A DNA stretch of 64,000 bases, from IMG/VR virus record IMGVR_UViG_3300020049_001346; one strand, 5' to 3'. Of the stretch, positions 1-64,000 are shown in pieces. Numbering within the stretch: the first letter of the stretch is position 1; each line of letters starts with the position of its first letter. Origin of the DNA: an uncultured virus (IMG/VR IMGVR_UViG_3300020049_001346). Its lineage: Duplodnaviria; Heunggongvirae; Uroviricota; Caudoviricetes. The notes below the pieces were generated by a model. The model saw nothing but the letters and a program-made list of their open reading frames with translations. It ran no database searches and was not told where the DNA came from. The position numbers were made by a program, and so were the translations under genes.

Positions 1-32
1 ATTCAAAACAACAAACTCAATATACGAATTAT

Positions 33-308
33 ATGAAAAAGCAGATATTTGTAGATGATAACTACGACTACGACTACGAGGTAGTAAACGACAACGTGCA
101 CACGCTAAGCAGGAGCTACGCTTCACAGTGGTCTGACCACGTGAGGGGAGAGGTGGCACTAAAGATTGAAGACGACGGCAACGGACTGGTTGTCAGGTTC
201 AACGAGAAGGGTAGGATCGACTACTCTGAGGCAGAGCAGCTGTTCATCCTTCTGAAGCTGATAATAGACCCAGCGAAGTACGAGATCTCAACCAAACAAC
301 CACTTTAA
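33..308 (+). CDS. Hypothetical phage protein, last gene of the plus-strand arm
   Basis: 91-aa ORF with A-rich leader, converging on the late arm at a hairpin terminator. Confidence 0.75.
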   Translation: MKKQIFVDDNYDYDYEVVNDNVHTLSRSYASQWSDHVRGEVALKIEDDGNGLVVRFNEKGRIDYSEAEQLFILLKLIIDPAKYEISTKQPL

Positions 309-315
309 AGACATT

Positions 316-340
316 AAGCCCAGGTTTACTGGGCTTTTTT
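316..340 (+). terminator. Intrinsic terminator at the convergence of the two arms
   Basis: AAGCCCAG-GTTTA-CTGGGCTT followed by a T run. Confidence 0.75.
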
Positions 341-3300
341 ACGTCTAGCTCTAAAGGCCATTATCTTTGCAAATACTCTAGGGTTTCTAGCCTTCAGCTC
401 TGCGTCAGTCTCTATACCCTCCTTCTTCTTTAAGTCCTTAAAGTCTCCAGTAGTTATTCCTCTAATAACATCCTTTGAAACCTTAGATCTCTTCATCTCT
501 TCCTTAAGGTCCTTGTAGTCTGTGCCAAAGAAGATTGCAGCGTCGTAGTCCTTCTTGAGCTCCTTGTACGTGTCAATGGTAGCCTTGTTTGACTGATTGT
601 AAGCAGCCTCTAACTCAGCATCTGTAATCTCTTTGTTCTCAAACTTTCTAAAGGCCCTGTTGTATATGTTCCTGGTCTCAACCTCCATCTTCTTCATGTC
701 TGAAATCTTAAATGAGAACTGCTTGGCAAGGTCTATATCATTCTCCTTGTACCCAGTAAACTGACCAGCCATCTCATTTAGTGGTGAATCAGACTTAGAT
801 ATCTTTCTGATAGATGTCGCAGTACCTGGCTCAAACGTCTTATAAACTCTTGACAGTATGGCAGATGACTTAACTTCAAACGTGTCAGATGGGTTGTAAA
901 GCTGGTTTCCATATGAGTCCTTGTTCTCTGATATCTCTGTGAACATAGACTTTAAGATGTCTGGATTAGTGAACGGAGACACCAGCTCCTTTGTACCTTG
1001 AATGAACCCATCCAATAAGTCTTCACCCTGCATAGCAGCGTTCAATGGCTTAACTATACCTCCAAACGGATCGGATGCACTAAAGTCGATGTAGCTAAAC
1101 TTACCATCACCCTCCTTAGTTATTAGCACGTTTGAGTTCTTGGACCATGGAGCAACAAATCTCTTAGCACTCTCCTTCTTCTCGTCGTCATCGTCTCCTA
1201 ACATTGACCCTCCTATTAGGTACATCACACCGTACTTAATGGCCTGAGACGCTATGATACCTGACATCCTCAAGGCTCCAATCTTTTTAATCTCTGGGTT
1301 ACTTGACTTTAATTCAGTAACAGACAGGTTAACAATGTTGTATGCTGTCCTTAGTGCCTCTGTCTGGAACGAAATAAACGTACCAACAACAGGGAACGCC
1401 TTGACCAACTTAACAGCTCCAGGAACCCTTCCATAGTTAGGAAGCACGTTCTTAGTTATCTCTGTAACACGATCTTTAACCTCACTCTGTTCAGCTTCTG
1501 ACAGCTTAGAGTAGTCGTTTCTAAACATAGCCTTAGCGTACCTGTTCTTCTCGGTCTCGTACGACACTATCTTAAAGTAGTCATCCTCAGCCTGGTACGC
1601 GTTCTGCGCAAGTTCAGCACCCTTCTTACCTAGCCTCTTAACCCTGTCTATAAATCTATTAGTTGAGTTTAGCTTCTCACTATTCATCCTTCTCTCAAAA
1701 GTTTTATCAAAATCTTCCTCCTTAAACATAGACCTCAACTCACCAAGCACAGCGCTCTGATCTATAATACCAGCCTCTATGTACTCCTGCATCTTGTCTC
1801 TAAGCTCCTGGTCTGTCTTCTTAAGGAAGTCGTTATAGATAGCCTTGGCAGACTGTCTGTATGCGTCTGGCTTGAAGTACCCGTTTGCCAACATGAATGT
1901 TACGTTACCAGATACATTCTTAAAGTGAGTCCCTACAGATGCTATAGTCTTCAACCACTTAACGCCTCCAAGCAGCTTCATGTAGTACTCGTAGGTACTC
2001 TTTACAGTTCCTGAGATTGAGTATGGAAGAGCTACCTCGATAGCATTCAAGATACCTGCAGACTCCTTCAACGACTCAGCTATCTCCTTAGTTGTGTACA
2101 ATCCATTCAACGGATTCATCGTCTCGCTTCCCTCTGCAGCAATTAGAGTGTCAAACTCCTTAGGTCTATTGATGTCGTTCTTCTCGAACAGGTACACACC
2201 TATTCCGTTGTTCCTTACTGTTTTTAAGAACTTGGCATTGTTTATTAGCGATGCAACCTTAAATATAGTCCTAGAGTAGTTCTGAGCTGGGTCAGTGTAC
2301 TCGCCCATAAGCGCTCTAATTTCTAGTGGAATGTCTGTCTTCTGTTTCAGTATTGACACGTCCTTAGATCCAGTCTTTCCAGAGGCCACAAATGATTGTG
2401 CTCCCTCTCTGTTTATTAGGTCAGTTATTGCCTGATTAACCTTCTTCTCTAGTATTAAATCAACGTCTAGTCCACTAGCCTTGGCCTCTTTCATGGCCTC
2501 GCTTAGTAGCTGTTTCTTTAGAAAGTTTCTTGCAGCCTGCAAGGTCTCCTCGTCTACCATCTTGGCCCAGTCCTTCTTATCAAAGACCTCGTATGATCTA
2601 GTCAGATAGGTTCCGATGTTCTTCTTAATATTTTCAGCCTGGTCAACTACTCCAGAGTTAATTAGTTCGTAAGACAGCTTGTCTATGTGAGCTCTCATTG
2701 CGTTTCCTATCTCTAGAAAGTTGTCTGGAAGGCTTACCTTCTCTCCTCTAATGAACTTGTCGAAGTCAGATATAATCTTCTCCTTGTCACCGTCGTACTT
2801 CTTGATCGCGTTGTCTAGGTCGCTAACTAGGTAAGAGGCTATCTTAGACTGAGCCTTTATTCCAGCCTCTATCCCTTCCTTAGCTATAAACGTGGTCTTT
2901 CCTAAGAACGATCTAGCCGATAAGAACTTTCTTTTAAAACTAGACAGTGAAGATATTACTTTATTCCTTCCCTCTCTTGTGAATATTCCTTCTTCTTTTT
3001 GACGAGCCTCTATATTCTTCTTGTTGTATCCCAGTATAGCGTTAGTAGACTCCTCTGCAGAGAACCCCTTAGCCTTTAGGAACGCGGATATAGCAGCGTC
3101 AGAGTACTTTGCCTCCTTGGCTATCCTAACGATCTCTTCTATAGTCTTGGCCTGTTGTAGTCTTTTAGTTACTTCCTGTGAGCGTTTTATTTCTTGTTGT
3201 TCTATTATTTTTATTTGAGACGCAGACTTAACTCTATAATCATAAGTTCCGTCATCATATTTAATAGCAAATCCATCGTATCCTTTTGGTGTTGGATCAA

Positions 3301-6300
3301 CTCCAGCATCAGCTTGTTCTTCTGTAATTACAAATAATTTTTTTACATCTAAATACGCTTTAACTAAATTCTTTCCATACCCTGAAGCATATTCTTTATT
3401 TCCAGAAAAAAACGCATCTGCATCTCTAAACTTTAAATTATCTTCGTTTGTTCCATGGTAAACAATTAATGGATTACCATTATTATCAACAACTTTTGTT
3501 GTTTTTAATTCTGGATTATCTTTCAATACTTTCTCTTCTGTTAACTGTGAGCGTTGAATAGTTTTTACACCAATTCCATAAGGGGCAACTACTTGCTGTT
3601 GCATTGACTTGCTTAACTCCTTATATTTATCCTTAACTTCAGTAGGCATTATATCAAATGCATTAACCTTTATATCTGGAACTCCAACAACATCACCTAA
3701 TATATCATTCTCATATGTAGAATGATTAGACTTTCCTCCAAATCCAGTTGGTTTTAATACCAACATTATATCGTTTAAATCAAAATTATTATCTGCATAA
3801 AATCCATCTCTAAGTTCATTTAGATCTACAATAGAATTATATTTTTCTAATGTATTTTTTAATGGAGTATTCTTTTCTTTTTGATCTTGTACAGCTAATA
3901 AGAAATCTTTTCTTTTTACTGAGTTCTTTAACTCTTCCCAAGAATTTATAGACGAAAGTATTTCATTTATAGATTTTATTTTAGATGATTCTAGTACATC
4001 TTTTTTAAACGTATCAAAATCTCCAGCTCTTTTAGCTACAATATCAATAATACTTTTATTAAATAATTTACTCTTAATAGGAGAACCACTAATAATAAAT
4101 ATATAATCTGATTTTCCTATTAATTTATTTATTTCATTTTCATTTTTACCAGTGGCCCATATTACATTTTTATCTCTATTAATAGGATCTAATGCAAATG
4201 AAGGACCAGCATCTAAATAATGTTCCTTGCCTATGGTTTTATCAGAATAGTTTCCTCTTCCTAATTGATCTGCAACCCAGAACCAAACCTTTTCTTTTTT
4301 ATCAGATATATCTTTCATTAAAGAATCCATATCTATTAGATCAGATTTTTTGACGAATGACAATTCATGATCACCAACCTCTACTTTTTCTTCCTTTGTT
4401 TTTTGAAATCTTTTTATAAGTGTAGGCACTGAAATATATGTAGAAGCACCTTCAGTTATAGCCTTAATATCATTCTCACTAATAACCTCACCAGTGGATA
4501 TCTTCCCAGCTAGTGTGTTGAGTAAGTCTATTACCTCGTTGTCTTTAAATGGTTTGATTCTAAACATCTTAGCCAGTGCCTCTAACCATCTCTTAACTAT
4601 ACTCTTGTTAGCTGGAGACATCTTTGGATACCCATCAGCTATGATACCGATTAACTCTGCAAGTCTCTCCTCATCCCTGATAGTCTTGTCTGTGTACCTT
4701 GCAGCGAACGCGTCCAGCTCAGCCCTTAACTCTGGACTTGCGGTCTTGTAGACAGCGTCAACCATACGGGCGGTTATCTCCTGAACAGCCTTGTCACCCT
4801 TTATCTTGTCTAAGATCACAGCATGGAAGACCTCGTGAGCAACAGTCCTGCCGTTGGCCTTCTGTTTGTTTATGTGAATTACTTTGTCTCCATTTGAATA
4901 CATTATATATGTACCACTAGAGCTATCTCCTACGGCCTTCTTATACGCCTCGTTAGTCTCGTGAACAATAAACTCAACACCAGGAAGTATTCCCTTTAGT
5001 GCCTCCTTAGCGTTGTCAACCTGTGATTCTCTAAAGCCCTTCTCACTCTCATCAAATAGCTTTGCTAGGCCCTCAAGCTCCGTGTCGATGGATGGCTCTA
5101 AAAACGAGTCTCTGTAAGCCATAGCCTCGTCGTAGTCATCAAAGGTCTTCTCCTCTATGTCTAGCTTACCCTCTGGGTCGTAGACCATTGCAACCACATC
5201 TGGTGTGCCGTGCTTTTCTTTGTTATAACCAGCAGGAACTCCATACTCCAAACTAAAAGGAACTCTAGATACAACCCTGAATCCAGCCTTAATGTACTGT
5301 GGCGTAAGGTACGTGTCAAAGTTGTCCAGCTTCTTACCACCAGCAGCTATCGCTCTCTTTAGTAGATCCTGTGCAACTCCCTTGGCCTTTGATGTGGCCT
5401 TCTTAAACAATCCAGCGATGTCACCGTCAGGCTTAACTATAGCGGCACCATCAGGTGTATCTATAATGGTTCCCTTTGCTGCGTCTTCTGCAGATACTGG
5501 ACTTACGGACCAGTAGGCCTCTGGATCAGACTCCTTAGTCTTGTCTAACTCTTCGGAGTACTGTTCTGCTTGAGTCTTTGGAGCACCTGGCTCAGTAACT
5601 TCAACTGCTGTTGCTTGGGTAGCTTCTTCAGCCTCTCTAAGTTGTCGATTGAGTTCTTCATCGTTTTCTAATATTTCGTTTATAGCTTGTCTCTGTTCTG
5701 GCGTCTCTGTCTGCTTTAGTAGAACCTGATACGCAGCGTCCTCAGCAACCTGTCCCTCGTACATTACGGTCTTTCCAGCGTCATCCTTTAGGGACACAGC
5801 CTTAACATTACCGTCATTGTCATACTCGATACCATAGTTTGGTAAATCAGACTGCATGTTCCACTCGTTCTCTCCTACCTTAACCTTACCCTCTGGAGTT
5901 ACGCTTACTATCTCCTCCTGTGGCTTAATTCCTAGTTCCTCTACGGTCTTGTCAGATATCTCATCGATATTTCCAAGGTCGTATATCTTCTTGTTCTTGT
6001 CCTCGAATATAACCCTCTGACCCTCCTGGTACACGTCACCATCGATAGGAGTCTCTAGCTTAACACCAGCCTGTGACTCAAGGGTGGCAGGTCTGTTTAT
6101 AACGTCTGTTACCTTCTGCTCTGATGGTTTTATTTCAACCTCTTCTACTGCTCTATCTTCAACATACGTATCGTTTAGTATTGAATTTTTTAATTCAACA
6201 TTTTCAACAGCCTCTTTTTTTAATCCTTCTAGTAGTATTGCCTTAGTTTCAATTGTTATTTCATCTGAACTATTTATTTCTTTAGCCTTAGAAGTAAGCT

Positions 6301-7744
6301 CGTCTATTTTATTTGTAGAAGAAACTAGTTTTTCTTTTACATCATCAGGTAATGACTCTATTTTAGAAACATCATCTTGAACGTACTTCTTATTTTCAAG
6401 AATTAATTGTTCTATTTTAGAATCTATTTCATCTTTTATTTCAGGAGTAATAGACTGGTTCTCTAGTTGAGATTGAAGATTAAAAATATTTTTATTATTT
6501 TCTTTTATCTTCATTCTATCTTGGTAGTTAACAGTATTCTTTATACCAGTTAGTCCAGCTCCAAAGACAATACCTCCGAATACACCTCCTAGTAATGCGT
6601 CTGAACCTCCTTCAAACACATTATAATCTTGTGGCTTTACTCCAGTAGCTACGTCAACTGCATTCTCAGCAACTTGACTACTCCACTCTTCTACTCCCTC
6701 ACCTACAGCAGCCGCTGTTAGTGGTACTTTTTTTAAAGATGATTTGTAATAATCTATTAGTCCATCCTTTAGAATAGATATAGACTTCTTTTCTCCCTCT
6801 CTTGCTACTAGAGCCTTTGCAGCAGATCCAATACTTGCGGATCCTATTGTTTCTGTAATTGCTTGAGCGAATCCAGATGCCAAAGAGTTAGCTATTCTAG
6901 CATTTGCTGTAAGCTCTGGGTTTTCTTTTCTTAGTTGTTCACTTTTTTCAGTACCAAACAACATTGTAGATGCAGCCAATATCTGAGGAGCCTTTGCATA
7001 AGCTCCGCCAACCATAATTGCTGCAGTAGTAGGTAAAGACTCAGTAAAACTATTGGTTAACTGTTCGAATCCTGCAGTATAATCTCCATTAATAAACGAG
7101 TCATAAACTCCTTGAGAGTATTGTTGGTCTAATTGTGTTGATTTTTCTTTTAAGTCTGATACTTCTTTTTGATAGTAGTTCTTAACAGCATTCCTTGAAT
7201 CTGCTTGTTTTTTAAACTCTTCTGTATCTGGGTTTAATGAAGGTATATTAAATATTTCAGCTATAAATTTTTGAGGAGCAACAGATAATTCATAACCGTA
7301 TTCAGGAATAGTAGCAAGTGTAGCTCCTAATTGAGAAGATCCAGTAGCTAATTTATCTATTAATCTAGAACCTGCGTCTCTATACTCCTTAGGCTTAAAT
7401 TCAGCTTTTATTATTTTTTCTTGAATTTCTTTATTTATTACTGGCTTTTTTTCAGCAGGTTTAGCCTGAAGAGTCTGTTGTTCTTCAGGTGTAAGTCCAG
7501 TAAATGTTTTCATTTTAGGCGGCCCACCTAAACCATCCGAAACCTGTTGAGGTTCCTGTGCGCCTGTAGCCAAAGAAGTATACAGATCTTGAGGTTGTGA
7601 GTCTGATCCCCACAGTTCCTCTTGAGAACGAGGCTTTGAATCTACTTTTTTTTTTACTATAGCGTCTGTTGGAGGAACAAAGTTACTTTTTTTAGACTTA
7701 GTTACAACTGCGTCAGATGGCGGTACGAAATTATTTTCTTCCAT
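326..7744 (-). CDS. Giant polyvalent internal virion/ejection protein (GNAT-like, zincin metallopeptidase-like and ADP-ribosyltransferase-like domains)
   Basis: 2472 aa, last gene of the virion module. Motifs: GDIAGLFK..KGVAQDLLKRAIAAGGKKLDNFD (GNAT-like), AHEVFH (HExxH), VVDNNGNPLIVYHGT..FFS..YASGYG..YL (ART-PolyVal-like). Confidence 0.75.
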   Translation of the reverse strand: MEENNFVPPSDAVVTKSKKSNFVPPTDAIVKKKVDSKPRSQEELWGSDSQPQDLYTSLATGAQEPQQVSDGLGGPPKMKTFTGLTPEEQQTLQAKPAEKKPVINKEIQEKIIKAEFKPKEYRDAGSRLIDKLATGSSQLGATLATIPEYGYELSVAPQKFIAEIFNIPSLNPDTEEFKKQADSRNAVKNYYQKEVSDLKEKSTQLDQQYSQGVYDSFINGDYTAGFEQLTNSFTESLPTTAAIMVGGAYAKAPQILAASTMLFGTEKSEQLRKENPELTANARIANSLASGFAQAITETIGSASIGSAAKALVAREGEKKSISILKDGLIDYYKSSLKKVPLTAAAVGEGVEEWSSQVAENAVDVATGVKPQDYNVFEGGSDALLGGVFGGIVFGAGLTGIKNTVNYQDRMKIKENNKNIFNLQSQLENQSITPEIKDEIDSKIEQLILENKKYVQDDVSKIESLPDDVKEKLVSSTNKIDELTSKAKEINSSDEITIETKAILLEGLKKEAVENVELKNSILNDTYVEDRAVEEVEIKPSEQKVTDVINRPATLESQAGVKLETPIDGDVYQEGQRVIFEDKNKKIYDLGNIDEISDKTVEELGIKPQEEIVSVTPEGKVKVGENEWNMQSDLPNYGIEYDNDGNVKAVSLKDDAGKTVMYEGQVAEDAAYQVLLKQTETPEQRQAINEILENDEELNRQLREAEEATQATAVEVTEPGAPKTQAEQYSEELDKTKESDPEAYWSVSPVSAEDAAKGTIIDTPDGAAIVKPDGDIAGLFKKATSKAKGVAQDLLKRAIAAGGKKLDNFDTYLTPQYIKAGFRVVSRVPFSLEYGVPAGYNKEKHGTPDVVAMVYDPEGKLDIEEKTFDDYDEAMAYRDSFLEPSIDTELEGLAKLFDESEKGFRESQVDNAKEALKGILPGVEFIVHETNEAYKKAVGDSSSGTYIMYSNGDKVIHINKQKANGRTVAHEVFHAVILDKIKGDKAVQEITARMVDAVYKTASPELRAELDAFAARYTDKTIRDEERLAELIGIIADGYPKMSPANKSIVKRWLEALAKMFRIKPFKDNEVIDLLNTLAGKISTGEVISENDIKAITEGASTYISVPTLIKRFQKTKEEKVEVGDHELSFVKKSDLIDMDSLMKDISDKKEKVWFWVADQLGRGNYSDKTIGKEHYLDAGPSFALDPINRDKNVIWATGKNENEINKLIGKSDYIFIISGSPIKSKLFNKSIIDIVAKRAGDFDTFKKDVLESSKIKSINEILSSINSWEELKNSVKRKDFLLAVQDQKEKNTPLKNTLEKYNSIVDLNELRDGFYADNNFDLNDIMLVLKPTGFGGKSNHSTYENDILGDVVGVPDIKVNAFDIMPTEVKDKYKELSKSMQQQVVAPYGIGVKTIQRSQLTEEKVLKDNPELKTTKVVDNNGNPLIVYHGTNEDNLKFRDADAFFSGNKEYASGYGKNLVKAYLDVKKLFVITEEQADAGVDPTPKGYDGFAIKYDDGTYDYRVKSASQIKIIEQQEIKRSQEVTKRLQQAKTIEEIVRIAKEAKYSDAAISAFLKAKGFSAEESTNAILGYNKKNIEARQKEEGIFTREGRNKVISSLSSFKRKFLSARSFLGKTTFIAKEGIEAGIKAQSKIASYLVSDLDNAIKKYDGDKEKIISDFDKFIRGEKVSLPDNFLEIGNAMRAHIDKLSYELINSGVVDQAENIKKNIGTYLTRSYEVFDKKDWAKMVDEETLQAARNFLKKQLLSEAMKEAKASGLDVDLILEKKVNQAITDLINREGAQSFVASGKTGSKDVSILKQKTDIPLEIRALMGEYTDPAQNYSRTIFKVASLINNAKFLKTVRNNGIGVYLFEKNDINRPKEFDTLIAAEGSETMNPLNGLYTTKEIAESLKESAGILNAIEVALPYSISGTVKSTYEYYMKLLGGVKWLKTIASVGTHFKNVSGNVTFMLANGYFKPDAYRQSAKAIYNDFLKKTDQELRDKMQEYIEAGIIDQSAVLGELRSMFKEEDFDKTFERRMNSEKLNSTNRFIDRVKRLGKKGAELAQNAYQAEDDYFKIVSYETEKNRYAKAMFRNDYSKLSEAEQSEVKDRVTEITKNVLPNYGRVPGAVKLVKAFPVVGTFISFQTEALRTAYNIVNLSVTELKSSNPEIKKIGALRMSGIIASQAIKYGVMYLIGGSMLGDDDDEKKESAKRFVAPWSKNSNVLITKEGDGKFSYIDFSASDPFGGIVKPLNAAMQGEDLLDGFIQGTKELVSPFTNPDILKSMFTEISENKDSYGNQLYNPSDTFEVKSSAILSRVYKTFEPGTATSIRKISKSDSPLNEMAGQFTGYKENDIDLAKQFSFKISDMKKMEVETRNIYNRAFRKFENKEITDAELEAAYNQSNKATIDTYKELKKDYDAAIFFGTDYKDLKEEMKRSKVSKDVIRGITTGDFKDLKKKEGIETDAELKARNPRVFAKIMAFRARRKKAQ

Positions 7745-7747
7745 TTA

Positions 7748-9268
7748 TTATTTTTTTGTGTATGTATTCCCGTCAGGACCTACTAATGATTGACCTTTCT
7801 TTAATTTAGCCCACTTTGAATTAAAATCAGACTGTGTACCTGAACTAGCAGCGCCCTTCCTCAAATCAACTAGTCCTGACTGACTCTTAAGATACTCTCT
7901 AGCTTCAGTTGCTGAATTAAATCCTGTAGCTCTTAACTTAGTAGAAAAAGCAGGGTTATCTTGACCTATTGTATGGCTTGTTTGTTTCTTTACAGTCTCT
8001 CTATAGTTATCTTCAGTAATAGACTCTGAACCCTCATATGTAATATAGTCCATCTGTAACTTACCATTTCTAATCTGTAGTTTAGTTATTTCATCTACAA
8101 CTCCAGGACCTCTCTTTATAGGTACGTTTTGAATACCTAACTGTGCTCCAACAATTCTATTTGCTGTATCTTTTATTGGTAAAACATCTCCAAGTTGAGG
8201 TCGTTTAGCCTCCTGAGCTAATCTTTGTGCTTCTGTAAGTCCTTTATCAGATCCACCACGTCCACTACTTGTAGTCTTAATAGGCTCTGCCTCGTATCCA
8301 AGCTGTGACCTTAGGTTGTCCTTAACAGCCTTTCTAGCCTCTTCCATCTGTGCTTGTGTAAAGTCAGCTGGGTTATAGTTTCCAGAACCATCCTTCTTAT
8401 ACACGATTAGTTTTCCTTCATCTGCGGCCTTCTTTTCTTCTGGATTATATAGTTTAGGATCTACCTGAAATGTGCTCTTATATCCACCCACAGTGTCCAT
8501 CAGTACGCTTCCAATTGCCCTATCTGTTGATAGAACACTATTAGCAACCTGGTCTGCCATTTTTGTGTACTCTGGTCTTGCTGTTGGATCTGATACCATC
8601 ATTCCAGCAGTCATCTTCTTGAACTCTGCTATCTTGCTATTCTTAGCAACCTCAGCGGTTACATTAACTTTCTGTGCAGGATCTCCAACCATCTTTAAGA
8701 AACCAGTTGCGCTCTGTGGCTGAAAGTTTCTAGTATCTATCTTACCATCCTTGTCGTACTCAGCAACGTATAGATTACCACTAGCAGGGTCTATGAATGC
8801 CTTCTTTTTTTGCCAGTCCTGCATACTACCAAGGTACTCCATCATATCTGCAGCCTGCTGCCCAACTAGTCCCTTGTTCTGCATGTCCACAAACCTGTCG
8901 TAGTTAGCGTTCCAGTTCTTAGTAACGCCAGTAAATGCACCCCAGGAGTCCTTCTGATTCTGAAGATTCATCTTGTACTGGTTAGGGTCTATCTTGCCCT
9001 GTTTAAGAAGTTTCTGTTGCATTAGAGTGTACTGCTTGGTAGAGTTGGCCGCGTCCTGAATAAACGTACCCATAGACTGGCTATGTCCAGCATCAACCTT
9101 ATTAATCTCTTCAACAAAACCCTGGGTTACCTCATCGATTTCCTTACGCTTTGCCTCCCTACCCTCTTCAATCTTTGTTAGATTCTGTGTAAGGTCGCTT
9201 GCAATCTTACCCCAGTCAACTATAGGGTTACCTGCCTCACCTCTGTCCTTATATCCGTAGTATTCCAT
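7748..9268 (-). CDS. Putative internal virion (cargo/ejection) protein
   Basis: 506 aa, helical-looking, between a small Ala/Gln-rich virion protein and the giant protein, as in podovirus ejectosome clusters. Confidence 0.55.
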   Translation of the reverse strand: MEYYGYKDRGEAGNPIVDWGKIASDLTQNLTKIEEGREAKRKEIDEVTQGFVEEINKVDAGHSQSMGTFIQDAANSTKQYTLMQQKLLKQGKIDPNQYKMNLQNQKDSWGAFTGVTKNWNANYDRFVDMQNKGLVGQQAADMMEYLGSMQDWQKKKAFIDPASGNLYVAEYDKDGKIDTRNFQPQSATGFLKMVGDPAQKVNVTAEVAKNSKIAEFKKMTAGMMVSDPTARPEYTKMADQVANSVLSTDRAIGSVLMDTVGGYKSTFQVDPKLYNPEEKKAADEGKLIVYKKDGSGNYNPADFTQAQMEEARKAVKDNLRSQLGYEAEPIKTTSSGRGGSDKGLTEAQRLAQEAKRPQLGDVLPIKDTANRIVGAQLGIQNVPIKRGPGVVDEITKLQIRNGKLQMDYITYEGSESITEDNYRETVKKQTSHTIGQDNPAFSTKLRATGFNSATEAREYLKSQSGLVDLRKGAASSGTQSDFNSKWAKLKKGQSLVGPDGNTYTKK

Positions 9269-10012
9269 TTATCTTGTAGGTATTTTAAGTGATGATAAGT
9301 CAAACCCACTAGTCGTAGCAGGATAATTATATCCCATTGGGTTTTCTACAGAACTAAAAGATGAAACTACTGGAGTTCTAATAGTACCAGCACCACTAAT
9401 TGCAACTGGAGCTTCTTGCGACTTAAATCCACGTGCAGTTAGTTCAGAAGCAGAGAAAGTCTCTTTAGGTCCCTTTTTAAACAAAGGAGCAGCCTTTACA
9501 ATCTGCTCACCTAAACTAGCAACTCCAGATATAGCACCTGTCTTAGCTGCCTGTGCATTTGCTGCAGCTACCTGTGCTCCTCTAGCACGTTCCTCATTCA
9601 TCCTAGCTATCTGGTCCCTATTTGCCATCTTCTCTTGCATCTGAGTAGACTCTAACGCAAAAAGGTCCTCCCTCATCTGCTCTGTGATTCCAGTCTGAGC
9701 TGCAGTAGCTGCTGCTTGAACCTTGCCAACACCTGCAGCAAGTGACCGTGTGTCAGACTCCTGTAGTGCCTGTAGAGCCTGCATCTGCTGTGCTGTTCCC
9801 TCTCTTCCAGCCTGTTGGTACGCCTCCATTGGTAGCTGTACGCCACCTGCAAACTCTCTCTGGTACTCTGCCTCTGCCTTTGCTGCAGCATCTGCGGCTG
9901 CCTGCTCTGCTGCAGACTGAGCCTTTGACTGCTGAGCAGCTGCCGATAGGTTCATGCCTACTGAGGTTAATGTTCCTACCGCACCTATAACTGTTCCTGT
10001 TACTACTGCCAT
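9269..10012 (-). CDS. Putative internal virion protein (T7 gp14-like position and composition)
   Basis: Gly/Ala-rich hydrophobic N-terminus (VVTGTVIGAVGTLTSVG) followed by an Ala/Gln coiled coil. Confidence 0.6.
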   Translation of the reverse strand: MAVVTGTVIGAVGTLTSVGMNLSAAAQQSKAQSAAEQAAADAAAKAEAEYQREFAGGVQLPMEAYQQAGREGTAQQMQALQALQESDTRSLAAGVGKVQAAATAAQTGITEQMREDLFALESTQMQEKMANRDQIARMNEERARGAQVAAANAQAAKTGAISGVASLGEQIVKAAPLFKKGPKETFSASELTARGFKSQEAPVAISGAGTIRTPVVSSFSSVENPMGYNYPATTSGFDLSSLKIPTR

Positions 10013-10013
10013 T

Positions 10014-10418
10014 CTATAATTGTTTTATCATTTCTAAACATCCCTGGGATCCCTTTACGTAACCAAGTTCCTCGTATATTTTTATTAGACTCTCGTTCTT
10101 TAGAGACACGTACGTGTACTTTGCCCCTACGTTCTTTAGTATATTTCCTAGCGAGTTAATAAGAGTTGATAGATATAATTTTCTATTCTCTTTATCCTTG
10201 TACTCCATATTTGAGACAATGAACTCAACCCATCCAACCTTAGAGTTTGTCATGTAGACAAATCCAGCGCAAACTGGAACCTCTCCGTCATATATAATTA
10301 GACCCCCTGTAGCATCCTCTGGCAAGAAATCCCTAGGAGGTGCTGACCATCTCCAGTCCTTCCACCACTTAGATAATATATCGTCGTAGTCGCTATGCTC
10401 TAACTTTCGTATATACAT
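10014..10418 (-). CDS. GNAT-family acetyltransferase-like virion assembly protein
   Basis: 134 aa; N-terminal IRKL..SDY and C-terminal LIKIYEELGY fit GNAT; typical position between tail and ejection genes. Confidence 0.65.
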   Translation of the reverse strand: MYIRKLEHSDYDDILSKWWKDWRWSAPPRDFLPEDATGGLIIYDGEVPVCAGFVYMTNSKVGWVEFIVSNMEYKDKENRKLYLSTLINSLGNILKNVGAKYTYVSLKNESLIKIYEELGYVKGSQGCLEMIKQL

Positions 10419-10422
10419 ACTG

Positions 10423-10430
10423 CAAAGGTA
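10423..10430 (-). promoter_or_regulatory. Bacteroidota sigma-A -7 box (TACCTTTG)
   Basis: Matches TAnnTTTG, 4 nt upstream of the ATG at 10418. Confidence 0.6.
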
Positions 10431-10438
10431 GTGAATTT

Positions 10439-11230
10439 TTAAGGATTACTTTTGAAAATACTTGACTGCACATTATACAACTGTACCCTACTAGTTGCGG
10501 TATTCTCTAACTCAAACTGCATGAAGTACCCTCTTAGTCCATAAGACTCAGCCTGTAGGTTCTTAGAACATATCACCATGTCAGTTACAAGCGGAAGGCT
10601 TCCCCATACAGGATCTCCATCTACAACAATATAAACAAAGGTATCTATCGTTATAGACTTAGCTGTCCTTGATGTAATAGTACCTATGAACCGTGTTGAA
10701 GGTACTGTATTCAGTACCGTATCTATCGCTCCAGCGTATATCTCGCTACCTGTACTGATTATGCTTCCTATATCTCCTGCAAATGTTACAACAACTGCAG
10801 TTATAATAGAGTCATCAACAGACACTGGTACACCAATACCGTGGTTAGACCTCAGCTTAGGGTCGTTACTATTTGAAGCCCCACGTATGTACGCAAAGTA
10901 TCCACCCTCCTTCTCAACAAATTGAGATGCAGCAGCGGTACCCTTAGAAAGATCCGTGTAGAACGTACAGTCCCAAGGGTTATCGTCGTTAGTTACAAAC
11001 GTGTTGAAGTTCTTAACAGAGTTTGGTTCCACGTTGAATACACCAGTCACCTTTGACGTAAACTGATAGTTATAGAACTGGTTCCTTGTCTCGTTTACGT
11101 TGTGTCTCCACAGGTTTCCACCCTTAAATGTATAGAGGTAGCTGTTCATCCCTATTATCTTCTCTGGTATGTAAGAGAAGAATGATGTCCACCCCTGAGA
11201 CGAGTCGCTGTATGCTAGTGTGTTTGCCAT
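10439..11230 (-). CDS. Tail protein resembling the C-terminal part of crAss-like/P22 gp10-like tail stabilisation proteins
   Basis: TLAYS..GWTSFFSYIPE..N..YTFKGG.LW.H, EKEG.YFAYI and GLRGYF motifs. Confidence 0.6.
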   Translation of the reverse strand: MANTLAYSDSSQGWTSFFSYIPEKIIGMNSYLYTFKGGNLWRHNVNETRNQFYNYQFTSKVTGVFNVEPNSVKNFNTFVTNDDNPWDCTFYTDLSKGTAAASQFVEKEGGYFAYIRGASNSNDPKLRSNHGIGVPVSVDDSIITAVVVTFAGDIGSIISTGSEIYAGAIDTVLNTVPSTRFIGTITSRTAKSITIDTFVYIVVDGDPVWGSLPLVTDMVICSKNLQAESYGLRGYFMQFELENTATSRVQLYNVQSSIFKSNP

Positions 11231-11242
11231 ATTGTTATTTTA

Positions 11243-12196
11243 TTAAGGACATAGTCTAACTGAATACCATCGTGTTCCTGATGAGCCACCTGTAGCCCTA
11301 ATAGTAGCTACATTACTTATTAAGTAATCTGCAGCAGTGTACTTCCACCAAACAACCTGATCATATGTACGACCTCCTACAGTCATAGACGACACAACAT
11401 ATCCAGTATCACTTGTGTATTGTGATTGTCTTGTAGGAACTGTTCCTTTATTTGTTCCTATAAACTGATCCACTGGTAGGTTTGTACTATTTGGTAATGA
11501 ATTAGAAGGAAGCGTTCCCCATACGTTATCAAATGGTCCATAGTTTCCACCATAAGTTCCTGTAGCTGATTGAGATGTTGTAGCCTTCTTGTTTACTCCT
11601 CCGTTTTGTGGGAAACCGTGGTAAATCTCTAGTTTATCAACCTGTCCAATAGGATCAAAAAGAAATACAATTACGCCACCTGTTGAATTTAAGTTAACGT
11701 ATTGGTCACTTAATTCACGTCCTCCAGCATCTCCTTCTCCATCACAAGGAACTATAACTACTGTTGTAAAGTTAAGCTGGTTTCCATATATAGTCTGACC
11801 AAACACTATGGCATATGCCCTTACATAGTATGTAGTATAAACGCCTAATCCAGTGACATTTAGTGAGTAAGTACCTTGAGCTCTTACAGTGTCAGTAATA
11901 ACGCTATTAGCTGTAGTTGGATTAGGACTTGTACTGTACACAAAACCTCTAACAGCAGTGCTATCTCCACCGTTGTTTACAAAGTTACCGTTAAACGTAG
12001 CTGTAGTTTCAGCTAAGTTAGTTACAGACACAGTGACTACAGATGGACACATGGCAGTGTCTGATAACAATCCATTTATCTGATTTCTATAAACACCATC
12101 TATGGAGTAGTACCCGTCTGGAGCTATGATAGTTAGCAAGTCATCCAGGTATACTGATGTTGCGTTTGAAAAACTTATCGAGTTTATATAATACAT
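11243..12196 (-). CDS. Tail accessory protein with FN3-like domain
   Basis: APDGYYS motif, then TTATFNG..RGFVYST..TTYYVRAYA FN3-like module. Confidence 0.6.
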   Translation of the reverse strand: MYYINSISFSNATSVYLDDLLTIIAPDGYYSIDGVYRNQINGLLSDTAMCPSVVTVSVTNLAETTATFNGNFVNNGGDSTAVRGFVYSTSPNPTTANSVITDTVRAQGTYSLNVTGLGVYTTYYVRAYAIVFGQTIYGNQLNFTTVVIVPCDGEGDAGGRELSDQYVNLNSTGGVIVFLFDPIGQVDKLEIYHGFPQNGGVNKKATTSQSATGTYGGNYGPFDNVWGTLPSNSLPNSTNLPVDQFIGTNKGTVPTRQSQYTSDTGYVVSSMTVGGRTYDQVVWWKYTAADYLISNVATIRATGGSSGTRWYSVRLCP

Positions 12197-12208
12197 ATTA
12201 ATATTTTA

Positions 12209-15200
12209 TTAAACACTAGGTGTTGTTGTATCATTGTTATTTAATACACCTATCTTTGTTACTAGGTCATATGTTAATGTTGCAGCTCTTTGACCTGAAG
12301 ATAATGATTTGGTAGGAAGTCCATCACTTGTAATTACAATGCCAACAGAATCTATATTACCTGAATTAGTTGCTGTTGGATTTGTCCAGCAATAATATTG
12401 TCCTTGATAACATCCATCTTTTATAGGAGTTCCACCTTTCCACAATGTAGCAGCTACATTTACAGGATTAATACCAACTGTATTAAACCAGAAACATCTA
12501 GCATCTATAACAAAGTTAGTTGCTGATGGATAATTTATTTTAAATTGATTAACATCTATTAATACAGATTCAAATCCTACACCTTGGTTATCTCCTCCCC
12601 AAGTTAATATTGGTGTGCCAGTAATAGGCCATACACTTTTTAGATCCCATCCTATATATTCTTGCTGTGTATCTTGTCCAATGTCAGGAATAGCTATTCT
12701 AGTTCTTGTATCAAGGTCTAGTCCATCTGTAAACTCATATGTTAACATTATATAATCTGCATCAAAATAGAATGTACTTTCTCCTAATGTAAAAGTTACA
12801 CTATCACTACAGTCATTACTGTCTATTATTTCAACAGTATAAGATGTAGATGCTTGTAGTCCATTTATAACTAATGGAGACACTGCGGCTCCTTGTGCTA
12901 TAGAGTTTAATTCGTATGTAAACGGTCCAACTCCTCCTTCAAATATTATTGTTGCAGTTCCATTGTCACCTGGTATATTATCAGGATCTGTTGTTACAGT
13001 AGAAATTATCTCAACATCACAAGTAATTACAGATGTGGTTGTAAAAGGTATATCATCACCATATATAGTATCACCAAACACTATAGCGTAAGCCCTAACG
13101 TAGTAAGTAGTTCCACTATTTAGTGTAGTAGCATTTAATGAGTATGTTCCTTCAACTCCTGTTACGTCTGTTATTACACTGTTTGCAGTTGTTGGGTTTG
13201 GGCCTGTGCTGTATACAAAACCTCTAACAGCAAGAGTATCTCCGCCATTATTTGTAAAGTTACCGTTAAACGTAGCTGTAGTTTCAGTTACATTGGTTAT
13301 AGATACAGTTATTACATTAGGAGCACAAAAACACGCTTGAATATAAGAATTATAATCGTAACATAGGTCTGTCTCTGTGCTTATTGAATAGTCCCAAACC
13401 AAGTATAGGTACTTGTATCTGTTTGGGTTATCGTATAAAAAGCTAGCCTCGTAGTTTCCAGTTGACGGGTTAGATACTGGAACTGCTAAATCTAGTTCAC
13501 CCTTCAATAAGTTAATCTCACTCTCTGAGTATAGAGTGTCAGACACTAGATACTTAAAGTTATTATTATCAAATACAAACGTGTCGTCAGTTAGTTTATT
13601 AGAGCTCATCTTAACTGTACTTCCAAACGCAGGTATAGGTCCAAAAGATGCCATCGCTGTATCCTCATCGTATAGAGACACAGTGTCGCTCTCCATTATT
13701 ACAAAGTCAGTATTAGTTGAACTTGTATGAGGTCCAAGCGTCCAGTTATAGTTATTATGTATTGTCTTACCTATGTCATCAACGGAGTTCAATACAACTC
13801 TAACTACAGTAATCTCTTCAGATTCAGCACAGTTAAATAGTAAACTATATGTAGCACCTACAGGAGACATCTCAACCTCTATTACAGATGGTTCTATTAG
13901 TGACTTATAAAAAGAATAGAATCCACTTCCAGTCATTATCTCGTTTATAACTTCAATGCCATTATATCTTACAATTATACTAGATGATCCAGAAGAGAAG
14001 TTATAATCAAGTACAACATCTCCTATTAAACTTCCAACCTCAACATTGAAAAATAATGGAGTTGATATATTATCTTGAGATATTGTTGTTCCACAGTTAT
14101 ATAGTATAGGCTCAGATGGTAACTTATTGTCACTAAGGGTTAGCACGTACTCCTTCATATATGGGTCGTATCCTCCTATATTTTGATATCCAAATCTACC
14201 CTTGAACTGGTTCCTAAACCAGTTATTCATTCCGTAACTAGATATAGGAATTAAGTCGTCTCCCTTTAAGTTAAGAACTACATTTCTCTTTGTATCAGTG
14301 AAGTAAGAGTCATATCCATAAACAACAAAACTCTCTGGGTTGCCACTTATACCGTACTCCTCTATCCTTGCTATCTGAGTTCCAAGTACCTCTGGAGTAG
14401 CTGTTATTGCTCCACCTCCAGCTGCATCAGAAAGTAAGTTCTTACCAACCAGCACATTTGATACCTTATCCTCTTGAAGCACAAGTACATCTGTCTTCCT
14501 TCCATGCATCACATTAATTGGTCCGAACGACTTCTCACAGTCCTTCCAGTTTACAAGGGCTAGGTTGAACTCGTTAAGTTTATTTAGATTTGTCTCTGCG
14601 TTATATATACCGCTGTATGTGATACCAGCGTACCTGTGAGCCTCCTTAAAGTCTTCCTGAGATACTGCAGTAACCCTGCTACCTAAGTAGAATGGAGCTC
14701 CAGTTAGAGTGTCTTTTATCTTATAACTCTCAACTCCATTTCCAAATGAGAAACAGTTAAAGAATTCTAAGTCTATAATCGCATTCTGAGACTCAGTCTG
14801 ATTCTGATCATTATCTCTATTTCCACTCATGTGATACCCATCAACTATATCAAAGCTCTGACTGTTCTCAAAGTATATCTCACCGTTTGAAGGCTCTGCT
14901 TTAGTCTCAAATATTAAAACTCCAGCTGCCGTCTGAACCTTTATATCTACATTAACCATAGACCTTCTTCCATTTGGACTACTACATCCAGGCATTCCTG
15001 TTGTTGCAACAAACCTAAGCCTTCCCTGTTCATAAGTAAGTCCGTATTTATCTATTTCTATGTCTCCAGTGTCTGCATTCTCTGCCTGAAATAAAAAATT
15101 ATTTACAAAGTTTCCACTTAAAGCCTTTAAAACTTTATCTCCAACCACTGGTCCAGAAGATGTTGACCATCCTAAAAATGTTGTACGGACAACTGGATCA

Positions 15201-17707
15201 CCAAGAGATCCTTCTCCGCCACCTTGAGTCATCTCATTCAGATTAGGTCCCTCTGCATTAAACCAGTCGAACATATTGTCGTAGTCGTTTCCTGATACAA
15301 AATTTTTTGAGTATGTGTAAAAATAACTATCACAACTGCCTCCTCTATATGCCCTATCCGCATGAACGTAAAAAGATATCTGACTTCCAGCAGGAATTAC
15401 AAATGGTCTATACTGTCTATTTGTTGGAGATACGGCTATAAGTGGTTTAAATTCTGGATTTAACTCATCAAAGTAATACTGAACGTAATTTCTATTAGCT
15501 ATACGTCCAGGCCATCTAAATGAGTCAGGATCATACTCTGCAGAAAAACCTGACGGTCTAAGTTTCATATACAATCCTGAAGGCTCAATTATCTCTGAAC
15601 CACCCTCATTCTTATTTCCGATTATAAAATTATTAGGCTGAGATACAAGACCTAAAACAGTTGTCTCAATAAGATTGTTAACAATACCATTTGTGTCAGA
15701 CTTAACTATAAGCGTTTGATTTTCAACTACCTTCTGTCTATTCTCACCCTCTAATTTAAACCATACCTCTTCTGCAGTATCAGGATAAAATAATCCTGAA
15801 TACACGGTCTCATAAGAAGATACAGACTGCTTTAGAACAAACTTATATTTTGTAGCCCAATCAGGAGGGCGGCTATATATTGTAGCCCTAATATTATTTA
15901 TAGAGTCTGAATTATCAGGACCTATATACACTGTGTTATTTGTATCAACAAGAGCTGTAGAACTTCTTAGATAATTATCCATATACACAATTGCAAGCTC
16001 GTAATCTCTATTACTGTGTAAACTTCTCTTAGCTCCTAATTTGGTAAAAAAAGCATCTGTAACTGAATTCTTAAAGTACTGATACGCATATAAAAAAGTC
16101 CCAGTTGGAAACTCTGTTTCAAATTTTACAGCAGGGCACTGTATCCCAATTATATTGCTACCTGGTGTAGCATCTATTAAGAACGCCCCTCCTATCGATG
16201 TTATTCCACTATCTATATCGTCCCACTGAGGATATGTTCCGTCACCTGGTTTTCCAACTTTATCCCTGTTATACACATCTGTTAGAGAGTTCCCTTTAGT
16301 TGCATCAGCGTATGGCTTGTGTGTAGATACGGCGTCTTTAAATTCCTGACTTGTAGCCATCTCAAATACAGAGCTATAGTCTTTTGACAATACAAAAATA
16401 AACGAATATGAAAAGTTATTTGCAGAACCTGGACCTGGAGATTCAGTAGTATTAAACGCAGGATTTCCAGAGTACGAGTCATGTATAATTTCAAAATTAA
16501 TTATTAATGCATAATCTTTTTTTAAACTCTTTCCTGTAAGATCTATATTTAACATAGATAACGGAATATTTTTAGTCGTATCTATTGTATATAGAATTCC
16601 ATTACTATATGTAACATTTACCGTGTCTTCTGATGCATATGTGCTTACAACATCTAGTGAATAGTTTACCTGACCTACATCGTATCCATCTACGTAGTTC
16701 CCATACATTATCCTATTTCCAATAGATGTCTGAGCCTTTGCTATCCTAGGGACATTATCATATAATCTCAACAACTCACTCTCTAAAAGTACAGTATATA
16801 TCTTTCTATTTGTAAATACTAATGACGTTGGTTTATTGTCAATCCACTCTTCTTTTTTCTTATCAAACTTCTCTATTACATTTATTATATTTGAGTCTGA
16901 AGCCTTAAAGCATATGTCAATTCCAACAACCTGTCTTGGCCCAGTGTTAAACTTTATAATTATTGAATTAAAAGAATTTGTCATCCCTAAATTTTCAAAA
17001 TTATTGTAATCTAACTCAAACTGTCTAGGCTCAAATGCTATGTCTGAGAACTGAGAAAGAGCGCTGTACTCTCCGTCATTGTACTTGTATCTATAAGAAA
17101 AAGATAAAAACTTTTCTAGAACATAGTTCTCATCTCCTCCAGAGTCATATAACGAAACTTCTGGAGCGCTCATAGGTGGAGCAACTATTACAGATATGTC
17201 ACTCTCATCAAATGTAGCGTAACTGCTTTTTACATTAATTCTCCTTGGAGGGTTCAAGTTGTCCGTCCAAAACAATAAGTCGTCAATCTTATTTATACCA
17301 TTTATAAGGTAATCCTTATCGAATTTTAAAATAGGATTTAACGATAAAGATACTAGGTGGTAAAATAAAGTGCTAGTGTTTGTGTTGTATGACAAGACAA
17401 GGTCAGCATCTGTAGATGTTACAAACCAATATATGGTCTCGTTTGAACTGTCCTCGTACGCACCTATGCATCTAGCATCACCACTTATGTACTGTATGTT
17501 TGGTGTTAGTAGAGTATTTCCCTTAGAGTTCTCTATAGCACCAACACTTCCTAAGTCTGAGTTGCTAGAGGCTCCAAGCTCTGATGATCCAATTCTTATA
17601 TTTAAAGCGTCAATATATTCACCTGGTTTAATAAATCTCTCGTCAAGATCCTTATTCATTTTACCAGCATAGAATAATGCCTCAGCTGTATTTAGTGCAT
17701 CTGCCAT
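12209..17707 (-). CDS. Tail stabilisation/nozzle protein with C-terminal FN3/Ig-like extensions
   Basis: GKMNKDLDER..GEYIDALNIR N-terminus; LLFWTDN.NPPRRIN, FSYRYKY.DGEYSALSQFS and GNRIMYGNY motifs of crAss-like stabilisation proteins. Confidence 0.75.
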   Translation of the reverse strand: MADALNTAEALFYAGKMNKDLDERFIKPGEYIDALNIRIGSSELGASSNSDLGSVGAIENSKGNTLLTPNIQYISGDARCIGAYEDSSNETIYWFVTSTDADLVLSYNTNTSTLFYHLVSLSLNPILKFDKDYLINGINKIDDLLFWTDNLNPPRRINVKSSYATFDESDISVIVAPPMSAPEVSLYDSGGDENYVLEKFLSFSYRYKYNDGEYSALSQFSDIAFEPRQFELDYNNFENLGMTNSFNSIIIKFNTGPRQVVGIDICFKASDSNIINVIEKFDKKKEEWIDNKPTSLVFTNRKIYTVLLESELLRLYDNVPRIAKAQTSIGNRIMYGNYVDGYDVGQVNYSLDVVSTYASEDTVNVTYSNGILYTIDTTKNIPLSMLNIDLTGKSLKKDYALIINFEIIHDSYSGNPAFNTTESPGPGSANNFSYSFIFVLSKDYSSVFEMATSQEFKDAVSTHKPYADATKGNSLTDVYNRDKVGKPGDGTYPQWDDIDSGITSIGGAFLIDATPGSNIIGIQCPAVKFETEFPTGTFLYAYQYFKNSVTDAFFTKLGAKRSLHSNRDYELAIVYMDNYLRSSTALVDTNNTVYIGPDNSDSINNIRATIYSRPPDWATKYKFVLKQSVSSYETVYSGLFYPDTAEEVWFKLEGENRQKVVENQTLIVKSDTNGIVNNLIETTVLGLVSQPNNFIIGNKNEGGSEIIEPSGLYMKLRPSGFSAEYDPDSFRWPGRIANRNYVQYYFDELNPEFKPLIAVSPTNRQYRPFVIPAGSQISFYVHADRAYRGGSCDSYFYTYSKNFVSGNDYDNMFDWFNAEGPNLNEMTQGGGEGSLGDPVVRTTFLGWSTSSGPVVGDKVLKALSGNFVNNFLFQAENADTGDIEIDKYGLTYEQGRLRFVATTGMPGCSSPNGRRSMVNVDIKVQTAAGVLIFETKAEPSNGEIYFENSQSFDIVDGYHMSGNRDNDQNQTESQNAIIDLEFFNCFSFGNGVESYKIKDTLTGAPFYLGSRVTAVSQEDFKEAHRYAGITYSGIYNAETNLNKLNEFNLALVNWKDCEKSFGPINVMHGRKTDVLVLQEDKVSNVLVGKNLLSDAAGGGAITATPEVLGTQIARIEEYGISGNPESFVVYGYDSYFTDTKRNVVLNLKGDDLIPISSYGMNNWFRNQFKGRFGYQNIGGYDPYMKEYVLTLSDNKLPSEPILYNCGTTISQDNISTPLFFNVEVGSLIGDVVLDYNFSSGSSSIIVRYNGIEVINEIMTGSGFYSFYKSLIEPSVIEVEMSPVGATYSLLFNCAESEEITVVRVVLNSVDDIGKTIHNNYNWTLGPHTSSTNTDFVIMESDTVSLYDEDTAMASFGPIPAFGSTVKMSSNKLTDDTFVFDNNNFKYLVSDTLYSESEINLLKGELDLAVPVSNPSTGNYEASFLYDNPNRYKYLYLVWDYSISTETDLCYDYNSYIQACFCAPNVITVSITNVTETTATFNGNFTNNGGDTLAVRGFVYSTGPNPTTANSVITDVTGVEGTYSLNATTLNSGTTYYVRAYAIVFGDTIYGDDIPFTTTSVITCDVEIISTVTTDPDNIPGDNGTATIIFEGGVGPFTYELNSIAQGAAVSPLVINGLQASTSYTVEIIDSNDCSDSVTFTLGESTFYFDADYIMLTYEFTDGLDLDTRTRIAIPDIGQDTQQEYIGWDLKSVWPITGTPILTWGGDNQGVGFESVLIDVNQFKINYPSATNFVIDARCFWFNTVGINPVNVAATLWKGGTPIKDGCYQGQYYCWTNPTATNSGNIDSVGIVITSDGLPTKSLSSGQRAATLTYDLVTKIGVLNNNDTTTPSV

Positions 17708-17709
17708 AT

Positions 17710-18627
17710 CTATTTAATCCATTTATCTTTACCTCTCATGTTCATAAGAAGTCTGCCTGGGTGAATATTTCCAATTCTTATTCTGGTATTCCTTAGTATA
17801 GCGGTCTTCTCCTTCTTGGCTCTCTGTACAACGTACTCCTGAACACCGAACTTAGAGTTAAGTATCTGGTACTTAATATAAGCATATATAAACTCCTCTG
17901 CCATCTTGTTTACACTTACGCTAGAGTCGTCGCCATTCTCCATACCATCTGAAACGTACTCAAGGATACATAGCTCACCAGCCATTCCAGAACCAAAGTT
18001 TATAACTCCAGACTTCTTATCAATTCTGTATGTAGGATTAATGTTAGCTGTTTCTGTATTAAGACCAAATCTAGAACCAATAGGGTAGTCGAAGTACCAC
18101 ATTCCATTGTAATTGAAACCCTCTCTGCCACTAAACGGACCAGATCCTGGATACATAGTCTTCTGTTGGTTAGTTATTCTATCGTTGTCCATAATAGACG
18201 TACCCTCTAAGATATCACCATCCTGATCAAATAAAATTCTACAGTTGTTGTCCTGTAGGTAACTGTTACTATAGTTTGTCTGTATGTTCTCTGTAAGTGG
18301 ACGAAGTATGCCGTCCTTATATAAGGAAATCCTTACGTAGTTTACATAATTATCTGGAAGAACAAACTTAAGGTCGTCACATATACTTATCTCAAGAACC
18401 TTTATCTCCTTAAGTGCATCGTAATTTATCTCTTGAATACCTCTCTTTGCATGGAACAGTACATTGTATCTTGACACGTTGTTTATTAACTTGTCGTTAC
18501 CAACATACATCAACATAAAGTTATTTACAACATCCTCTAGAGACAGGTACTGGTACGAACCCCAGTTCTCTCCCTCTGGATTCTCTCCAGAATTTTCATA
18601 GTACTGATAACCAGTTAAGTATGCCAT
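17710..18627 (-). CDS. Tail ring/adaptor protein
   Basis: LPDNYVNYVRIS and ILEYVSDG motifs; position upstream of the nozzle gene. Confidence 0.6.
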   Translation of the reverse strand: MAYLTGYQYYENSGENPEGENWGSYQYLSLEDVVNNFMLMYVGNDKLINNVSRYNVLFHAKRGIQEINYDALKEIKVLEISICDDLKFVLPDNYVNYVRISLYKDGILRPLTENIQTNYSNSYLQDNNCRILFDQDGDILEGTSIMDNDRITNQQKTMYPGSGPFSGREGFNYNGMWYFDYPIGSRFGLNTETANINPTYRIDKKSGVINFGSGMAGELCILEYVSDGMENGDDSSVSVNKMAEEFIYAYIKYQILNSKFGVQEYVVQRAKKEKTAILRNTRIRIGNIHPGRLLMNMRGKDKWIK

Positions 18628-18629
18628 TA

Positions 18630-19322
18630 TTATCCTTGTATTTGTTTATTACTATTCTGCTCATTAGTGCCAAATTGGTACACATCACCCTCTCTAATAG
18701 ATAGGCCAGCATACTTTAATATCTTTGCTACTAGTAGAGGCTCGTCAGTAAGAGGAAGCTCAAAGTCTTGGTAGTCACTATTTTGATTAAATATAGGAGC
18801 CCCATTAACCATTATATATGTCCACTTAGGATCCTTTGGTATTCTTATGTACTGAGACTTAACATTAGATGTAATTGTATCTGGGTACACAGTAATGTAG
18901 TTCCCCTCCTGAGTGTAGGCTGGATATGACTTAGATGGCGACGTTAGGTTAGACGAAAGCAGGTTTAATACCTTGTCATGTGACAGTCTATCTATCTCCT
19001 TTGAACCGTATCTAATTGTGTTTGAGTAGTAGTAGTCCTCAGGAAGCTCGAATATGTTTGAACCTAACCCAAGTGGATCAAGTGTTGCTGTAGAAGATAG
19101 GCTATCTATTACCTCCTCTACAAGTTTAACCATGTCCGCATATCCAGTACCAGACTGTCTATTGTTCATCTTATTTATCCACGTGTTGTACTGGTAAAAA
19201 TAATCTTCAAATATATCTATCTGTGCCTGCTTAGCATATAAATTAAAGTCATCTGGGGTTATGTATCCAAAATTATTTTTATTTACAGCAGCCAGGACTG
19301 TGTTTCTTACTGAGTCTATCAT
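18630..19322 (-). CDS. Tail tubular/head-tail adaptor protein
   Basis: NKNNFGYITPDDFN..AQ, LPEDY, YIRIPKDPKW and DFELP motifs typical of crAss-like ring proteins. Confidence 0.65.
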   Translation of the reverse strand: MIDSVRNTVLAAVNKNNFGYITPDDFNLYAKQAQIDIFEDYFYQYNTWINKMNNRQSGTGYADMVKLVEEVIDSLSSTATLDPLGLGSNIFELPEDYYYSNTIRYGSKEIDRLSHDKVLNLLSSNLTSPSKSYPAYTQEGNYITVYPDTITSNVKSQYIRIPKDPKWTYIMVNGAPIFNQNSDYQDFELPLTDEPLLVAKILKYAGLSIREGDVYQFGTNEQNSNKQIQG

Positions 19323-19338
19323 TATTAAAAACTTTTTA

Positions 19339-19379
19339 CAAAGATAGCAAAAAAAAACACCCCTTATTTTGGAGTGTTT
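19339..19379 (-). terminator. Intrinsic terminator followed immediately by a -7 box (TATCTTTG, 19339-19346)
   Basis: Minus strand AAACACTCC..GGGGTGTTT plus T run, then TATCTTTG upstream of 19322. Confidence 0.6.
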
Positions 19380-19387
19380 AATTTGAA

Positions 19388-20128
19388 TTACTTGATGTTA
19401 TTCTCTAATAACTTTAAGACCTCAATCCCTTCGTCTGTCTGAAGGTATGATGCAAGTATGTAGTTCTTATCCTCTCCGTATGGAACGGTAAGTATTTTCT
19501 TCTTATTTTGTGGTAAGTTAAAGTAGATGTCTCTGTCCTTATTCTTCATAACAATTATATTGTACTCAAAGAACTTAGCGCAGGTATTCTGTAACTTTAA
19601 CATAGGATCGTTAAGCATATTCAAGAAATCTGATGGGTACGACCTTGCATAAACAAACACGTCTCTCTTAAGCTCTGCTGTAGACATCTTCTCGATGTTT
19701 GCACCTAATAAAACTCTAGCAACTGCCTCTAGCATCTCAACATTTAAGTCTCTAGCTGCTAACTGAGCGTCTAGTTCTGCGTTAAAGTATTCGATATCGC
19801 TTGCAGCATTCTGCTCATTGTTAACCTCTTCGAAGACATCTCCATATCCTGGATGTAGAGATAAGAAGTGCTGTAGAACTGGATTTGTTTTAGGAACAAC
19901 TAGTGCCCCATCAACAAAAACAATCGGCTCTAGTATAGAGTTTCCGTCCTGTTCTTCCTCGAATGGTGATTTTTGATTTACGGCATAACGTAATGCCCTG
20001 TTTGATGTTCCATCGAAGTGAAGTAGAGGTGCTCTACGTGTGTTTCTTGATGATAACATGTAAGTAAGTGGAGTTGAGTCTCCCTTTAGAATGTAGATCT
20101 TATCTACTGATACTGCTTGATTTTTCAT
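19388..20128 (-). CDS. Conserved hypothetical protein downstream of the capsid gene
   Basis: 246-aa ORF with A-rich leader. Confidence 0.7.
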   Translation of the reverse strand: MKNQAVSVDKIYILKGDSTPLTYMLSSRNTRRAPLLHFDGTSNRALRYAVNQKSPFEEEQDGNSILEPIVFVDGALVVPKTNPVLQHFLSLHPGYGDVFEEVNNEQNAASDIEYFNAELDAQLAARDLNVEMLEAVARVLLGANIEKMSTAELKRDVFVYARSYPSDFLNMLNDPMLKLQNTCAKFFEYNIIVMKNKDRDIYFNLPQNKKKILTVPYGEDKNYILASYLQTDEGIEVLKLLENNIK

Positions 20129-20148
20129 TTGATGTGATTTAATTTATT

Positions 20149-20178
20149 AAAAAGAACACGGCGATAATCGCCGTGTCC
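20149..20178 (-). terminator. Hairpin/terminator after the major capsid gene
   Basis: ACACGGCGA-TAA-TCGCCGTGT perfect 9-bp stem with T run on the minus strand. Confidence 0.7.
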
Positions 20179-20192
20179 AATATTAAGGTATT

Positions 20193-21614
20193 CTAGTTTG
20201 TGAATAAGAAGAAGTTATTAGCTCCTAATGTACATAAAGCTCTCTCAGATAAGAAGTGAACCTCCATTGCATCTAAGCTAGAGTTTTGTGCTCCACCTGC
20301 AGAACCTGTGATCCAAGTCTTGTAACGTCTGTCTTCTGTCTCAGAAGCTCTGTAACGTACGTGTAAGAATGGACGTTTAGCGTTTTTACCAAGAACTTGA
20401 TCGTATACTGTAGTAGATCCAGCTGGAACTAATACACCATTGATAGCACCACCAACGATACCACCTCTAAGGGCTGCATCATTTAAGTACTTCCAGTCAG
20501 TCTTGTAGAAGTCATAACCTCTACGGAAACCTGTGAACCCTAAGTTCAATGCCATCTCCTTGTCGTTATCAAACAAACCGTAAGATGTACCACCTGCTCC
20601 GTAAGAGTTTTGAGCTGCTAACATATCGTCAATGTCGAAAGAGAACTGACGGTTGATGAACAATACGTTCTCTTCGATAGCACCTTGCTTGTCAAGTCTC
20701 TTGATGATCTCATCAAAGTCAGACAATGCAGTTGGGTTACCACCACTGAATACGTTACCTCTGTTTCCAATAACGTAGAACATACCCTCAGACCCTTTGT
20801 TTCCTACAGCAGTAGTAGCAATAGCTCCAGAAGCTGCCTCAGCAGGAACTGCCTCGATCATAGACATCTCTAAGTAATCCTCGAAACGCAAACGAGTTTC
20901 GTGCTCTGATTTAATGTACCACAAGAATCCTGTAGCTCCATTCTCAGTTGTAACCTCAATCCATCCAATCTGAGCCATGTCAGATCCAGTAACAGCGTAC
21001 TTCTCTTTGATGATGATTGGGTTGTTAGAGAAGATAGAGTCAGAAGCCTCAACAGACTCAACCATACCTTGTGTTCCTTTTCTGAACTCAGAACCGTATA
21101 CAAAACAACTTACAGTATCTGTAGCTGCAAATGTTTGTCCTGCAGCTGCGTAGTATGCAACATCAAATGTGTTAGCAGAAGAAGATACAGCTGTGATGAT
21201 ACCCTTGTTTGATTTTGAAGACGCGTTGTCAGAGATCAATACCGTTTGTCCAACTTTAAACGCAATTCTAGCAGTACCAGAAAGGTTAGAAGATGGGATC
21301 AATGTGTCAGAAACTGTGATTGTTGCAGTATCAGCTCCAGCTGCTGCTCCAGAGGCACAGTTAACGTACTTAGTGTGTAGACGCCCTTGTTCAGCCCACT
21401 TGATAAGGTCTGATGTAGATGGCATCTCAGCTCCAACAGCTCTTAAGAAAGATGCTACTGAGCGATTTCCATATCGTTCGAACTCTTTCTCGTAAGTATC
21501 AGGAAGATACTGGTTCAAGAAATTGAAGTCCGTGATGTAATTTGTTGCAAGAGTTTGTCTCGTTGCGCTTGGTTGTAATGCGAACCCTGGGGTACTTGCT
21601 ACTTGTGCTGGCAT
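20193..21614 (-). CDS. Major capsid protein
   Basis: 473 aa after portal and scaffold; QYLPD.YEKE.ERYG, KWAEQGRLH and FLSERALCTLGANNF motifs; followed by a terminator. Confidence 0.85.
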   Translation of the reverse strand: MPAQVASTPGFALQPSATRQTLATNYITDFNFLNQYLPDTYEKEFERYGNRSVASFLRAVGAEMPSTSDLIKWAEQGRLHTKYVNCASGAAAGADTATITVSDTLIPSSNLSGTARIAFKVGQTVLISDNASSKSNKGIITAVSSSANTFDVAYYAAAGQTFAATDTVSCFVYGSEFRKGTQGMVESVEASDSIFSNNPIIIKEKYAVTGSDMAQIGWIEVTTENGATGFLWYIKSEHETRLRFEDYLEMSMIEAVPAEAASGAIATTAVGNKGSEGMFYVIGNRGNVFSGGNPTALSDFDEIIKRLDKQGAIEENVLFINRQFSFDIDDMLAAQNSYGAGGTSYGLFDNDKEMALNLGFTGFRRGYDFYKTDWKYLNDAALRGGIVGGAINGVLVPAGSTTVYDQVLGKNAKRPFLHVRYRASETEDRRYKTWITGSAGGAQNSSLDAMEVHFLSERALCTLGANNFFLFTN

Positions 21615-21625
21615 GTTTTTGTGTT

Positions 21626-22705
21626 TTAAATGTTTCTATTACTTTTTATTTTTAGTCCTCTTCCGCTATCACTTTCAGTAGCTACAACTTTAAAACCAGA
21701 TTGGCTGATTGACTGCGGAGTACTCCTGGTATCCATGTCAATGTTCTTAATTTTTCTTGCATTATCTAATAACGCCTCAGCCTTGCCCTGTTCGTAAAAG
21801 AACGTGGCCATCTTCTCTGGGTTCATAGCAGCTGCTAATGATCTGTGGTAACCAACAGGATCAGATATCATTCCATTTGCATCTATATACTTAGATATAA
21901 AGTTTGAAACATCTGATTGAATTTTCTTAGTCTCCTTAACATCTCCAGGTGAAAACTTAACTGTCTTATCTCCTATAACGAAATCAAAACCTTTGAAATC
22001 ATCAGAGAAAAGCTCCTCCGTCTTCTTTTGAAAATACTCAGATTTTCTGTAATTTTCTTCTTGTTGACTCTGCGAATCTTGAACGTATTTCTTGTAGGCG
22101 TTGTAGGTCTCCTTCTCATCTTCAGAGACAAGACCTCCAGCTGACTCAACTGGTATCTTATATGCCTCCTTTGAATCCTCAAAGTACTTCTTGGCCTTAA
22201 CAAGCTCTTTCTTCTTGGCGAGTTCCTTCTTCTTGATATCCTTTGGATCGTCTAGGTCCTCGTCGTACGAGAACTTGTCCTCAATCATATAAGCTATATC
22301 CTCCTCGTCCAGATCTTCATCTGTCTGTGAGTAGTACTCTGCCAACAATGAGTCTGAATCCATTGAGTTGTAGTCCCTGTTTAACTTAACAAAGTCTTCA
22401 ATTCCGCGTCCAGTCTCTTTCTTATATTTGAAGTATGCAGAAACGTCACCTGGTAACTCCTCTGCCTCTTCTCTCTTTTGAAATAACTCATCAATTGATG
22501 TTACCTCCTTATTGTATCTGTTCTTAATGTACGAAAGTACATCCTCATCCTTTAGTCCTACCTCTTCAACTTGTTCAGTTGTAATAATCGGCTCCTCTTT
22601 CTCCTGACTAAACTTTTCCTCGTGTTGATCTAACAACTGTTGCTCTACCTCTTGAATAGACTTTTGCTCAGAGACACCTAAGTCTCTAACTGTGAAATTT
22701 TCCAT
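21626..22705 (-). CDS. Capsid scaffolding protein (putative)
   Basis: Highly acidic coiled-coil protein directly upstream of the capsid gene. Confidence 0.65.
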   Translation of the reverse strand: MENFTVRDLGVSEQKSIQEVEQQLLDQHEEKFSQEKEEPIITTEQVEEVGLKDEDVLSYIKNRYNKEVTSIDELFQKREEAEELPGDVSAYFKYKKETGRGIEDFVKLNRDYNSMDSDSLLAEYYSQTDEDLDEEDIAYMIEDKFSYDEDLDDPKDIKKKELAKKKELVKAKKYFEDSKEAYKIPVESAGGLVSEDEKETYNAYKKYVQDSQSQQEENYRKSEYFQKKTEELFSDDFKGFDFVIGDKTVKFSPGDVKETKKIQSDVSNFISKYIDANGMISDPVGYHRSLAAAMNPEKMATFFYEQGKAEALLDNARKIKNIDMDTRSTPQSISQSGFKVVATESDSGRGLKIKSNRNI

Positions 22706-22725
22706 TTGATTTGATTTATTTAATT

Positions 22726-23745
22726 TTATGTTAATCTAATTTTTACTACACCTGCTGTATGATATAAATTTCCAACTGCAATTCCTGCTGCTGCTGCTGC
22801 AATATCATTAATGTAGTCTCCAGCTACAGTTGGCAATAAAGCAAGAGTTCCGTCAGCATCTGGAAGGTATACAGCTCTATTTACAGTTGTATTTATAGCT
22901 TGAAATAAATTAGTTGTTTTTAAACCGCCTTGATTTTTGGTAAAAGTAATCTTAGTTGTTTCTACAGTTGTTTCATCTAATGTTGAAGTATTTTTAACAG
23001 ATAATCCAGGTTTTGATACAAAAATCGCAGCAGTGAAATTACCTGTAGTCATTGTTTTTCCATTATCAAATGCTTGCTGTAAACTAAGATCACTTGTCAA
23101 AGCAACAGTTCCTGAAGCGTTAGGCAATGTATATGTTCTATTTGCTGTATGATTACCAGGGTTGTATATTTTAGCAGTATAAATTCCTTTTTGTAAACCC
23201 ACATCAGAACCAATAGTTATATTTCCTAAAATATCTATAGTTTGTATTGCTCCGCTATAAATTTTAGTTATGTTTCCAAAACCATCGTTAACTTCGTTTC
23301 CATTATCTACAGTCTGCTGCAATGTTCCAGCTCCACCAGATGGTCCTTGAGCACCAGTAGGTCCTTGTACACCTTGTATTCCTTCAGCTCCTTGAGAGGC
23401 TAACAGTGCCCAGTTTGTTGTAGCTAGATTTGGAGTTGTAGTTCCAGAAGTTGCTAGTATACAAAAGTAAGACGCTCCTCCATATCCAACAGCATCATCT
23501 GCAACATAAGACGTTCCTGAAACCCATGCACCTTGCCAGTTTAATCCAGCTGGTCCAACTGGTCCTAGAGGTCCTGCTGGCCCTTGAACTCCTTGTGGTC
23601 CCTGTGCTCCAACACCAACTGTGTCTGCTATATCTTGAATAGTATAAGGCTGTGTTTCTGTATTCAACACTGCTGACTTTCTTTCTGTAAGGTTAACATT
23701 TTCTGCTATACCTATAAATCTTGTTCCTGATGGTACTGTACTCAT
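22726..23745 (-). CDS. Collagen-repeat head/tail fibre protein
   Basis: G-X-Y repeats flanking a WQGAW..Y..DDAV.Y.G.SY module; -7 box TAACTTTG at 23759-23766. Confidence 0.65.
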   Translation of the reverse strand: MSTVPSGTRFIGIAENVNLTERKSAVLNTETQPYTIQDIADTVGVGAQGPQGVQGPAGPLGPVGPAGLNWQGAWVSGTSYVADDAVGYGGASYFCILATSGTTTPNLATTNWALLASQGAEGIQGVQGPTGAQGPSGGAGTLQQTVDNGNEVNDGFGNITKIYSGAIQTIDILGNITIGSDVGLQKGIYTAKIYNPGNHTANRTYTLPNASGTVALTSDLSLQQAFDNGKTMTTGNFTAAIFVSKPGLSVKNTSTLDETTVETTKITFTKNQGGLKTTNLFQAINTTVNRAVYLPDADGTLALLPTVAGDYINDIAAAAAGIAVGNLYHTAGVVKIRLT

Positions 23746-23771
23746 TTTATTTTTTTTGCAAAGTTAGTTAT

Positions 23772-26207
23772 TTATCTTGGTTCAAATTCAGCCATATCGA
23801 ATCCATCCAAGCTATCCTCGTTTGACTCAAAGTTTACTGGTGGAAGATTATTCTTACGCTGATCAATTAGCTTTGACTGCTGTGTGTTCTGTATACTTAT
23901 TCTCTTGTCCTTAGCCTTCTCCTTAAGAGTATCCTTCTGATTAAGTTGCTCTGTTTCAACGCCCTTTAGTTGCATCTGTAGATTAAACTCCATCTGCATT
24001 AATTCCATCTTTAGCTGGGCCTCTTGCTTAAGTTTCTCAATATCAAAGCCTACCTCTGCCTGCTTGATCTGCATCTTAGACTGTGTCTCTGCCTGTATGG
24101 CCTGTAACGCACTCTGAGCTGCTGCCTGCTGTGACTGCTGCTGAATCTTGCCCTGCATCTCCTGCTGAGCCTGTTGGTTCTTCTGAATGGTCTCCTCCTT
24201 CTTCTTTCTCTGAAGTTTAAGGTACTGGTTAGCCAGCTTAAGGTTTCTGATCTCTCTGATGTCTATAGCATCCTCTAGATAAATAGCGTCCCTAGACAGA
24301 GCCATCTGAATGTTAGCCTCTAGCTGAGCCTTCTCCTCCTCGTCTGGTGCAACCTCTATAAATATACCGAAGTCGTGTATATGTAAGTCCTTTATATCCT
24401 CTAGTATACTCACGTTGTACTTACCTATCTGAAGGATGAACTCCTCCTTAAAGTCTGAGTACTCTAGTATGTCAGCAACCCTACAAGATATAGCCTCTGA
24501 TAATGTTTTAGTTATGTACAAGCTAGACTCTAGTATGTGTCTTGTAGCTGTGTTCGAATTAAGTGCCGCTAGTTTCTGTACTCCAACTAACGAGTTTGGA
24601 TCTGGCATAGAGCCGTCACGTGCCTCGTTAAGTCCTGTTACATCCCTAATCATTCCTAGGTAGTGGTTGTAGCTTCCTACAAGGCTAGATATCTTGGCCT
24701 GTCCACTGTTTGAATTAAGTTCCTGGATAGGAACCCTTGCGTTATTAAACTCACCGTCTCCTGTGTAGCTCCTACCAATAACACTACCAGTCTGGAAGTA
24801 TAGTCTAAGAGCGTCCTCTGGAGTGTATGCCGATCCAGTACCAAGGTCTACCTCGTTAATACCGTCAGCGTCAATGAATACACCGTCAGGTACAACCTTA
24901 GATATAACCTGCTGTAGTTTTAGGTGCACAACCTGTATAAGGTCAGCAAATGGTATCATTCTCTTTACTAGTGACTCTATAGCTCCCTTGTACATCCTTG
25001 GAGCAACAGCCACATAGTTTGGAATTGCATGCTGAGATGCAGACTTAGGTCTTACCATATTTCTTGATAACTCCCACTTAAGCATTATGTTAGTTCCCAT
25101 AACCATAACACCATCGTACCAAACGTCTATAGTCTTTTCTATTTTTTCAAAATTACCCTCGTCCATCATCTCCTGTGGAGGGTTGAACGTGTCTTCCTTG
25201 TCTATTATCTTGAAGTTTCCATTGTCTAGATTCTTCTTCTTGTATACTATCTTCTTGGTAGTCTTATAGTTAAAATATAACAGTGTAGCAGAGTCCTTAC
25301 TAAAGAGGCTGTTGTTATAAAACTGGGATGAATTATTATAGTTGTACCAAGACTGACTATACTTAGAAATCTCTTCAAGTTGTTCATTAGTTAAGGTAGT
25401 GTCTATCTTTACAAGCTCTGTTATTGGAACTGTCTTTATCTCTCCCCAGTAGAAGCAGTCCTTAAAGTTTGGATCTTCTGTGTAGCTGTAAACTATGTTT
25501 GCTGGATCTACGTACTCAATCTTTACACCAGCTCCTGGAAGGAACATGTGCTTTGCAACACCAATTCCTAGCGTGGCAATGTCGTAGTCTATTCTTTTTC
25601 TTGTCTCGTTGTATTTATTCTGATCCAGAATTGTGTTGATGGCCTCCTCCTCAGCAATCTCTATAGCTGGCTTGTACTTAAGCTCCATGTATAGAGCAAG
25701 CTCCTCGTCATTCTCTGGAAGCTCCTCTGGGTTTGTATCAAACGCGTCAACGCCTAGGTTGTTCTTGATATCTGTAAGAATATCCTTTGACAGCATATCG
25801 GCCTGTATCATGTCCTGATACTTGGTCTTCTTCTGTAGTGATATCGAGTCCTGTGCGTATGCCTTAACCTTGAACAGTCTGTCGTTCATTCCGTTAACAA
25901 CAACGTCAACAAACTTTGGTATGATAGGTACTGGAGTCCAGTCCAGGTTCAGGTGACTAAGGTCACCATCAACAGCCATCTCGTTCTTGTACTTGGCCAC
26001 CGACTGCTCACCCCTTGCGTATAGTCTTAATCTATGGAAGTCTCCCCACTGATTATAAAATCTTGAGTTACTGTTATCCTTTCTGAACCACTCGTAAGTG
26101 ATAGAAGCGCCAATTTGCAATCCATATTCATAAGATTCTTTTTCTTTATCTGACGCAAACTGGTCAGGAAATGATGTAGCAGGTATATTTATTTTTACTT
26201 CTTTCAT
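23772..26207 (-). CDS. Portal protein
   Basis: 811 aa after terminase; PVPIIPKFVD, RDVTGLNEARDG and GVQKLAA motifs; Gln-rich C-terminal coiled coil. Confidence 0.85.
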   Translation of the reverse strand: MKEVKINIPATSFPDQFASDKEKESYEYGLQIGASITYEWFRKDNSNSRFYNQWGDFHRLRLYARGEQSVAKYKNEMAVDGDLSHLNLDWTPVPIIPKFVDVVVNGMNDRLFKVKAYAQDSISLQKKTKYQDMIQADMLSKDILTDIKNNLGVDAFDTNPEELPENDEELALYMELKYKPAIEIAEEEAINTILDQNKYNETRKRIDYDIATLGIGVAKHMFLPGAGVKIEYVDPANIVYSYTEDPNFKDCFYWGEIKTVPITELVKIDTTLTNEQLEEISKYSQSWYNYNNSSQFYNNSLFSKDSATLLYFNYKTTKKIVYKKKNLDNGNFKIIDKEDTFNPPQEMMDEGNFEKIEKTIDVWYDGVMVMGTNIMLKWELSRNMVRPKSASQHAIPNYVAVAPRMYKGAIESLVKRMIPFADLIQVVHLKLQQVISKVVPDGVFIDADGINEVDLGTGSAYTPEDALRLYFQTGSVIGRSYTGDGEFNNARVPIQELNSNSGQAKISSLVGSYNHYLGMIRDVTGLNEARDGSMPDPNSLVGVQKLAALNSNTATRHILESSLYITKTLSEAISCRVADILEYSDFKEEFILQIGKYNVSILEDIKDLHIHDFGIFIEVAPDEEEKAQLEANIQMALSRDAIYLEDAIDIREIRNLKLANQYLKLQRKKKEETIQKNQQAQQEMQGKIQQQSQQAAAQSALQAIQAETQSKMQIKQAEVGFDIEKLKQEAQLKMELMQMEFNLQMQLKGVETEQLNQKDTLKEKAKDKRISIQNTQQSKLIDQRKNNLPPVNFESNEDSLDGFDMAEFEPR

Positions 26208-26279
26208 TTATATATGTTTCCAAGTATTTCTGTTTAATATACTGGTATTGGTATTTTTTATACCATACAGAGATATAAG

Positions 26280-28526
26280 TTATTTTATAATTTCACTATA
26301 TCTTCCGTTGTTATTATATTTCGCAAAGGTAATGCTTAATTTCGATTCTTTTTTTGCCGTAAGGTACACATTCTTTTGGTTAGCCATTATAGCTAGTCCA
26401 GAGCTAATTGCAGCGTCAAACTTTGTCCTGTTGTTTATATCAAACTTGGCCCACTCCTCTATTGTTCTAGTAAAGTACATGCTACCCATCTCGTCAGAGT
26501 CCCTGTACGTACCCTCCATATCTAGTCCTACGTACTTCTCTATGTACGACTCAATTGCAGCCGCGTGAGACTGCTTAACGTCCTCAGATGAGTTAGGTAT
26601 ACCACCTAGCTCCTTCTCTGTCTTAGAGAGGTTTGTTATGTGCTTGTCTGGCCTGTTCATAGAGAAGCCCCTGTAGCCCCTGTTCTTTAAGTGGTAAAGT
26701 AGCCTCGGCTTATTATTCTCTACAAGTATTGGCATACCGTAGAACACACACGCCATCAGGACCTCCTCAAAGAATATCTCTGCCGTCTGTGGCCTTGCTA
26801 TGTACTCAAGGAAGAAGTGGTTGCTTGGTGCGTCGTCCATATTGAACTTAGTCAGTCCGTGAAGCGATCCGTTAGACCCACCTCCACCAACTGTACCAGA
26901 TATGTCGTATGGGTCACAACCAAACGCACCGATGTGGTCGTTACCTGGGTATCTCATCCCGTTCTTATTGATTACATTGTTCTGTAGTTGATTGCTTGGT
27001 ATCCAAGACACTAGAAATCTACCCCTTGTGTCTGGTGTCCACACAACCCTCGTGTCCTTCTCTCCGTTGTGCCAACTGAACGATCCTCTCGTTAGAACCC
27101 TGTCCTTTATAAGCGAGTCGTTGTAGTCTATCTGCTGGTATATCTTTGTAAGATTGAATATGGATGACTTGCTCTCGTCCCTAAATGCGTGAGATTCTGT
27201 CCTGGAGAACTGCCTGTAGAACTCGTTAAGAGCATCAGCGTCACCCTTAAGAGACTCGACCTCGTTCTCCCAGTAGTCAACTGCACCAGTCCTTATCATT
27301 GACCTGTCTATACTCTGAACTGGCTTTTCTGGTTCTCTGAACACTGGCATACCGTATATGTCTATATACCCCTCAAAGTTCCACTCCATAGGTATATACA
27401 GCGAGTACATACCAGACTTAGTCTGTCCGTTGTTGTTCCTTGTCTTTATGTTAGAGTCCTCGTACAGCCTCTTGAAGTTAGATCCTCCCTTTGCAAGCGC
27501 ATTAGGTGTCGATCCCATTAGGCACTTACCTATGATTCTGCTACCTAATCGTAGACATGTCTTGGTAACCCTCCAGTTGTTCAGGATGTTATCTGGTGCA
27601 AGCCACTTACCGCTCTCGTCGTGTATTAGTAGCTGTAGCTTCTGACCATCGTATGAGTTATCTCCTGTGTTCTTCCAGTCAATTGTTGTGTCAAGACCCT
27701 GTATCTCAACGTCTCCATCCTCGTACATGTTCTTCTTGGTGATCTTGGATGCAGGAACCCTGAACGCTAGCTCTGTCTTAGGCTTGTCCATACCATCCTG
27801 TATCGGCTTGAAGAAGAACGGGTAGTTGTTCACAATGGGTACAACCTTGTCTGTAAACATTGTCTTGGCATCGTTACCAGTCTTAGATAGTATCCCAAGT
27901 CTTGCATCCTTTGCAAGGGTTCCTATGTTAGCCAGCTCGCTTGATCCCATGAAAGAGAACCCAGAACGTCTGATCTTCAGGTAGGTCATACCGAAGCACC
28001 TGTCGTCAGCCTTGCAGGCCTCCCAGAATATAAAGAACACCCTGTTAGCCTCTCTGAAGTCTGGAAGTCCAACGTCAATCTTTGTCCACTGCAGGTACAT
28101 GTACTGAGAACCAGTTATGTACGTGTCGATGCCGTTGTTCTTGAAGAAGAACCCGTTCTCTCTACGGTCAAACTCACCCTCTATGTAGTCCACCCACTTA
28201 GCCTTGAACTCCTTTGACATCGTGTGCCACTGAAATATAGACTTTATGTTTGATAGTTCCCTTGGGTAGTCAGCTGGTTCCCAGTACTGGTTCTCCTTCT
28301 TCTCGTCCCTTTTATACACAATTTTTGGGACGGATGGTAGCGCTATATTGAGACCATTTATCTCGTATATGTCACCAATGGTTCCGTCCTTAGATATTAC
28401 AACCAGGTCGTGCTTCTCGTCATAACCATAGGCCCAAGACTTGGCCTTGTTCTTCATGTGTATGGTGTTAGCAGGAAGGAACTCGCTAAGCCTTGTGTAT
28501 AGATTATTTTGATCTTTTTTCTGCAA
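26280..28526 (-). CDS. terL: Terminase large subunit
   Basis: Walker A-like KIRRSGFS, Walker B LLIHDESGK, motif III GSTPN, RNase H-like GCDPYD and C-terminal FDAAISSG. Confidence 0.9.
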   Translation of the reverse strand: MQKKDQNNLYTRLSEFLPANTIHMKNKAKSWAYGYDEKHDLVVISKDGTIGDIYEINGLNIALPSVPKIVYKRDEKKENQYWEPADYPRELSNIKSIFQWHTMSKEFKAKWVDYIEGEFDRRENGFFFKNNGIDTYITGSQYMYLQWTKIDVGLPDFREANRVFFIFWEACKADDRCFGMTYLKIRRSGFSFMGSSELANIGTLAKDARLGILSKTGNDAKTMFTDKVVPIVNNYPFFFKPIQDGMDKPKTELAFRVPASKITKKNMYEDGDVEIQGLDTTIDWKNTGDNSYDGQKLQLLIHDESGKWLAPDNILNNWRVTKTCLRLGSRIIGKCLMGSTPNALAKGGSNFKRLYEDSNIKTRNNNGQTKSGMYSLYIPMEWNFEGYIDIYGMPVFREPEKPVQSIDRSMIRTGAVDYWENEVESLKGDADALNEFYRQFSRTESHAFRDESKSSIFNLTKIYQQIDYNDSLIKDRVLTRGSFSWHNGEKDTRVVWTPDTRGRFLVSWIPSNQLQNNVINKNGMRYPGNDHIGAFGCDPYDISGTVGGGGSNGSLHGLTKFNMDDAPSNHFFLEYIARPQTAEIFFEEVLMACVFYGMPILVENNKPRLLYHLKNRGYRGFSMNRPDKHITNLSKTEKELGGIPNSSEDVKQSHAAAIESYIEKYVGLDMEGTYRDSDEMGSMYFTRTIEEWAKFDINNRTKFDAAISSGLAIMANQKNVYLTAKKESKLSITFAKYNNNGRYSEIIK

Positions 28527-28776
28527 ATCCCTGTATTTTAGGTTCCGATACCTTAACCTCCTCGGTTAGTTTGTCGTTCTCTTGCTCTATCCTGTTCAGT
28601 ATCTGGAAGGCGTCTTCGATTGCAAGCCTTTTGGTAGCTGCTGCGTTCTTTAGCTTGTCTGCAGATAGGTCTGTATCCATACCAGTTATAATCTCGTCCT
28701 CTGCAACCTTTATCAACTCATTCACAGCCTTGTACCCAGCAGCAATGATCTTCTGTTTTATTATGTTGTGGTCCAT
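28504..28776 (-). CDS. Possible terminase small subunit
   Basis: 90-aa helical protein overlapping the terL start; call is positional only. Confidence 0.4.
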   Translation of the reverse strand: MDHNIIKQKIIAAGYKAVNELIKVAEDEIITGMDTDLSADKLKNAAATKRLAIEDAFQILNRIEQENDKLTEEVKVSEPKIQGFAEKRSK

Positions 28777-29333
28777 TTGATTGTAATGTTTTTGGTGGTC
28801 ATCCTGTACAGCTTCTCGTCGTTTATATAGAATGGGTACTCACTATCTGGCTCAAACGAGATCTCATCTCCAATGCTTAGACCAAGGTCTAGCAACTCTT
28901 GATTTATGTAGACAATAGTACCCATCAGTGGTTCCTCCTTGCTGTTCTTGTTTATTGTAGATTCAATCTGCTTAAGCGGCTTGATAAAGCAGTACTTGGA
29001 GTGTGTGTTCCACTCACCGTTCTGGTTGTACATGAAGTACTGCTCGTCGTCTATAAAGAATAGGTCATCCTTAAAGAAGCTGGCTCCGCTCTTCTCCTTA
29101 CCCTTCATGTCGTAGTAGACCTTGAATACGTTGTGGTGAACTAGAAGTATATCGTTAACTTTTACTTTTCCGTCGTAAGTTATAGGTACACTTACAACTT
29201 CTGCAAGCCTGTTAGATACCGTGTGGTCCTCCTTAGACGTGCTGGTTATAAAGTCAACCCCTCCAATCCTCTTTATATTATCGTATCGCCTACCATCTAA
29301 TGGTCGGACGACAAACATATCTGGGGATCTCAT
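28761..29333 (-). CDS. Tandem GroES/Cpn10-like protein
   Basis: Two GroES-like units: FVVRP..AEVVSVP..VKVNDILL and FIKPL..GTIVY..LSIGDEISF. Confidence 0.5.
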   Translation of the reverse strand: MRSPDMFVVRPLDGRRYDNIKRIGGVDFITSTSKEDHTVSNRLAEVVSVPITYDGKVKVNDILLVHHNVFKVYYDMKGKEKSGASFFKDDLFFIDDEQYFMYNQNGEWNTHSKYCFIKPLKQIESTINKNSKEEPLMGTIVYINQELLDLGLSIGDEISFEPDSEYPFYINDEKLYRMTTKNITIKWTTT

Positions 29334-29560
29334 CAGAAGTTTATATTATACTCTAGCGAGACTGGCATGTTAATGTTGAACTCCTTCCAGCAGAACACCT
29401 CTGAGTTCTTCTCTATCCAAACCTTTATACCTCCAGACTTGTCGTCTAGAAGTATAGAGTGCACTGTGTAGCTCTTATCCAGGACCTCCTGACCGACGAT
29501 GAAGTGCATCGCGTCGCTCTTGTAGTTAGGCCCTATAGATATCTTTCTAATATCGTTCAT
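29333..29560 (-). CDS. Hypothetical phage protein
   Basis: 75-aa ORF translationally coupled to the next gene. Confidence 0.7.
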   Translation of the reverse strand: MNDIRKISIGPNYKSDAMHFIVGQEVLDKSYTVHSILLDDKSGGIKVWIEKNSEVFCWKEFNINMPVSLEYNINF

Positions 29561-29564
29561 TTGA

Positions 29565-32500
29565 TTATCCTAATATTACATTTCCACCACTAGTCCATGC
29601 TGCGTTGTATGTACTTCCTTGAAGTTCTATTACTGTAGTGTTTACTACTGTAACTGTCCATGTTCCATTTGCATTTGTTGTTCCTCCAACGCCATAGATA
29701 TAAACTGAATTTCCTGTTATAAATCCATGAGCAGCAGTTGTTGTCACTATAATTAGTCCTCCGTTATTTGATGTACCAGAAACTGTTAATAAACCATCTG
29801 CTATTGTCCAATTATTCGGACTTGTTAATAATGTATCTTTCCCTGGTTTACCAGCTTGTGTATACTTAGCTGTTCCAAAACTTATTGTTATATTTGGTTT
29901 AACACCATTTACTATCCATCCATTATATATTGCATCTAGGTTAGTTGATGAGAAATTGGCTGGTGTCTTACTATCCATAAATCCACTAAAATCAGTAACA
30001 TTACTTACATTCCATGATCCTATATTTTGGTTAAAGGCATTAGCACCAGTAAACATTAGTTGCATTGTAGTTACTCTAGATGTATTCCAAGAACCTATAG
30101 GTTGGTCAAATGCGGAAGCACCACTAAACATCTGCCACATACTAATACCTCCAGTTGATTTTAGTATCCAAGATCCAATAGATGGACTTCCCCCATTGTT
30201 AAACCTAATAGAATTCCTAAACATAAAACCAAAATCACCACAAGTACTTACATTAAATCCACCTATATTACAGTTAAATGCAGTGGCACCATCAAACATT
30301 TGACCCATAGTAGTTACACCAATAGTGTTCCATGTTAATGTGCCAGGAAGCCCTATTGCAAGACCATTATTAAATGAAATGTTACCATTAAACATACTTA
30401 ACATAGTATTTACTCTAGATACATTCCAAGAACCAATATTTCTGTTAAATGATCCTGCAGATCGGAACATACCAGCCATACTTACTGATGCTCCTACTGA
30501 AGTGTTTATGTTCCAACCATTTATACCTGGTAGTGAAGTTATAGGATTTATATTTGAATTACCACCATTATTAAATGCTGTAGCAATATAGAACATATTT
30601 GCAAATGTTGTCACTTTAGATACATTCCAACTACTAATGTCTTGATTAAATGATTGTGCACCAGCAAACATATCGCTCATAGTAGTAACATTACTAACAT
30701 TCCAGTTTTCAATTGGCTGATTAAATGAGCAACTACTAAACATACTAGACATATTAGAAACTCTACTTACGTTCCAAGACCCAATAGGTCTGTTAAATGG
30801 ATGTTGTTGGTTAGTACCAATAAACATTCCATACATACTAACTGATGCTGTAGGTGATGTATTTATATTCCAACCATTTATACCTGGTAATAAAGTTATA
30901 GGATTTGTATCTGAATTACCTCCATTATTAAATAACATTGTAGTTCCATTACCATAAAACATGGTATCAAATGTGGTAACTTTTCCAACATTCCATTTAC
31001 TAATGTCTTGGTTGAATATTCTAGCATTAGTAAACATATTAGCCATATTGGTCACATTACTAACATTCCAGTTTCCAATTGATTGGTTAAATACACGTGC
31101 CTCATAAAACATACTAGCCATACTTACTGATGCTGCTGTAGGGTTTATAGCCCAATTGTTTATATCAGAACTTCCGTTATTGTTAAAGGCGGTAGCACTA
31201 TTAAACATATTTGCAAATGTTGTTACCTTACTAACATTCCATGCTCCTATATTTTGATTAAAGGCAGAGCTACTAAACATACTGCTCATATCTGTAACAT
31301 TACCCATTGTAGAAGTATCAGGTGATGATAATCTTTCCCAGTTTGCTAGTGGTTGGTTGAATACATTGGTGTTAGCAAACATAGAACTTGTATTAGTTAC
31401 TTTAGTCATGTTCCAGTTACTAATAGCTCTATTGAAAGCATCAGCATTGTTAAACATACTAGTCATACTAATTGTACCTGTCACACTTCCTCCTATATTC
31501 CAATTATTTATTTTAGATTTAGTAACATCGCTTTCATCTCCATTGTTAAAGTTAGATGCTCCACTGAACATACTTGAAAATGTTGTCACTTTGCTCACAT
31601 CCCATGGTGTTGTTCCTGTTCCTAGGTTAGAATTGAATGCAGAAGCACCCTGGAACATAGAAGTCATATTAGTCACATTAATAGTATTCCAAGGTAATTG
31701 GTTTGTTACTCCAGATGCAAATCCATTATTAAATTTAGATGCATTTTCAAACATAAAACTCATTGTGGTAACACTGATTGTATTCCAATTACTAATATCT
31801 AAATTAAAATTTGTACATATACTAAACATAGAAGACATATTAGTAACTAAACTTGTGTCCCACTCATTCATTCTACCAACAGTAGTAATCTTAGAGCATC
31901 CATAAAACATTGCGTTTAAATTAGTCACTCCAGTTAAATCAGGAATATCAGTTATTCCAGACATAGTAACATTAGAACATCCATTAAAAGAAGATGACCC
32001 TAATTTTATTTTACCCCAACTAGATATAGACTTTATTTTTAATCTATCATTAATAGTACTAGAAATACTAAATCCAAAACTGAAGTCATCTCCAAATATT
32101 CTTACTGGATACTCTCCTGGTGTTGTATACGTGTGTATTCTATTTACAACAATATTAGTGCTGTTTGCAGTGCTATACTGACCATCTCCCCAGTCTATCC
32201 ATACTGACTTTCCAGAGGCAAGAGTTATTGGTAACTGTATTTGATTAAGTGCTGATGAACTTGTTTTTATACTTAGTGATACAGTTCCAACAAAGTCATT
32301 TGATGGAGTAATTGATAACTTAATTGCTGCATTTATTGGTGTTAGTATTGTTGTAGTGGTAGCAGTTAATGAAGCACTTGACACTCCTCCAAAGTTTATT
32401 ATAACTGAACCTGTTGATCCTGCTGAAAGCGTACATATTATTTGATAACTCTGTCCTGCAGTAGGTGTTAAGTTATTAACTAGTAACACAGCTGTATTTC

Positions 32501-32684
32501 CTACAGTATGAGTGTATCCACCTGTCAAAAGATTTGTTCCACTCCACCCTGATGGCAGTGGTGTTGTTGCTGCTGTATTAGCTAGTTCTATATTACTAAC
32601 TGTAACAGCAGTATCTGTCTTCCAAACAGATTGAAATAAACTTAATTTTTTTGTTCCGTATGTTTGGAATGCTAGTCTATTCAT
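29565..32684 (-). CDS. BspA-like/DUF285 repeat surface (receptor-binding?) protein
   Basis: Many repeats of FNQxIxxWNVSxVTxMxxMF, preceded by a PKD-like IDWGDG..HTYTTPGEY module. Confidence 0.85.
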   Translation of the reverse strand: MNRLAFQTYGTKKLSLFQSVWKTDTAVTVSNIELANTAATTPLPSGWSGTNLLTGGYTHTVGNTAVLLVNNLTPTAGQSYQIICTLSAGSTGSVIINFGGVSSASLTATTTTILTPINAAIKLSITPSNDFVGTVSLSIKTSSSALNQIQLPITLASGKSVWIDWGDGQYSTANSTNIVVNRIHTYTTPGEYPVRIFGDDFSFGFSISSTINDRLKIKSISSWGKIKLGSSSFNGCSNVTMSGITDIPDLTGVTNLNAMFYGCSKITTVGRMNEWDTSLVTNMSSMFSICTNFNLDISNWNTISVTTMSFMFENASKFNNGFASGVTNQLPWNTINVTNMTSMFQGASAFNSNLGTGTTPWDVSKVTTFSSMFSGASNFNNGDESDVTKSKINNWNIGGSVTGTISMTSMFNNADAFNRAISNWNMTKVTNTSSMFANTNVFNQPLANWERLSSPDTSTMGNVTDMSSMFSSSAFNQNIGAWNVSKVTTFANMFNSATAFNNNGSSDINNWAINPTAASVSMASMFYEARVFNQSIGNWNVSNVTNMANMFTNARIFNQDISKWNVGKVTTFDTMFYGNGTTMLFNNGGNSDTNPITLLPGINGWNINTSPTASVSMYGMFIGTNQQHPFNRPIGSWNVSRVSNMSSMFSSCSFNQPIENWNVSNVTTMSDMFAGAQSFNQDISSWNVSKVTTFANMFYIATAFNNGGNSNINPITSLPGINGWNINTSVGASVSMAGMFRSAGSFNRNIGSWNVSRVNTMLSMFNGNISFNNGLAIGLPGTLTWNTIGVTTMGQMFDGATAFNCNIGGFNVSTCGDFGFMFRNSIRFNNGGSPSIGSWILKSTGGISMWQMFSGASAFDQPIGSWNTSRVTTMQLMFTGANAFNQNIGSWNVSNVTDFSGFMDSKTPANFSSTNLDAIYNGWIVNGVKPNITISFGTAKYTQAGKPGKDTLLTSPNNWTIADGLLTVSGTSNNGGLIIVTTTAAHGFITGNSVYIYGVGGTTNANGTWTVTVVNTTVIELQGSTYNAAWTSGGNVILG

Positions 32685-34450
32685 AGATTTCCTGAAGTTA
32701 TGAAGTTATTTGGAGCTATCATTCTCTTTAGTGTAAAACTTAACTTAGGAAACATAGTTAAGGCTGAGTTGTTATATAGTGTTACCCCAACTGCTGGAGT
32801 TACTGTCAATAGCGTTGAGTCCATTGTCACAAACGTGCACTCAAACCCATCTGGCAATAACAAAGGAACTGTTAGCACTAAAGGAGTTGCTGGCACTGGA
32901 GCTGTAAATATAATTACCCTTCCGTTATCAGCTGAAGTTAATGTGTAGTCACCTGTTTTTTCTAATACACTGTATATTAATGGGACATCTCCTGGTCCAC
33001 CAAGTAAAGACAAACCTCCAACTGTTTTAATGTTTACATTAGATACAAGTGCGTCTTGTTTATTATTAAACGTTGTCCAATTTGCAGCTGTTAGTACACC
33101 CCTGTTTGTAGCAGAAGCGTTTGGCACGTTCAAGGTAATAACTGGTGTTGATGTTGAATTCGCTACCGTGCTTGATAGGTCAGTTTGACTTACAGATGTG
33201 AGTGTTATAGCTGCAACTGATGTAACAGTACCTATTCCACCACTTCCTCCAGATGTTATCGGAATGTTTAGTGTATTACCTATAAGTGTAGCTGCTCCAG
33301 TTCCAGTTGTTGTAAGTGATATCTTTCCTTGCGTGATTGCGGTGTCTATTGCAATAACATTTGGTGATGATGTAAGTAACCCAAATCCAGGCGTAACAGC
33401 CTGTGCTACGTTGTACTGTACAAATGTAATTGGCGTAGTACCAACTACTACTGTTCCTACAGTGTTACAGATGAATCCCTTTCCTCCATTTGTATCTCCT
33501 GACAGTATAAGTGTGTAGTCACCATAACGAATCTCTCCTGACGGTGTGTTGTCTGAGTCTTCAGATCTAATTAACCTGTAAGGTGTCACAGAGTCTCCTA
33601 CAACGTCTACCTTGTATACACCGTTTTGAATCGCACTTGTCTGTTGCCAAACCAATACCCTGTCTAAGTATAAAGGAAACTCACCGTCTACCTGTAGCGC
33701 ACCGTTTGTTGTTGCCGTCAATGTGGCTCCAACTCCTGCCGTTCCGTTGCTATAGTTAGCTGTTAGGTTCCCTGTTGTGGCTGTGTACACAGGAGAGTTA
33801 AAGTTAACATTTCCTGATATATTATCTACGTACTGCTTTGTTGCAGCGCCTAAAGCGGCTCCTGGATCTCCACTAAGAACCAGTAGTCCTGACATTGTGT
33901 CTCCAGCTCTATTAACTGGTACATAACCTAATTCTGCTTGCTTAGAGTTAAAATTAATCCAGTCCGTATTACTTAATAGACCCCTGTTTGAAACAGAGGC
34001 ACTAGGTATATTAAACGTATGAGCTGTTCCTACTGAACTTATATTGAAGTTTGTTCCTGTAGTTCCTACCTCTAAAGATTGTGCGGCTGCACTTAGGTTG
34101 TTTATAGACGTTATTCCGCCTCCGCCTCCGCCACCTGTTGAAGATATAAATCCTCCAGATATTGTTATGTTGTCTCCTGCTAGTATAACAGATCCATCAG
34201 CTGCTAGTATCTTAGAGCTAGTACCCCCTGGTATTTTAAATTTATTTGCAGTTATGTCTGTAATAGTTTCATTTCCTGCAATTGTAACCTGTTGAAGCGT
34301 TGGAGTTATTCCAGCAGCAGCACTAACTAAGTCAACTATACTCTGTATACTAAAATTCTTAGTTGCGTTACTGTTCTCAACATCTGTTCCAATTAATAAA
34401 TCTTCAACATCTGGTAATGCTATCTCTTGATACTGGCTAATTTTTGTCAT
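32681..34450 (-). CDS. Tail fibre protein
   Basis: GDTMSGLL.L..DP...AATKQYVD and RVLVWQQT..QNGVY fibre motifs. Confidence 0.7.
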   Translation of the reverse strand: MTKISQYQEIALPDVEDLLIGTDVENSNATKNFSIQSIVDLVSAAAGITPTLQQVTIAGNETITDITANKFKIPGGTSSKILAADGSVILAGDNITISGGFISSTGGGGGGGITSINNLSAAAQSLEVGTTGTNFNISSVGTAHTFNIPSASVSNRGLLSNTDWINFNSKQAELGYVPVNRAGDTMSGLLVLSGDPGAALGAATKQYVDNISGNVNFNSPVYTATTGNLTANYSNGTAGVGATLTATTNGALQVDGEFPLYLDRVLVWQQTSAIQNGVYKVDVVGDSVTPYRLIRSEDSDNTPSGEIRYGDYTLILSGDTNGGKGFICNTVGTVVVGTTPITFVQYNVAQAVTPGFGLLTSSPNVIAIDTAITQGKISLTTTGTGAATLIGNTLNIPITSGGSGGIGTVTSVAAITLTSVSQTDLSSTVANSTSTPVITLNVPNASATNRGVLTAANWTTFNNKQDALVSNVNIKTVGGLSLLGGPGDVPLIYSVLEKTGDYTLTSADNGRVIIFTAPVPATPLVLTVPLLLPDGFECTFVTMDSTLLTVTPAVGVTLYNNSALTMFPKLSFTLKRMIAPNNFITSGNL

Positions 34451-34685
34451 CTGTGATCTCTCCTGTTTGTAGGTTTATGTTTACGTTTCCGTAAACTTCT
34501 AATAGTTTCTTTTCTTGTTCCTTGAAGTCAATAGATACTGTCTCTAGTTTAGAGAACACGTCATCTTTAAACACGTTAAGTTTCTTGATTTCAAACTCAG
34601 CGTCTGCGATCTTTCCTTTTAACGTATTAAACTCTGAGTTTACTCTTCTTAAGTCTTCTAATTCTTGTTCTGTTATTGTTTTCAT
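34437..34685 (-). CDS. Small coiled-coil protein (possible fibre chaperone)
   Basis: 82 aa ending YGNVNINLQTGEI; -7 box TATCTTTG at 34704-34711. Confidence 0.55.
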   Translation of the reverse strand: MKTITEQELEDLRRVNSEFNTLKGKIADAEFEIKKLNVFKDDVFSKLETVSIDFKEQEKKLLEVYGNVNINLQTGEITDDKN

Positions 34686-34700
34686 TTGATTTAATTTTTT

Positions 34701-35039
34701 TTACAAAGATAGTGATTTATTTATGCTTTTAAAACAATGATCCTTATCTATCTTATCTAGTATCCAAACGATAACCTTACCAAATCTTGTAAGCGTGCCT
34801 GTCAATTGATTCTTTCCAAGAACACTAGATATAGTCTCTCCAATGTCACCGAACCTGTACCCTTTATTACTTATAAGCACTTTATTAAATAGGGTCCTGA
34901 ACTCTCTATTACCGAACTTGTCTATATTAACTGCTGAACTTTTGAAATAACCCCATTTATCTTTTACAAAGAACCAATTAATTAAACTTAAGGGTAAAAA
35001 CAATATGTATGCTATTGCAAATAATAATATATTTATCAT
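34701..35039 (-). CDS. Hypothetical membrane protein
   Basis: Hydrophobic N-terminus; ETISSVLG and LDKIDKDHC motifs. Confidence 0.6.
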   Translation of the reverse strand: MINILLFAIAYILFLPLSLINWFFVKDKWGYFKSSAVNIDKFGNREFRTLFNKVLISNKGYRFGDIGETISSVLGKNQLTGTLTRFGKVIVWILDKIDKDHCFKSINKSLSL

Positions 35040-35461
35040 AATAATATTGCTTCTGCTTGTATAAATAAATCGTCTACCTGTTCGTCAGTCATTTGTAAGG
35101 CGAACTGTAGCAATAGAACTGTCTGACTTGATCTCTCTACTGTTGTTCCGTAATTCCAAATGTAATTTGCTGCTGTCTTTGAAGGCTCAGGTAATGTTTC
35201 TAGTGTTTGTTCTATTGAAGTTTCTAGTTGCATTAGTTTTAATACAGTTCTAATTCTCCATAACTGTACCTCATCTGGAACGGTTAAGACTGGTATATTT
35301 ACATACTGTATATACGTGGGAATTTCATCTTCTGAAATTTCAAATGCATTCGGGAATTTAGTAAATATTGGATGGTTTTCTAACTCTCCTACATAGTTAT
35401 CTAAATTTACTATGGTGTAGCTATCTGTTCCTACTGAATTAATTTGTCTTATATGTCTCAT
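35036..35461 (-). CDS. Tail-fibre-associated protein
   Basis: C-terminal W.Y..TVER..LQMTDEQVDDLFIQA; directly after the fibre gene. Confidence 0.55.
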   Translation of the reverse strand: MRHIRQINSVGTDSYTIVNLDNYVGELENHPIFTKFPNAFEISEDEIPTYIQYVNIPVLTVPDEVQLWRIRTVLKLMQLETSIEQTLETLPEPSKTAANYIWNYGTTVERSSQTVLLLQFALQMTDEQVDDLFIQAEAILL

Positions 35462-38400
35462 TATGTGAAGTATTGTAAAGTTAATGATATTACTCTTGAT
35501 GATACTGCCGTTGTATGTGTTATTACAAACTCATATCCAGTATTTGCAGTATTTCTCCTTAAAAGACAACTTCTAGTAAGAGCTGAAACCGTAGTTGTTG
35601 TCGTGTTAAACATACCCACGCCATAATATAAAATATCTAAAGCACCTGATAATCCTGTTGGAGCTAATGGGGTTGGCATATCAGCAGGCAATGGAATAAC
35701 AACTTGTGAAATACTTCCAGCAGTAGTATAAATTAAATTTACTCTACCAGTTACTAAAGTCCCTACTTGATTCCATTTATATGTACTTGATGAAATAATT
35801 GTTGGTGCAGTTCCAGTAAAAGTAGGAGACAAGCTATAAGTTTGTTCTGCCACATCAAGTCCACTTGCTTTACCGTTTAATTGTGTTTGAACAGAACTTG
35901 TAATGCCTTTAACATATTGCATTTCTTGTGCAGTTGGATATAAAGTAGTTGAACCTACTATTAAACCACCTTGTGAATCACCTAAAACAATACAACGAAC
36001 ACTTATTGGGTTTGCAGGAACAGGAGCAGGTATTGAAATACTATCTATAAATGTTTTTCCACCACCAATATATTGACTTGTATTTGTTATTAAACCATAA
36101 TCTGTAGTAGGACCAGCATTTGGTAATTTTAATTGATGATTTATACCAGTTGAAGAAAAACTCGGTGAACCTATAAAATTAGTAAATACACTAAAAGTTT
36201 GTGTTGCACCTGTTAATCCATTTAATGAAGATATACCTGTACCTGATATTGTTAAATCCCCACTTCCTAAAATACTATTTCCGTTAATAGATTTAATGTT
36301 TACAGTATTTTGTAACGTATCTTGTTTTGATGCAGCTAATCCGCTATATTGAGTATTGGTTGCATTATCTCCTGTATTAGTTCCACTTGTATTACCAATA
36401 ACAACTAAATTAGCATCAGTAACATATCTCTTATTAGTTGAATCAGCTATGTCAGCAGTAGTAGCGTCTGCACCTGCAGTAACTAATCCCTTTGAATCGT
36501 AAGTAATCTTTGTTTTTGTTGCCCCTGTTATTGCTGTATTTTCATCTACTTTACCATCTAATTGTGTTTGAACAGAACCTCCTGAAACTCCTTTTAATAG
36601 CGCTAATTCAGTAAGACTTGGGTAGGTTGCGGTAGATAAACTAACCACGTTTTTACTAGCGTCAAATGAAGCAATAGTATTTATAGTTTGTCCTGAAGCG
36701 TTTAGTCCTGTACCCGCAAAAGTTCCATCAGCTTTAACTGTTGCTTTTATATCAAAACCTGTTTGAAATTGAGCAATATTAGCGTTATTAGTTGTCGCAA
36801 AGACACCTCCCATTCCGTTTACTGAAACACTTACTACACCGTTGCCATTTGTACTTTCTGCGGAAAGACCCTCAGAGTTTGTAGATATAGCACTTATAGC
36901 ATAATCATTTTCTGAAGTAGCGTAAATAGTATCTGTAAAAGTTTTACTTCCAGCAAATGTTTGAGTTGTTGTAGAAACTAATCCCTTCTGAGTTGCACTT
37001 GCATCTGGAACTAAGTTCTCAACAAGAGAGTGTTCCCATAGCGAAGCAGGATCATTCCAATACAGTACCTCATTATTTAACGCATCAACATTCTCAACAT
37101 CAGCTAAATCTCTTAAATATATATTTGGCATTACAGATGTAGGAATAGCTGCTGAACTTCTAACAGGAGATGTGCCTCCAAATTGGAATTGATAAGTAGG
37201 GTCTGAACCAACAGGAGATGTAAGTCTATTTGCGTAATACTTTAAAACAACTCTATCTGTATCTAAAAATATTCCATCATTCCACAAAGCAGTTGCAGAA
37301 AATTCAACATAACCACCATTTGTTACAGGTAGTGTATAATCTGATTGTGCTATTAATGTTTCTGTTCCTGCTAAATTTCTTTTATAAATTCTAAAGAAAA
37401 ACTCTGCTTGACCCGTTCCACTTGTTCTGCTTATGTTTCCAATAGTTTTAAAATCAAATACTCCAGGATTTCCTGATATAATATTTGCATCTGTAACTAA
37501 TGAACCTACTAATTGTCCAATTGATGTTATAACTCCTGTTGATACATCTATTGCTGTTGTGTTATATCTTGTGTCTGAAATATTCCTAACAAGAACAGTA
37601 TATCCACTTATATCTGAAGCGGTTGTTGTTGCGTATAAATCTAATGTGGATGGTAAATCAGCAGAAGTTAAGTAAATATTATTATCAACTGAACCATCTG
37701 CTTTTAAGAATTGATAATCAAATCCTCCTTGTTTTATTAACTTTGTCGCTGTTAACTCTCCTGCTTGGTTTACTACTAATTTATTAACTGAATTTTTAGC
37801 TAACTCAATAAAATTACCTGTTGATGAAGTTCCGCTGTTTACAACTAAACCCTTATTTAAATTACCTAAAATAACGTCAATAGCTATTGTGCCATTACCA
37901 TTTACTTCAATTCCTTTCCCTGAAGTTGAATAAGCATATAATGCAGTACCATCGCTTTCTGAAACAGCAGATACTCCAATTCCTGTACCAGTTTGTGCAA
38001 TTACACCAACCCCAGTAGAACTGTTTCCATCTACGCCTATACTTGTTCCAACCCCTTTTACACCTGTTAAACCTTCTCCTATTACACCTTCGCTTCCAGA
38101 AAATCCATAAACACCAGCCCCTGAAGCTGAAGTTCCATAAACTCCAAAAAATTCACTTGATTCTCCTCTAACACCAATTCCTTGAGATGAATATGAAGTA
38201 ATACCATTTGCTCCTCCATCTCCAACAGTAATAGTTATTTCATTAGTAGTAGTAGCACCTATATCTGTAACCGATTGTAAGTCTTGGTCTCCAGTATTTG
38301 TTCCTGTTATTGCAGCAAGTTTAGTCTTTTCAGCAGTTGTATAGTCATTTAAAGTAGCACCTGCTAGAGTACCATTTCCTAAAGGGACAATCGCATCTGT

Positions 38401-39129
38401 ACCAGTATCAGAATTAATTGTAAAGTTACTTGCGGTCTGAGATGTTGTTAAATTTGTGTTCCCCCCAATAGAAGATAAGGAAACAGTGTTCCCATTATCT
38501 AATAATATATTAGTTCCTGTTCCGCCTTGTTTTATAAATGACGCAGCAGTTATAGGATTAGTAGTAGTCGATCCTTCATTTGTAACCTGCTGCAGGTTCT
38601 GAGATCCTCCACCTCCGCTACTTATATCTATAAGTGATATCATGTAGTCCTCGTCCTCTTCTATAAATCCGTTACCCTCTATAAACTCTACGTTTACAAC
38701 AAGGAAGTTAGGCTCTGGTAGATACTCTTCTACAGAAACTATCTTGTAGTTTCCAAACAGGTTTATATTCTTAGCCTTGTAAAGCAAAACCTTAGTTCCA
38801 ACTAAGAAGTTAAGAAACTCAACTACGTCATTTCCCTTTAGAGTTGTCTTACTTAATAGGAATGTACTTATTGCAGAAAAATTAACCGTCTGTCCTATCT
38901 CTGTCTCAAATGACAGTGTTCCAGTAGGCCTTGTCTCTGGAGGAGTTATTGTGAAGTACTTGTACAGTAGATCTACCCCAGTGTTTATTACCTGGTTGTT
39001 GTTAAAGTAATGAGACAGCTTCCTTGGAGTAAAGTTCTTTGTTTTATTATACGTGTTTACGTCCGTTCCTATCCACTTGTCGTCTGCCGTTACGTACTCA
39101 TCTATATTGTAAACACTTATTTTTGTCAT
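35461..39129 (-). CDS. Long tail fibre/spike protein
   Basis: 1222 aa, Gly/Thr/Ser-rich, with GVxGxS beta-helix-like repeats and KITYDSKGLVTAG fibre motif. Confidence 0.75.
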   Translation of the reverse strand: MTKISVYNIDEYVTADDKWIGTDVNTYNKTKNFTPRKLSHYFNNNQVINTGVDLLYKYFTITPPETRPTGTLSFETEIGQTVNFSAISTFLLSKTTLKGNDVVEFLNFLVGTKVLLYKAKNINLFGNYKIVSVEEYLPEPNFLVVNVEFIEGNGFIEEDEDYMISLIDISSGGGGSQNLQQVTNEGSTTTNPITAASFIKQGGTGTNILLDNGNTVSLSSIGGNTNLTTSQTASNFTINSDTGTDAIVPLGNGTLAGATLNDYTTAEKTKLAAITGTNTGDQDLQSVTDIGATTTNEITITVGDGGANGITSYSSQGIGVRGESSEFFGVYGTSASGAGVYGFSGSEGVIGEGLTGVKGVGTSIGVDGNSSTGVGVIAQTGTGIGVSAVSESDGTALYAYSTSGKGIEVNGNGTIAIDVILGNLNKGLVVNSGTSSTGNFIELAKNSVNKLVVNQAGELTATKLIKQGGFDYQFLKADGSVDNNIYLTSADLPSTLDLYATTTASDISGYTVLVRNISDTRYNTTAIDVSTGVITSIGQLVGSLVTDANIISGNPGVFDFKTIGNISRTSGTGQAEFFFRIYKRNLAGTETLIAQSDYTLPVTNGGYVEFSATALWNDGIFLDTDRVVLKYYANRLTSPVGSDPTYQFQFGGTSPVRSSAAIPTSVMPNIYLRDLADVENVDALNNEVLYWNDPASLWEHSLVENLVPDASATQKGLVSTTTQTFAGSKTFTDTIYATSENDYAISAISTNSEGLSAESTNGNGVVSVSVNGMGGVFATTNNANIAQFQTGFDIKATVKADGTFAGTGLNASGQTINTIASFDASKNVVSLSTATYPSLTELALLKGVSGGSVQTQLDGKVDENTAITGATKTKITYDSKGLVTAGADATTADIADSTNKRYVTDANLVVIGNTSGTNTGDNATNTQYSGLAASKQDTLQNTVNIKSINGNSILGSGDLTISGTGISSLNGLTGATQTFSVFTNFIGSPSFSSTGINHQLKLPNAGPTTDYGLITNTSQYIGGGKTFIDSISIPAPVPANPISVRCIVLGDSQGGLIVGSTTLYPTAQEMQYVKGITSSVQTQLNGKASGLDVAEQTYSLSPTFTGTAPTIISSSTYKWNQVGTLVTGRVNLIYTTAGSISQVVIPLPADMPTPLAPTGLSGALDILYYGVGMFNTTTTTVSALTRSCLLRRNTANTGYEFVITHTTAVSSRVISLTLQYFT

Positions 39130-39260
39130 CTTCCTTGTCCTTTATAAGATTTTTTATAGTTTTTACTAGATTTTAATTTAGACGATGAATTTTTAGAATG
39201 AATCCCTGGTCTATTTATATCCTTCTTAACAGACTTAATAGATACTGTTTGTTTAGCCAT
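39126..39260 (-). CDS. Small Lys-rich protein (44 aa, absent from ORF track)
   Basis: MAKQTVSIKSVKKDINRPGIHSKNSSSKLKSSKNYKKSYKGQGR; stop overlaps the fibre ATG (ATGA). Confidence 0.6.
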   Translation of the reverse strand: MAKQTVSIKSVKKDINRPGIHSKNSSSKLKSSKNYKKSYKGQGR

Positions 39261-39703
39261 ACTACTATTATAAATGATATTATTATTATCCAAATAAAAC
39301 TGAAAGATTTCCTCTCAACTTCTTTCTTTTTTATTTTTTCAACAACTTTTGTTGATTGTTGTTTTTCTTCGATCTTAGACGCTATCTTTTTCTCGGTATA
39401 TATAGACCTGTCTTTTGTCTTTTTATATGTTAAAACTACGTTCTTGTAAACCTTACCGTCTATTACTATGTCCTTGCACGTGTCTAATGGAGTTATTGTA
39501 AGCTCATCGGTTATGATATCGTTTTTAGTCTCTACATTAGAGACTATATCTGTCGCAATTTTAGTCGATATATGCGACACAGAATCCTTCCTAACCTCAT
39601 CTATCACTACCTTCCTTGAAGAACACGATGCTAGCAGCACTGCCAATGTTGATAACAACACGCATATCCAGAAGTATATGTAGTTCCTGTTATGACTTGT
39701 CAT
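39215..39703 (-). CDS. Putative spanin-like lipoprotein
   Basis: Lipobox-like LLASC after a hydrophobic segment, plus C-terminal TM helix (u-spanin-like layout); lies in the lysis cassette. Confidence 0.55.
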   Translation of the reverse strand: MTSHNRNYIYFWICVLLSTLAVLLASCSSRKVVIDEVRKDSVSHISTKIATDIVSNVETKNDIITDELTITPLDTCKDIVIDGKVYKNVVLTYKKTKDRSIYTEKKIASKIEEKQQSTKVVEKIKKKEVERKSFSFIWIIIISFIIVVWLNKQYLLSLLRRI

Positions 39704-40083
39704 GATATTGTTATGGTTATATTCTTAGCACCTTGCATCTTTTTAAACAAAGAGTCGAACGCCTTCCTTGACTTTGTGATGTAGTCAACTGATCTATTCA
39801 TTCCAACAAGTATACAACCCTCTGTGTCGTGATTCGAGTTACCAGGGTGTATACGCACACCCTCAAAGTTTGGAACACTTATAAGTAGCGGAAGCAGTCT
39901 CTTGAACCTATTGGACTGGTTAATTATAACCTTGTACGTCCCCTTAGCTATTGCTGTCTCTCCCTTTATCTTTACATCTCTCTCAACATCCTCCAGTGTG
40001 TAGCACTCAAACTTTCCATCAATGGTTAGCTCACCTATCGTCGAGTTGCTCGTCCTGTGCAGTCTCTTTACCTCTATTTTCAT
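39700..40083 (-). CDS. DUF5675-family protein, probable endolysin
   Basis: TIGEL..CYTLE..I..GTY..IHPGN...TEGCILVG; located between holin-like genes and the spanin-like gene. Confidence 0.7.
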   Translation of the reverse strand: MKIEVKRLHRTSNSTIGELTIDGKFECYTLEDVERDVKIKGETAIAKGTYKVIINQSNRFKRLLPLLISVPNFEGVRIHPGNSNHDTEGCILVGMNRSVDYITKSRKAFDSLFKKMQGAKNITITIS

Positions 40084-40225
40084 TTCTCTTAAATGTTTCG
40101 TAAATTTTAACTGATGTATATACTATAGATAGAATAAGTAGCAGTATCTTTAGTGCATTCTCAATGTTTGTAAATGTCATAAAGAATGTTAACGAGTTTA
40201 TTATGTATAACTTAGTTGACTCCAT
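40031..40225 (-). CDS. Putative holin
   Basis: Small protein with hydrophobic segments and a charged C-terminus. Confidence 0.5.
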   Translation of the reverse strand: MESTKLYIINSLTFFMTFTNIENALKILLLILSIVYTSVKIYETFKRNENRGKETAQDEQLDDR

Positions 40226-40407
40226 TAGCTCTTTATTAACTTTACTATATCAGTAAATCCTTGAATGCTAACATATGCCGTAGCTATAACAACCCAGTCT
40301 TGTGACGTTAAGTCACCTGTGAATAATGCTGTACAAGCAACTGCAAAAACTAGTAGTTTTCTGCTTATAAACTTGTTAAGAATTATATCTATCTGCTCCC
40401 TGCTCAT
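40225..40407 (-). CDS. Putative holin-like membrane protein
   Basis: ISRKLLVF..DWVVIATAYVSIQG, two predicted TM segments; ATG at 40407. Confidence 0.5.
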   Translation of the reverse strand: MSREQIDIILNKFISRKLLVFAVACTALFTGDLTSQDWVVIATAYVSIQGFTDIVKLIKS

Positions 40408-40408
40408 C

Positions 40409-40675
40409 TTACCACAGTGCAACCATACCAGTTGCGCTTGTTGTTGATGAGAATACTCTAACTATCTGTAACGGTAGAACAACTCCTGCTGGAACTGAGT
40501 TCAGTGTTACGTCGTCTCCCCCTGCCGTAAGAACTCGTATAATTCCTCCAGACCCAGTGTATAGTACGCAAGGTTCTGTTGATAATCCATCAGCAGCACT
40601 TGGAGATGCTATGTTTACTGTGTCAGACTTTACTACATCTTTAGCTCTAGTCTGTTGTAATTTTTGATATGCCAT
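40409..40675 (-). CDS. Head spike base-like protein (RcGTA Rcc01079-like family)
   Basis: LYTGSGG.IRV.T.GGD.VTL..VPAG.VLP.QI.RV..T.T.AT.MVALW pattern. Confidence 0.55.
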   Translation of the reverse strand: MAYQKLQQTRAKDVVKSDTVNIASPSAADGLSTEPCVLYTGSGGIIRVLTAGGDDVTLNSVPAGVVLPLQIVRVFSSTTSATGMVALW

Positions 40676-40833
40676 TACTTTAATATTTTGTTAATTAGTA
40701 GATCTGGGTTATTCAGTGTCTGCTTTCTCTTTGAGCATCCACAGTCCTTATTCGCTGCCTTTGCAACCTTATCAACAACTGTTTTAATTCCAGTTGCTGT
40801 TGTTATCTGTTCTATTCTGTCTCCTAGTAGCAT
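40675..40833 (-). CDS. Small protein with CGC motif (52 aa, absent from ORF track)
   Basis: MLLGDRIEQITTATGIKTVVDK..KDCGCSKRKQTLN; coupled to neighbours. Confidence 0.6.
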   Translation of the reverse strand: MLLGDRIEQITTATGIKTVVDKVAKAANKDCGCSKRKQTLNNPDLLINKILK

Positions 40834-40834
40834 A

Positions 40835-41299
40835 CTAACAAGTTTTACATAGTTTTACACCTTTTTTTTCTTTAAAACGTCCACCACCCTTCCATTCTCT
40901 TTCAGTCTTAGTAGTCTCAGCGTTTTTATATCTATCCTCCCATTTTTTTCCAGGATGATCCTTTTCCCAAGTTGACTTATCGCTCTCAAACCTTTCCTTT
41001 CTTGTCTTTACTGGAACCTTAATGTCTGTAGTAGCGGTTATGTCTTCAGATTTCATTCCAGCTGCTTTTACATTAGGAAATGTAGTTATCTCTCTCTCTC
41101 CAGATGTTTTTTGCGCAGGAGCAGATCTCTTAGCTACATAACTATTAGGTTTTGCTGCAGGTTTTGCTGATGATGACCTTCCAGGGGTTTTTGAAGACCA
41201 GCTAGTCTTGTATGTAGTTGTACCCTCTGGATTCTGTACTGTAGTTCTTTTAACTTCTATATCCTTGTTAAATGTAGGTAATCCTCTCTTGTATGCCAT
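40835..41299 (-). CDS. Basic hypothetical protein
   Basis: Likely start MAYKRG at 41299. Confidence 0.55.
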   Translation of the reverse strand: MAYKRGLPTFNKDIEVKRTTVQNPEGTTTYKTSWSSKTPGRSSSAKPAAKPNSYVAKRSAPAQKTSGEREITTFPNVKAAGMKSEDITATTDIKVPVKTRKERFESDKSTWEKDHPGKKWEDRYKNAETTKTEREWKGGGRFKEKKGVKLCKTC

Positions 41300-41306
41300 G
41301 ATATAT

Positions 41307-41579
41307 TTATTTTTTAGTTCCTCTTGCTCTCTTGTCTCCAGGCATAGCGCTCTTTGATCCTCGGTTCGACGACGCACTCTTCATAACTATACCACCCTTA
41401 GTGTGGCTAGCGTCTAGTCCGTCTCCGTTACCATAGGTCCCACGCTTCCTGTTCACAGCGTTAAGTTCGACACGCTTTCTTACCTGATCTGGAGACTTGT
41501 TGTACTCCTTCTGGTAGTCGTTGTGCCTCTTCTTAGCCTCTGGGTTAGCTGCGTAGTATTTGGCGGTTCTTCCTGGCAT
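41307..41579 (-). CDS. Small basic protein with degenerate HNH-like motif
   Basis: GDGLDASH..SSNRG. Confidence 0.5.
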   Translation of the reverse strand: MPGRTAKYYAANPEAKKRHNDYQKEYNKSPDQVRKRVELNAVNRKRGTYGNGDGLDASHTKGGIVMKSASSNRGSKSAMPGDKRARGTKK

Positions 41580-41817
41580 TACTTCTTCTTGTTCGCGATC
41601 ATCTTCATGAAGTCAAACTTCTCTTTCTTCTGAACTGGTTTTACTTCCTTTTTAGTCATCTTAGACGAACACTTTGCTGCTACTTTTTTCATTTTTTCTT
41701 TGTTTTACCAGCCTTAGATAAGGCGATTGCTATTGCTTGTTTTTGTGGACGTCCACTCTTAATCTCTGTTCTTATGTTAGAAGATATTATCTTCTGACTA
41801 CTTCCCTTTTTTAACAT
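41579..41817 (-). CDS. Two small Lys-rich ORFs (41689-41817, 42 aa; 41579-41692, 37 aa)
   Basis: [42 protein letters not shown] and [18 protein letters not shown], with coupled start/stop overlaps. Confidence 0.6.
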
Positions 41818-42007
41818 TTCCTTTTAGGTATGACATCTTCCCGTTCAACGACTTCGCTGACTCGTACTGACTTGCTTTCTTCTTGATCTTCTTCTCTTGC
41901 TCTAACATCTGCTTGGTAGGCTTCTTTCTAGATCCTTCGTTTGCTCTGATGTTGTCCCATAGCCCTCTCTTGGAGGTGCTCCCGTCTTTTCTCTTTAACA
42001 GTTCCAT
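41798..42007 (-). CDS. Small basic protein
   Basis: [14 protein letters not shown] motif. Confidence 0.55.
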
Positions 42008-42270
42008 TTGTCTAGTGCTAGTTTCTTTCTTGTTGGCTCCCCGTTTGGTTTCTTCATCGGTCCTGGCATCCCTGACATGCGTGCACAGAATGACTTTCGT
42101 CTCATGGCATCCTTGCTACCAGCCTTTAACTCTGATGGCTTCTTTGTTACTGCCATCTTCAGCTTACTTCCTGGGTTCTCCTTCCTGTAGGAGGCGACAC
42201 CATTCTCGTTAAGCCCACCAGATGCTGACTTTCCTTCCTTGCGTGTCCAAGCAGCTGTTTTTGCCATCAT
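41995..42270 (-). CDS. DUF6321-like basic protein
   Basis: AWTRKEGK..GGLN..G..RRKSFCARM.G..LAL.KW.C; start at 42270 or 42267. Confidence 0.6.
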   Translation of the reverse strand: MMAKTAAWTRKEGKSASGGLNENGVASYRKENPGSKLKMAVTKKPSELKAGSKDAMRRKSFCARMSGMPGPMKKPNGEPTRKKLALDKWNC

Positions 42271-42277
42271 AAATGTT

Positions 42278-42295
42278 TTATCTTTGCAAAGATAA
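42278..42295. promoter_or_regulatory. Palindromic bidirectional promoter core
   Basis: TTATCTTTGCAAAGATAA contains TATCTTTG on both strands, between divergent genes. Confidence 0.7.
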
Positions 42296-42308
42296 TAATA
42301 TAAATCAA

Positions 42309-42773
42309 ATGAAATACAAGCCATACGCAGACTACCTCAAGTACTGGAGGGCAATAAAGACGCTCATCCGTCACAAGTATAACCTAAGCAGCTCCGACAT
42401 CGATATACTACTTTTCGTCTATAGCGAGGGTTACTTCCGTCACAGACAGTTCTGGGAGTTCGAGTCTGGACTCACCTGGGAGAAGGACCGATTCAAGCGC
42501 ATGATAGCCGACGGGTGGATCACGCTATGGAGGCCGAACAAGAACGGTGAGGCTGCACTGTACGAGGCCTCCTACAAGACACGCAGGGTTATAACAGACA
42601 TATACGAGAAGATCGAGCTCAAGGTTCACGTCTCAGAGAACCCAGTCTCTAACCCAATGTTCAGAACAGACGCCTCCTATACCGAGAGAGCCTCCAGGCC
42701 CATTATTCGTAAGATGAATCGTACGCGTAAGGAGCTTAAGAGGCTCAGGGATATAGAGGATCAGAAGATCTAG
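42309..42773 (+). CDS. Winged-helix-like hypothetical protein, lone plus-strand gene in the late arm
   Basis: YNLSSSDIDILLFVY..RMIADGWI..LYEAS resembles MarR-like wHTH; start MKYKPY at 42309. Confidence 0.5.
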   Translation: MKYKPYADYLKYWRAIKTLIRHKYNLSSSDIDILLFVYSEGYFRHRQFWEFESGLTWEKDRFKRMIADGWITLWRPNKNGEAALYEASYKTRRVITDIYEKIELKVHVSENPVSNPMFRTDASYTERASRPIIRKMNRTRKELKRLRDIEDQKI

Positions 42774-43027
42774 AGGACCACGACTATGTCCCTCTCCAGG
42801 ATTACCGTGTACTTGATGTCGTTTACCAGCATCGTGTATCCAGCGTTCTTGTCGTAGTAGATTATGTCTCCCTCCTTCACGCAGTCCACGTTAGTTCCAG
42901 GCTTCACAACCTCTCCCTTCTTGTACCTGAACTGGTCCGTCTCGTTTCCAGTTAGCAGCAGACCCGACTGTGTCCTCATCTGCTCTTCTATTGTATTGAT
43001 TACTAGGTATTTATTGATTGGTTGCAT
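42770..43027 (-). CDS. groES: Co-chaperonin GroES (Cpn10)
   Basis: MQPINKYLVI..TQSGLLL..GEVVKPG..VKEGD..ILERDIVVV. Confidence 0.85.
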   Translation of the reverse strand: MQPINKYLVINTIEEQMRTQSGLLLTGNETDQFRYKKGEVVKPGTNVDCVKEGDIIYYDKNAGYTMLVNDIKYTVILERDIVVVL

Positions 43028-43028
43028 A

Positions 43029-43355
43029 CTATATTGTTATTGATAATACCTCTCTTATAATCTTTAAGTCTGGATCTATTACATATCCTAGCTCCTTCAT
43101 TGTGGCGGCCTCTAGCGATACACCTTTCTTCTGACAAACCCATACCTCCTGGTCAAACGCAGAGTCTATTATCTCGTAATCTTCATTTCTTGTTACGAAA
43201 AATATCGCAACCTTTACTTGCTTCATTTTGTTTTCTGGTGTTATATACAACCCTGATGTTGTACCTGGTGTTATATACAACCCTGATGTTGTACCTGTTG
43301 TTGTTCCTATTCCGCTATAAAGCGATGATCCGTTGGTGATTGTTGTTACTTCCAT
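43029..43355 (-). CDS. Hypothetical protein with 10-aa tandem duplication
   Basis: GTTSGLYITP twice. Confidence 0.6.
   Translation of the reverse strand: MEVTTITNGSSLYSGIGTTTGTTSGLYITPGTTSGLYITPENKMKQVKVAIFFVTRNEDYEIIDSAFDQEVWVCQKKGVSLEAATMKELGYVIDPDLKIIREVLSITI
43235..43297. repeat. 30-bp perfect tandem repeat (2.1 copies)
   Basis: CTGGTGTTATATACAACCCTGATGTTGTAC at 43235 and 43265. Confidence 0.95.
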
Positions 43356-43588
43356 AATGCTTTTTCGTATGTTAAGTTAAAAATATCTGGTTTGCATGGA
43401 TAAAATTCTCCTTGTACTCCTTTTATTATGAAGTCACCTATTGATGCTTTCATATTACCTTCTAAGGTTTGAATGTATAGCTCCCCATCTATAAATTCAG
43501 CGCTTTTGCAAAAATCTAACATTGGTTCAGTATTTCCATCCCATTGAATTGCTTCAATTACTACTGGTTTCTTTCTGTATAATCCCAT
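43346..43588 (-). CDS. Widespread small phage protein (RKKPVVIEA..TLEG..GEFYPCKPDIF family)
   Basis: Recognisable conserved motifs; function not assigned. Confidence 0.75.
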   Translation of the reverse strand: MGLYRKKPVVIEAIQWDGNTEPMLDFCKSAEFIDGELYIQTLEGNMKASIGDFIIKGVQGEFYPCKPDIFNLTYEKALWK

Positions 43589-45195
43589 TATGCTCGTGTC
43601 ATTGTTATTATTGCGTTAGTACTAAGTATTGTTGTGGCCACACTGACAGCGTTCTTCAGCGCGTTCTTCGTAACCTTCAGCGGGTCTATGATCCCCATGT
43701 CGTACATGTTACCGTACACGTCGTTCTTCACGTCGTAACCAGTGTTAGTGTTTGATGCGCATCCAGTCATGATCTCGTACCCGTCGTTACCTGCGTTCTC
43801 GTGTATCTGCAGCAGAGGTGCCTGAATAGCCCTTGCCATGATCTGCATCGCGACGTACTGCTCTGCACTGATGTCCTCTATCATGTCGTCAGCGTCTACA
43901 ATGATCCTATAGGACTCGTTGAACAGTGCAAGTCCTCCTCCTGGAAGGATTCCCTCCTCCAGTGCAGACCTTACAGCGCATACCGCGTCGTCTACCCTGT
44001 CCTTTCTCTCCTTCTGCTCCAGGTCTGAGTTACCTCCAACGTATATAACAGCGATGCTACCTGTTAAACTAGCGATCCTGCTCTTGATGAACTCCTTGTC
44101 CTGCTTCTTCTGTGCAGCCTCGTGAGCCACCCACAGCTGACTTACCCTGTCGTCTACGTCCTGCTGCTTGCTCTCTGGCTTGATGATGGATGACGAGTCC
44201 CTTCCTATGATGATCCTCTCTGCCCTACCTAAATCCTCGATTGATATCAGGCTAAGGTCGTCTCCTGTGCTCTCCGAGAAGTACTTCGCACCCAAAGACA
44301 GCGCGATGTCTGACATTAGCTCGTTCATCTTGTAACCGAACTCTGGTGGTGCAATGTTACAGAACTTCAGCTTGTTCTTAACCACGTTGACTGCCAGTGT
44401 GTTGATCACGTTCTGGTTGCATGGTCCAATTATGAGTAGCTTCTTGTTCTCCTGTATCACCGTCTTTAGAACCCCCTCTATAGACAAAATGTTGGATATC
44501 TCCTGGTCTGTAACCAGAACTAGCACATCGTCCATGATGCACTCGTCGTTCTTGAAGTCGTTCACGAACATGTTCGAGGTGTAACCCCTTCCGATCTTGA
44601 TTCCGTTTGTGAACTCTGAGTATGTATCCGCTGTCTGCGAGTTCTCGATTGTCACGATCCCATTCTTACCAACCTTCGTGTATGCGTTTGATATGATCTT
44701 ACCTATCTCGTTGTCGTTATTAGCCGATATCGATGCCACGTTGTGAAGCGTCTTACCGCTCACTTTTTTAGAGGATCTCTCCAGGCTGTGGATGATACCG
44801 TTGGAAACGCTGTTGATGTTCTTGATCACCTCCGTCACGTTGTGCTTCTCGTTCAATAGCTCCTGGCCCTGTCTCACGATTGCCTCCGTAAGCACGATTG
44901 CTGTTGTTGTTCCGTCTCCAGCGCTTGTTGCTGTACGATCTGCTGCCTCCTTCATCATCTTAACCGCCAGGTTCTCCACTGGGTCTAGCAAGAAGATTGA
45001 CTTCGCTACCGTTACCCCATCCTTTGTAACTGTGATACCATGTGTGTGGTTCGGTGACTCGATCAGAACCGTACGACCCCTTGGTCCTAGCGTGCTCTTA
45101 ACCGCCTTGGCAATTGTAGTTATGCCTGTAATTAGTTTTGCTCTTCCTTCCTCGTCGAACAGTAGTTCCTTGGGACTGTATCCAAATTCTTCCAT
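43588..45195 (-). CDS. groEL: Chaperonin GroEL (Cpn60)
   Basis: TLGPRGR, VTKDGVTVAK, AGDGTTTA, EEGILPGGG and GIIDPLKV motifs; no GGM tail. Confidence 0.95.
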   Translation of the reverse strand: MEEFGYSPKELLFDEEGRAKLITGITTIAKAVKSTLGPRGRTVLIESPNHTHGITVTKDGVTVAKSIFLLDPVENLAVKMMKEAADRTATSAGDGTTTAIVLTEAIVRQGQELLNEKHNVTEVIKNINSVSNGIIHSLERSSKKVSGKTLHNVASISANNDNEIGKIISNAYTKVGKNGIVTIENSQTADTYSEFTNGIKIGRGYTSNMFVNDFKNDECIMDDVLVLVTDQEISNILSIEGVLKTVIQENKKLLIIGPCNQNVINTLAVNVVKNKLKFCNIAPPEFGYKMNELMSDIALSLGAKYFSESTGDDLSLISIEDLGRAERIIIGRDSSSIIKPESKQQDVDDRVSQLWVAHEAAQKKQDKEFIKSRIASLTGSIAVIYVGGNSDLEQKERKDRVDDAVCAVRSALEEGILPGGGLALFNESYRIIVDADDMIEDISAEQYVAMQIMARAIQAPLLQIHENAGNDGYEIMTGCASNTNTGYDVKNDVYGNMYDMGIIDPLKVTKNALKNAVSVATTILSTNAIITMTRA

Positions 45196-45197
45196 GA

Positions 45198-45425
45198 TTA
45201 GTAATTAAAAGTTAATACTTTAACTACATTCATCTGTACATCTAGAATGTCTCCAATAGCTTTGTCAAATAATAATCTACACAAAGGTCTTTCAGGATTT
45301 GGATCTGCATTTTGATTTAATAAATCTGCTAGTTCTGCACATAATTCTTTTGCTCTTTGTACTTTTTCATCTCCTGATGGGTTGAATGTTAGTCCAACTA
45401 GTTTTTCACCGAATGTTAATTCCAT
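45198..45425 (-). CDS. Acb2/Tad1-hairpin-like protein, candidate immune-signal sponge
   Basis: TFGEKLVGLTFNPSGD..V..K..A.L.D..R..AI..QM..VK..T helical hairpin pattern; own -7 box TATATTTG at 45451-45458. Confidence 0.5.
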   Translation of the reverse strand: MELTFGEKLVGLTFNPSGDEKVQRAKELCAELADLLNQNADPNPERPLCRLLFDKAIGDILDVQMNVVKVLTFNY

Positions 45426-45460
45426 TTTATTTAATTTAAATTATATGCGACAAATATACA

Positions 45461-45492
45461 AAAAAAACGCATAACATTTAAGCTATGCGTTT
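45461..45492 (-). terminator. Intrinsic terminator
   Basis: AAACGCATA..TATGCGTTT stem with T run on the minus strand. Confidence 0.65.
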
Positions 45493-45523
45493 CTCGATTT
45501 CTTCCACTCGAATGAGCAGTGAA

Positions 45524-45834
45524 CTACTTCTTCTTCTTCATTATGATGTTGTGCATTGGAGCCTTCATCTCCTTTGACATTGCCATGGCGCTAGCCATCA
45601 TCATAGACTCCTCTACAATCTCTTTTCTCTCGTGTAAGGCTTTGGCTTCCTTGGCCATCCTGTACAAGCCAATCTCTTGAACTGGCATCTTCTTGTTTAT
45701 ACCCATCTGAAATGTATACTTATAAATGTTAAATAAATGATCAACTCGTTGTCGTCATAATCTTCGTCTATCGGATAGAATCCCCACCCTATAGATGGAC
45801 CGATGTTGAATCTATTCTGGATCTCAATCTCCAT
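45524..45834 (-). CDS. Two small ORFs opening the late arm (45697-45834; 45524-45706)
   Basis: Overlapping ORFs downstream of -7 box TATCTTTG at 45846-45853. Confidence 0.5.
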
Positions 45835-46140
45835 AATTTTTTTTACAAAGATACAATAATTTTGTTTTAATAATAACGGGGTTAAAAAAATATGTCATAA
45901 ATTTTTAGGCATTACGTTATATAGTCAATCTGCGTGAGCCGTCCAAAATGGAAACCGATTCTTTTTCGAGGGGTGGGGTACCAAAAGCAAGATTTCCCTC
46001 CAGATTTCTAGGCTTTTCCTGGGGTGCCAGGTGGGTACCTCTCCAGACCACACGTCAACTAGGTGGGTATCCCGCCATGTTGCTCCATGCCGTCTGTCTG
46101 TCGCTTGTTTCGTAGAGTAAACCACATAGATAATGCGGTC

Positions 46141-46471
46141 AATGTAGAATAAATGTAAGGAAATGTAAGCCAAATGTAAAGAAAATGCAGGGCTTACATC
46201 GTGTGAGCCGTTGATATCACTACGATTGTCAATGATAATGTAGAAATGCGCGCTCAACCCCTATATACAGCCTATAGATAATTATTATAATATATATATT
46301 TTTTTCGCTACGAAGAAGGGAGTAAAGTTTACATTCTTACATTTTTTAGGCTAAAGTCAATGATACCAAGTGCTACGGCGATGTAAAACTTTTTTGAACT
46401 TTACATTATTTTGGGCAACTTTACATTCTAGGGGCTTCCCGAGGTTTTGCTTACATTTTAGGGGCTTCCTG
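46141..46471. repeat. Iteron-like AATGTA/TACATT repeat array flanking an AT-rich core (candidate replication origin)
   Basis: AATGTA at 46141, 46152, 46162, 46173 and 46237; TACATT at 46330, 46338, 46402, 46422 and 46452; AT-rich 46262-46305. Confidence 0.6.
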
Positions 46472-46727
46472 GAGGGCATGTTAAACCCAGGGAACACCTA
46501 CTGTGTTATGCATAGTACTATTTTGTGTTCAGATACCCTCACACGAGCAATAAACCAAGTCCCCTCACGCGCGTGTACTTATTATTAAAAAATAGAGAAA
46601 TCTCGTAACTTGCACGTTATCAATCAATTAGTATATTTGTTAAAATTCCACACCTTGTCAGCCCAATAAAACCGAGCCAAATGTTAAATATTTGTTAATT
46701 AATTAGGATTGTAATTGATAGTTGTCG

Positions 46728-46735
46728 TATGTTTG
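46728..46735 (+). promoter_or_regulatory. Early promoter -7 box (TATGTTTG)
   Basis: TAnnTTTG followed by CA at the head of the plus-strand arm; a second box TATATTTG lies at 46632-46639. Confidence 0.6.
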
Positions 46736-46879
46736 CAGTGTTGAAAGGGTAGAAAATTTGTAAAGACCCTAGATGCAAGTCGACAAGACTATAACTGCGG
46801 GTAAGTCTACTCAGGAATAAGCGATATAGATTTCGTGAAGTCCGAAGACCATGGGGGTATCCAAATAGGAACGAGCATG

Positions 46880-46934
46880 AAACGTACATGGATGTGTTAT
46901 CCATGCTGATGAGCCACAGAATGGCGAAACGTTT
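46880..46934 (+). ncRNA. Hammerhead ribozyme, type III (HH1)
   Basis: Stem III AAACGT/ACGTTT, GUA site (cut after 46886), stem I CATGGAT/ATCCATG, CTGATGA 46906-46912, stem II GCCA/TGGC, GAAA 46926-46929. Confidence 0.9.
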
Positions 46935-46947
46935 AATACTATTTATT

Positions 46948-47139
46948 ATGAAATTATTTACATTAAGACTGTCGCATCCTAATTATCAAAATGAAGTAAT
47001 AATCCTTTTTAGAAAGAAGGAGGATGCAATCGCAGAGTTTGAGCACAAAGCCAATCAATTGAAACTAAAAAAGGTGGCATATGACTTTGCTTACCTAGAC
47101 AACATAGAATTGTCTATCATAGAAAAACAGGTTAACTGA
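46948..47139 (+). CDS. First early small ORF (63 aa)
   Basis: ATG 13 nt after HH1; its TGA stop lies within the HH2 core. Confidence 0.6.
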   Translation: MKLFTLRLSHPNYQNEVIILFRKKEDAIAEFEHKANQLKLKKVAYDFAYLDNIELSIIEKQVN

Positions 47140-47179
47140 TGAGGTCTAAGTGACCGAAACGTCGTGAGACGTCTTAACC
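47130..47179 (+). ncRNA. Hammerhead ribozyme, type I (HH2)
   Basis: Stem I GGTTAA/TTAACC, CTGATGA 47136-47142, stem II GGTC/GACC, GAAA, stem III ACGTC/GACGT, GUC site (cut after 47173). Confidence 0.93.
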
Positions 47180-47196
47180 AATTAAATATATTTAAC

Positions 47197-47491
47197 ATGA
47201 AAAAGAACATCCTATTTTGGGTATTGGTAGCGGTGCTATCAATCACAATTCATTTACTAACTCCTAACTGCTACAGATAATGGGACAGAACTTAAAAGAC
47301 ATCGGACTTGCCCTAGTACTATGGGCAGTATTTATAACTTTAATATCTATTATATGAACAAAGAAATCTTATATAGTCTAGAAGGCTATCCAATTAACCC
47401 TAAACTATACGGTCATTGGAACAAGTTAACACAGAGCGAAAAGAATAACTTGTATGCAAGGTACGTATTTCTATGCGAACAAGAGAGGTAG
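47197..47491 (+). CDS. Three coupled micro-ORFs (47197-47280, 27 aa; 47280-47357, 25 aa; 47354-47491, 45 aa)
   Basis: TAATG and ATGA overlaps; first two are single hydrophobic helices; they fill the gap between HH2 and HH3 exactly. Confidence 0.6.
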
Positions 47492-47543
47492 GTTAACTGA
47501 CGAGTCCTGATTGGACGAAACACCCCAAGTGGGTGTCTTAACC
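47491..47543 (+). ncRNA. Hammerhead ribozyme, type I (HH3)
   Basis: Stem I GGTTAA/TTAACC, CTGACGA 47497-47503, stem II GTCC/GGAC, GAAA, stem III ACACCC/GGGTGT, GUC site (cut after 47537). Confidence 0.93.
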
Positions 47544-47559
47544 ATTAAATATATTTAAC

Positions 47560-49609
47560 ATGAAAGATTCATTAGCTTTATTATCCACCATAGACGTGGA
47601 AAGATTTTATGTGTGCTCGGTTTGGGAGCGAGAGGTAACCTTGCAAGGCAAGGCAAGTACAGAACTTATACAATACTGCAAAGGATTAGGTGTTGATGAA
47701 TTTCAAGTGAGTGACCTTGGTCATTTAAAGGCGGAGATTGGTAAACTTAAAATAGTACTAGCGTAATGAAAAAGTCAATCTATCAGCACATCGCTGACAC
47801 GTACAAGGACGAGGTTCCAACATTGGAACAAGTGACCGCATTAATTAAGGAGCATGCTCCAAACATATCGTCGCCGAGTTTAACCTTCGACGAATTAGTA
47901 ACTAACATTTACGAAAACTATACATCATGGATAAAATAGAACAAGCGAAGGCTATACTTAAGGAAGCGGGTTACTACACGGGTAACCTATGGCACATCAA
48001 CGATGTAAAAGAAGACTACGACATTACTGACGATGAGGCACATGATGTGTTATCAAAGGCACTAAACAACGAGGGAACATTTGACCAAATATGGACAGCT
48101 ATTAAATTTTATGCAGATGATACTACAGAAATATAGACGGCAGTTAGGTCATGACTCAATCACGTTGGCACACGGAAGTAAACCCTTCTTTGTGCCATCG
48201 TCATTTGAGCACAAGGATGTGAGTCCTGAACTAGTGGCGATTGAGTTCCCACAGTGGTTCCTAGACAAGCACAAGCAGACCATAGAAGAGATAGAGTTCA
48301 GTACTAACTTATTAATAGAGAGAATATGCGACCAAGGATAACACTAGTTAATCAGACCATCAGGTCAATCAGGGAGCGTGAGCAGAAGTTCACGGCGCTT
48401 GTAAAGTACGAGTGCAAAGAGAACCCACAACTGAAGTGGCACGAAGCCAAGCGAGAGGTAAAGTACAGAATTTTTAATAAGACAATAGGATGGATACAGC
48501 AATAGTAGTTGAGACGGGAGAGAGTGTAGAGATAGTGCACAGAGGTTTTGATATTGTAATAATACAATTCAGTGACGGGACACAGAAACTTGTGAGACCC
48601 GATGAGGTTGGACTAACTAAAAGAAAGAGACCAAAGTTATGGAAGCTATACTAGAGAGAGCCTTCGTGAAGGCGATGGTCAAGGTGATGAGCCTTGAGGA
48701 CGAGTTGAAAGACATTGACAAGGCTATGTATGACGATCACCACCTTGAAATAATCAGGACAAGTATAGAGCGCGACCTAGAGGCGTGGAAATTAATCTTA
48801 AAACTAATTGAGAATGAAAGCAAAGGTAATAGTAAGTAGGGGTGCATATAGCATCGGTCACGATTGGTGTCTAGTCCTAGAGACAAAGAAGCACCACCAA
48901 CGATTCTATTTGGGTCAAGATAACAAGTTCTGTACTAGGGTATTAGGTCTAAGCACATCAGATGTTGTCGCTAGGATAGGCACCCGAGAGATAGACAACG
49001 ACACGAAGGGCAACCGCATATTGGCCAAGTTCATATGCAAACAACTAAACATTAACGGACACAACTTCAAGTGCATCGAGGCGTGGGGTCTGTGTGCACA
49101 ATAACTAAAGACATGACACATTTTAAATCAGACGAGTTAGAGTTCTTCAACAAGTTCACAGACAAGCGGGTTAATGTAGGAGATGGCACTACGACCATAA
49201 GAGTCAAGCCAAAGGAGACACAGCTAGACCTACAGATTGAGGTGGCTAGGAAGACGAGTATTAACATAGTAACGTGTGGAGACTGCGGTAGCACACTACT
49301 ACACAGACAATCGGACGAGACCATAACGTGTCCTGACTGTGGATTTAGTAGTGAGCCTTGCGACTTCCCTAACTTAAACTACTAGAAATGAAAGAAGAGT
49401 ATATCAGAATGCGTAACAGTGGGCAGTATAACATAGAGTGGTTCCACAAGTATTACAGAAGCAAGGGGGGTAGAGACATCCCCCTTCAGGACTTCCACAT
49501 GGTGTTTCAGACGGCTAACCTAGATCAGGTTTTAGATAGAATAGATAAAGAGTATAACCTTACATCATTATATGATGTAAATAATAAACTAATAAAGACA
49601 TGGCAATAA
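47560..49609 (+). CDS. Run of small early hypothetical ORFs (including 47560-47766, 47927-48136, 48639-48839, ~48814-49104, ~49113-49385 Zn-ribbon, 49388-49609)
   Basis: Tightly packed, coupled ORFs; CGDC..CPDC in the ORF ending at 49385. Confidence 0.6.
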
Positions 49610-49902
49610 AGATAACAGACGACTGCATCAACTGTGGACTGTGTGAGCCCGTGTGTCCGAACAACGCGATATACGAGCCTGACACGGATTGGAGATGGAG
49701 CGACGGCACAAGCCTGACGGATGATACACCACAGGCACCACGTTCAAGCGACGTGTTCTACATCGTTGAGGAGAAGTGCACAGAGTGTGTCGGCTTCTAC
49801 GGTGCACCACAGTGTGCGTCAGTGTGCCCATCGGACTGTTGTGTCCCTAGCACACACGAGACAGATTTACTAACTAAAAAGCATAGACTACATGGAAATT
49901 AA
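49600..49902 (+). CDS. 2x[4Fe-4S] ferredoxin (YfhL-like)
   Basis: CINCGLCEPVCP and CTECVG..PQCASVCP cluster motifs. Confidence 0.9.
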   Translation: MAIKITDDCINCGLCEPVCPNNAIYEPDTDWRWSDGTSLTDDTPQAPRSSDVFYIVEEKCTECVGFYGAPQCASVCPSDCCVPSTHETDLLTKKHRLHGN

Positions 49903-50406
49903 AAACGGAAGGTGGACGCGCAATGGAGACGCGCTCACGGTGGCGGACAACCAAGACTTCACAGACAGACTGATGAGAGTGAAAGAGTTTGCACGTGGAC
50001 GCGAGTTGACACATAGCAAGGTTCAGGTACTGTTCAGGATATTGGACACGGACGAGTTGGTTGACGACGCGCTGAACTGCGTGTTGGGGATGAGTAACAG
50101 ACAGATAGCACAATTATTTTAGTCGGAGAGAGAGTTGTGTGCGTTGATTCTAGTAAATTGCCACACACGTGCGACGAGTTGTCGGTAGACGTACCCAATT
50201 GGGTGGTCGAGGGTAGTCAGTACACGATAAGAGAGATACAAGAGCACGACTTCGGAGCAGTTGGCGTGCTACTAGAGGAGATAAGGAACAAGCCTAGGTA
50301 CTTCAGGCTCATAGACAGAACAACAGAGCCGATGTTTAAGATATCGAGGTTCAGAAGACTGAAGCCGAGAGAGGTAGAGGTCTTGGAAGAAATAAACGCC
50401 ATCTGA
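49892..50406 (+). CDS. Two hypothetical proteins (49892-50122; ~50137-50406)
   Basis: ORF track; co-oriented with neighbours. Confidence 0.55.
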
Positions 50407-50539
50407 TTAAATACAGTCCTTGTAAAAGATACAATGTAGGCCGTCTGTGTGCGTGAGTCAAAGTAGGAATCAGTTGGCAATGAATTCATAGTCCTACAAA
50501 CACAGACATTCTTTGACGGCTCGGAAAGACGGGCAAAAC

Positions 50540-50611
50540 AGTCAGGTGGCAGTAATTGGTAACTGCGAAGCATTATGCATAGAAATACAGGTTCGAATCC
50601 TGTCCTGACTA
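50540..50611 (+). tRNA. tRNA-like RNA with degenerate anticodon arm
   Basis: Acceptor AGTCAGG/CCTGACT, D arm GCAG-TAATTGGTAA-CTGC, T arm ACAGG-TTCGAAT-CCTGT; no canonical anticodon stem-loop. Confidence 0.65.
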
Positions 50612-50632
50612 CTAACTTTAAATTAAAACAAG

Positions 50633-51922
50633 ATGAAAGCAGTAGAATGGTTAGAAGAACAATATTACGATTCAGAAGGCAAATTAACAAGACAAGATTT
50701 TGAACAAGCCAAAGAAATGGAGAAGCAACAACAAGGATATACTGAATATGAAGTATTAGATATACTAAAACAGTACGCACTTGAAGAACATTTAATAACA
50801 TCATCTAAACCTGATGTATGGTTTAAACAATTTAAAAAATGATAACAATAGAAGAACTTAAAAAAGAAATAGCAAACAACTTGCTAGAATCTGAACTAAA
50901 AGATGACAGAGGTAAAAAATCTTTAGGTAAAAAGAATAAGGAACTGAGAGAGATTATAATGTATCTAGAGACAAATCCAAGTGAATTATTTATAAAGTCT
51001 GAGATACATAAAATTGATCGTATAATAAAATCTAAGTCTGACGGGTATGAGTATTGGACTAAAAACATATGTGACAAAAGCGTAGACGTAAGTAAAAGGA
51101 GGTCTTTGTTTAATTCACAGTTAGGCATAACTTCACTTAAAAGACAATTAAAAAAATTAAAATACATACTAAAAAAATGAAAGAAGAAGCACAAAGAATT
51201 TTAGATTTATTCAACGGGGACTACGTCCTAGGATTGAGATGTATTAACGAGTTGATACGTGAGACGGGAGCAAAGTATTGGTACGACGTAAGACGAGAGT
51301 ATGAACAAGCGTAAGAAGGTAAAGGCGCAGTTGATGTACTGTCTGTGCAGTCTACTGCTAGAGTGTCTAGACGAGTTGAAGTCAACCACACAAAGGATGC
51401 TGAAGTTCAGGGACGACCTGATAGGCTTCTGCGAGGAGTTGAACAACGAGGTGGCCGACACCAACGTGATACAGAGGGGTACGTACTTCCAAGAGTTAAG
51501 TAAGAAAATTGACACACTAATAAGAAAGAACTATGAAGAATGAAATTTGGAGGGACGCGACATGGTTCCACAAGTCGACAAGGCTTGACACACCGTACTC
51601 GAAGTCAAGAATATTCAAGGGTATAAAGATCGAGAACACGGACGGGGAGATAAAGATCCTGAACACAAAGTTAAACGGGGACTTCTACCAGGAGGTATCG
51701 AAGGAGGAGTACAGGATGTTCTATAGGCTAGGGTTCGAGCAGGGGTGCTACGAGATGTGCCTAGCGAACTATAGGATGTCGCTGAATACAATCATCCGTA
51801 GCATACGAGATGAGATAGGGAACCGAAACAATCAGAAGCACTACCAGTATCTGAAGACGATGAGAGTGAACCTAATGGAGAAGTACACTAATGTTTTAAA
51901 AATCAAGTACGAAAATGTTTAA
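50633..51922 (+). CDS. Five hypothetical ORFs (50633-50842, 50839-51180, 51177-51314, 51301-51543, 51533-51922)
   Basis: Coupled overlaps; first two are AT-rich. Confidence 0.6.
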
Positions 51923-51931
51923 TTTTTTTTG

Positions 51932-52037
51932 TATCTTTGCAATGTAATGAAGTGAGACACATTGCGCCCGAAAATATTTAATAATCCTGTCAAGGAGGCA
52001 TGTCTCACATTACTGCCAAATTGATGGGGTTTTTTTT
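51932..52037 (+). promoter_or_regulatory. Promoter plus structured leader/attenuator upstream of HNH gene
   Basis: TATCTTTG box, two hairpins with complementary loops, terminal T run. Confidence 0.55.
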
Positions 52038-52042
52038 GTGAT

Positions 52043-52663
52043 ATGAAGAAGTGTACAAAGTGTAATGTTGAGAGGGAATTAATTGAGTTTAGTAAAGATA
52101 GAACTAGAATAGATGGATTATTTCCTCAATGTAAAAAGTGTAAAAAAATTGATGATGATAAATCTTATTTAAATAATAAAAATAAAATAATTGCTAAATC
52201 TAAAAAATGGAATGAAGAAAATAAAGAAAGAAGAAAGGAATATAGAAGGCAATACAATATAAAAAATAAAGAAGTAGAAAATCAAAAATGTAGAGAATGG
52301 AATAAGTTAAATAGACATAAAGCAAATGAATATTTAAAAAACAGAATATTAAATGACCCTTTATTTAAACTTAGTAGTAGTATACGATCTTTAATAAGGA
52401 CTTCAATGAAAGGTAATGGATACTCAAAAAAAACTAAGACTTACAATATACTAGGATGTACATTTGAAGAATTTAAAAGTCATCTAGAAAGTCAATTTAC
52501 CGAAGGAATGACTTGGGAGAATAAAGGTCAATGGCATATGGATCATATATACCCAGTATCATTAGCAATAGACGAGGATCATATGATAAAGTTGAATCAT
52601 TACACAAACTTCCAACCATTGTGGGCAAAAGATAATATAAGTAAATCAAATAAATTAAATTAA
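52043..52663 (+). CDS. HNH homing-type endonuclease with N-terminal Zn finger
   Basis: CTKC..CKKC; WHMDHIYP..HYTNFQPLWAKDNISK; AT-rich. Confidence 0.85.
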   Translation: MKKCTKCNVERELIEFSKDRTRIDGLFPQCKKCKKIDDDKSYLNNKNKIIAKSKKWNEENKERRKEYRRQYNIKNKEVENQKCREWNKLNRHKANEYLKNRILNDPLFKLSSSIRSLIRTSMKGNGYSKKTKTYNILGCTFEEFKSHLESQFTEGMTWENKGQWHMDHIYPVSLAIDEDHMIKLNHYTNFQPLWAKDNISKSNKLN

Positions 52664-52667
52664 ACAA

Positions 52668-53240
52668 ATGGAGAAAATTTTTAAAACATTATCAGAGATT
52701 GACATAAAGTCAAAAGTAGAGAAGAAGGGTAGTCAGAACTACCTCAGTTGGGCTAACGCGTGGGGGTTTGCAAAGCAAATGTATCCATCAATACAACGTA
52801 TAGTGTACGAGGATCCGTTGACGGGACTTAACTACCTAAACGATGGTAAGACGGGCTATGTGAAGGTTGGAATTGTAATCGAGGGACTAGAGCACATCGA
52901 CTACCTACCAATCATGAGCCACAACAACAAGTCAATTGGAATAGATAACATAACATCATTCGAGGTGTCAAAGACTATCCAAAGGAGCACTGTAAAGGCG
53001 TTGGCGCTTCACGGACTAGGCCTTCAGATGTGGAGTGGTGAAGACCTAGTGACAACTACAAAGGTAGAGAAGCCTTCAGGCCCTCTAGAGTTGACCATAG
53101 GTGACGCGAATTGGGACAAGGTCATCAAGTACATCAAGGACAACAAGCACCTTGGATTGGCCACGATAGTCAAGAACCTTGAGACGAAGTATAAAATTTC
53201 AACCGTAATCAAAAAAGAACTTGGGAAATATGTTGGATAG
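52668..53240 (+). CDS. Single-strand annealing protein (Sak3/DUF1071-like)
   Basis: VEKKG..YLSWANAW..LPIM..N..IQRSTVKALALHGLGL. Confidence 0.8.
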   Translation: MEKIFKTLSEIDIKSKVEKKGSQNYLSWANAWGFAKQMYPSIQRIVYEDPLTGLNYLNDGKTGYVKVGIVIEGLEHIDYLPIMSHNNKSIGIDNITSFEVSKTIQRSTVKALALHGLGLQMWSGEDLVTTTKVEKPSGPLELTIGDANWDKVIKYIKDNKHLGLATIVKNLETKYKISTVIKKELGKYVG

Positions 53241-53943
53241 ACTAAGAAATGACAAAGACTACTACGGGGACTACGGATCGCAGTTCCTAAGTAATAGCGC
53301 GGTGGGTGTACTATTAAGTAACCCTAAGATGTTTAAGGTAAAGCAGGAGCCGACGGTTCCTATGCTACAAGGTAGCTACTTCCACACGGCCATATTGGAG
53401 CCTGAGAAGTTGGCCAACTTTGAGATAGTGGAGGCGAGCACGCGTAACACAAACATATACAAGGACGCGTCAAAGGGCAACCTGCTCCTGCTAAGGAATG
53501 AGTGTGACAACCTTGACGAGATGGTTCGCGTGATCAAGTCGAACTTCTTCTTTTACGAGAACATCTACAAGGACGGAAACGTGTACGAGGAGCCCGCCAT
53601 CATGGAGTTGTTCGGCCACAAGTTCAAGGGCAAGGCAGACATTGTGACAGACGAGATTATTATCGACATCAAGACCACGTCAAAGATCTCTGACTTCAGG
53701 TGGTCTGCAAAGAAGTACAACTACGACTCGCAGTCATATTTGTATCAGCAATTTTTTGATAAACCCTTGATTTTCTACGTAATAGATAAGGGTACTCACG
53801 AGTTGGGTGTGTTCGAGCCTAGTGCAGAGTTCCTACTAGGAGGTAGAGAGAAGGTGTTGCGTGCGGTTGAGGTCTACGAAAAGTTCTTTGGAGACAGTCC
53901 TAAGGAGGACATAAATAATTTCTTCATAAGGGAAGATTTGTAA
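53230..53943 (+). CDS. PD-(D/E)XK exonuclease (RecE/exonuclease VIII-like)
   Basis: LSNS, GSYFHTAILEP, KGKAD..IIDIKTT and Y.YDSQ..Y motifs; adjacent to SSAP. Confidence 0.8.
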   Translation: MLDRLRNDKDYYGDYGSQFLSNSAVGVLLSNPKMFKVKQEPTVPMLQGSYFHTAILEPEKLANFEIVEASTRNTNIYKDASKGNLLLLRNECDNLDEMVRVIKSNFFFYENIYKDGNVYEEPAIMELFGHKFKGKADIVTDEIIIDIKTTSKISDFRWSAKKYNYDSQSYLYQQFFDKPLIFYVIDKGTHELGVFEPSAEFLLGGREKVLRAVEVYEKFFGDSPKEDINNFFIREDL

Positions 53944-53990
53944 CAAATTTGTTGTATATTTGTTGCGGATTATGGTGTCCATGGTCGGTT

Positions 53991-54062
53991 TGTTGTATAG
54001 TTTAGCGGTAGAATAGGCCTTGTTTAATAGGCTAGACGAGGGTTCGAGTCCCTCTGCAACAT
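53991..54062 (+). tRNA. tRNA-like gene with 8-nt anticodon loop (TGTTTAAT)
   Basis: Acceptor TGTTGTA/TGCAACA, D arm GTTT-AGCGGTA-GAAT, anticodon stem GGCCT/AGGCT, T arm GAGGG-TTCGAGT-CCCTC; -7 box TATATTTG at 53955-53962. Confidence 0.7.
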
Positions 54063-54117
54063 CAAACTGAATAGCCGACGGCAGTACAACTAGGTAGGCA
54101 AAATTAAATTTAATAAA

Positions 54118-54447
54118 ATGGCGAAAATTCAAGTGACGTTAGACGCGTCAAAGTTAAGAAACCTGATCTCTACAAGAAGCTACGAGAGCAAGGACGGTAC
54201 AAATGTTAATGTACAAGAGGTTAAGTTCGAGTTGGTTGAGGTTAAGGAGCCTAAGCAGATCTTTGCTAAGGACACAATGAGAATTGTTAAGACGCACTTC
54301 GCGTGTGTGATCCAGACCAAGGAGGAGAGAGAGGCAAAGGCCGACACAGTCTACATCGGAGAGGGTTTCACATCCTATTGGGATGACGCTAAGAAGCCAC
54401 AGGTAGTGCCTGAAGCTACCGTTGTTCCTGATGGACTACCATTCTAA
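54118..54447 (+). CDS. Putative single-stranded DNA-binding protein
   Basis: QTKEERE..VYIGEG and C-terminal DGLPF tail; located in the recombination module. Confidence 0.65.
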   Translation: MAKIQVTLDASKLRNLISTRSYESKDGTNVNVQEVKFELVEVKEPKQIFAKDTMRIVKTHFACVIQTKEEREAKADTVYIGEGFTSYWDDAKKPQVVPEATVVPDGLPF

Positions 54448-54509
54448 AACGGTAGTTTTATTACCATTTTAATTCACTACCTTTGTTATTATTAATTAAA
54501 TATAAATAT

Positions 54510-55046
54510 ATGAATGAGATTTTAACAAAGGTTTGTTTTAAATGTAATTTAGAAAAAAGTGTTTATGATTTTTATAAGCACAAACAAATGGGTGATGGAT
54601 ACTTAGGTAAGTGTAAAGAATGTACAAAAAAAGATTCTAAAAAACAATTACAATTAAATATTTCTACTCCAGAGGGTCTTGAAAAAGAAAGAAAAAGACA
54701 TAGAGAAAAGTATTTTAGATTAGATTATAGAGAAAAGCATAAGCCTAGTACTGAAAAAAAGAGATCTATAATGAATAGATATAATCTAAAGTATCCAGGA
54801 AAAAAAATATGTAAATATCTTTCAAGAAATTTAAAACCAACAACAAAAGGAAACGAACTTCATCATTGGAATTATAATAGAGAATTTGCAAAAGATACAA
54901 TAGAACTTAGTATTAAAGATCATAATAAAATACATAGGTTTTTAAAGTATGATTCAAATTTATTTATATATATTGATGTTAATGGAAACTTATTAGATAC
55001 TAAGGATAAGCATTTGTCTTTTATTCTTAAATTAATAGATTTATAA
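54510..55046 (+). CDS. HNH-like endonuclease with Zn finger
   Basis: CFKC..CKEC; ELHHWNY..HNKIH; AT-rich; -7 box TACCTTTG at 54478-54485. Confidence 0.7.
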   Translation: MNEILTKVCFKCNLEKSVYDFYKHKQMGDGYLGKCKECTKKDSKKQLQLNISTPEGLEKERKRHREKYFRLDYREKHKPSTEKKRSIMNRYNLKYPGKKICKYLSRNLKPTTKGNELHHWNYNREFAKDTIELSIKDHNKIHRFLKYDSNLFIYIDVNGNLLDTKDKHLSFILKLIDL

Positions 55047-55199
55047 CTTCGGCACTAAACACTAATAAGTGCCAATAATTAGTTCAGTCTACACAGGCTG
55101 GACTTTACTTTGTGTGGTAGGATAGACCCCAATTTATGGGGTCTATTGTTCAGTAAAAGGTAACGTTCATTAACAATGAACATCGATAAAAAATGAACT

Positions 55200-57596
55200 A
55201 TGATAACAATATTTTCAAACATAAAGAGCACAGACACACCGTTCTTCAGGGGTATAGGTGTGGTTCTACAGAGGATCAAGGACGGATCCTCAAGGGACAA
55301 GGTCGAGGCGATCCGCACCGAGTCAGACAAGGAGAGGAGGAACCTACTCAAGAGGGATCTGCCTTCGGTGTGCTTCTCGGGTACCTTCAACAAGCGTGAA
55401 GACAAGGCCATCGTAGACCACAGTGGTTTTATATGCCTTGACTTCGACGGTTACGAGACAGAGGATGACCTACTAGCAGACAAAGTAAGGCTATCAGAGG
55501 ATGCTCACAGTTACTCAGTGTTCGTGTCTCCATCAGGTAACGGACTAAAGGTAATCGTGAAGATACCTAAGGACATAGACAACCACAAGAACTACTTCAA
55601 CTCACTAGAGAAGCACTTCGACTCCAAGTACTTCGACACCACGTCCAAGAACATATCTAGGGTTTGCTACGAGTCGTACGACCCAGAGATATACATAAAC
55701 GTGGACTCTAGGTTATGGGACAAGTTGGAGGAGGTGGAGTACGTTGAGTTAGACAGGTCTAGCAGTGTAACAACCATACCTATAACAAACGACAACAAGG
55801 TTGTAGAGATACTGATGAGGTGGTGGTCAAAGAACTACCCGATGGTTGACGGCAAGAGAAACAACAACATGTTTATATTGGCCTCAGCCTTAAACGATTA
55901 CGGCGTGAACAAGTCACTGTCTGAGTACGTGATGAGTCAGTTCGTCAGTCAGAAGCACCCGATGTCTGAGATACAGACCATCATAAACTCTGCGTATAAG
56001 AACACGGGATCGTTCGGATCCAAGTACTTCGAGGACGACGACATGATCAATCAGGTTCGTCAGAAGATCAAGAGGGGAGTGTCCAAGAAGGAGATCAAGT
56101 CAGACCTGTCGGAGACCAACCTACCTAGCTTCACGATAGACTCTGTGATAGACTCTATAGACAAGGACGAGTCGGTCAACAAGTTCTGGAGCAAGTCGGA
56201 CAAGGGATCCATAAGCATCGTGCACTACATGTTCAGAGACTTCTTGGAGGACAACGGGTTTTACAAGTACATGCCCGTTGGAAACAAGAGTTTTATATTC
56301 GTGCGTGTTACGAATAACCTGATAGACCACACGTCAGAGGACGAGATCAAGGACTTCGTTCTCAACTACCTACAGAATGTGGACGACCTGTCTGTGTACA
56401 ACTTCTTCGCTGACAAGACTAGGTTCTTCAAGGAGGACTTCCTGTCGCTACTGTCATCGGTTGACGTGCACTTCATGGAGGACGACAAGAACAACGCGTA
56501 CCTTTACTACACGAACTGTGCGGTAAACATCACCAAGAACACCATAAGTATTATAGATTACCTAGATCTGGGTGGGTACATATGGAAGGATCAGGTGATA
56601 GACAGGGAGTTCGACCTGTGCGAGGTAGAGGACTGCGACTTCAAGACATTCATTTCAAACATATCGGACGATGATACAGTTAGGATTAACTCGGTTGAGA
56701 GTACTATTGGGTTCCTTCTGCACGGATATAAGAATCTATCTTACTGTCCTGCGGTCATTCTAAATGACGAGGTCATAACGGACAACCCAGAGGGAGGAAC
56801 AGGAAAGGGACTGTTCACCAACGCGATATCGCAGATGAAGAAGCTAGCATTCATAGATGGAAAGAGTATCAACTTTGACAGTGGTTTCCCGTTTCAGACG
56901 GTATCGGTTGATACTCAGGTGCTAGCGTTTGATGATGTTAAGAAGCACTTCAACTTCGAGAGGCTGTTCTCGATCATCACAGAGGGTATCACCCTAGAGA
57001 GGAAGAACCAACAGGCCATGCACATACCATTCAACAAGTCACCTAAGATCATCATCACGACCAACTACGCCATCAAGGGTAAGGGTAACTCGTTCGAGAG
57101 ACGTAAGTGGGAGTTGGAGTTCAAGCAGTTCTACACCAAGGAGTTCACTCCACAGGTTGAGTTCGGCAGGCTACTGTTCACGGAATGGGACGAGCACGAG
57201 TGGTGCAGGTTCGACAACTACATGATCAAGAGCCTTCAGAGGTATCTCACATCAGGCCTACTCAAGAGCGAGTTCGTCAACCTTAAGATCCGTAAGCTAT
57301 CTGCAGACACATGCCACGAGTTTATCGACTGGTGTGGCCTAATCAACGGTGAGGCACACAGCGACAAGCTGGTACTGGGTGAGGTGATATACAAGCAGGA
57401 TCTGTACATAGACTTCATTCAGGACAACCCAGACTTCCAACCAAAGGCCAAGAGGACTATATCCAGGACAGAGTTCTATAACTGGCTGATCTCCTACGGG
57501 ATATACATATCAGGTGTCAAGCCTATAGAGGGTAGGAGCAGTACAGGAATGTGGATTAAATTCGTTGGCAAGGATGAAGACAGCATATTATTTTAA
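55200..57596 (+). CDS. Primase-helicase (BT4734/VirE-N-like primase, PriCT, SF3-like helicase)
   Basis: LPSVCFSG, CLDFD, SPSGNGLKV and D..KNISRVCYES; GKRNNNMF; Walker A GGTGKG and Walker B AFDD. Confidence 0.85.
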   Translation: MITIFSNIKSTDTPFFRGIGVVLQRIKDGSSRDKVEAIRTESDKERRNLLKRDLPSVCFSGTFNKREDKAIVDHSGFICLDFDGYETEDDLLADKVRLSEDAHSYSVFVSPSGNGLKVIVKIPKDIDNHKNYFNSLEKHFDSKYFDTTSKNISRVCYESYDPEIYINVDSRLWDKLEEVEYVELDRSSSVTTIPITNDNKVVEILMRWWSKNYPMVDGKRNNNMFILASALNDYGVNKSLSEYVMSQFVSQKHPMSEIQTIINSAYKNTGSFGSKYFEDDDMINQVRQKIKRGVSKKEIKSDLSETNLPSFTIDSVIDSIDKDESVNKFWSKSDKGSISIVHYMFRDFLEDNGFYKYMPVGNKSFIFVRVTNNLIDHTSEDEIKDFVLNYLQNVDDLSVYNFFADKTRFFKEDFLSLLSSVDVHFMEDDKNNAYLYYTNCAVNITKNTISIIDYLDLGGYIWKDQVIDREFDLCEVEDCDFKTFISNISDDDTVRINSVESTIGFLLHGYKNLSYCPAVILNDEVITDNPEGGTGKGLFTNAISQMKKLAFIDGKSINFDSGFPFQTVSVDTQVLAFDDVKKHFNFERLFSIITEGITLERKNQQAMHIPFNKSPKIIITTNYAIKGKGNSFERRKWELEFKQFYTKEFTPQVEFGRLLFTEWDEHEWCRFDNYMIKSLQRYLTSGLLKSEFVNLKIRKLSADTCHEFIDWCGLINGEAHSDKLVLGEVIYKQDLYIDFIQDNPDFQPKAKRTISRTEFYNWLISYGIYISGVKPIEGRSSTGMWIKFVGKDEDSILF

Positions 57597-57858
57597 GTGG
57601 TGCATAGAGAATGACTTTCAGGTTTACATCAAGCCTGAGAGTTATTACTATAAGATAGCGATCCGTAAGGGTGGCATCACATCAAACGGCAAGGACTTCT
57701 ACTACGACAGAGATACTGGGATGGAGTACTACAGTAACGAGAGGACAGGCTCGGTTAGATACAAGAGTGTTGACATGGCGTCAGCAAAGTTACACGATGT
57801 TTATAAGTACCTATATGAAGAAAACACTAAGGGATTACCAGTCAGACCTAGCAGGTAA
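57565..57858 (+). CDS. Hypothetical protein
   Basis: ORF between primase and helicase; start uncertain. Confidence 0.55.
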   Translation: MARMKTAYYFKWCIENDFQVYIKPESYYYKIAIRKGGITSNGKDFYYDRDTGMEYYSNERTGSVRYKSVDMASAKLHDVYKYLYEENTKGLPVRPSR

Positions 57859-59041
57859 GGGGGTCAAGATACTAAGGGACAAGGGTCTAGTATACCTGTG
57901 CATGAGCGTAAGGACGGGCAAGACCGCCACGTCAATGCAGATAGCCAAGTTGTACGGAGCAGACAAGGTTCTGTTCCTGACAAAGAAGAAGGCCATGGGC
58001 GACATACTAAGTGACTACCTAGACTTCGGGTTCAACTTCTCGATAGAGATCATGAACGACGAGTCTATGCACAAGTGCCTTGGTCAGTACGACCTTGTTA
58101 TACACGACGAGCACCACAGGTTCGGAGCCATACCTAAACCTGGAAAGGCCACCAAGACATTCAAGAGGATGTTCGGCCACCTGCCGATGGTGTTCCTGTC
58201 GGGTACCCCGAGCCCAGAGAACTACAGCCAGCTGTTCCATCAGTACTGGGTATCGCACAGTAGCCCATTCAAGAGCTACGTGAACTTCTACAAGTGGGCA
58301 AAGGACTACGTGATACCTGGCACCAAGTACACGAGCTACGGGCCTGCACCAGACTACTCCAACGCCAAGATCGACCTAGTCATGAGTGTGATAGAGACGT
58401 ACGTTCTAACGTACACGCAGGAGCAGGCAGGCTTTGTATCTGAGATTGAGGAGGAGGTTCTGACAGTTGACATGAAGCCGTCCACGTACAACCTAGCGAG
58501 CAGGCTCAAGAGAGACCTAGTGGTACAGGGTAAGGAGGAGGTCATACTGGCAGACACGGGGGTTAAGTTGATGCAGAAGCTACACCAGATCTACTCAGGC
58601 ACGATCAAGTTCGAGTCTGGTAGCAGGATGGTGATAGATGATAGCAAGGCTCTCCATATAATGGAGAAGTTCAAACATACCAAGATCGGAATATTTTATA
58701 AGTTTGTTGCTGAGTTGGATGCACTACGTCAAGTATACGGTGCAGAAAACTTGACAACTGACTTAGAGGAGTTCAACACCACAGACAAGTCCATAGCGCT
58801 ACAGATCGTATCTGGTAGGGAGGGGATAAGTTTGAGGAATGCTGAGTTCATAGTGTTCTACAACATAGACTTCTCGGCCACGAGTTACTGGCAGGCGAGG
58901 GATCGTATGACCACAATGGAGCGTAAGTTCAACAAGGTGTACTGGGTGTTCTCTAAGGGAGGAATAGAGCAGGACATATACAAGCAGGTACTTAAGAAAA
59001 AGAATTTCACATTATCACACTTTAAAATATGTACAGAGTAA
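57815..59041 (+). CDS. Superfamily 2 helicase
   Basis: LRDYQ Q-motif, RTGKT, DEHH, SGTP, SGREGISL and QARDR. Confidence 0.85.
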   Translation: MKKTLRDYQSDLAGKGVKILRDKGLVYLCMSVRTGKTATSMQIAKLYGADKVLFLTKKKAMGDILSDYLDFGFNFSIEIMNDESMHKCLGQYDLVIHDEHHRFGAIPKPGKATKTFKRMFGHLPMVFLSGTPSPENYSQLFHQYWVSHSSPFKSYVNFYKWAKDYVIPGTKYTSYGPAPDYSNAKIDLVMSVIETYVLTYTQEQAGFVSEIEEEVLTVDMKPSTYNLASRLKRDLVVQGKEEVILADTGVKLMQKLHQIYSGTIKFESGSRMVIDDSKALHIMEKFKHTKIGIFYKFVAELDALRQVYGAENLTTDLEEFNTTDKSIALQIVSGREGISLRNAEFIVFYNIDFSATSYWQARDRMTTMERKFNKVYWVFSKGGIEQDIYKQVLKKKNFTLSHFKICTE

Positions 59042-59599
59042 AAGAAGTTAACGGAAAGTTTGTGCCTCAGGTAGGCAATTGGTTTAAGGGATACAGACCA
59101 ATAGATAGAAAGAGTTCATATCTTTGGACAGATAATTATGAAGTATACTGCGAGTTAGATACACTACAAGAAGCCTTAGATAGAATTGAAAAGTATAAAA
59201 TTAAATACCACAAAGTAAAATGACATTAAAAGATAAATTTCAACAATGGTTCATCAATGATGAAGAAGATGAACATTATGAAGGAATGGTAGAACTCGTA
59301 TCTATCGAACATGAAAAAATAGCAGATGAATTTGCTATTGGATTTGGAGAATTTATGCTTACAAAAGTATTTGTAAAAAAATCAGTAACAGAATTATTAG
59401 AAATTTATAAAAAAGAAAAAGGATTATGACACCAAAAGAAAAAGCACAAGAGTTAATTGATAAATATGATTCAATTTTAACTTATAAATCCAAACAATGT
59501 GCATTAGTAGCAGTTGATGAAGTTAGAAATAATTTACCATTAATATCAGATATACAACAATATTGGATTGAAGTTAAACGAGAAATAGAGAAATTATGA
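59029..59599 (+). CDS. Three small AT-rich ORFs (59029-59223, 59220-59429, 59426-59599)
   Basis: Coupled by ATGA overlaps. Confidence 0.6.
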
Positions 59600-59699
59600 A
59601 ACAAAAAATAATAAATAAAATGAATGAGGGACAGGAAGAAGATGTACCCTTGTACACGTGGGAGACAATACCTAACAACTTAAAACAATTTTGGAAGCA

Positions 59700-59969
59700 A
59701 TGGCTAGTAGATTTCAAACAAAGACAATAGCAAGGTTCAAGTCCGATGGATGGATCGTGCTGAACACAATCAAGCTGAGCGATAGCGGTTACCCAGACCT
59801 GATCTGTCTCAAGGACGGTAAGACTGTATTCATAGAGTGCAAGGAGGATGGTGACACACTGAAGCCACTACAGGAGTACAGAATAGATGAACTAATATCC
59901 CAAGGCTTCGAGGCTTACTGCCTGCACGCAACCAAGGGACAAATATATCCACCATGTACACAACAGTAG
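59700..59969 (+). CDS. VRR-NUC domain nuclease
   Basis: GYPDL..FIECK..LKPLQ..L..GF. Confidence 0.85.
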   Translation: MASRFQTKTIARFKSDGWIVLNTIKLSDSGYPDLICLKDGKTVFIECKEDGDTLKPLQEYRIDELISQGFEAYCLHATKGQIYPPCTQQ

Positions 59970-60310
59970 AGGCATGCAAGGAGATAAACATGAAGACAGA
60001 CGCGTTCAGAAAGAGGGCTAAATTAATTGGCCTTGTTGCTATGAGAGAGTCAGGCGTGTTCATGTGGAACGACAAGCAGATAGATGCCATACAGAAGTAC
60101 AAGAGGACGATGTCCACGAACTACTTCAGGTACTCTAAGAAGAAGATAAGCATCGTAGACTTCTACCTGACGCACAGGTACAACACACAGTCAGAGATCG
60201 CCAGTGCCATGGACATAAGCGTGACAAACGTAAATACAGCACTCAACGAGTACCTAGAGACAGGGTGTGTGGTAGTGGCATCGAGGATGAATGTTGATAA
60301 CTTTTTTTAA
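59954..60310 (+). CDS. HTH DNA-binding protein
   Basis: TQSEIASAMDISVTNVNTAL. Confidence 0.6.
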   Translation: MYTTVEACKEINMKTDAFRKRAKLIGLVAMRESGVFMWNDKQIDAIQKYKRTMSTNYFRYSKKKISIVDFYLTHRYNTQSEIASAMDISVTNVNTALNEYLETGCVVVASRMNVDNFF

Positions 60311-60505
60311 TAGTAAGTACGTTAATTTATACATTTGATAAAAAAACAATATGGAATATGTGAATAAGACAATGTTATCTATTAATAATCTGACGGATGA
60401 CATATACGAGGGCTTAGCGGACAAGGACTACGTTGCGCTAAACAAGACAATAGCTGAGCTAGTTGCACTGCTAAAGGAGATCCAGACCTCAATGAAGACC
60501 GAACT

Positions 60506-60883
60506 GTGAGACAGCTAGTGTACAACTCAGTTACGTGCCTCAGCTGTAAGGAGGTGCTTGTGTCACACCACAGGCACGACTACAAGACGTGCGGCTGCGA
60601 CAACCAGACGATGGTTGACGGAGGAACAGCGTACTCAAGGTACGGTGGTTTAGACCTAAAGAAGGTGAAACCATTCTTTGTTCACGACGACGATCCATAC
60701 GAGGAGGTACGAGAGTACGCCGAGAGGGGTGGACGCGGTAAGGACGGGACAGAGCCACTTACATGGGTGAAGTTGAAGGACATGGACGAGGACTGGCTGT
60801 ATGCCATACTTGACTACGGAGGCCCAGAGTGGCACATAAATTTAATCAAAAAAGAAATAGACTACAGGAATGATAATAACTGA
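60506..60883 (+). CDS. Zn-binding hypothetical protein
   Basis: CLSC..S.HRHDY.TCGC..VDGG. Confidence 0.65.
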   Translation: MRQLVYNSVTCLSCKEVLVSHHRHDYKTCGCDNQTMVDGGTAYSRYGGLDLKKVKPFFVHDDDPYEEVREYAERGGRGKDGTEPLTWVKLKDMDEDWLYAILDYGGPEWHINLIKKEIDYRNDNN

Positions 60884-60958
60884 TAAATGTCCTAATCGTC
60901 ACCTTACAGAAGGATTCATAAGATGTGATGCGAAACACAAAAAAGTAACAATACTATT

Positions 60959-61452
60959 ATGAAAATAGATAAATTAATAGAATTATTAGATGTTGAAGAA
61001 GCTATTATAATAGTCAACAAGAAAACTATAGATTCATTTTTTGACAATACAGAAGGTATAAGTGGTGGATCTGCTACTTTTGATATGCCAATACACATGG
61101 GTGCAAGAGGAATATATAGAAATGGGGTAAACATATATTTTATAGATCAAGAAGATTTAGAAGATATAAAATTTAAAAAATTATGATAACAACAACGACG
61201 ACTAAGGACATAGTGGTGAACGGCCACAAGATAATCAACCCAACCGTCGACACGGTGGTAAGGGCAGTTAGAAAGGATCTGTTAGACAGATCAAACCTTG
61301 GAATAAACAAGTACAACAACACGTTAGACAGGACAGACATAGACCTGAAGGGCTGGCTACAGCATGCGTACGAGGAGTGCCTAGACCAGGCCAACTATCT
61401 AAAGAGAAGTATAATCGAAATAGAGAGAAATGAAAGAGCACAAGATAAGTAA
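60959..61452 (+). CDS. Two hypothetical proteins; 61183-61452 has a MazG/dUTPase-like helical motif
   Basis: RS..G..KY..TL.R.D..WLQHAYEECLD.ANYL in the second ORF. Confidence 0.55.
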
Positions 61453-61550
61453 GAAGCAGAGGATACTCATAGTGATGAAGTACCTGTACTCACGAGGAGC
61501 CAACAAGGAGTCTGTCAACGAGGTATACAGAAAGATAATCTGCAAGGCTA

Positions 61551-62102
61551 ATGATTAGTGTAGTAGACAACTTCCTTCCAGAGGATGAGTTCAAGTCGTT
61601 GCAGGAGTACTGCGACAACAACCTGTTTGAGATAGTTAACTTTTCAGGCAAGTCGTTCTCAGTCCTGACTCCACCAAGTAGCATATACAACTACCTGCAC
61701 ATGGACGGTTACGAGATGGTATTGTCATTTGTCAGGAGCGCATACAAGGGGTTCGACACGAGCCTATGGATACACGCTGACGACATAGTGCAGGGAAAGA
61801 AGATAGACATAGCCTCTGTGCTGTATATCAACGACGATGAGGATGTGACCGAGAACGGAACAGCGTTCTGGAAGCACTACGTGTACGGAAGAACCTTACC
61901 AAAGGACTGCACGAACTCAGACTTTGATAAGATACTACTTGAGGATGCCGATAACAGATCCAGTTGGTTAAAGAAGGACTACATATCGTCAAGGCCGAAC
62001 AGGATGCTGACTTATGATGCAGATTACTTCCACTCAAAGTATCCAGAGGAGATCACTGAGGGAATAAGAAAAGTTTTAGTAACATTTTACACAAAGATAT
62101 AA
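61551..62102 (+). CDS. 2OG-Fe(II) oxygenase superfamily protein
   Basis: VVDNFL, IHAD (HxD), VLYIN, GTAFW, PNRML, FHS and distal R..V.F. Confidence 0.8.
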   Translation: MISVVDNFLPEDEFKSLQEYCDNNLFEIVNFSGKSFSVLTPPSSIYNYLHMDGYEMVLSFVRSAYKGFDTSLWIHADDIVQGKKIDIASVLYINDDEDVTENGTAFWKHYVYGRTLPKDCTNSDFDKILLEDADNRSSWLKKDYISSRPNRMLTYDADYFHSKYPEEITEGIRKVLVTFYTKI

Positions 62103-63667
62103 TGGGAAAGTATTCAGAAGAATTTAAAGCGTACATAGGGCTAGCACTAGCTATGGGTCACAACATTACACACGCCACAAAGATGGCGTGCATTGAGTTC
62201 GGTATCCCTTACGAGGATCAGGTTCGCAGGACAATGTCTAAGCACCTAGAGAGAACTGGAGTAACCGATAATAAAGAACTTCCAGAGTCGGACATGTTCC
62301 TAGAGGCCCAGAAGAGGGAGCTCGACAAGACCAAGCAGAGGTTCATAGTATCATGGTGCCAGTCTGACACAGAGATACACGAGCAGTTCCTTACAAACAT
62401 AGAGGCGTACGCCAACGAGATAGATGCAGAGATATCCATCATAGCTGGTAGGTACAAGAACCCTACGTCACTGAACTCAAGCAAGAGGGTAAAGGAGAAG
62501 GAGGAGAGAAACTCGTGGTCGCCAAGGGTAGAGAGGTACCTAGACGCAAACAGGCACAAGGTACACAAGCACCTGTGTATCCTATCAGACCTTAAAATTC
62601 AGCCGACAGCATCAACTCCCCTTTCTGGGATTAACGGCCTCACAGGGCTTGAAAGTTGCGTCGTTGGACACCCTAGGGTACACCTTAAGTCCCTGCCAAT
62701 ACTTGACGGTTATCCTCACAAGCTGTTGGTTACTACAGGAGCCATATCGCTACAGAACTACACAGACACCAAGTCTGGTAAGAAGGGTGAGTTCCACCAC
62801 ACGCTAGGTTTTGTTATCATAGAGTTGGACGAGGATGACTTCCACATAAGACAGGTTACAGCTGACGAGGACGGGTCTTTCTATGACCTGCACTACAATG
62901 TAATAGCTGGATCCATACGTGAGACAAGCAAGACCGTTATGGTGTTTGGTGACCTCCACCTTGGTGAGACAAACGACGATGTTCTTGATGTCTCGTTCAG
63001 GATGGCTGAGGACCTGAACTGTGAGGATATAGTACTACACGACGTGTTCAACGGGCACTCCATATCACACCACGAGCGTAACCAACCGTTCCAGGTTATG
63101 GCCAGGGAGGAGGACGGATCTGGTGACCTTATGCTGGAGCTAAACAACATGGCCGCGTTCTTTGACAGGTACTCAGACTTTAACTTTGTGATGGTCAGGA
63201 GCAACCACGACGAGTTCTTGGACAGGTGGCTAAACGACGTGGACTGGCGAAAGAGTACCAACAAGAGTACCTACCTAGAGCTTGCACATGTGCTTAAGAA
63301 TGACACCATTGGCAAGGGGATTATCCCTGCTATACTGAATAAGTTCGGTGTAATAAACGTGAACTGCCTAGGTATAAACGATAGCTTCAGGGTTGCTAAC
63401 ATAGAGTGTGGCGTACACGGACACATAGGAGCCAACGGCAGTCGTGGTGGTGTCATTCAGTTCAAGAACTTGAACACCAAGAACATAACTGGTCACACTC
63501 ATAGTCCTTGTCGTGAGGACGGCCACTCGTCTGTTGGAACCTTGACCCACCTAAGGGTTGGCTACAACAAGGGTGCATCTAGCTGGATGAATACTAATGT
63601 GGTGATCTACCCTAACGGAAAGTCACAGCACGTACACATCATTAATAATAAATATACCACGTTATGA
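62102..63667 (+). CDS. T5 A1-like calcineurin-type metallophosphoesterase/nuclease
   Basis: GDLH, HD, SNHD, HGH.GANGSRG and GHTHS motifs; TTGA..NY..K.G.K.EFHH. Confidence 0.7.
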   Translation: MGKYSEEFKAYIGLALAMGHNITHATKMACIEFGIPYEDQVRRTMSKHLERTGVTDNKELPESDMFLEAQKRELDKTKQRFIVSWCQSDTEIHEQFLTNIEAYANEIDAEISIIAGRYKNPTSLNSSKRVKEKEERNSWSPRVERYLDANRHKVHKHLCILSDLKIQPTASTPLSGINGLTGLESCVVGHPRVHLKSLPILDGYPHKLLVTTGAISLQNYTDTKSGKKGEFHHTLGFVIIELDEDDFHIRQVTADEDGSFYDLHYNVIAGSIRETSKTVMVFGDLHLGETNDDVLDVSFRMAEDLNCEDIVLHDVFNGHSISHHERNQPFQVMAREEDGSGDLMLELNNMAAFFDRYSDFNFVMVRSNHDEFLDRWLNDVDWRKSTNKSTYLELAHVLKNDTIGKGIIPAILNKFGVINVNCLGINDSFRVANIECGVHGHIGANGSRGGVIQFKNLNTKNITGHTHSPCREDGHSSVGTLTHLRVGYNKGASSWMNTNVVIYPNGKSQHVHIINNKYTTL

Positions 63668-63882
63668 TACTATCAGTAATAGTTTTTTACATAATACCTG
63701 CAATACTATCCGTATTCATGATTCTTAATAAACAAAATCAAGCTACAATAGGAGATTTAATAATTATAATTTTAGTTTCTCTTTTACCAATAGTTAATTT
63801 GTTTAGTGGATATGTAGGTGGATTGATAACCCTATGTAATTCAAAAAAAGTAAATAACTTTTTAAACAAAAGAATAAAATGA
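63664..63882 (+). CDS. Small membrane protein
   Basis: Two hydrophobic segments; AT-rich. Confidence 0.55.
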   Translation: MILSVIVFYIIPAILSVFMILNKQNQATIGDLIIIILVSLLPIVNLFSGYVGGLITLCNSKKVNNFLNKRIK

Positions 63883-64000
63883 AGTACCTACTAGTTCTAA
63901 TGGCATACGAGTTTATAAGGTCGAAGATGATTTGGCTTTGGTATTATTTAATCAAAAAAAGGACAAGGAGAATGAGAAATATATTTTTATTTATTTGTAA

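Follow-up and report, generated by a model that had tools for sequence, protein, structure and literature searches.

Three predicted hammerhead ribozymes at the first gene boundaries of a phage operon and the possible self-processing of its transcript

Why should a phage operon with dozens of genes carry hammerhead ribozymes at its first three junctions, and only there? The role of genome-encoded hammerheads in bacteria and phages has been called largely elusive (PMC6765202, a 2019 review). The locus analyzed here lies in a 64-kb stretch of DNA (the window), with phage gene content, from an uncultured, Flavobacterium-type, virulent-type podovirus-like phage. We scanned both strands of the window for hammerheads of types I, II, and III, requiring an exact core, stems I and III of at least 4 bp, a stem II of at least 3 bp, and a base other than G at H17. 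Exactly three complete motifs were found, all on the + strand (HH1, HH2, and HH3; Table 1). They are packed into 664 nt on the coding strand, each at an ORF boundary, where a sequence-only reading of this DNA had placed them.

All three motifs contain the core box C3-U4-G5-A6-N7-G8-A9, which reads CUGAUGA in HH1 and HH2 and CUGACGA in HH3. Stem II opens on a G10.1-C11.1 pair, G12-A13-A14 is followed by the A15.1-U16.1 pair (GAAA and an A-U-closed stem III in each case), and three helices surround the core. The lengths of stems I, II, and III in the scan are 8/4/6 bp for HH1, 6/4/5 bp for HH2, and 6/4/6 bp for HH3, and the three-way junction is reproduced by the minimum-energy folds of all three motifs. 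HH1 consists of AAACGUA↓C (↓ marks the predicted cut), a stem I hairpin of 7-8 bp, CUGAUGA, stem II GCCA/UGGC, GAAA, and stem III AAACGU/ACGUUU. HH2 and HH3 share stem I GGUUAA/UUAACC. In HH2, it is combined with CUGAUGA, stem II GGUC/GACC, GAAA, and stem III CGUC/GACG, then GUC↓; in HH3, with CUGACGA, stem II GUCC/GGAC, and stem III CACCC/GGGUG, then GUC↓. Stems II and III of these two motifs differ in sequence yet pair fully, as the sequence-only reading had described. Its cleavage sites (GUA, GUC, and GUC, none of them with G at H17) and its new 5' ends (46887, 47174, and 47538) are likewise identical to those predicted here.

Table 1 Features of the locus, with positions counted from the first nucleotide of the window
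Feature	Position	Strand	Description	Predicted cut	Basis
Candidate promoter	46610..46639	+	Bacteroidota-type, TTG-N19-TATATTTG		pattern match
Second -7-like box	46728-46735	+	TATGTTTG		pattern match
Presumed 5' leader	46740..46886	+	presumably removed by HH1		sequence alignments
HH1	46880-46934	+	type III hammerhead	after A46886 (GUA↓C)	
ORF1	46948..47139	+	63 aa, no known family		
HH2	47130-47179	+	type I hammerhead	after C47173 (GUC↓U)	
Leader repeat, copy 1	47181..47202	+	22-nt leader and start, exact repeat, ATTAAATATATTTAACATGAAA		
ORF2, ORF3, ORF4	47197..47491	+	27 aa (hydrophobic), 25 aa (hydrophobic), 45 aa		
HH3	47491-47543	+	type I hammerhead	after C47537 (GUC↓U)	
Leader repeat, copy 2	47544..47565	+	exact 22-nt repeat, after HH3		
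ORF5	47560..47766	+	68 aa, first gene downstream of HH3		

Under the strict scan rules, no hammerhead appeared in 200 dinucleotide shuffles, and relaxed rules gave a shuffle mean of 0.25 matches. The bare core pattern is not rare in the window (4 found vs 2.25 expected). The sequence-only reading had pointed to the Rfam hammerhead models as a check: no motif in the whole window reaches the gathering score in a search in which E-value thresholds were also tried. HH3 scores 27.5 bits on RF00163 (Hammerhead_1; gathering 34), and HH1, misaligned, scores 22.4 bits on RF00008 (Hammerhead_3; gathering 48.5). The score for RF03152 is 21.3 (gathering 56.3), and HH2 is absent from the match list even at E ≤ 10. 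The motifs have the same catalytic core and helix topology as RF00163 and RF00008 but score below gathering. A gathering threshold belongs to a particular Rfam model and does not define the ribozyme class; the comparison shows that phage ribozymes of the HH2/HH3/HH1 kind are under-detected by the Rfam models for types I and III. A covariance model of 124 family members, run over the window with filters off, recovered only HH2 and HH3, which are themselves training members of the model, and the next best match has 11 bits.

Related phage contigs, to which the sequence-only reading had also pointed, keep the type III copy in the leader, both in close relatives and in the elemo phages. In 68 elemo phage records, an orthologue of HH1 sits at the equivalent place in the leader, and it is also kept there in the relatives L016, L020, L022, L044, and L112. 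Compared with elemoA, HH1 shows three compensatory pairs, and all four of its differences from L112 form two compensatory pairs. In the HH2 orthologue of L112, stems II and III are altered with pairing kept, and the HH3 orthologues of L016, L022, and L112 have different stems that are fully paired. In ORF5, six of the seven differences from L112 fall at third codon positions. The elemo phages, which are in culture (Flavobacterium sp. BAL314), carry one type I copy besides the type III copy of the leader. A literature search for ribozymes in elemo phages returned nothing relevant, and PMC7077304 makes no mention of a ribozyme. We also considered whether the type III copy always comes first; this is true for the kin of the window, but the copy follows a + strand ORF in L062, L037, L023, and L055.

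HH2 and HH3 are members of a large family of type I phage hammerheads. A search of IMG/VR with a pattern that fixes the 5' half alone gave 131 loci, and the hammerhead is complete in 114 of them. Of the 58 loci that are 5 kb or longer, 30 have two or more hammerheads, always on the same strand. In the family alignment (124 members, rows pre-selected for pairing), double changes occur in 11 of 16 pairs, a score that none of 500 shuffles attains. Hammerheads that cleave fast at low Mg2+ need a tertiary contact between loop II and stem I. When we checked the family copies for such a contact, the bases flanking the 6-bp stem I were unpaired and conserved, with A at position -1 in 197 of the 199 copies and at +1 in 185. 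Loop II reads U-N-A-N-U, and its position 5 covaries with position +1; together, these features are suggestive of a contact. The GGUUAA stem I is not universal; when copies were sampled with no constraint on stem I, 13 of 121 type I copies had it.

The placement of the type I copies is regular. An ORF starts 15-40 nt after the cut in 195 of 245 unique copies vs 208 of 1225 random positions, and the distance from cut to start has a median of 23 nt with an interquartile range of 21-28 nt. The stop of the upstream ORF lies within -40 to +25 nt of the first base of the ribozyme in 229 of 239 copies. Shine-Dalgarno-like leaders are found in 18 of 129 copies of the GGUUAA/GAUUAA subfamily vs 58 of 79 copies in other subfamilies.

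In the window, the ATG of ORF1 (46948) follows the end of HH1 by 13 nt, and the stop codon UGA of ORF1 (47137-47139) doubles as the UGA of the HH2 core. ORF2, ORF3, and ORF4 are linked by overlapping stop and start codons and form the block between the HH2 and HH3 cuts; the last base of the ORF4 stop UAG is the first base of HH3. The distance from cut to start is 23 nt from HH2 to ORF2 and 22 nt from HH3 to ORF5, and both leaders left after cleavage are predicted to be unstructured (MFE 0 kcal/mol). Terminating ribosomes could compete with folding at the stop codons inside the ribozymes, and the tight spacing may simply reflect genome packing. A search for known families among ORF1-ORF5 and their neighbors gave a single weak PHROG match, to the ORF at 47927-48136 (E 0.009). 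As only the first three junctions of the operon carry a ribozyme, cutting is no general need of the transcript.

The sequence-only reading had also seen a TAnnTTTG promoter upstream of HH1. The motif is indeed there, but its role as a promoter is doubtful: the 8-mer is enriched about 1.5-fold in the window (93 vs 61 expected), and the motif is absent from the 700 nt upstream in the relatives L016, L020, and L062, which have the same leader hammerhead. We infer from sequence both this promoter and the designation "early operon". Part of the leader (46786-46880) is a block whose sequence is also conserved in Flavobacterium phage elemoA. Only four sequences were available for a consensus fold, which was weak (-5.2 kcal/mol) with a covariation term of 0, and a structured RNA spanning the leader (46740-46886) was rejected.

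From the observed integrity, conservation, covariation, and placement of the motifs, we infer transcription, cleavage in vivo, and an effect on stability or expression: HH1-HH3 are probably active hammerheads that cut the + strand transcript of the small-gene/replication operon into units with their own ends. The transcript would run from a divergent control region into the small-gene and replication operon. HH1 would remove a leader of about 145-240 nt, which would leave a 5'-OH and the 8-bp hairpin of the ribozyme itself at the head of the ORF1 message. HH2 and HH3 would cut near their own 3' edge and leave nearly the whole folded ribozyme on the 3' end of the upstream piece, which would carry two hairpins and a 2',3'-cyclic phosphate. 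On the downstream piece, a 5'-OH would be followed by 22-23 nt of unstructured, A/U-rich leader and then the AUG. Because the open helix has just 6 bp in HH2 and HH3, the products should separate. Cleavage at all three sites would give an ORF1 message of 287 nt (46887-47173), an ORF2-4 message of 364 nt (47174-47537), and the remainder of the operon from 47538. The likely benefit would be defined ends for each unit, which would make stability and translation independent of the upstream context and of host RNases.

Similar divisions of phage transcripts are known. In the early region of T7, RNase III cuts the polycistronic RNA at intergenic sites and leaves hairpins on the 3' ends. There, the cut is made by a host enzyme and yields 5'-phosphate and 3'-OH ends, whereas cutting here would be autocatalytic, with predicted 5'-OH and 2',3'-cyclic phosphate ends. 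Host-independent cutting of a polycistronic RNA, as proposed in the sequence-only reading, fits the canonical, coding-strand, inter-ORF, and compensatorily conserved motifs, but it has been proposed before. In prophages, Perreault et al. (2011; PMC3088659) described clusters of hammerheads that flank single genes, showed that three tandem arrangements cleave in vitro, and proposed the processing of a long phage transcript into single-gene mRNAs. The present locus resembles these clusters: in both, several hammerheads occur on the same strand in the space of a few kb and border individual genes or short gene blocks of phage origin. The clusters belong to prophages of Clostridium scindens, Azorhizobium, and Agrobacterium, whereas the present phage is a virulent-type, Flavobacterium-like podovirus. 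Here, unlike in the clusters, the order is fixed, with the type III copy in the leader ahead of the type I copies; stem I of the latter is invariant (GGUUAA/UUAACC), and the leaders lack a Shine-Dalgarno sequence. The main text of Perreault et al. contains no discussion of ribosome-binding leaders. The same source reports that a hammerhead precedes the first early gene of a halovirus by 13 nt, and the 5' end of the early polycistronic transcript of HF1/HF2 was mapped to within 3 nt of the cleavage site. As in HF1/HF2, a hammerhead lies here a few nt upstream of the first gene of a presumed early polycistronic transcript; the HF1/HF2 ribozyme (HHphage) is described as a single copy with a variant core in an archaeal virus.

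The selected function might instead be translation start or insulation rather than mRNA separation, a reading that we regard as unlikely. Cleavage would release a single-stranded leader whose 5'-OH end lies at a constant distance from the AUG, and the removal of variable upstream RNA would allow efficient, context-independent translation of the downstream gene. RiboJ is an engineered insulator, and HH1 would act in a similar way. The narrow cut-to-AUG distance of the family speaks for such a function, and so do the exact 22-nt leader that follows both HH2 and HH3 although the ribozymes differ in their stems, the predicted lack of structure in the leaders, and the scarcity of Shine-Dalgarno-like leaders in the GGUUAA/GAUUAA subfamily. 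However, most other genes of the operon start without a ribozyme, often overlapping the previous stop, and a minimal ribosome-binding leader placed right behind the ribozyme would account for the narrow spacing equally well. A parallel exists in RNA mycoviruses, where self-cleavage of a type I hammerhead in the UTR is reported to be required for translation initiation (Lopez-Galiano et al. 2026; PMC13725137). There, the type I hammerheads also lie just upstream of ORF starts, and one intergenic copy is 7 nt before the start. Its subject is eukaryotic cap-independent translation from RNA genomes in eukaryotic hosts, and the role in translation is shown for mycoviruses.

A more specific proposal, which we put forward with still greater reserve, is that the phage type I hammerheads are translation-start devices. 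Cleavage would be required to free the unstructured 5'-OH leader of about 23 nt for ribosome loading on an internal cistron, perhaps most of all in Bacteroidota hosts, which are not known to use Shine-Dalgarno pairing. The invariant A/6-bp stem I/A element and the U-N-A-N-U loop II would jointly form a tertiary structure dedicated to fast folding. If true, these ribozymes would be a bacterial counterpart of the cleavage-dependent translation reported in RNA mycoviruses.

It is improbable that the ribozyme and leader units are mainly boundaries of exchangeable gene cassettes, in which the shared core, stem I, and leader act as recombination joints for the gain and loss of small genes, with cleavage secondary. 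L022 is without ORF1 and HH2 and without ORF5, and the junctions lie in the leader/ATG repeats. Compared with L112, ORF1 is about 66% identical, and ORF4 is identical (0 of 138 positions differ) beside a diverged HH3 (5 changes and 4 gaps in 53 nt), which looks like segment exchange. Yet core and pairing are perfectly retained in hundreds of copies, which shows selection on the RNA fold and not just on DNA homology, and ORF5 is gained or lost with no ribozyme bounding its 3' side.

We give very little credence to a release of the HH2-HH3 unit (364 nt) followed by its ligation to a circular or spliced product of the kind known from viroid-like RNAs and retrozymes. The two motifs share stem I and the 22-nt flank, and 5'-OH and 2',3'-cyclic phosphate ends are substrates of RtcB-type ligases. 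However, the unit encodes ordinary small ORFs, and there is no ligase among the annotated genes of the window. Spliced or circular products of the clustered prophage hammerheads were sought, and none were found, according to PMC3088659. Least credible of all, the motifs might be chance look-alikes or decayed, inactive copies, as the missed Rfam gathering scores would allow, but every core position is canonical, the complete motif occurs in 0 of 200 shuffles, and compensatory changes are present in the orthologues and in the family alignment.

The preferred reading remains the cutting of the operon transcript by HH1-HH3. The locus adds no new principle; the phage arrangement was already known, and self-processing was proposed in 2011 (PMC3088659). 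The family to which it belongs is, however, highly regular: the distance from cut to AUG is fixed, the ribozymes contain stop codons, and the leaders have no Shine-Dalgarno sequence. The orthologues in the cultured elemo phages provide a laboratory system for the effect of cutting on mRNA stability or translation.

Hammerheads were detected by sequence reading and with structural rules of our own, applied to both strands of the whole window. Three complete hammerheads had been claimed by the sequence-only reading, and the structural scan recovers exactly these, HH1, HH2, and HH3. Under the strict rules, there is no further complete hammerhead on either strand of the window and none in 200 dinucleotide shuffles. 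Relaxed rules give a mean of 0.25 per shuffled window and add one weak match in the window (8007-8073, - strand). As the bare core pattern occurs four times against 2.25 expected, which is not significant, the full architecture is what counts. The ViennaRNA minimum-energy folds of HH1, HH2, and HH3 are each exactly the three-way junction.

The proposed check with Rfam was formally negative: none of the hammerhead models attains its gathering score anywhere in the window. Rfam was also run in E-value mode on 46500-47900. There, HH3 scores 27.5 bits with RF00163 (gathering 34) and 21.3 bits with RF03152 (gathering 56.3), HH1 scores 22.4 bits with RF00008 (gathering 48.5; stem I poorly aligned), and HH2 is unlisted. 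Hence, membership in the class is judged by the defining features, independently of Rfam. With a family model, no more copies were found in the window beyond the known hammerheads.

Features of the window (coordinates, strand, and annotation)
Feature	Coordinates	Strand	Remarks
Portal, large terminase, tail-fibre-like and very large virion proteins, GroEL-like chaperonin	326-45195	-	PHROG
Direct repeats	46029-46077 and 46336-46469		short
Leader block	46786-46880		just 5' of HH1
HH1	46880-46934	+	type III, predicted cut after A46886
Many tiny ORFs	from ~46.9 kb	+	PHROG scans
ORF1	46948-47139	+	63 aa; start 13 nt past HH1 3' end
HH2	47130-47179	+	type I, predicted cut after C47173
HH3	47491-47543	+	type I, predicted cut after C47537
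Endonuclease VII-like, Sak-like annealing protein, exonuclease, primase/helicase, helicase	after tiny ORFs	+	PHROG
tRNA-like element	50540-50611	+	Rfam tRNA 38.4 bits (gathering 29); no ARAGORN call
TATATTTG box	53955-53962		just 5' of the tRNA
tRNA	53991-54063	+	Rfam 50.7 bits; ARAGORN label 'tRNA-???'

PHROG scans identify the window as phage DNA, and from the gene order we infer that the + strand cluster is early. Among GenBank phages, only the 'elemo' podoviruses of Flavobacterium match the hammerhead region (68 phages; Elemovirus, hosted by Flavobacterium sp. BAL314), with 75 bases at 85% identity; the matched stretch is exactly HH1. The TAnnTTTG promoter proposed upstream is a weak motif match, and the motif is absent in some relatives. 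The leader block has no supported structure. Its primary sequence is kept in the window, in the related locus L022, and in the cultured phage elemoA (L001 2900-3000), and its flanks differ among the three. Upstream of the leader, ~690 nt are non-coding and hold the direct repeats: TTACATTYTAGGGGCTTCC occurs twice, 30 nt apart, with a related copy at 46336, and AGGTGGGTA-type repeats are spaced 32 nt. Tandem promoters or origin iterons are possible readings of these repeats.

Of the junctions in this long operon, just three carry ribozymes, a point against the proposed self-processing. ORF1 stops at the UGA that also forms part of the HH2 core, and ORF2 (27 aa) starts 23 nt past the HH2 cut. 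ORF2, ORF3 (25 aa), and ORF4 (45 aa) are joined by stop-to-start overlaps, the last base of the ORF4 stop UAG is the first base of HH3, and ORF5 (68 aa) starts 22 nt past the HH3 cut. Packing could explain the embedded stop codons as well as coupling could. The exact 22-nt repeat ATTAAATATATTTAACATGAAA follows both HH2 and HH3. The proteins of ORF1-ORF5 match no PHROG family; ORF5 looks like a real gene because six of its seven differences from the related locus L112 are at third codon positions.

The same operon contains the tRNA-like element in a 226-nt intergenic gap. A very short loop gives its anticodon arm an abnormal look, and the element could be a processing signal instead of a decoding tRNA. 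The anticodon loop of the tRNA further downstream is apparently 8 nt, and in the Rfam alignment the anticodon position is occupied by UUA, a triplet that would read UAA. No recoding is evident: read with the standard code, the long genes on the - strand stay open.

Compensatory change supports the folds. HH1 shows three compensatory pairs relative to its elemoA counterpart and differs from that of L112 at four positions, which are exactly two compensatory pairs. Between HH2 and L112, 11 of 50 positions differ; every one falls in stems II/III or the associated loops, and the stems still pair. When 124 distinct type I copies are aligned, double changes (442 cells) occur at 11 of 16 pairs; the covariation score was reached by none of 500 shuffles, and slid registers are down to 24-40% paired. 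The rows came from a scan requiring pairing, so that the 99% pairing is by construction and the diversity of pairs is the real evidence.

Over window 47354-47543, which takes in ORF4 and HH3, ORF4 is 100% identical to L112, with 0 differences in 138, and HH3 differs by five substitutions and four gaps in 53 nt, with the fold kept throughout. Judged by this comparison, ribozyme stems would either evolve much faster than their flanks or be swapped by recombination. L022 lacks ORF1 with HH2 (46948-47181) and ORF5 (47560-47766), and its junctions lie in repeated leader/ATGAAA sequence; small genes thus appear to be gained and lost as leader-ORF-ribozyme cassettes.

Relatives were sought with a pattern that fixed only the stem I 5' strand, the core, and CGAAAC, and at least 131 IMG/VR stretches match it. 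Among the matches listed, 114 of 131 hold a complete hammerhead under the strict rules, and eight of the 17 that fail pass the relaxed rules. Of the matches listed, 58 loci span at least 5 kb; 30 of these have two or more hammerheads, always on one strand, with up to seven in 6 kb. Several of the loci overlap on one contig, so the counts are not independent. The window's order, type III first and then type I, recurs in L016, L020, L022, L044, L062, and L112. Among the window's kin, a strand switch or a long run of non-coding DNA precedes the type III copy; in L062, L037, L023, and L055, a + strand ORF does. The leader type III copy is also present in elemoA, with a type I copy ~1.8 kb downstream (51.8 bits, own model) and an annotated CDS starting 28 nt later. 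On the opposite strand, a hypothetical CDS, elemo79Aphanotate_43 (L001 4757-4864, - strand), overlaps this type I copy and probably represents a miscalled gene. Among one-genome-per-species contigs, 21 stretches carry the GGUUAA pattern. Seven are titled with Bacteroidota-type taxa (names that we take to belong to the phylum Bacteroidota), including a complete Paraflavitalea chromosome, and one with Balneolaceae; the remainder, labelled otherwise, are for the most part short MAG contigs.

A second sample, with stem I unconstrained, gave 138 loci and 128 unique complete hammerheads (121 type I, six type III, and one type II). Stem I is GGUUAA in just 13 of the 121 type I copies and nearly always 6 bp long. 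Both samples were pooled, the first with the matches listed. In this pooled set, an ATG-led ORF starts 15-40 nt past the cut in 195 of 245 unique type I copies versus 208 of 1225 random positions (median distance 23 nt). An upstream ORF stops -40 to +25 nt from the first base of the ribozyme in 229 of 239 copies, most often within stem I or the core, and downstream ORFs are small (median 71 codons, n = 128). Of 129 leaders in the GGUUAA/GAUUAA subfamily, 18 contain a Shine-Dalgarno-like word, versus 58 of 79 other leaders of the pooled set. Bacteroidota do not rely on Shine-Dalgarno pairing, and the rarity of such words in this subfamily fits Bacteroidota hosts.

Across alignment A2 and the pooled loci, A precedes stem I in 197 and follows it in 185 of 199 type I copies. 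Loop II is U-N-A-N-U. Its position 5 and the base that follows stem I covary: when that base is U, extending stem I to 7 bp, position 5 is A, extending stem II to 5 bp (13 cases, roughly five contigs). These coupled lengths suggest a tertiary contact.

Cleavage of a type I copy would leave the folded ribozyme with the upstream product and a bare leader with the downstream product; a type III cut would do the reverse, placing the ribozyme on the downstream product. No structure is predicted in the leaders with which the ORF2 and ORF5 products would begin (minimum free energy 0), and the ORF1 message would open with an 8-bp hairpin. In each of the three hammerheads, the open helix measures 6 bp, which should favour product release. 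The outcome would be hairpin-capped units, each decaying and translated separately.

Perreault et al. put forward the same separate-unit reading in 2011 for prophage hammerheads that occur in clusters, and three of these cleaved in vitro (PMC3088659); a halovirus early transcript cited there has its 5' end at the ribozyme site. A 2019 review describes bacterial hammerhead function as still elusive (PMC6765202). In RNA mycoviruses, self-cleavage is reported to be needed for translation initiation (PMC13725137, 2026); hence, a translation role would be the boldest reading here. Reports of hammerhead clusters between phage genes date back to 2011 (PMC3088659), and the present locus is a clean new example of this known kind. 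The positional rule and the A / 6-bp stem I / A, U-N-A-N-U frame were not found in the main text of that paper. The quantified rule, together with the conserved stem I/loop II frame, may be of some use to specialists.

Follow-up and report, generated by a model that had tools for sequence, protein, structure and literature searches.

Compact type I hammerhead ribozymes between the early genes of an Elemovirus-related phage and their probable role in mRNA processing

Two type I hammerheads, HH2 and HH3, lie among the small early genes of an uncultured phage (IMG/VR IMGVR_UViG_3300020049_001346). Judged by their sequence they are genuine hammerheads under selection, with self-cleavage predicted, and they probably serve as mRNA punctuation, processing an early polycistronic transcript and insulating the genes that it carries. 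They belong to a widespread phage family of which the scans revealed at least 520 distinct copies. The whole 64,000-nucleotide stretch of DNA that was analysed is referred to here as the window.

Most of a phage genome lies in the window; its structural genes are encoded on the minus strand, and an arm running rightward begins at about 46.7 kb. The terminase is 72% identical to that of an uncultured podovirus and 45% identical to the terminases of Flavobacterium elemo phages; all 87 terminase matches with a named genus are records of Flavobacteriaceae phages. By these homologies the virus is an Elemovirus-related phage of Flavobacterium-like bacteria. The relative L161 is identical to the window, as is G001 over 45800–49000, which does not count as independent evidence. 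The window also specifies GroEL (43588–45195, minus strand), as do the elemo phages, a GroES-like ORF judged by eye (42770–43027, minus strand) and a second GroES-like family match (28761–29333, minus strand). Two tRNA genes are present (50540–50611 and 53991–54062, for the second of which the Rfam alignment shows an anticodon loop of 8 nt), and a perfect 30-nt tandem duplication (43235–43294) lies within ORF 43029–43355. A 4Fe-4S dicluster ferredoxin (family F4, kept in 9 of 21 relatives) is encoded at 49600–49902. The features of the early region and of the recombination genes downstream are as follows.

46728–46735, plus strand: putative Bacteroidota-type promoter -7 element TAnnTTTG, the final plus-strand instance before 51932
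46740–46879, plus strand: non-coding leader from promoter to HH1, start approximate; mosaic among relatives
46880–46934, plus strand: HH1, type III hammerhead, core 46906; predicted cut after A46886
46951–47139, plus strand: ORF A, 62 aa; occupies the hypervariable first slot and stops at the TGA within the HH2 core
47129–47180, plus strand: HH2, type I hammerhead; predicted cut after C47173; loop II UAAGU
47174–47196, plus strand: G-free leader after the predicted HH2 cut, 23 nt; ATG at 47197
47197–47280, plus strand: ORF B1, 27 aa, hydrophobic; family F11, in 7 of 21 relatives
47280–47357, plus strand: ORF B2, 25 aa, hydrophobic; family F2; start overlaps the B1 stop
47354–47491, plus strand: ORF B3, 45 aa; family F17; the G of its TAG stop is the first base of HH3 stem I
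47490–47544, plus strand: HH3, type I hammerhead; predicted cut after C47537; loop II UGAUU
47538–47559, plus strand: G-free leader after the predicted HH3 cut, 22 nt; ATG at 47560
47560–47766, plus strand: ORF C1, 68 aa; follows the HH3 leader
52668–53240, plus strand: Sak single-strand annealing protein, profile match (Pfam/PHROG)
53221–53943, plus strand: DUF3799/exonuclease VIII-like gene, profile match (Pfam/PHROG)

In HH2, the unpaired bases A2.7 (47129) and A1.7 (47180) border stem I (GGTTAA, 47130–47135, paired with TTAACC, 47174–47179), and the core CTGATGA (47136–47142) is followed by stem II (47143–47155), GAAA and stem III (47160–47172). HH3 possesses A2.7 at 47490, A1.7 at 47544, stem I at 47491–47496 and 47538–47543, and the core CTGACGA at 47497–47503. 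Both contain the features of a type I hammerhead core (CUGANGA, GAAA and an NUH cleavage triplet) and both fold as three-way junctions with stems II and III closed and stem I open, stem I being weak (-4.1 kcal/mol for the duplex). A descriptor scan of both strands of the whole window revealed three strong hammerheads (cores 46906, 47136 and 47497), all within 0.7 kb, and one weak minus-strand match, while a strong hammerhead occurred in none of 30 simulated windows of matching composition. The window ribozymes gave nothing at the Rfam gathering level. HH3 scored 27.5 bits against RF00163 (threshold 34; best relative 31.9) and 21.3 bits against RF03152 RAGATH-1 (threshold 56.3; relatives up to 29), and HH2 was absent from the RF00163 matches up to E=5.

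The sequence-only reading had placed HH2 and HH3 here, with cuts leaving near-identical AU-rich leaders of 23 and 22 nt before the ATGs at 47197 and 47560 and with upstream stops built into the ribozymes (TGA in the HH2 core, TAG on the first G of HH3 stem I); all of these coordinates hold. Both cassettes do stand before ATGs, as it proposed, but three ORFs (27, 25 and 45 aa) rather than one lie between HH2 and HH3, so that the predicted inter-cassette piece of 364 nt carries three overlapping micro-ORFs. Nine early ORFs gave no Pfam or PHROG match except one weak match to an unknown family, ORF A having none, and the Atlas matches of the small early ORFs were all under 0.9.

The word TAnnTTTG, which we take to be the Bacteroidota promoter consensus, occurs on the plus strand at 46632 and 46728 and next at 51932. 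Since it is absent from the plus strand between 46736 and 51931, and so from the cassettes, HH1, HH2, HH3 and the small ORFs most simply belong to one transcript. The TTTGCAGTGTT stretch at the putative promoter is kept in most of 15 aligned relatives. The leader at 46740–46879, without an Rfam match, would be released as a small RNA by the predicted HH1 cut. Its counterparts in L147, L156, L160, L167, L170, L178, L185 and L186 fall into several unrelated, block-swapped versions, one of which starts with a hairpin that may resemble hatchet ribozymes; no other ribozyme class was found upstream of HH1 in eight relatives. Counterparts of HH1 in relatives reach 45.1 bits on RF00008. Stem-loop I of HH1 is also found in L157 and L165, records of 366 and 377 nt, which resemble small satellite RNAs in size and layout.

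The family was defined by three scans. With stem I fixed as GGTTAA/TTAACC, the first pattern matched at least 136 stretches in viral contigs and at least 138 in metagenome contigs. In 185,579 prokaryote genomes it matched 4 times, each time on a MAG contig of 0.9–10 kb; HH2 as a query against the named phage collection gave just short AT-rich chance matches. The second scan let stem I vary and required a U-N-R-N-U loop II; of its 139 cores, 130 closed as type I. GGUUAA/UUAACC was present in merely 19 of these 130 copies, all six pair positions varied as pairs with the length staying at 6 bp, the closing pair was G2.6-C1.6 in 123 of the 130, and A1.7 faced A2.7 in 128 of 129. That stem I covaries freely yet stays 6 bp long argues for selection on RNA structure, not on DNA sequence. 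The sequence AGGTTAAC...TTAACCA, considered as a fixed protein or DNA site, proved to be an artefact of the first pattern, and the earlier claim that AGGTTAAC and TTAACCA form a fixed cassette sequence fell with it. What does recur, at hundreds of phage loci in the viral and metagenome contigs searched, is the module of stop, ribozyme and initiation region. The predicted cut site formed a contig end in 0 of the 166 metagenome matches listed, assemblies being unreliable evidence here.

In a third scan the last base of loop II was set to A. Among the matches listed over the scans, 338 distinct copies, which are related and not independent, have a plain 4-bp stem II; U as the last base of loop II is accompanied by A1.7 in 238 of 238 of them, and A at that position by U1.7 in 89 of 94. 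In the copies from scans fixing neither base (n=148), the figures are 132 of 132 for U-A and 8 of 10 for A-U. This covariation holds after collapse to 183 types, the switch is seen in 8 of the 10 stem I families having more than one loop ending, and position 1.8 shows no covariation with the loop II ending. Within the same 338 listed copies the cleavage triplet is GUC in 306, and 237 combine loop U, A1.7, U at the first loop position and A2.7. From the covariation we infer that the last base of loop II and nucleotide 1.7 form a docking pair of predicted geometry, and the flanking A's of the cassettes, by the same sequence comparison, are best read as part of the docking motif. PMC11875169 describes, after O'Rourke et al., an AL2.4:U1.7 Hoogsteen contact in high-activity hammerheads. 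This contact is the A-U form of the family's covariation (89 of the 94 loop-A copies), whereas the copies in the window carry the reversed pair (loop U, A1.7). The reversed form was not found described in the literature searched, which did not include de la Pena 2010 or Jimenez 2011.

Cultured phages are among the carriers. Flavobacterium phage elemoA_7-9A (NC_055852) possesses an HH1-like type III hammerhead and a type I copy with loop UUAAU and A1.7/A2.7, and Cellulophaga phage phi18:3 (NC_021794) a loop-A/U1.7 copy; MW202828 gave no match in the half examined. The type I stem II of elemoF_6-3D (L601:2687) is a chimera of two sister-isolate alleles with two mismatches, probably a weakened natural variant in a cultured phage.

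For the comparison of leaders and gene order, 21 relatives were selected from 54 loci for having A/U leaders and a type III ribozyme like HH1, the other 33 being dropped for other contexts or duplication. Of the 24 distinct cassette leaders of these relatives, 24 have A at -3 and 92% have A at -13, and G makes up 0.6% of their bases; for 168 other starts in the same relatives the corresponding figures are 71%, 65% and 9%. A at these positions raises initiation in F. johnsoniae, according to PMC6847099. Family-wide, the ATG lies 18–26 nt past the predicted cut in 114 of 145 distinct copies, and a near ATG is missing in 23 of 520, both among the matches listed. In the window the HH2 and HH3 leaders share 22 identical nt running into the start codon (repeat D19), and an earlier suggestion had made this shared leader a special feature. 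That idea was rejected: leaders in the relatives measure 19–26 nt and differ between copies, and the same genes also occur ribozyme-free behind a similar AU-rich leader. The 22-nt identity is particular to the window genome and, from its distribution, is local homogenisation. Words resembling Shine-Dalgarno (SD) sites are found in the leaders of 103 of 194 copies with other stems and of 20 of 303 GGTTAA copies among the matches listed, which indicates that the leader follows the host. Because leaders vary, occur without a ribozyme and carry SD words according to stem class, the cassette leader is, on sequence criteria, a strong but generic Bacteroidota initiation region. In L035, L036 and L100 the cassette leaders are 44–49 nt long, and the stretch from the predicted cut to the start codon includes a further conserved block that resembles a hairpin (GGTGCAG..CTATAACAGGCAC).

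At the upstream side, 22 of 31 stops in the 21 relatives overlap the ribozyme, 5 lie within 7 nt and 4 are far off, probably owing to missed ORFs. Among the listed matches with enough flank the stop overlaps the ribozyme in 222 of 417 copies and is at most 10 nt away in 112, with 41 further away and 42 without an ORF call. The motif itself contains TAA, TGA and, after T, TAG. Since the motif bears stops and phage genes are tightly packed, the overlap needs no regulatory purpose; it probably follows from these two properties. A ribosome terminating at the overlap would briefly open stem I and the core.

Cleavage by a hammerhead leaves a cyclic phosphate on the upstream product and a 5'-OH on the downstream one. 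In the processing role that we favour, transcription would start near 46740, as the promoter-like sites suggest, and run through HH1, HH2 and HH3. Each ribozyme would fold with its loop II/1.7 docking pair, as covariation indicates, and would then cut itself, as predicted from the conservation of the family and the intact core. Given the type I topology, stems II and III would stay on the upstream piece as hairpins at its 3' end, terminated by the cyclic phosphate; the downstream piece would begin with a 5'-OH and a 22–23 nt unstructured A/U leader, optimal as an initiation region in Bacteroidota. For a gene behind the cassette, expression and decay may thus become independent of what lies upstream, which suits a region of fast gene turnover. 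The short conserved blocks of the cassette, as comparison of the copies shows, double as crossover sites. This role accords with the intact cores and folds (0 of 30 controls), with cassette leaders richer in positive initiation determinants than other starts, and with the covariation of stem I and docking pair, the ATG spacing and the missing internal promoter match; in addition, tandem phage hammerheads cleave in vitro and in E. coli (PMC3088659). Against it stand the optional presence of the ribozyme at the same junctions and before the same genes, the elemoF isolate with its two stem II mismatches, a stem I weak enough to be opened by ribosomes, and the Rfam scores under threshold.

A second explanation sees the main reason for keeping the cassette in DNA recombination: it would be an anchor, the ribozyme counterpart of the T4 PeSL, that steers gene gain and loss to safe places and provides incoming genes with stop and start signals. 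The gene content between cassettes does vary while the cassette is conserved, as had been anticipated: the first gene slot is occupied by 16 different families among 21 relatives. Crossovers also leave their mark within the cassette. At the HH3 site, the 70-nt flanks of the window, L147 and L156 are 99–100% identical, with stem III just 35–56% alike and stem II 54–62% alike in the comparison with L147. Among pairs homologous on both flanks stem II differs in 5 of 5 and stem III in 4 of 5, one stem II allele is paired with six stem III alleles, and 19 pairs of copies are homologous on one flank only (5 upstream, 14 downstream). In L193 just the 5' ribozyme arm is left as a scar after the stop of a family F22 gene, a loss consistent with deletion between short TTAAC repeats, and in L149 slot A has been lost between HH1 and a cassette-type leader. 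These stem exchanges and losses, the upstream genes ending within the ribozyme in more than half of the listed copies and the PeSL precedent (PMC2839356) all speak for an anchor, as does the presence of Sak and an exonuclease in the phage. The Sak and DUF3799 proteins are plausible candidate machinery for short-homology exchange at the cassettes.

By such exchange patterns, crossovers do fall in the cassette, and helices, leaders and neighbouring genes reassort. A preference for the cassette is another matter. Neighbours are kept at 0.29–0.35 of ribozyme junctions and at 0.38–0.46 of others, so that ribozyme junctions are broken only slightly more often (27 ribozyme and 100 other front-region junctions; permutation p=0.054 with home-made ORF calls). 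In five near-identical cultured elemo phages (of 68 records) all gene swaps fall at ribozyme-free junctions, the stretch compared holding just two unlike ribozymes. The free covariation of the stems and that of the tertiary contact, moreover, erode DNA homology and indicate selection on RNA. Since ribozyme-free junctions break nearly as often, recombination at the cassettes looks like a real but secondary side effect, with the main route of gene exchange lying elsewhere. Of the recombination anchor proposed by the sequence-only reading, the crossovers within the cassette (stem II/III swaps and the L193 scar) stand, and the preference is not supported beyond a weak trend; as the main reason for keeping the cassette, an anchor is rather unlikely.

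It is also conceivable, at a still lower probability, that the inter-cassette piece closes into a circle or joins other pieces by ligation. The 364-nt piece would begin with UUAACC (5'-OH) and end with the whole HH3 body (cyclic phosphate), so that it could re-form a complete ribozyme on itself, and PMC6155905 reports that tertiary-stabilised hammerheads ligate much faster than minimal ones. Among the matches listed, the arms are compatible in 96 of 114 adjacent pairs, and adjacent pairs share an identical stem I 5' arm in 90 cases, stem II in 15 and stem III in 8. But 18 of the 114 have 1–3 mismatches, including the close relatives L015, L172 and L181; 72 are GGTTAA-GGTTAA pairs, partly because the search had fixed stem I; and slower change of stem I is expected anyway because its arms lie far apart. 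The weak stem I favours release, and Perreault et al. (PMC3088659) searched other phage clusters for spliced or circular products and found none. The 25 + 15 larger proteins scanned (outside the early run, those of at least 130 aa) included neither a reverse transcriptase nor an RNA ligase. Circularisation is compatible with the sequence but not required. A combined scheme, in which interchangeable stem I arms allow ligation into circular or re-joined early mRNAs while the cassettes act as DNA crossover points feeding the slots, appears equally improbable.

Just as doubtful is the notion of near-neutral or selfish passengers, spread by short-homology recombination and tolerated because they cut outside coding sequence, or of elements that speed early mRNA decay: gain or loss with flanking genes unchanged at constant junctions (F2-F3, F21-F10), the same genes being seen with or without a ribozyme upstream, and the mismatched stem II of a cultured isolate would fit it, but core, helix length and tertiary pair are near-absolutely conserved over hundreds of copies, the ribozymes are confined to the early run of the window, cassette leaders are stronger than average, and 4 matches in 185,579 prokaryote genomes, on short MAG contigs, are unlike a freely spreading element.

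The processing and insulating role has precedents. Clusters of hammerheads flanking non-constant genes were described in prophages in 2011, with cleavage in vitro and in E. coli and an mRNA-processing hypothesis (PMC3088659). Shared with the window are the several hammerheads of mixed type in one run, the small non-conserved ORFs of inconstant identity that they flank and the proposed gene-length mRNAs. The present class differs in being compact, with no pseudoknot, a 6-bp stem I, a G-C closing pair, an A.A juxtaposition and a U-ended pentaloop, in occurring on free phage contigs but scarcely in the genomes of hosts, and in its measured helix exchange. No such stem I was found in 11 supplement files of PMC3088659, where gapped alignments or a twelfth file could hide one, and no paper on a compact class in Bacteroidota phages was found in the mostly open-access literature searched. 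With RF00163 and RF03152 the window copies share topology, the CUGANGA and GAAA core and the NUH triplet; they differ in their sub-threshold scores, a long stem III and no match to the RAGATH-1 upstream hairpin. Synthetic insulators such as RiboJ place a self-cleaving RNA before the initiation region, stripping upstream context and giving a defined 5'-OH end. The window cassettes, in contrast, are natural, of hammerhead type I and without a 5' hairpin on the predicted product. The PeSL cassettes of T4-type phages, a precedent for cassette-mediated gene shuffling (Arbiol et al. 2010, PMC2839356), are likewise repeated intergenic units that reach from the stop of the upstream gene to the start of the downstream one, lie in hyperplastic regions and show internal crossovers and chimeric copies. 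They are promoter-terminator-SD units, whereas the window cassettes are ribozymes without a promoter match and with a weak crossover preference. In fungal RNA viruses, type I hammerheads that precede ORFs offer a distant parallel (PMC13725137). Phage hammerhead clusters are known; the compact version described here is widespread, shows swapping of internal parts between copies and is present in a cultured phage.

The function that self-cleaving ribozymes serve in bacteria and phages, called unresolved in two reviews (PMC6765202, PMC6155905), is the open question addressed here. A large, cleanly defined class of compact hammerheads escapes current Rfam thresholds, and its reversed docking pair is testable by a two-base swap. 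The comparison gives direct evidence that parts of the ribozyme and neighbouring genes reassort. ElemoA provides a cultured system for the class, with natural stem II variants among the elemo isolates, and a 50-nt ribozyme whose predicted cleavage leaves a bare, strong leader would suit Bacteroidota engineering as an insulator.

Follow-up and report, generated by a model that had tools for sequence, protein, structure and literature searches.

The window, that is, the whole 64,000-nt stretch of DNA analysed here, covers most of a phage genome. Virion genes occupy its minus strand until position ~45,700, beyond which a plus-strand run of small genes is followed by the genes for the single-strand annealing protein Sak (52668-53240), a primase, and a helicase. 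A phage-encoded chaperonin of the Cpn60/TCP-1 family is found on the minus strand at 43588-45195, and a 4Fe-4S ferredoxin is encoded on the plus strand at 49600-49902. Two tRNA-like genes lie at 50540-50611 and 53991-54062, the former with an anticodon arm that is unusually short when aligned in Rfam. At 45950-46480, the switch of strands takes place across a non-coding region that contains short repeats, both direct and inverted, and has a strong strand skew; it is a possible origin or genome end.

At the BLAST level, the region has its nearest cultured matches in Elemovirus phages of Flavobacterium sp. BAL314 (68 records), and these have in common with the window the stretch of the first ribozyme (HH1) only. 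The host appears to be Flavobacterium-like. Leaders in the region are free of Shine-Dalgarno sequences, and a TAHHTTTG element is present at the head of the early operon; the promoter consensus and leader determinants of Bacteroidetes are described in the available part of PMC6847099. Between this candidate promoter and the HH1 cut, about 240 nt (46640-46886) probably constitute a non-coding leader, which is predicted to come off as a separate RNA via HH1. The features of the locus are collected in Table 1. The 63-aa gene that precedes HH2 belongs to no PHROG or Pfam family, and its position is occupied by other genes in relatives.

Table 1. Features of the early region of the window
Feature	Position	Strand	Remarks
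Candidate Bacteroidetes -7 promoter element, TAHHTTTG type	46632..46639	+	Pattern scan; early operon; predicted
Second, weaker -7 promoter candidate	46728-46735		Pattern scan
HH1, type III hammerhead, operon head	46880..46934	+	Predicted cut after 46886
63-aa early gene	46948..47139	+	Stop codon inside HH2 core
HH2, type I hammerhead, 6-bp stem I	47130..47179	+	Predicted cut after 47173
Predicted 364-nt excised tricistronic mRNA	47174..47537	+	Inferred from the two cut sites
Leader, 23-nt, A/U-rich	47174..47196	+	Without Shine-Dalgarno; A at -3, -12, -13
ORF1, 27-aa hydrophobic peptide	47197..47280	+	Kyte-Doolittle 19-residue window 2.2
ORF2, 25-aa hydrophobic peptide	47280..47357	+	Kyte-Doolittle best 19-residue window 2.4
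ORF3, 45-aa soluble protein	47354..47491	+	One predicted helix, residues 27-43
HH3, type I hammerhead, stem I equal to that of HH2	47491..47543	+	Predicted cut after 47537
68-aa gene, first on the RNA released by HH3	47560..47766	+	

Hammerhead ribozymes and their relatives

A scan of both strands over the full 64,000 nt identified three hammerhead cores, all on the plus strand, so that the operon layout is III-I-I. Both HH2 and HH3 bear the full core CUGANGA...GAAA...NUH with a GUC triplet. Stem I of HH2 is formed by 47130-35 and 47174-79, with the core starting at 47136, and that of HH3 by 47491-96 and 47538-43, with the core starting at 47497; in each, GTC stands before the cut. Local folding gives a three-stem shape for HH1, HH2, and HH3, and the two latter have type I architecture, with stems II and III closed and stem I open. 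Exact identity between HH2 and HH3 extends over only 10-11 nt per patch, and neither a terminator-like site nor TAnnTTTG was found at HH2 and HH3.

The Rfam model RF00163 recognises HH3 with 27.5 bits (E 0.001), below its gathering score of 34; HH1 scores 22.4 bits, below the gathering score of 48.5, and HH2 is absent from the Rfam matches at E up to 1. The RF00163 model expects a much shorter stem III than the window copies have. For 12 named pairs in 16 hand-picked type I copies from the window and its relatives, pairing is intact in every one of the 191 cells, and changes on both sides occur in 7 of the 12, a number reached by 0 of 500 shuffles; kin sequences may beat shuffles without any structure, and slid controls drop to 19-39%. 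Judged by the intact consensus and this covariation, HH2 and HH3 are genuine hammerheads, and they are expected to be active. HH1 is matched in 32 viral stretches. No other ribozyme class was detected at gathering score in 20 of the 32 clade loci.

The stem I of HH2 and HH3, together with the GTC cut, recurs in at least 133 stretches of viral contigs, and the same search in cellular genomes returned only 4 matches, all of them in short MAG contigs. Another scan, which placed no constraint on stem I (the stem-I-blind set), yielded 163 distinct type I copies (7 of 132 loci were unparsed and left out) with 67 kinds of stem I, which is 6 bp long in 154 of the 163. An unpaired A precedes stem I in 159 of these copies and follows it in 149, which suggests that the flanking A residues make a tertiary contact. 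In the stem-I-blind set, the first ATG lies at a median of 25 nt from the cut (15-35 nt in 104 of 163), and in the stem-I-selected set, among the matches listed, at a median of 22 nt (within 15-35 nt in 148 of 168). Thus, the constant feature is a ribozyme followed by a short leader and a start codon. No parsed hammerhead was found on the opposite strand in the stem-I-blind set or, among the matches listed, in the stem-I-selected one.

Phage contigs abound in type I hammerheads with a U-N-N-N-U loop II, a loop that the search pattern prescribed (L143-L274), and some of these copies precede Shine-Dalgarno leaders. In L288/L304/L316/L317 and in L318, a type I copy with one extra U after CUGAUGA is located before ORF1. 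This extra-U hammerhead exists in two sequence versions with a covarying stem II, and the extra U is probably a tolerated core insertion.

Three overlapping genes between the predicted HH2 and HH3 cuts

Cleavage by HH2 and HH3 would excise a piece of 364 nt, whose 5'-OH and cyclic-phosphate ends, proposed in the sequence-only reading, would follow from hammerhead chemistry. The same reading had placed three coupled micro-ORFs on this piece, and they are indeed there: the frames of 27, 25, and 45 aa are joined by a TAATG overlap (ORF1/ORF2) and an ATGA overlap (ORF2/ORF3), and the last base of the ORF3 stop codon is also the first G of stem I in HH3. The leader that precedes ORF1 is nearly duplicated past HH3, at 47538-47559.

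Comparison with relatives indicates that ORF1-3 are real genes conserved as coding sequences. Among the fetched loci, ORF1 exists in 7 distinct versions with a pooled pN/pS of 0.63 and ORF2 in 9 versions plus one more with a pooled pN/pS of 0.45 (a weak match, L015, E 0.003, was left out), while two DNA versions of ORF3 give 0.10 on one pair; these pairs lack independence, and their retrieval through protein similarity introduces a bias towards intact frames. ORF3 has, in addition, 7 database homologs of 67-100% identity. No PHROG or Pfam family was found for any of the three. The structure model of ORF3 has a pLDDT of 89; neither the viral nor the PDB library contained a matching fold at E up to 0.001, and the Atlas gave no usable match; a profile search of representatives returned its own small family only.

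That the first two products are membrane micropeptides, as suggested earlier, agrees with their hydropathy, which is high enough to span a membrane and is mostly kept through the substitutions in both ORF1 and ORF2. Other short hydrophobic ORFs occupy this region in relatives. Each of the two peptides probably forms one membrane helix, and, by position and hydropathy, they are most likely single-pass inner-membrane peptides of early host takeover. The further assignment to superinfection exclusion or membrane takeover is a guess. ORF1 was also considered as a lipoprotein, a candidate that was dropped because the cysteine is replaced in 3 of the 7 versions.

As for RNA, a single run held 5% of the sampled words, and its contigs cover only 47766-47869 and 48222-48441, with no joints. 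They lie off the 364-nt piece and hence are silent on a circle either way.

Probable linear messages and proposed recombination within stem I

Perreault 2011 (PMC3088659) described, in the part of the paper available, multiple hammerheads that flank genes or short gene blocks in prophages; these clustered ribozymes cut polycistronic RNAs, with cleavage shown for three tandem arrays, and processing into short mRNAs was proposed, circular or spliced products being named as alternatives that were not detected (data not shown). The locus analysed here is similar in having several hammerheads close together on one strand that flank variable small genes, and the gene content between the ribozymes does vary among relatives. 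It differs from those arrays, as far as the same part of PMC3088659 describes them, in being a Bacteroidetes-type early operon of III-I-I layout, in which stem I is fixed at 6 bp, loop II reads U-N-N-N-U, and the leaders have no Shine-Dalgarno sequence. The ribozymes are not treated as recombination joints in the parts of that paper covered.

We consider it probable (about 0.68) that the early transcript is cut into short linear mRNAs and that the ribozyme repeats also serve as joints for recombination at the DNA level. The early operon would be transcribed as a single long RNA in which HH1, HH2, and HH3, as consensus and covariation suggest, fold locally and each cut in cis. After cutting, the A/U-rich 6-bp stem I would dissociate to leave linear mRNAs of 1-3 genes. 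Each would start with a 5'-OH and a leader of standard type, unstructured and ~23 nt long (22-25 nt) up to the AUG; at its 3' end it would keep both hairpins of the following ribozyme and terminate in a cyclic phosphate. The expression of each gene block would in this way be insulated and set regardless of the upstream sequence, and cutting may bring a gain in stability or translation. Messages with 5'-OH ends resist 5'-end-dependent decay.

Such an arrangement is reminiscent of RiboJ-type insulators, in which, according to the available part of PMC6206723, a self-cleaving RNA just before the start codon standardises the 5' end; those are engineered, single, and leave a stabilising hairpin, whereas here the ribozymes are natural and repeated and leave an unstructured leader. 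The UTR ribozymes of fungal and plant RNA viruses (PMC13725137, available part) are also of type I and precede the start codon, sometimes as tandem pairs enclosing 186-399 nt, but they belong to eukaryotic RNA viruses with cap-independent translation initiation, whereas the present ones belong to a DNA phage.

Cutting might also have the opposite effect and act as a timer, that is, hasten the decay of toxic early messages by severing them from the protected primary 5' end, without boosting expression. This is rather improbable. The ribozymes adjoin the upstream stop codon, with no terminator, as such a timer would have it, and an ORF ends within -6 to +10 of stem I in 248 of 319 ribozymes, though partly by construction, as the motif stops in two frames. 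However, the cut is made at a fixed distance ahead of a good start context, and an engineered 5' ribozyme raised mRNA ~2x and protein 2-10x in E. coli, although that ribozyme leaves a hairpin (PMC6206723, available part).

Regarding stem I, the complementarity between the 5' TTAACC of the 364-nt piece and the GGTTAA of HH3, pointed out in the sequence-only reading, is real, but it arises because HH2 and HH3 have an identical stem I and is not a separate feature. What calls for explanation is the likeness of stem I between neighbours. Of 55 pairs of neighbours in the wider set, 33 are cross-compatible, where chance would give 5.9, and full cross-pairing is absent from the remaining 22. At variable positions, the likeness between neighbours is 0.82 for stem I (expected 0.42), 0.50 for stem II (expected 0.37), and 0.49 for stem III (expected 0.29), the pairs compared not being independent. 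Stem I is, therefore, homogenised above stems II and III, and it must be conceded that selection for cross-pairing at the RNA level predicts the same.

The pattern can be accounted for by recombination at the DNA level. Comparison of relatives shows that the repeated ribozyme-plus-leader unit is a joint for swapping small early genes. In a crossover within a type I hammerhead, the two strands of stem I would come from different parents, the left from one and the right from the other, so that only copies with matching stem I should give working recombinants, while stems II and III would travel mostly as local hairpins. Recombination at a matching stem I would thus explain the complementarity of the ends without an RNA circle. 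It also predicts that copies with a deviating stem I stay by the same upstream gene, and the GTTAAA and GTTATA copies do keep to the same upstream gene in each relative.

Several observations bear on such exchange. Stems II and III occur as few types that are freely combined in the clade, and when 27 clade ribozymes were put through the four-gamete test, stem II against stem III types, three pairs of stem II types passed. The stem III of HH3 differs between the window and L135, though the flanking genes are nearly identical. The ends of one contig (L305 end, L325 start) represent forms without and with a 523-bp two-ribozyme cassette placed between identical 70-nt ribozyme repeats; the shared terminal bases number 127 and 126, as expected if the reads held both forms, but these two haplotypes are taken from assembly ends and could be an assembly artefact. 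The copy in phage elemoF_6-3D (L308:6825-6870) has a chimeric stem II, with the left arm equal to that of elemoA, the right arm equal to that of elemoC, and two mismatches; it is a probable natural recombinant with an impaired ribozyme in a culturable Flavobacterium phage. Many of the exchanges within the clade have their breakpoints at the starts of genes and not at ribozymes, which are hence one of several kinds of joint.

Such a joint has a parallel in the PeSL cassettes of T4-type phages (Arbiol et al. 2010, PMC2839356, available part). There too, a regulatory unit repeated between the genes of a hypervariable early region is a site of recombination, at which chimeric units arise and genes are gained or lost; small circles of DNA with ORFans on them have been shown in that system. 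The PeSL unit consists of a promoter and a terminator over ~100 bp, whereas here it is a ribozyme with a leader and the homology is shorter.

The distribution of type I copies was counted in 26 distinct clade loci with at least 2.5 kb read, after the removal of 3 duplicate loci: 9 loci have none, 7 have one, 9 have two, and 1 has three. Of the 7 lone copies, 6 retain GGTTAA/TTAACC. Within the clade, 5 of 12 neighbouring type I pairs are unable to cross-pair. The genes themselves are not always bracketed by two type I copies: such a bracket is missing around ORF1 in 2 of 7 contexts, around ORF2 in 3 of 10, and around ORF3 in 1 of 4, and all three are jointly bracketed in the window, an identical contig, and L135 only. 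BLAST-level searches revealed no cultured phage with such a bracket; the three Elemovirus regions examined have HH1 and one type I copy, and Cellulophaga phi19:3 and Agrobacterium OLIVR1 have one type I copy each in the stretches examined.

It is very unlikely that the uniform stem I serves trans-cleavage or re-ligation among the fragments, with a 3' ribozyme body acting on other TTAACC-type sites or the pieces being spliced in a new order. Homogenisation of stem I would suit this idea. Each site here, however, is already a complete cis ribozyme, incompatible neighbours are common, and a 6-bp contact offers little to act on, since the type I layout keeps the cut base and stem III on the enzyme strand.

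The question of a circular RNA

The sequence-only reading had proposed that the excised piece refolds a hammerhead across its own ends and circularises as retrozyme-type RNAs do. Animal non-LTR retrozymes (Cervera and de la Pena 2020, PMC7229834; PMC7761336; both as far as available) do resemble the present unit in the matching type I stem I at both ends, the spacing of 150-400 nt (here 364 nt), a GC content below 45%, and 5'-OH and cyclic-phosphate ends. According to the same parts of PMC7229834 and PMC7761336, however, in retrozymes the whole unit is tandemly repeated, non-coding, and highly self-paired, and it forms abundant circles mobilised by reverse transcriptase. The unit under study occurs once in the window, is coding throughout, and is unstructured; repetition is confined to the ribozyme with its leader, so the likening fails on copy number, coding content, and self-pairing. 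Indeed, a BLAST search with the 364-nt query against the window returned the piece itself and the ribozyme/leader repeats only. The piece is 52% paired, with z of -0.37 in linear and -0.43 in circular form (100 shuffles), and 39 family fragments fold with a mean z of +0.10. No reverse transcriptase was found by Pfam among the 32 window proteins scanned, a set that does not include the virion proteins.

Refolding across the ends proved geometrically possible in the folding model, at a cost of ~2 kcal/mol, but the closure is not optimised relative to shuffles. In this model, which leaves out ribosomes and tertiary contacts, the end-to-end hammerhead has P ~0.04 versus ~0.3 for the local cis folds. 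Closure costs 1.9 kcal/mol versus 2.7 +/- 1.8 kcal/mol with a shuffled interior, and over the 39 family fragments of up to 400 nt its mean rank against shuffles is 0.45 +/- 0.05. Once circular, the RNA would re-form the ribozyme with P 0.0005 in the same model, and a circle could persist because it so rarely re-makes its ribozyme.

Two further lines were followed. Rolling-circle translation is ruled out, as the length leaves a remainder of 1 on division by 3 and stops are present in all three frames across the junction; multiples of 3 are not preferred among family fragments either (17 of 61, among the matches listed). A junction-type pattern, in which the start of ORF1 follows a HH3-like stem III, gave 3 matches in metagenome contigs. 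These were rejected as evidence of circles: each has a complete ribozyme with genomic sequence upstream, and the unit is not duplicated internally. The order expected at a circle junction, a HH3-type stem III before ORF1, is present in the linear DNA of L279, L288, and L316-L318, so junction reads would need a DNA control. No report of a circular mRNA from phage hammerheads was found in a literature search that covered titles and the starts of abstracts, most subscription papers being outside its reach.

A functional circular mRNA would be produced if a chimeric hammerhead formed across the ends and the piece were closed by self-ligation or by a host RtcB-type ligase and then translated, stem I being kept uniform for this purpose. 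The topology, the ends, and the size are correct for it; the conserved flanking A residues would remain in the chimera; closure at ~2 kcal/mol would be cheap in the folding model, and the low probability of re-forming the ribozyme may let the circle last; stem I is homogenised within genomes. Furthermore, RtcB circularised 30-80% of animal retrozyme monomers in vitro, self-ligation reaching 1-3% (PMC7229834, available part). Against this stand the closure cost and rank given above, which show no optimisation, and a folding z of about -0.4, like that of shuffles. In relatives, some type I copies stand alone, some neighbours are incompatible, and some contexts of the ORFs are unbracketed; 364 cannot be divided by 3, and every frame stops at or near the junction. 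Circles were sought in comparable arrays by Perreault 2011 and were undetected (data not shown; PMC3088659, available part). Taken together, a functional circular mRNA is improbable, and equally so is the general proposition that, in phages whose type I hammerheads match, early gene blocks give rise to circular mRNAs that are translated, and that the uniformity of stem I is the footprint of selection for them.

It is plausible, though still less likely than not, that circles arise as a minor by-product, at a few percent, by reversal of cleavage or by a host ligase, with no selected role, the linear form being the one that works. The cheap closure would permit this, self-ligation of retrozymes is low yet detectable (PMC7229834, available part), and such a by-product is compatible with linear processing as the best explanation. 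On the other hand, ribosomes should compete with pairing of the ends, given that the start codon is 23 nt from the 5' end and the last stop codon lies on HH3 stem I. If circles were nevertheless the working form, they would be a natural ribozyme-made, protein-coding circular mRNA in bacteria, a major result, and the 364-nt unit would be the bacterial, protein-coding counterpart of retrozyme circles.

Linear processing combined with recombination at the ribozymes remains the reading preferred here. The layout, with its real ribozymes and real micro-genes, is of a kind known since 2011. The point added by the present analysis is that stem I alone, and not stems II and III, is kept uniform within each genome, which recombination inside the ribozymes can explain.
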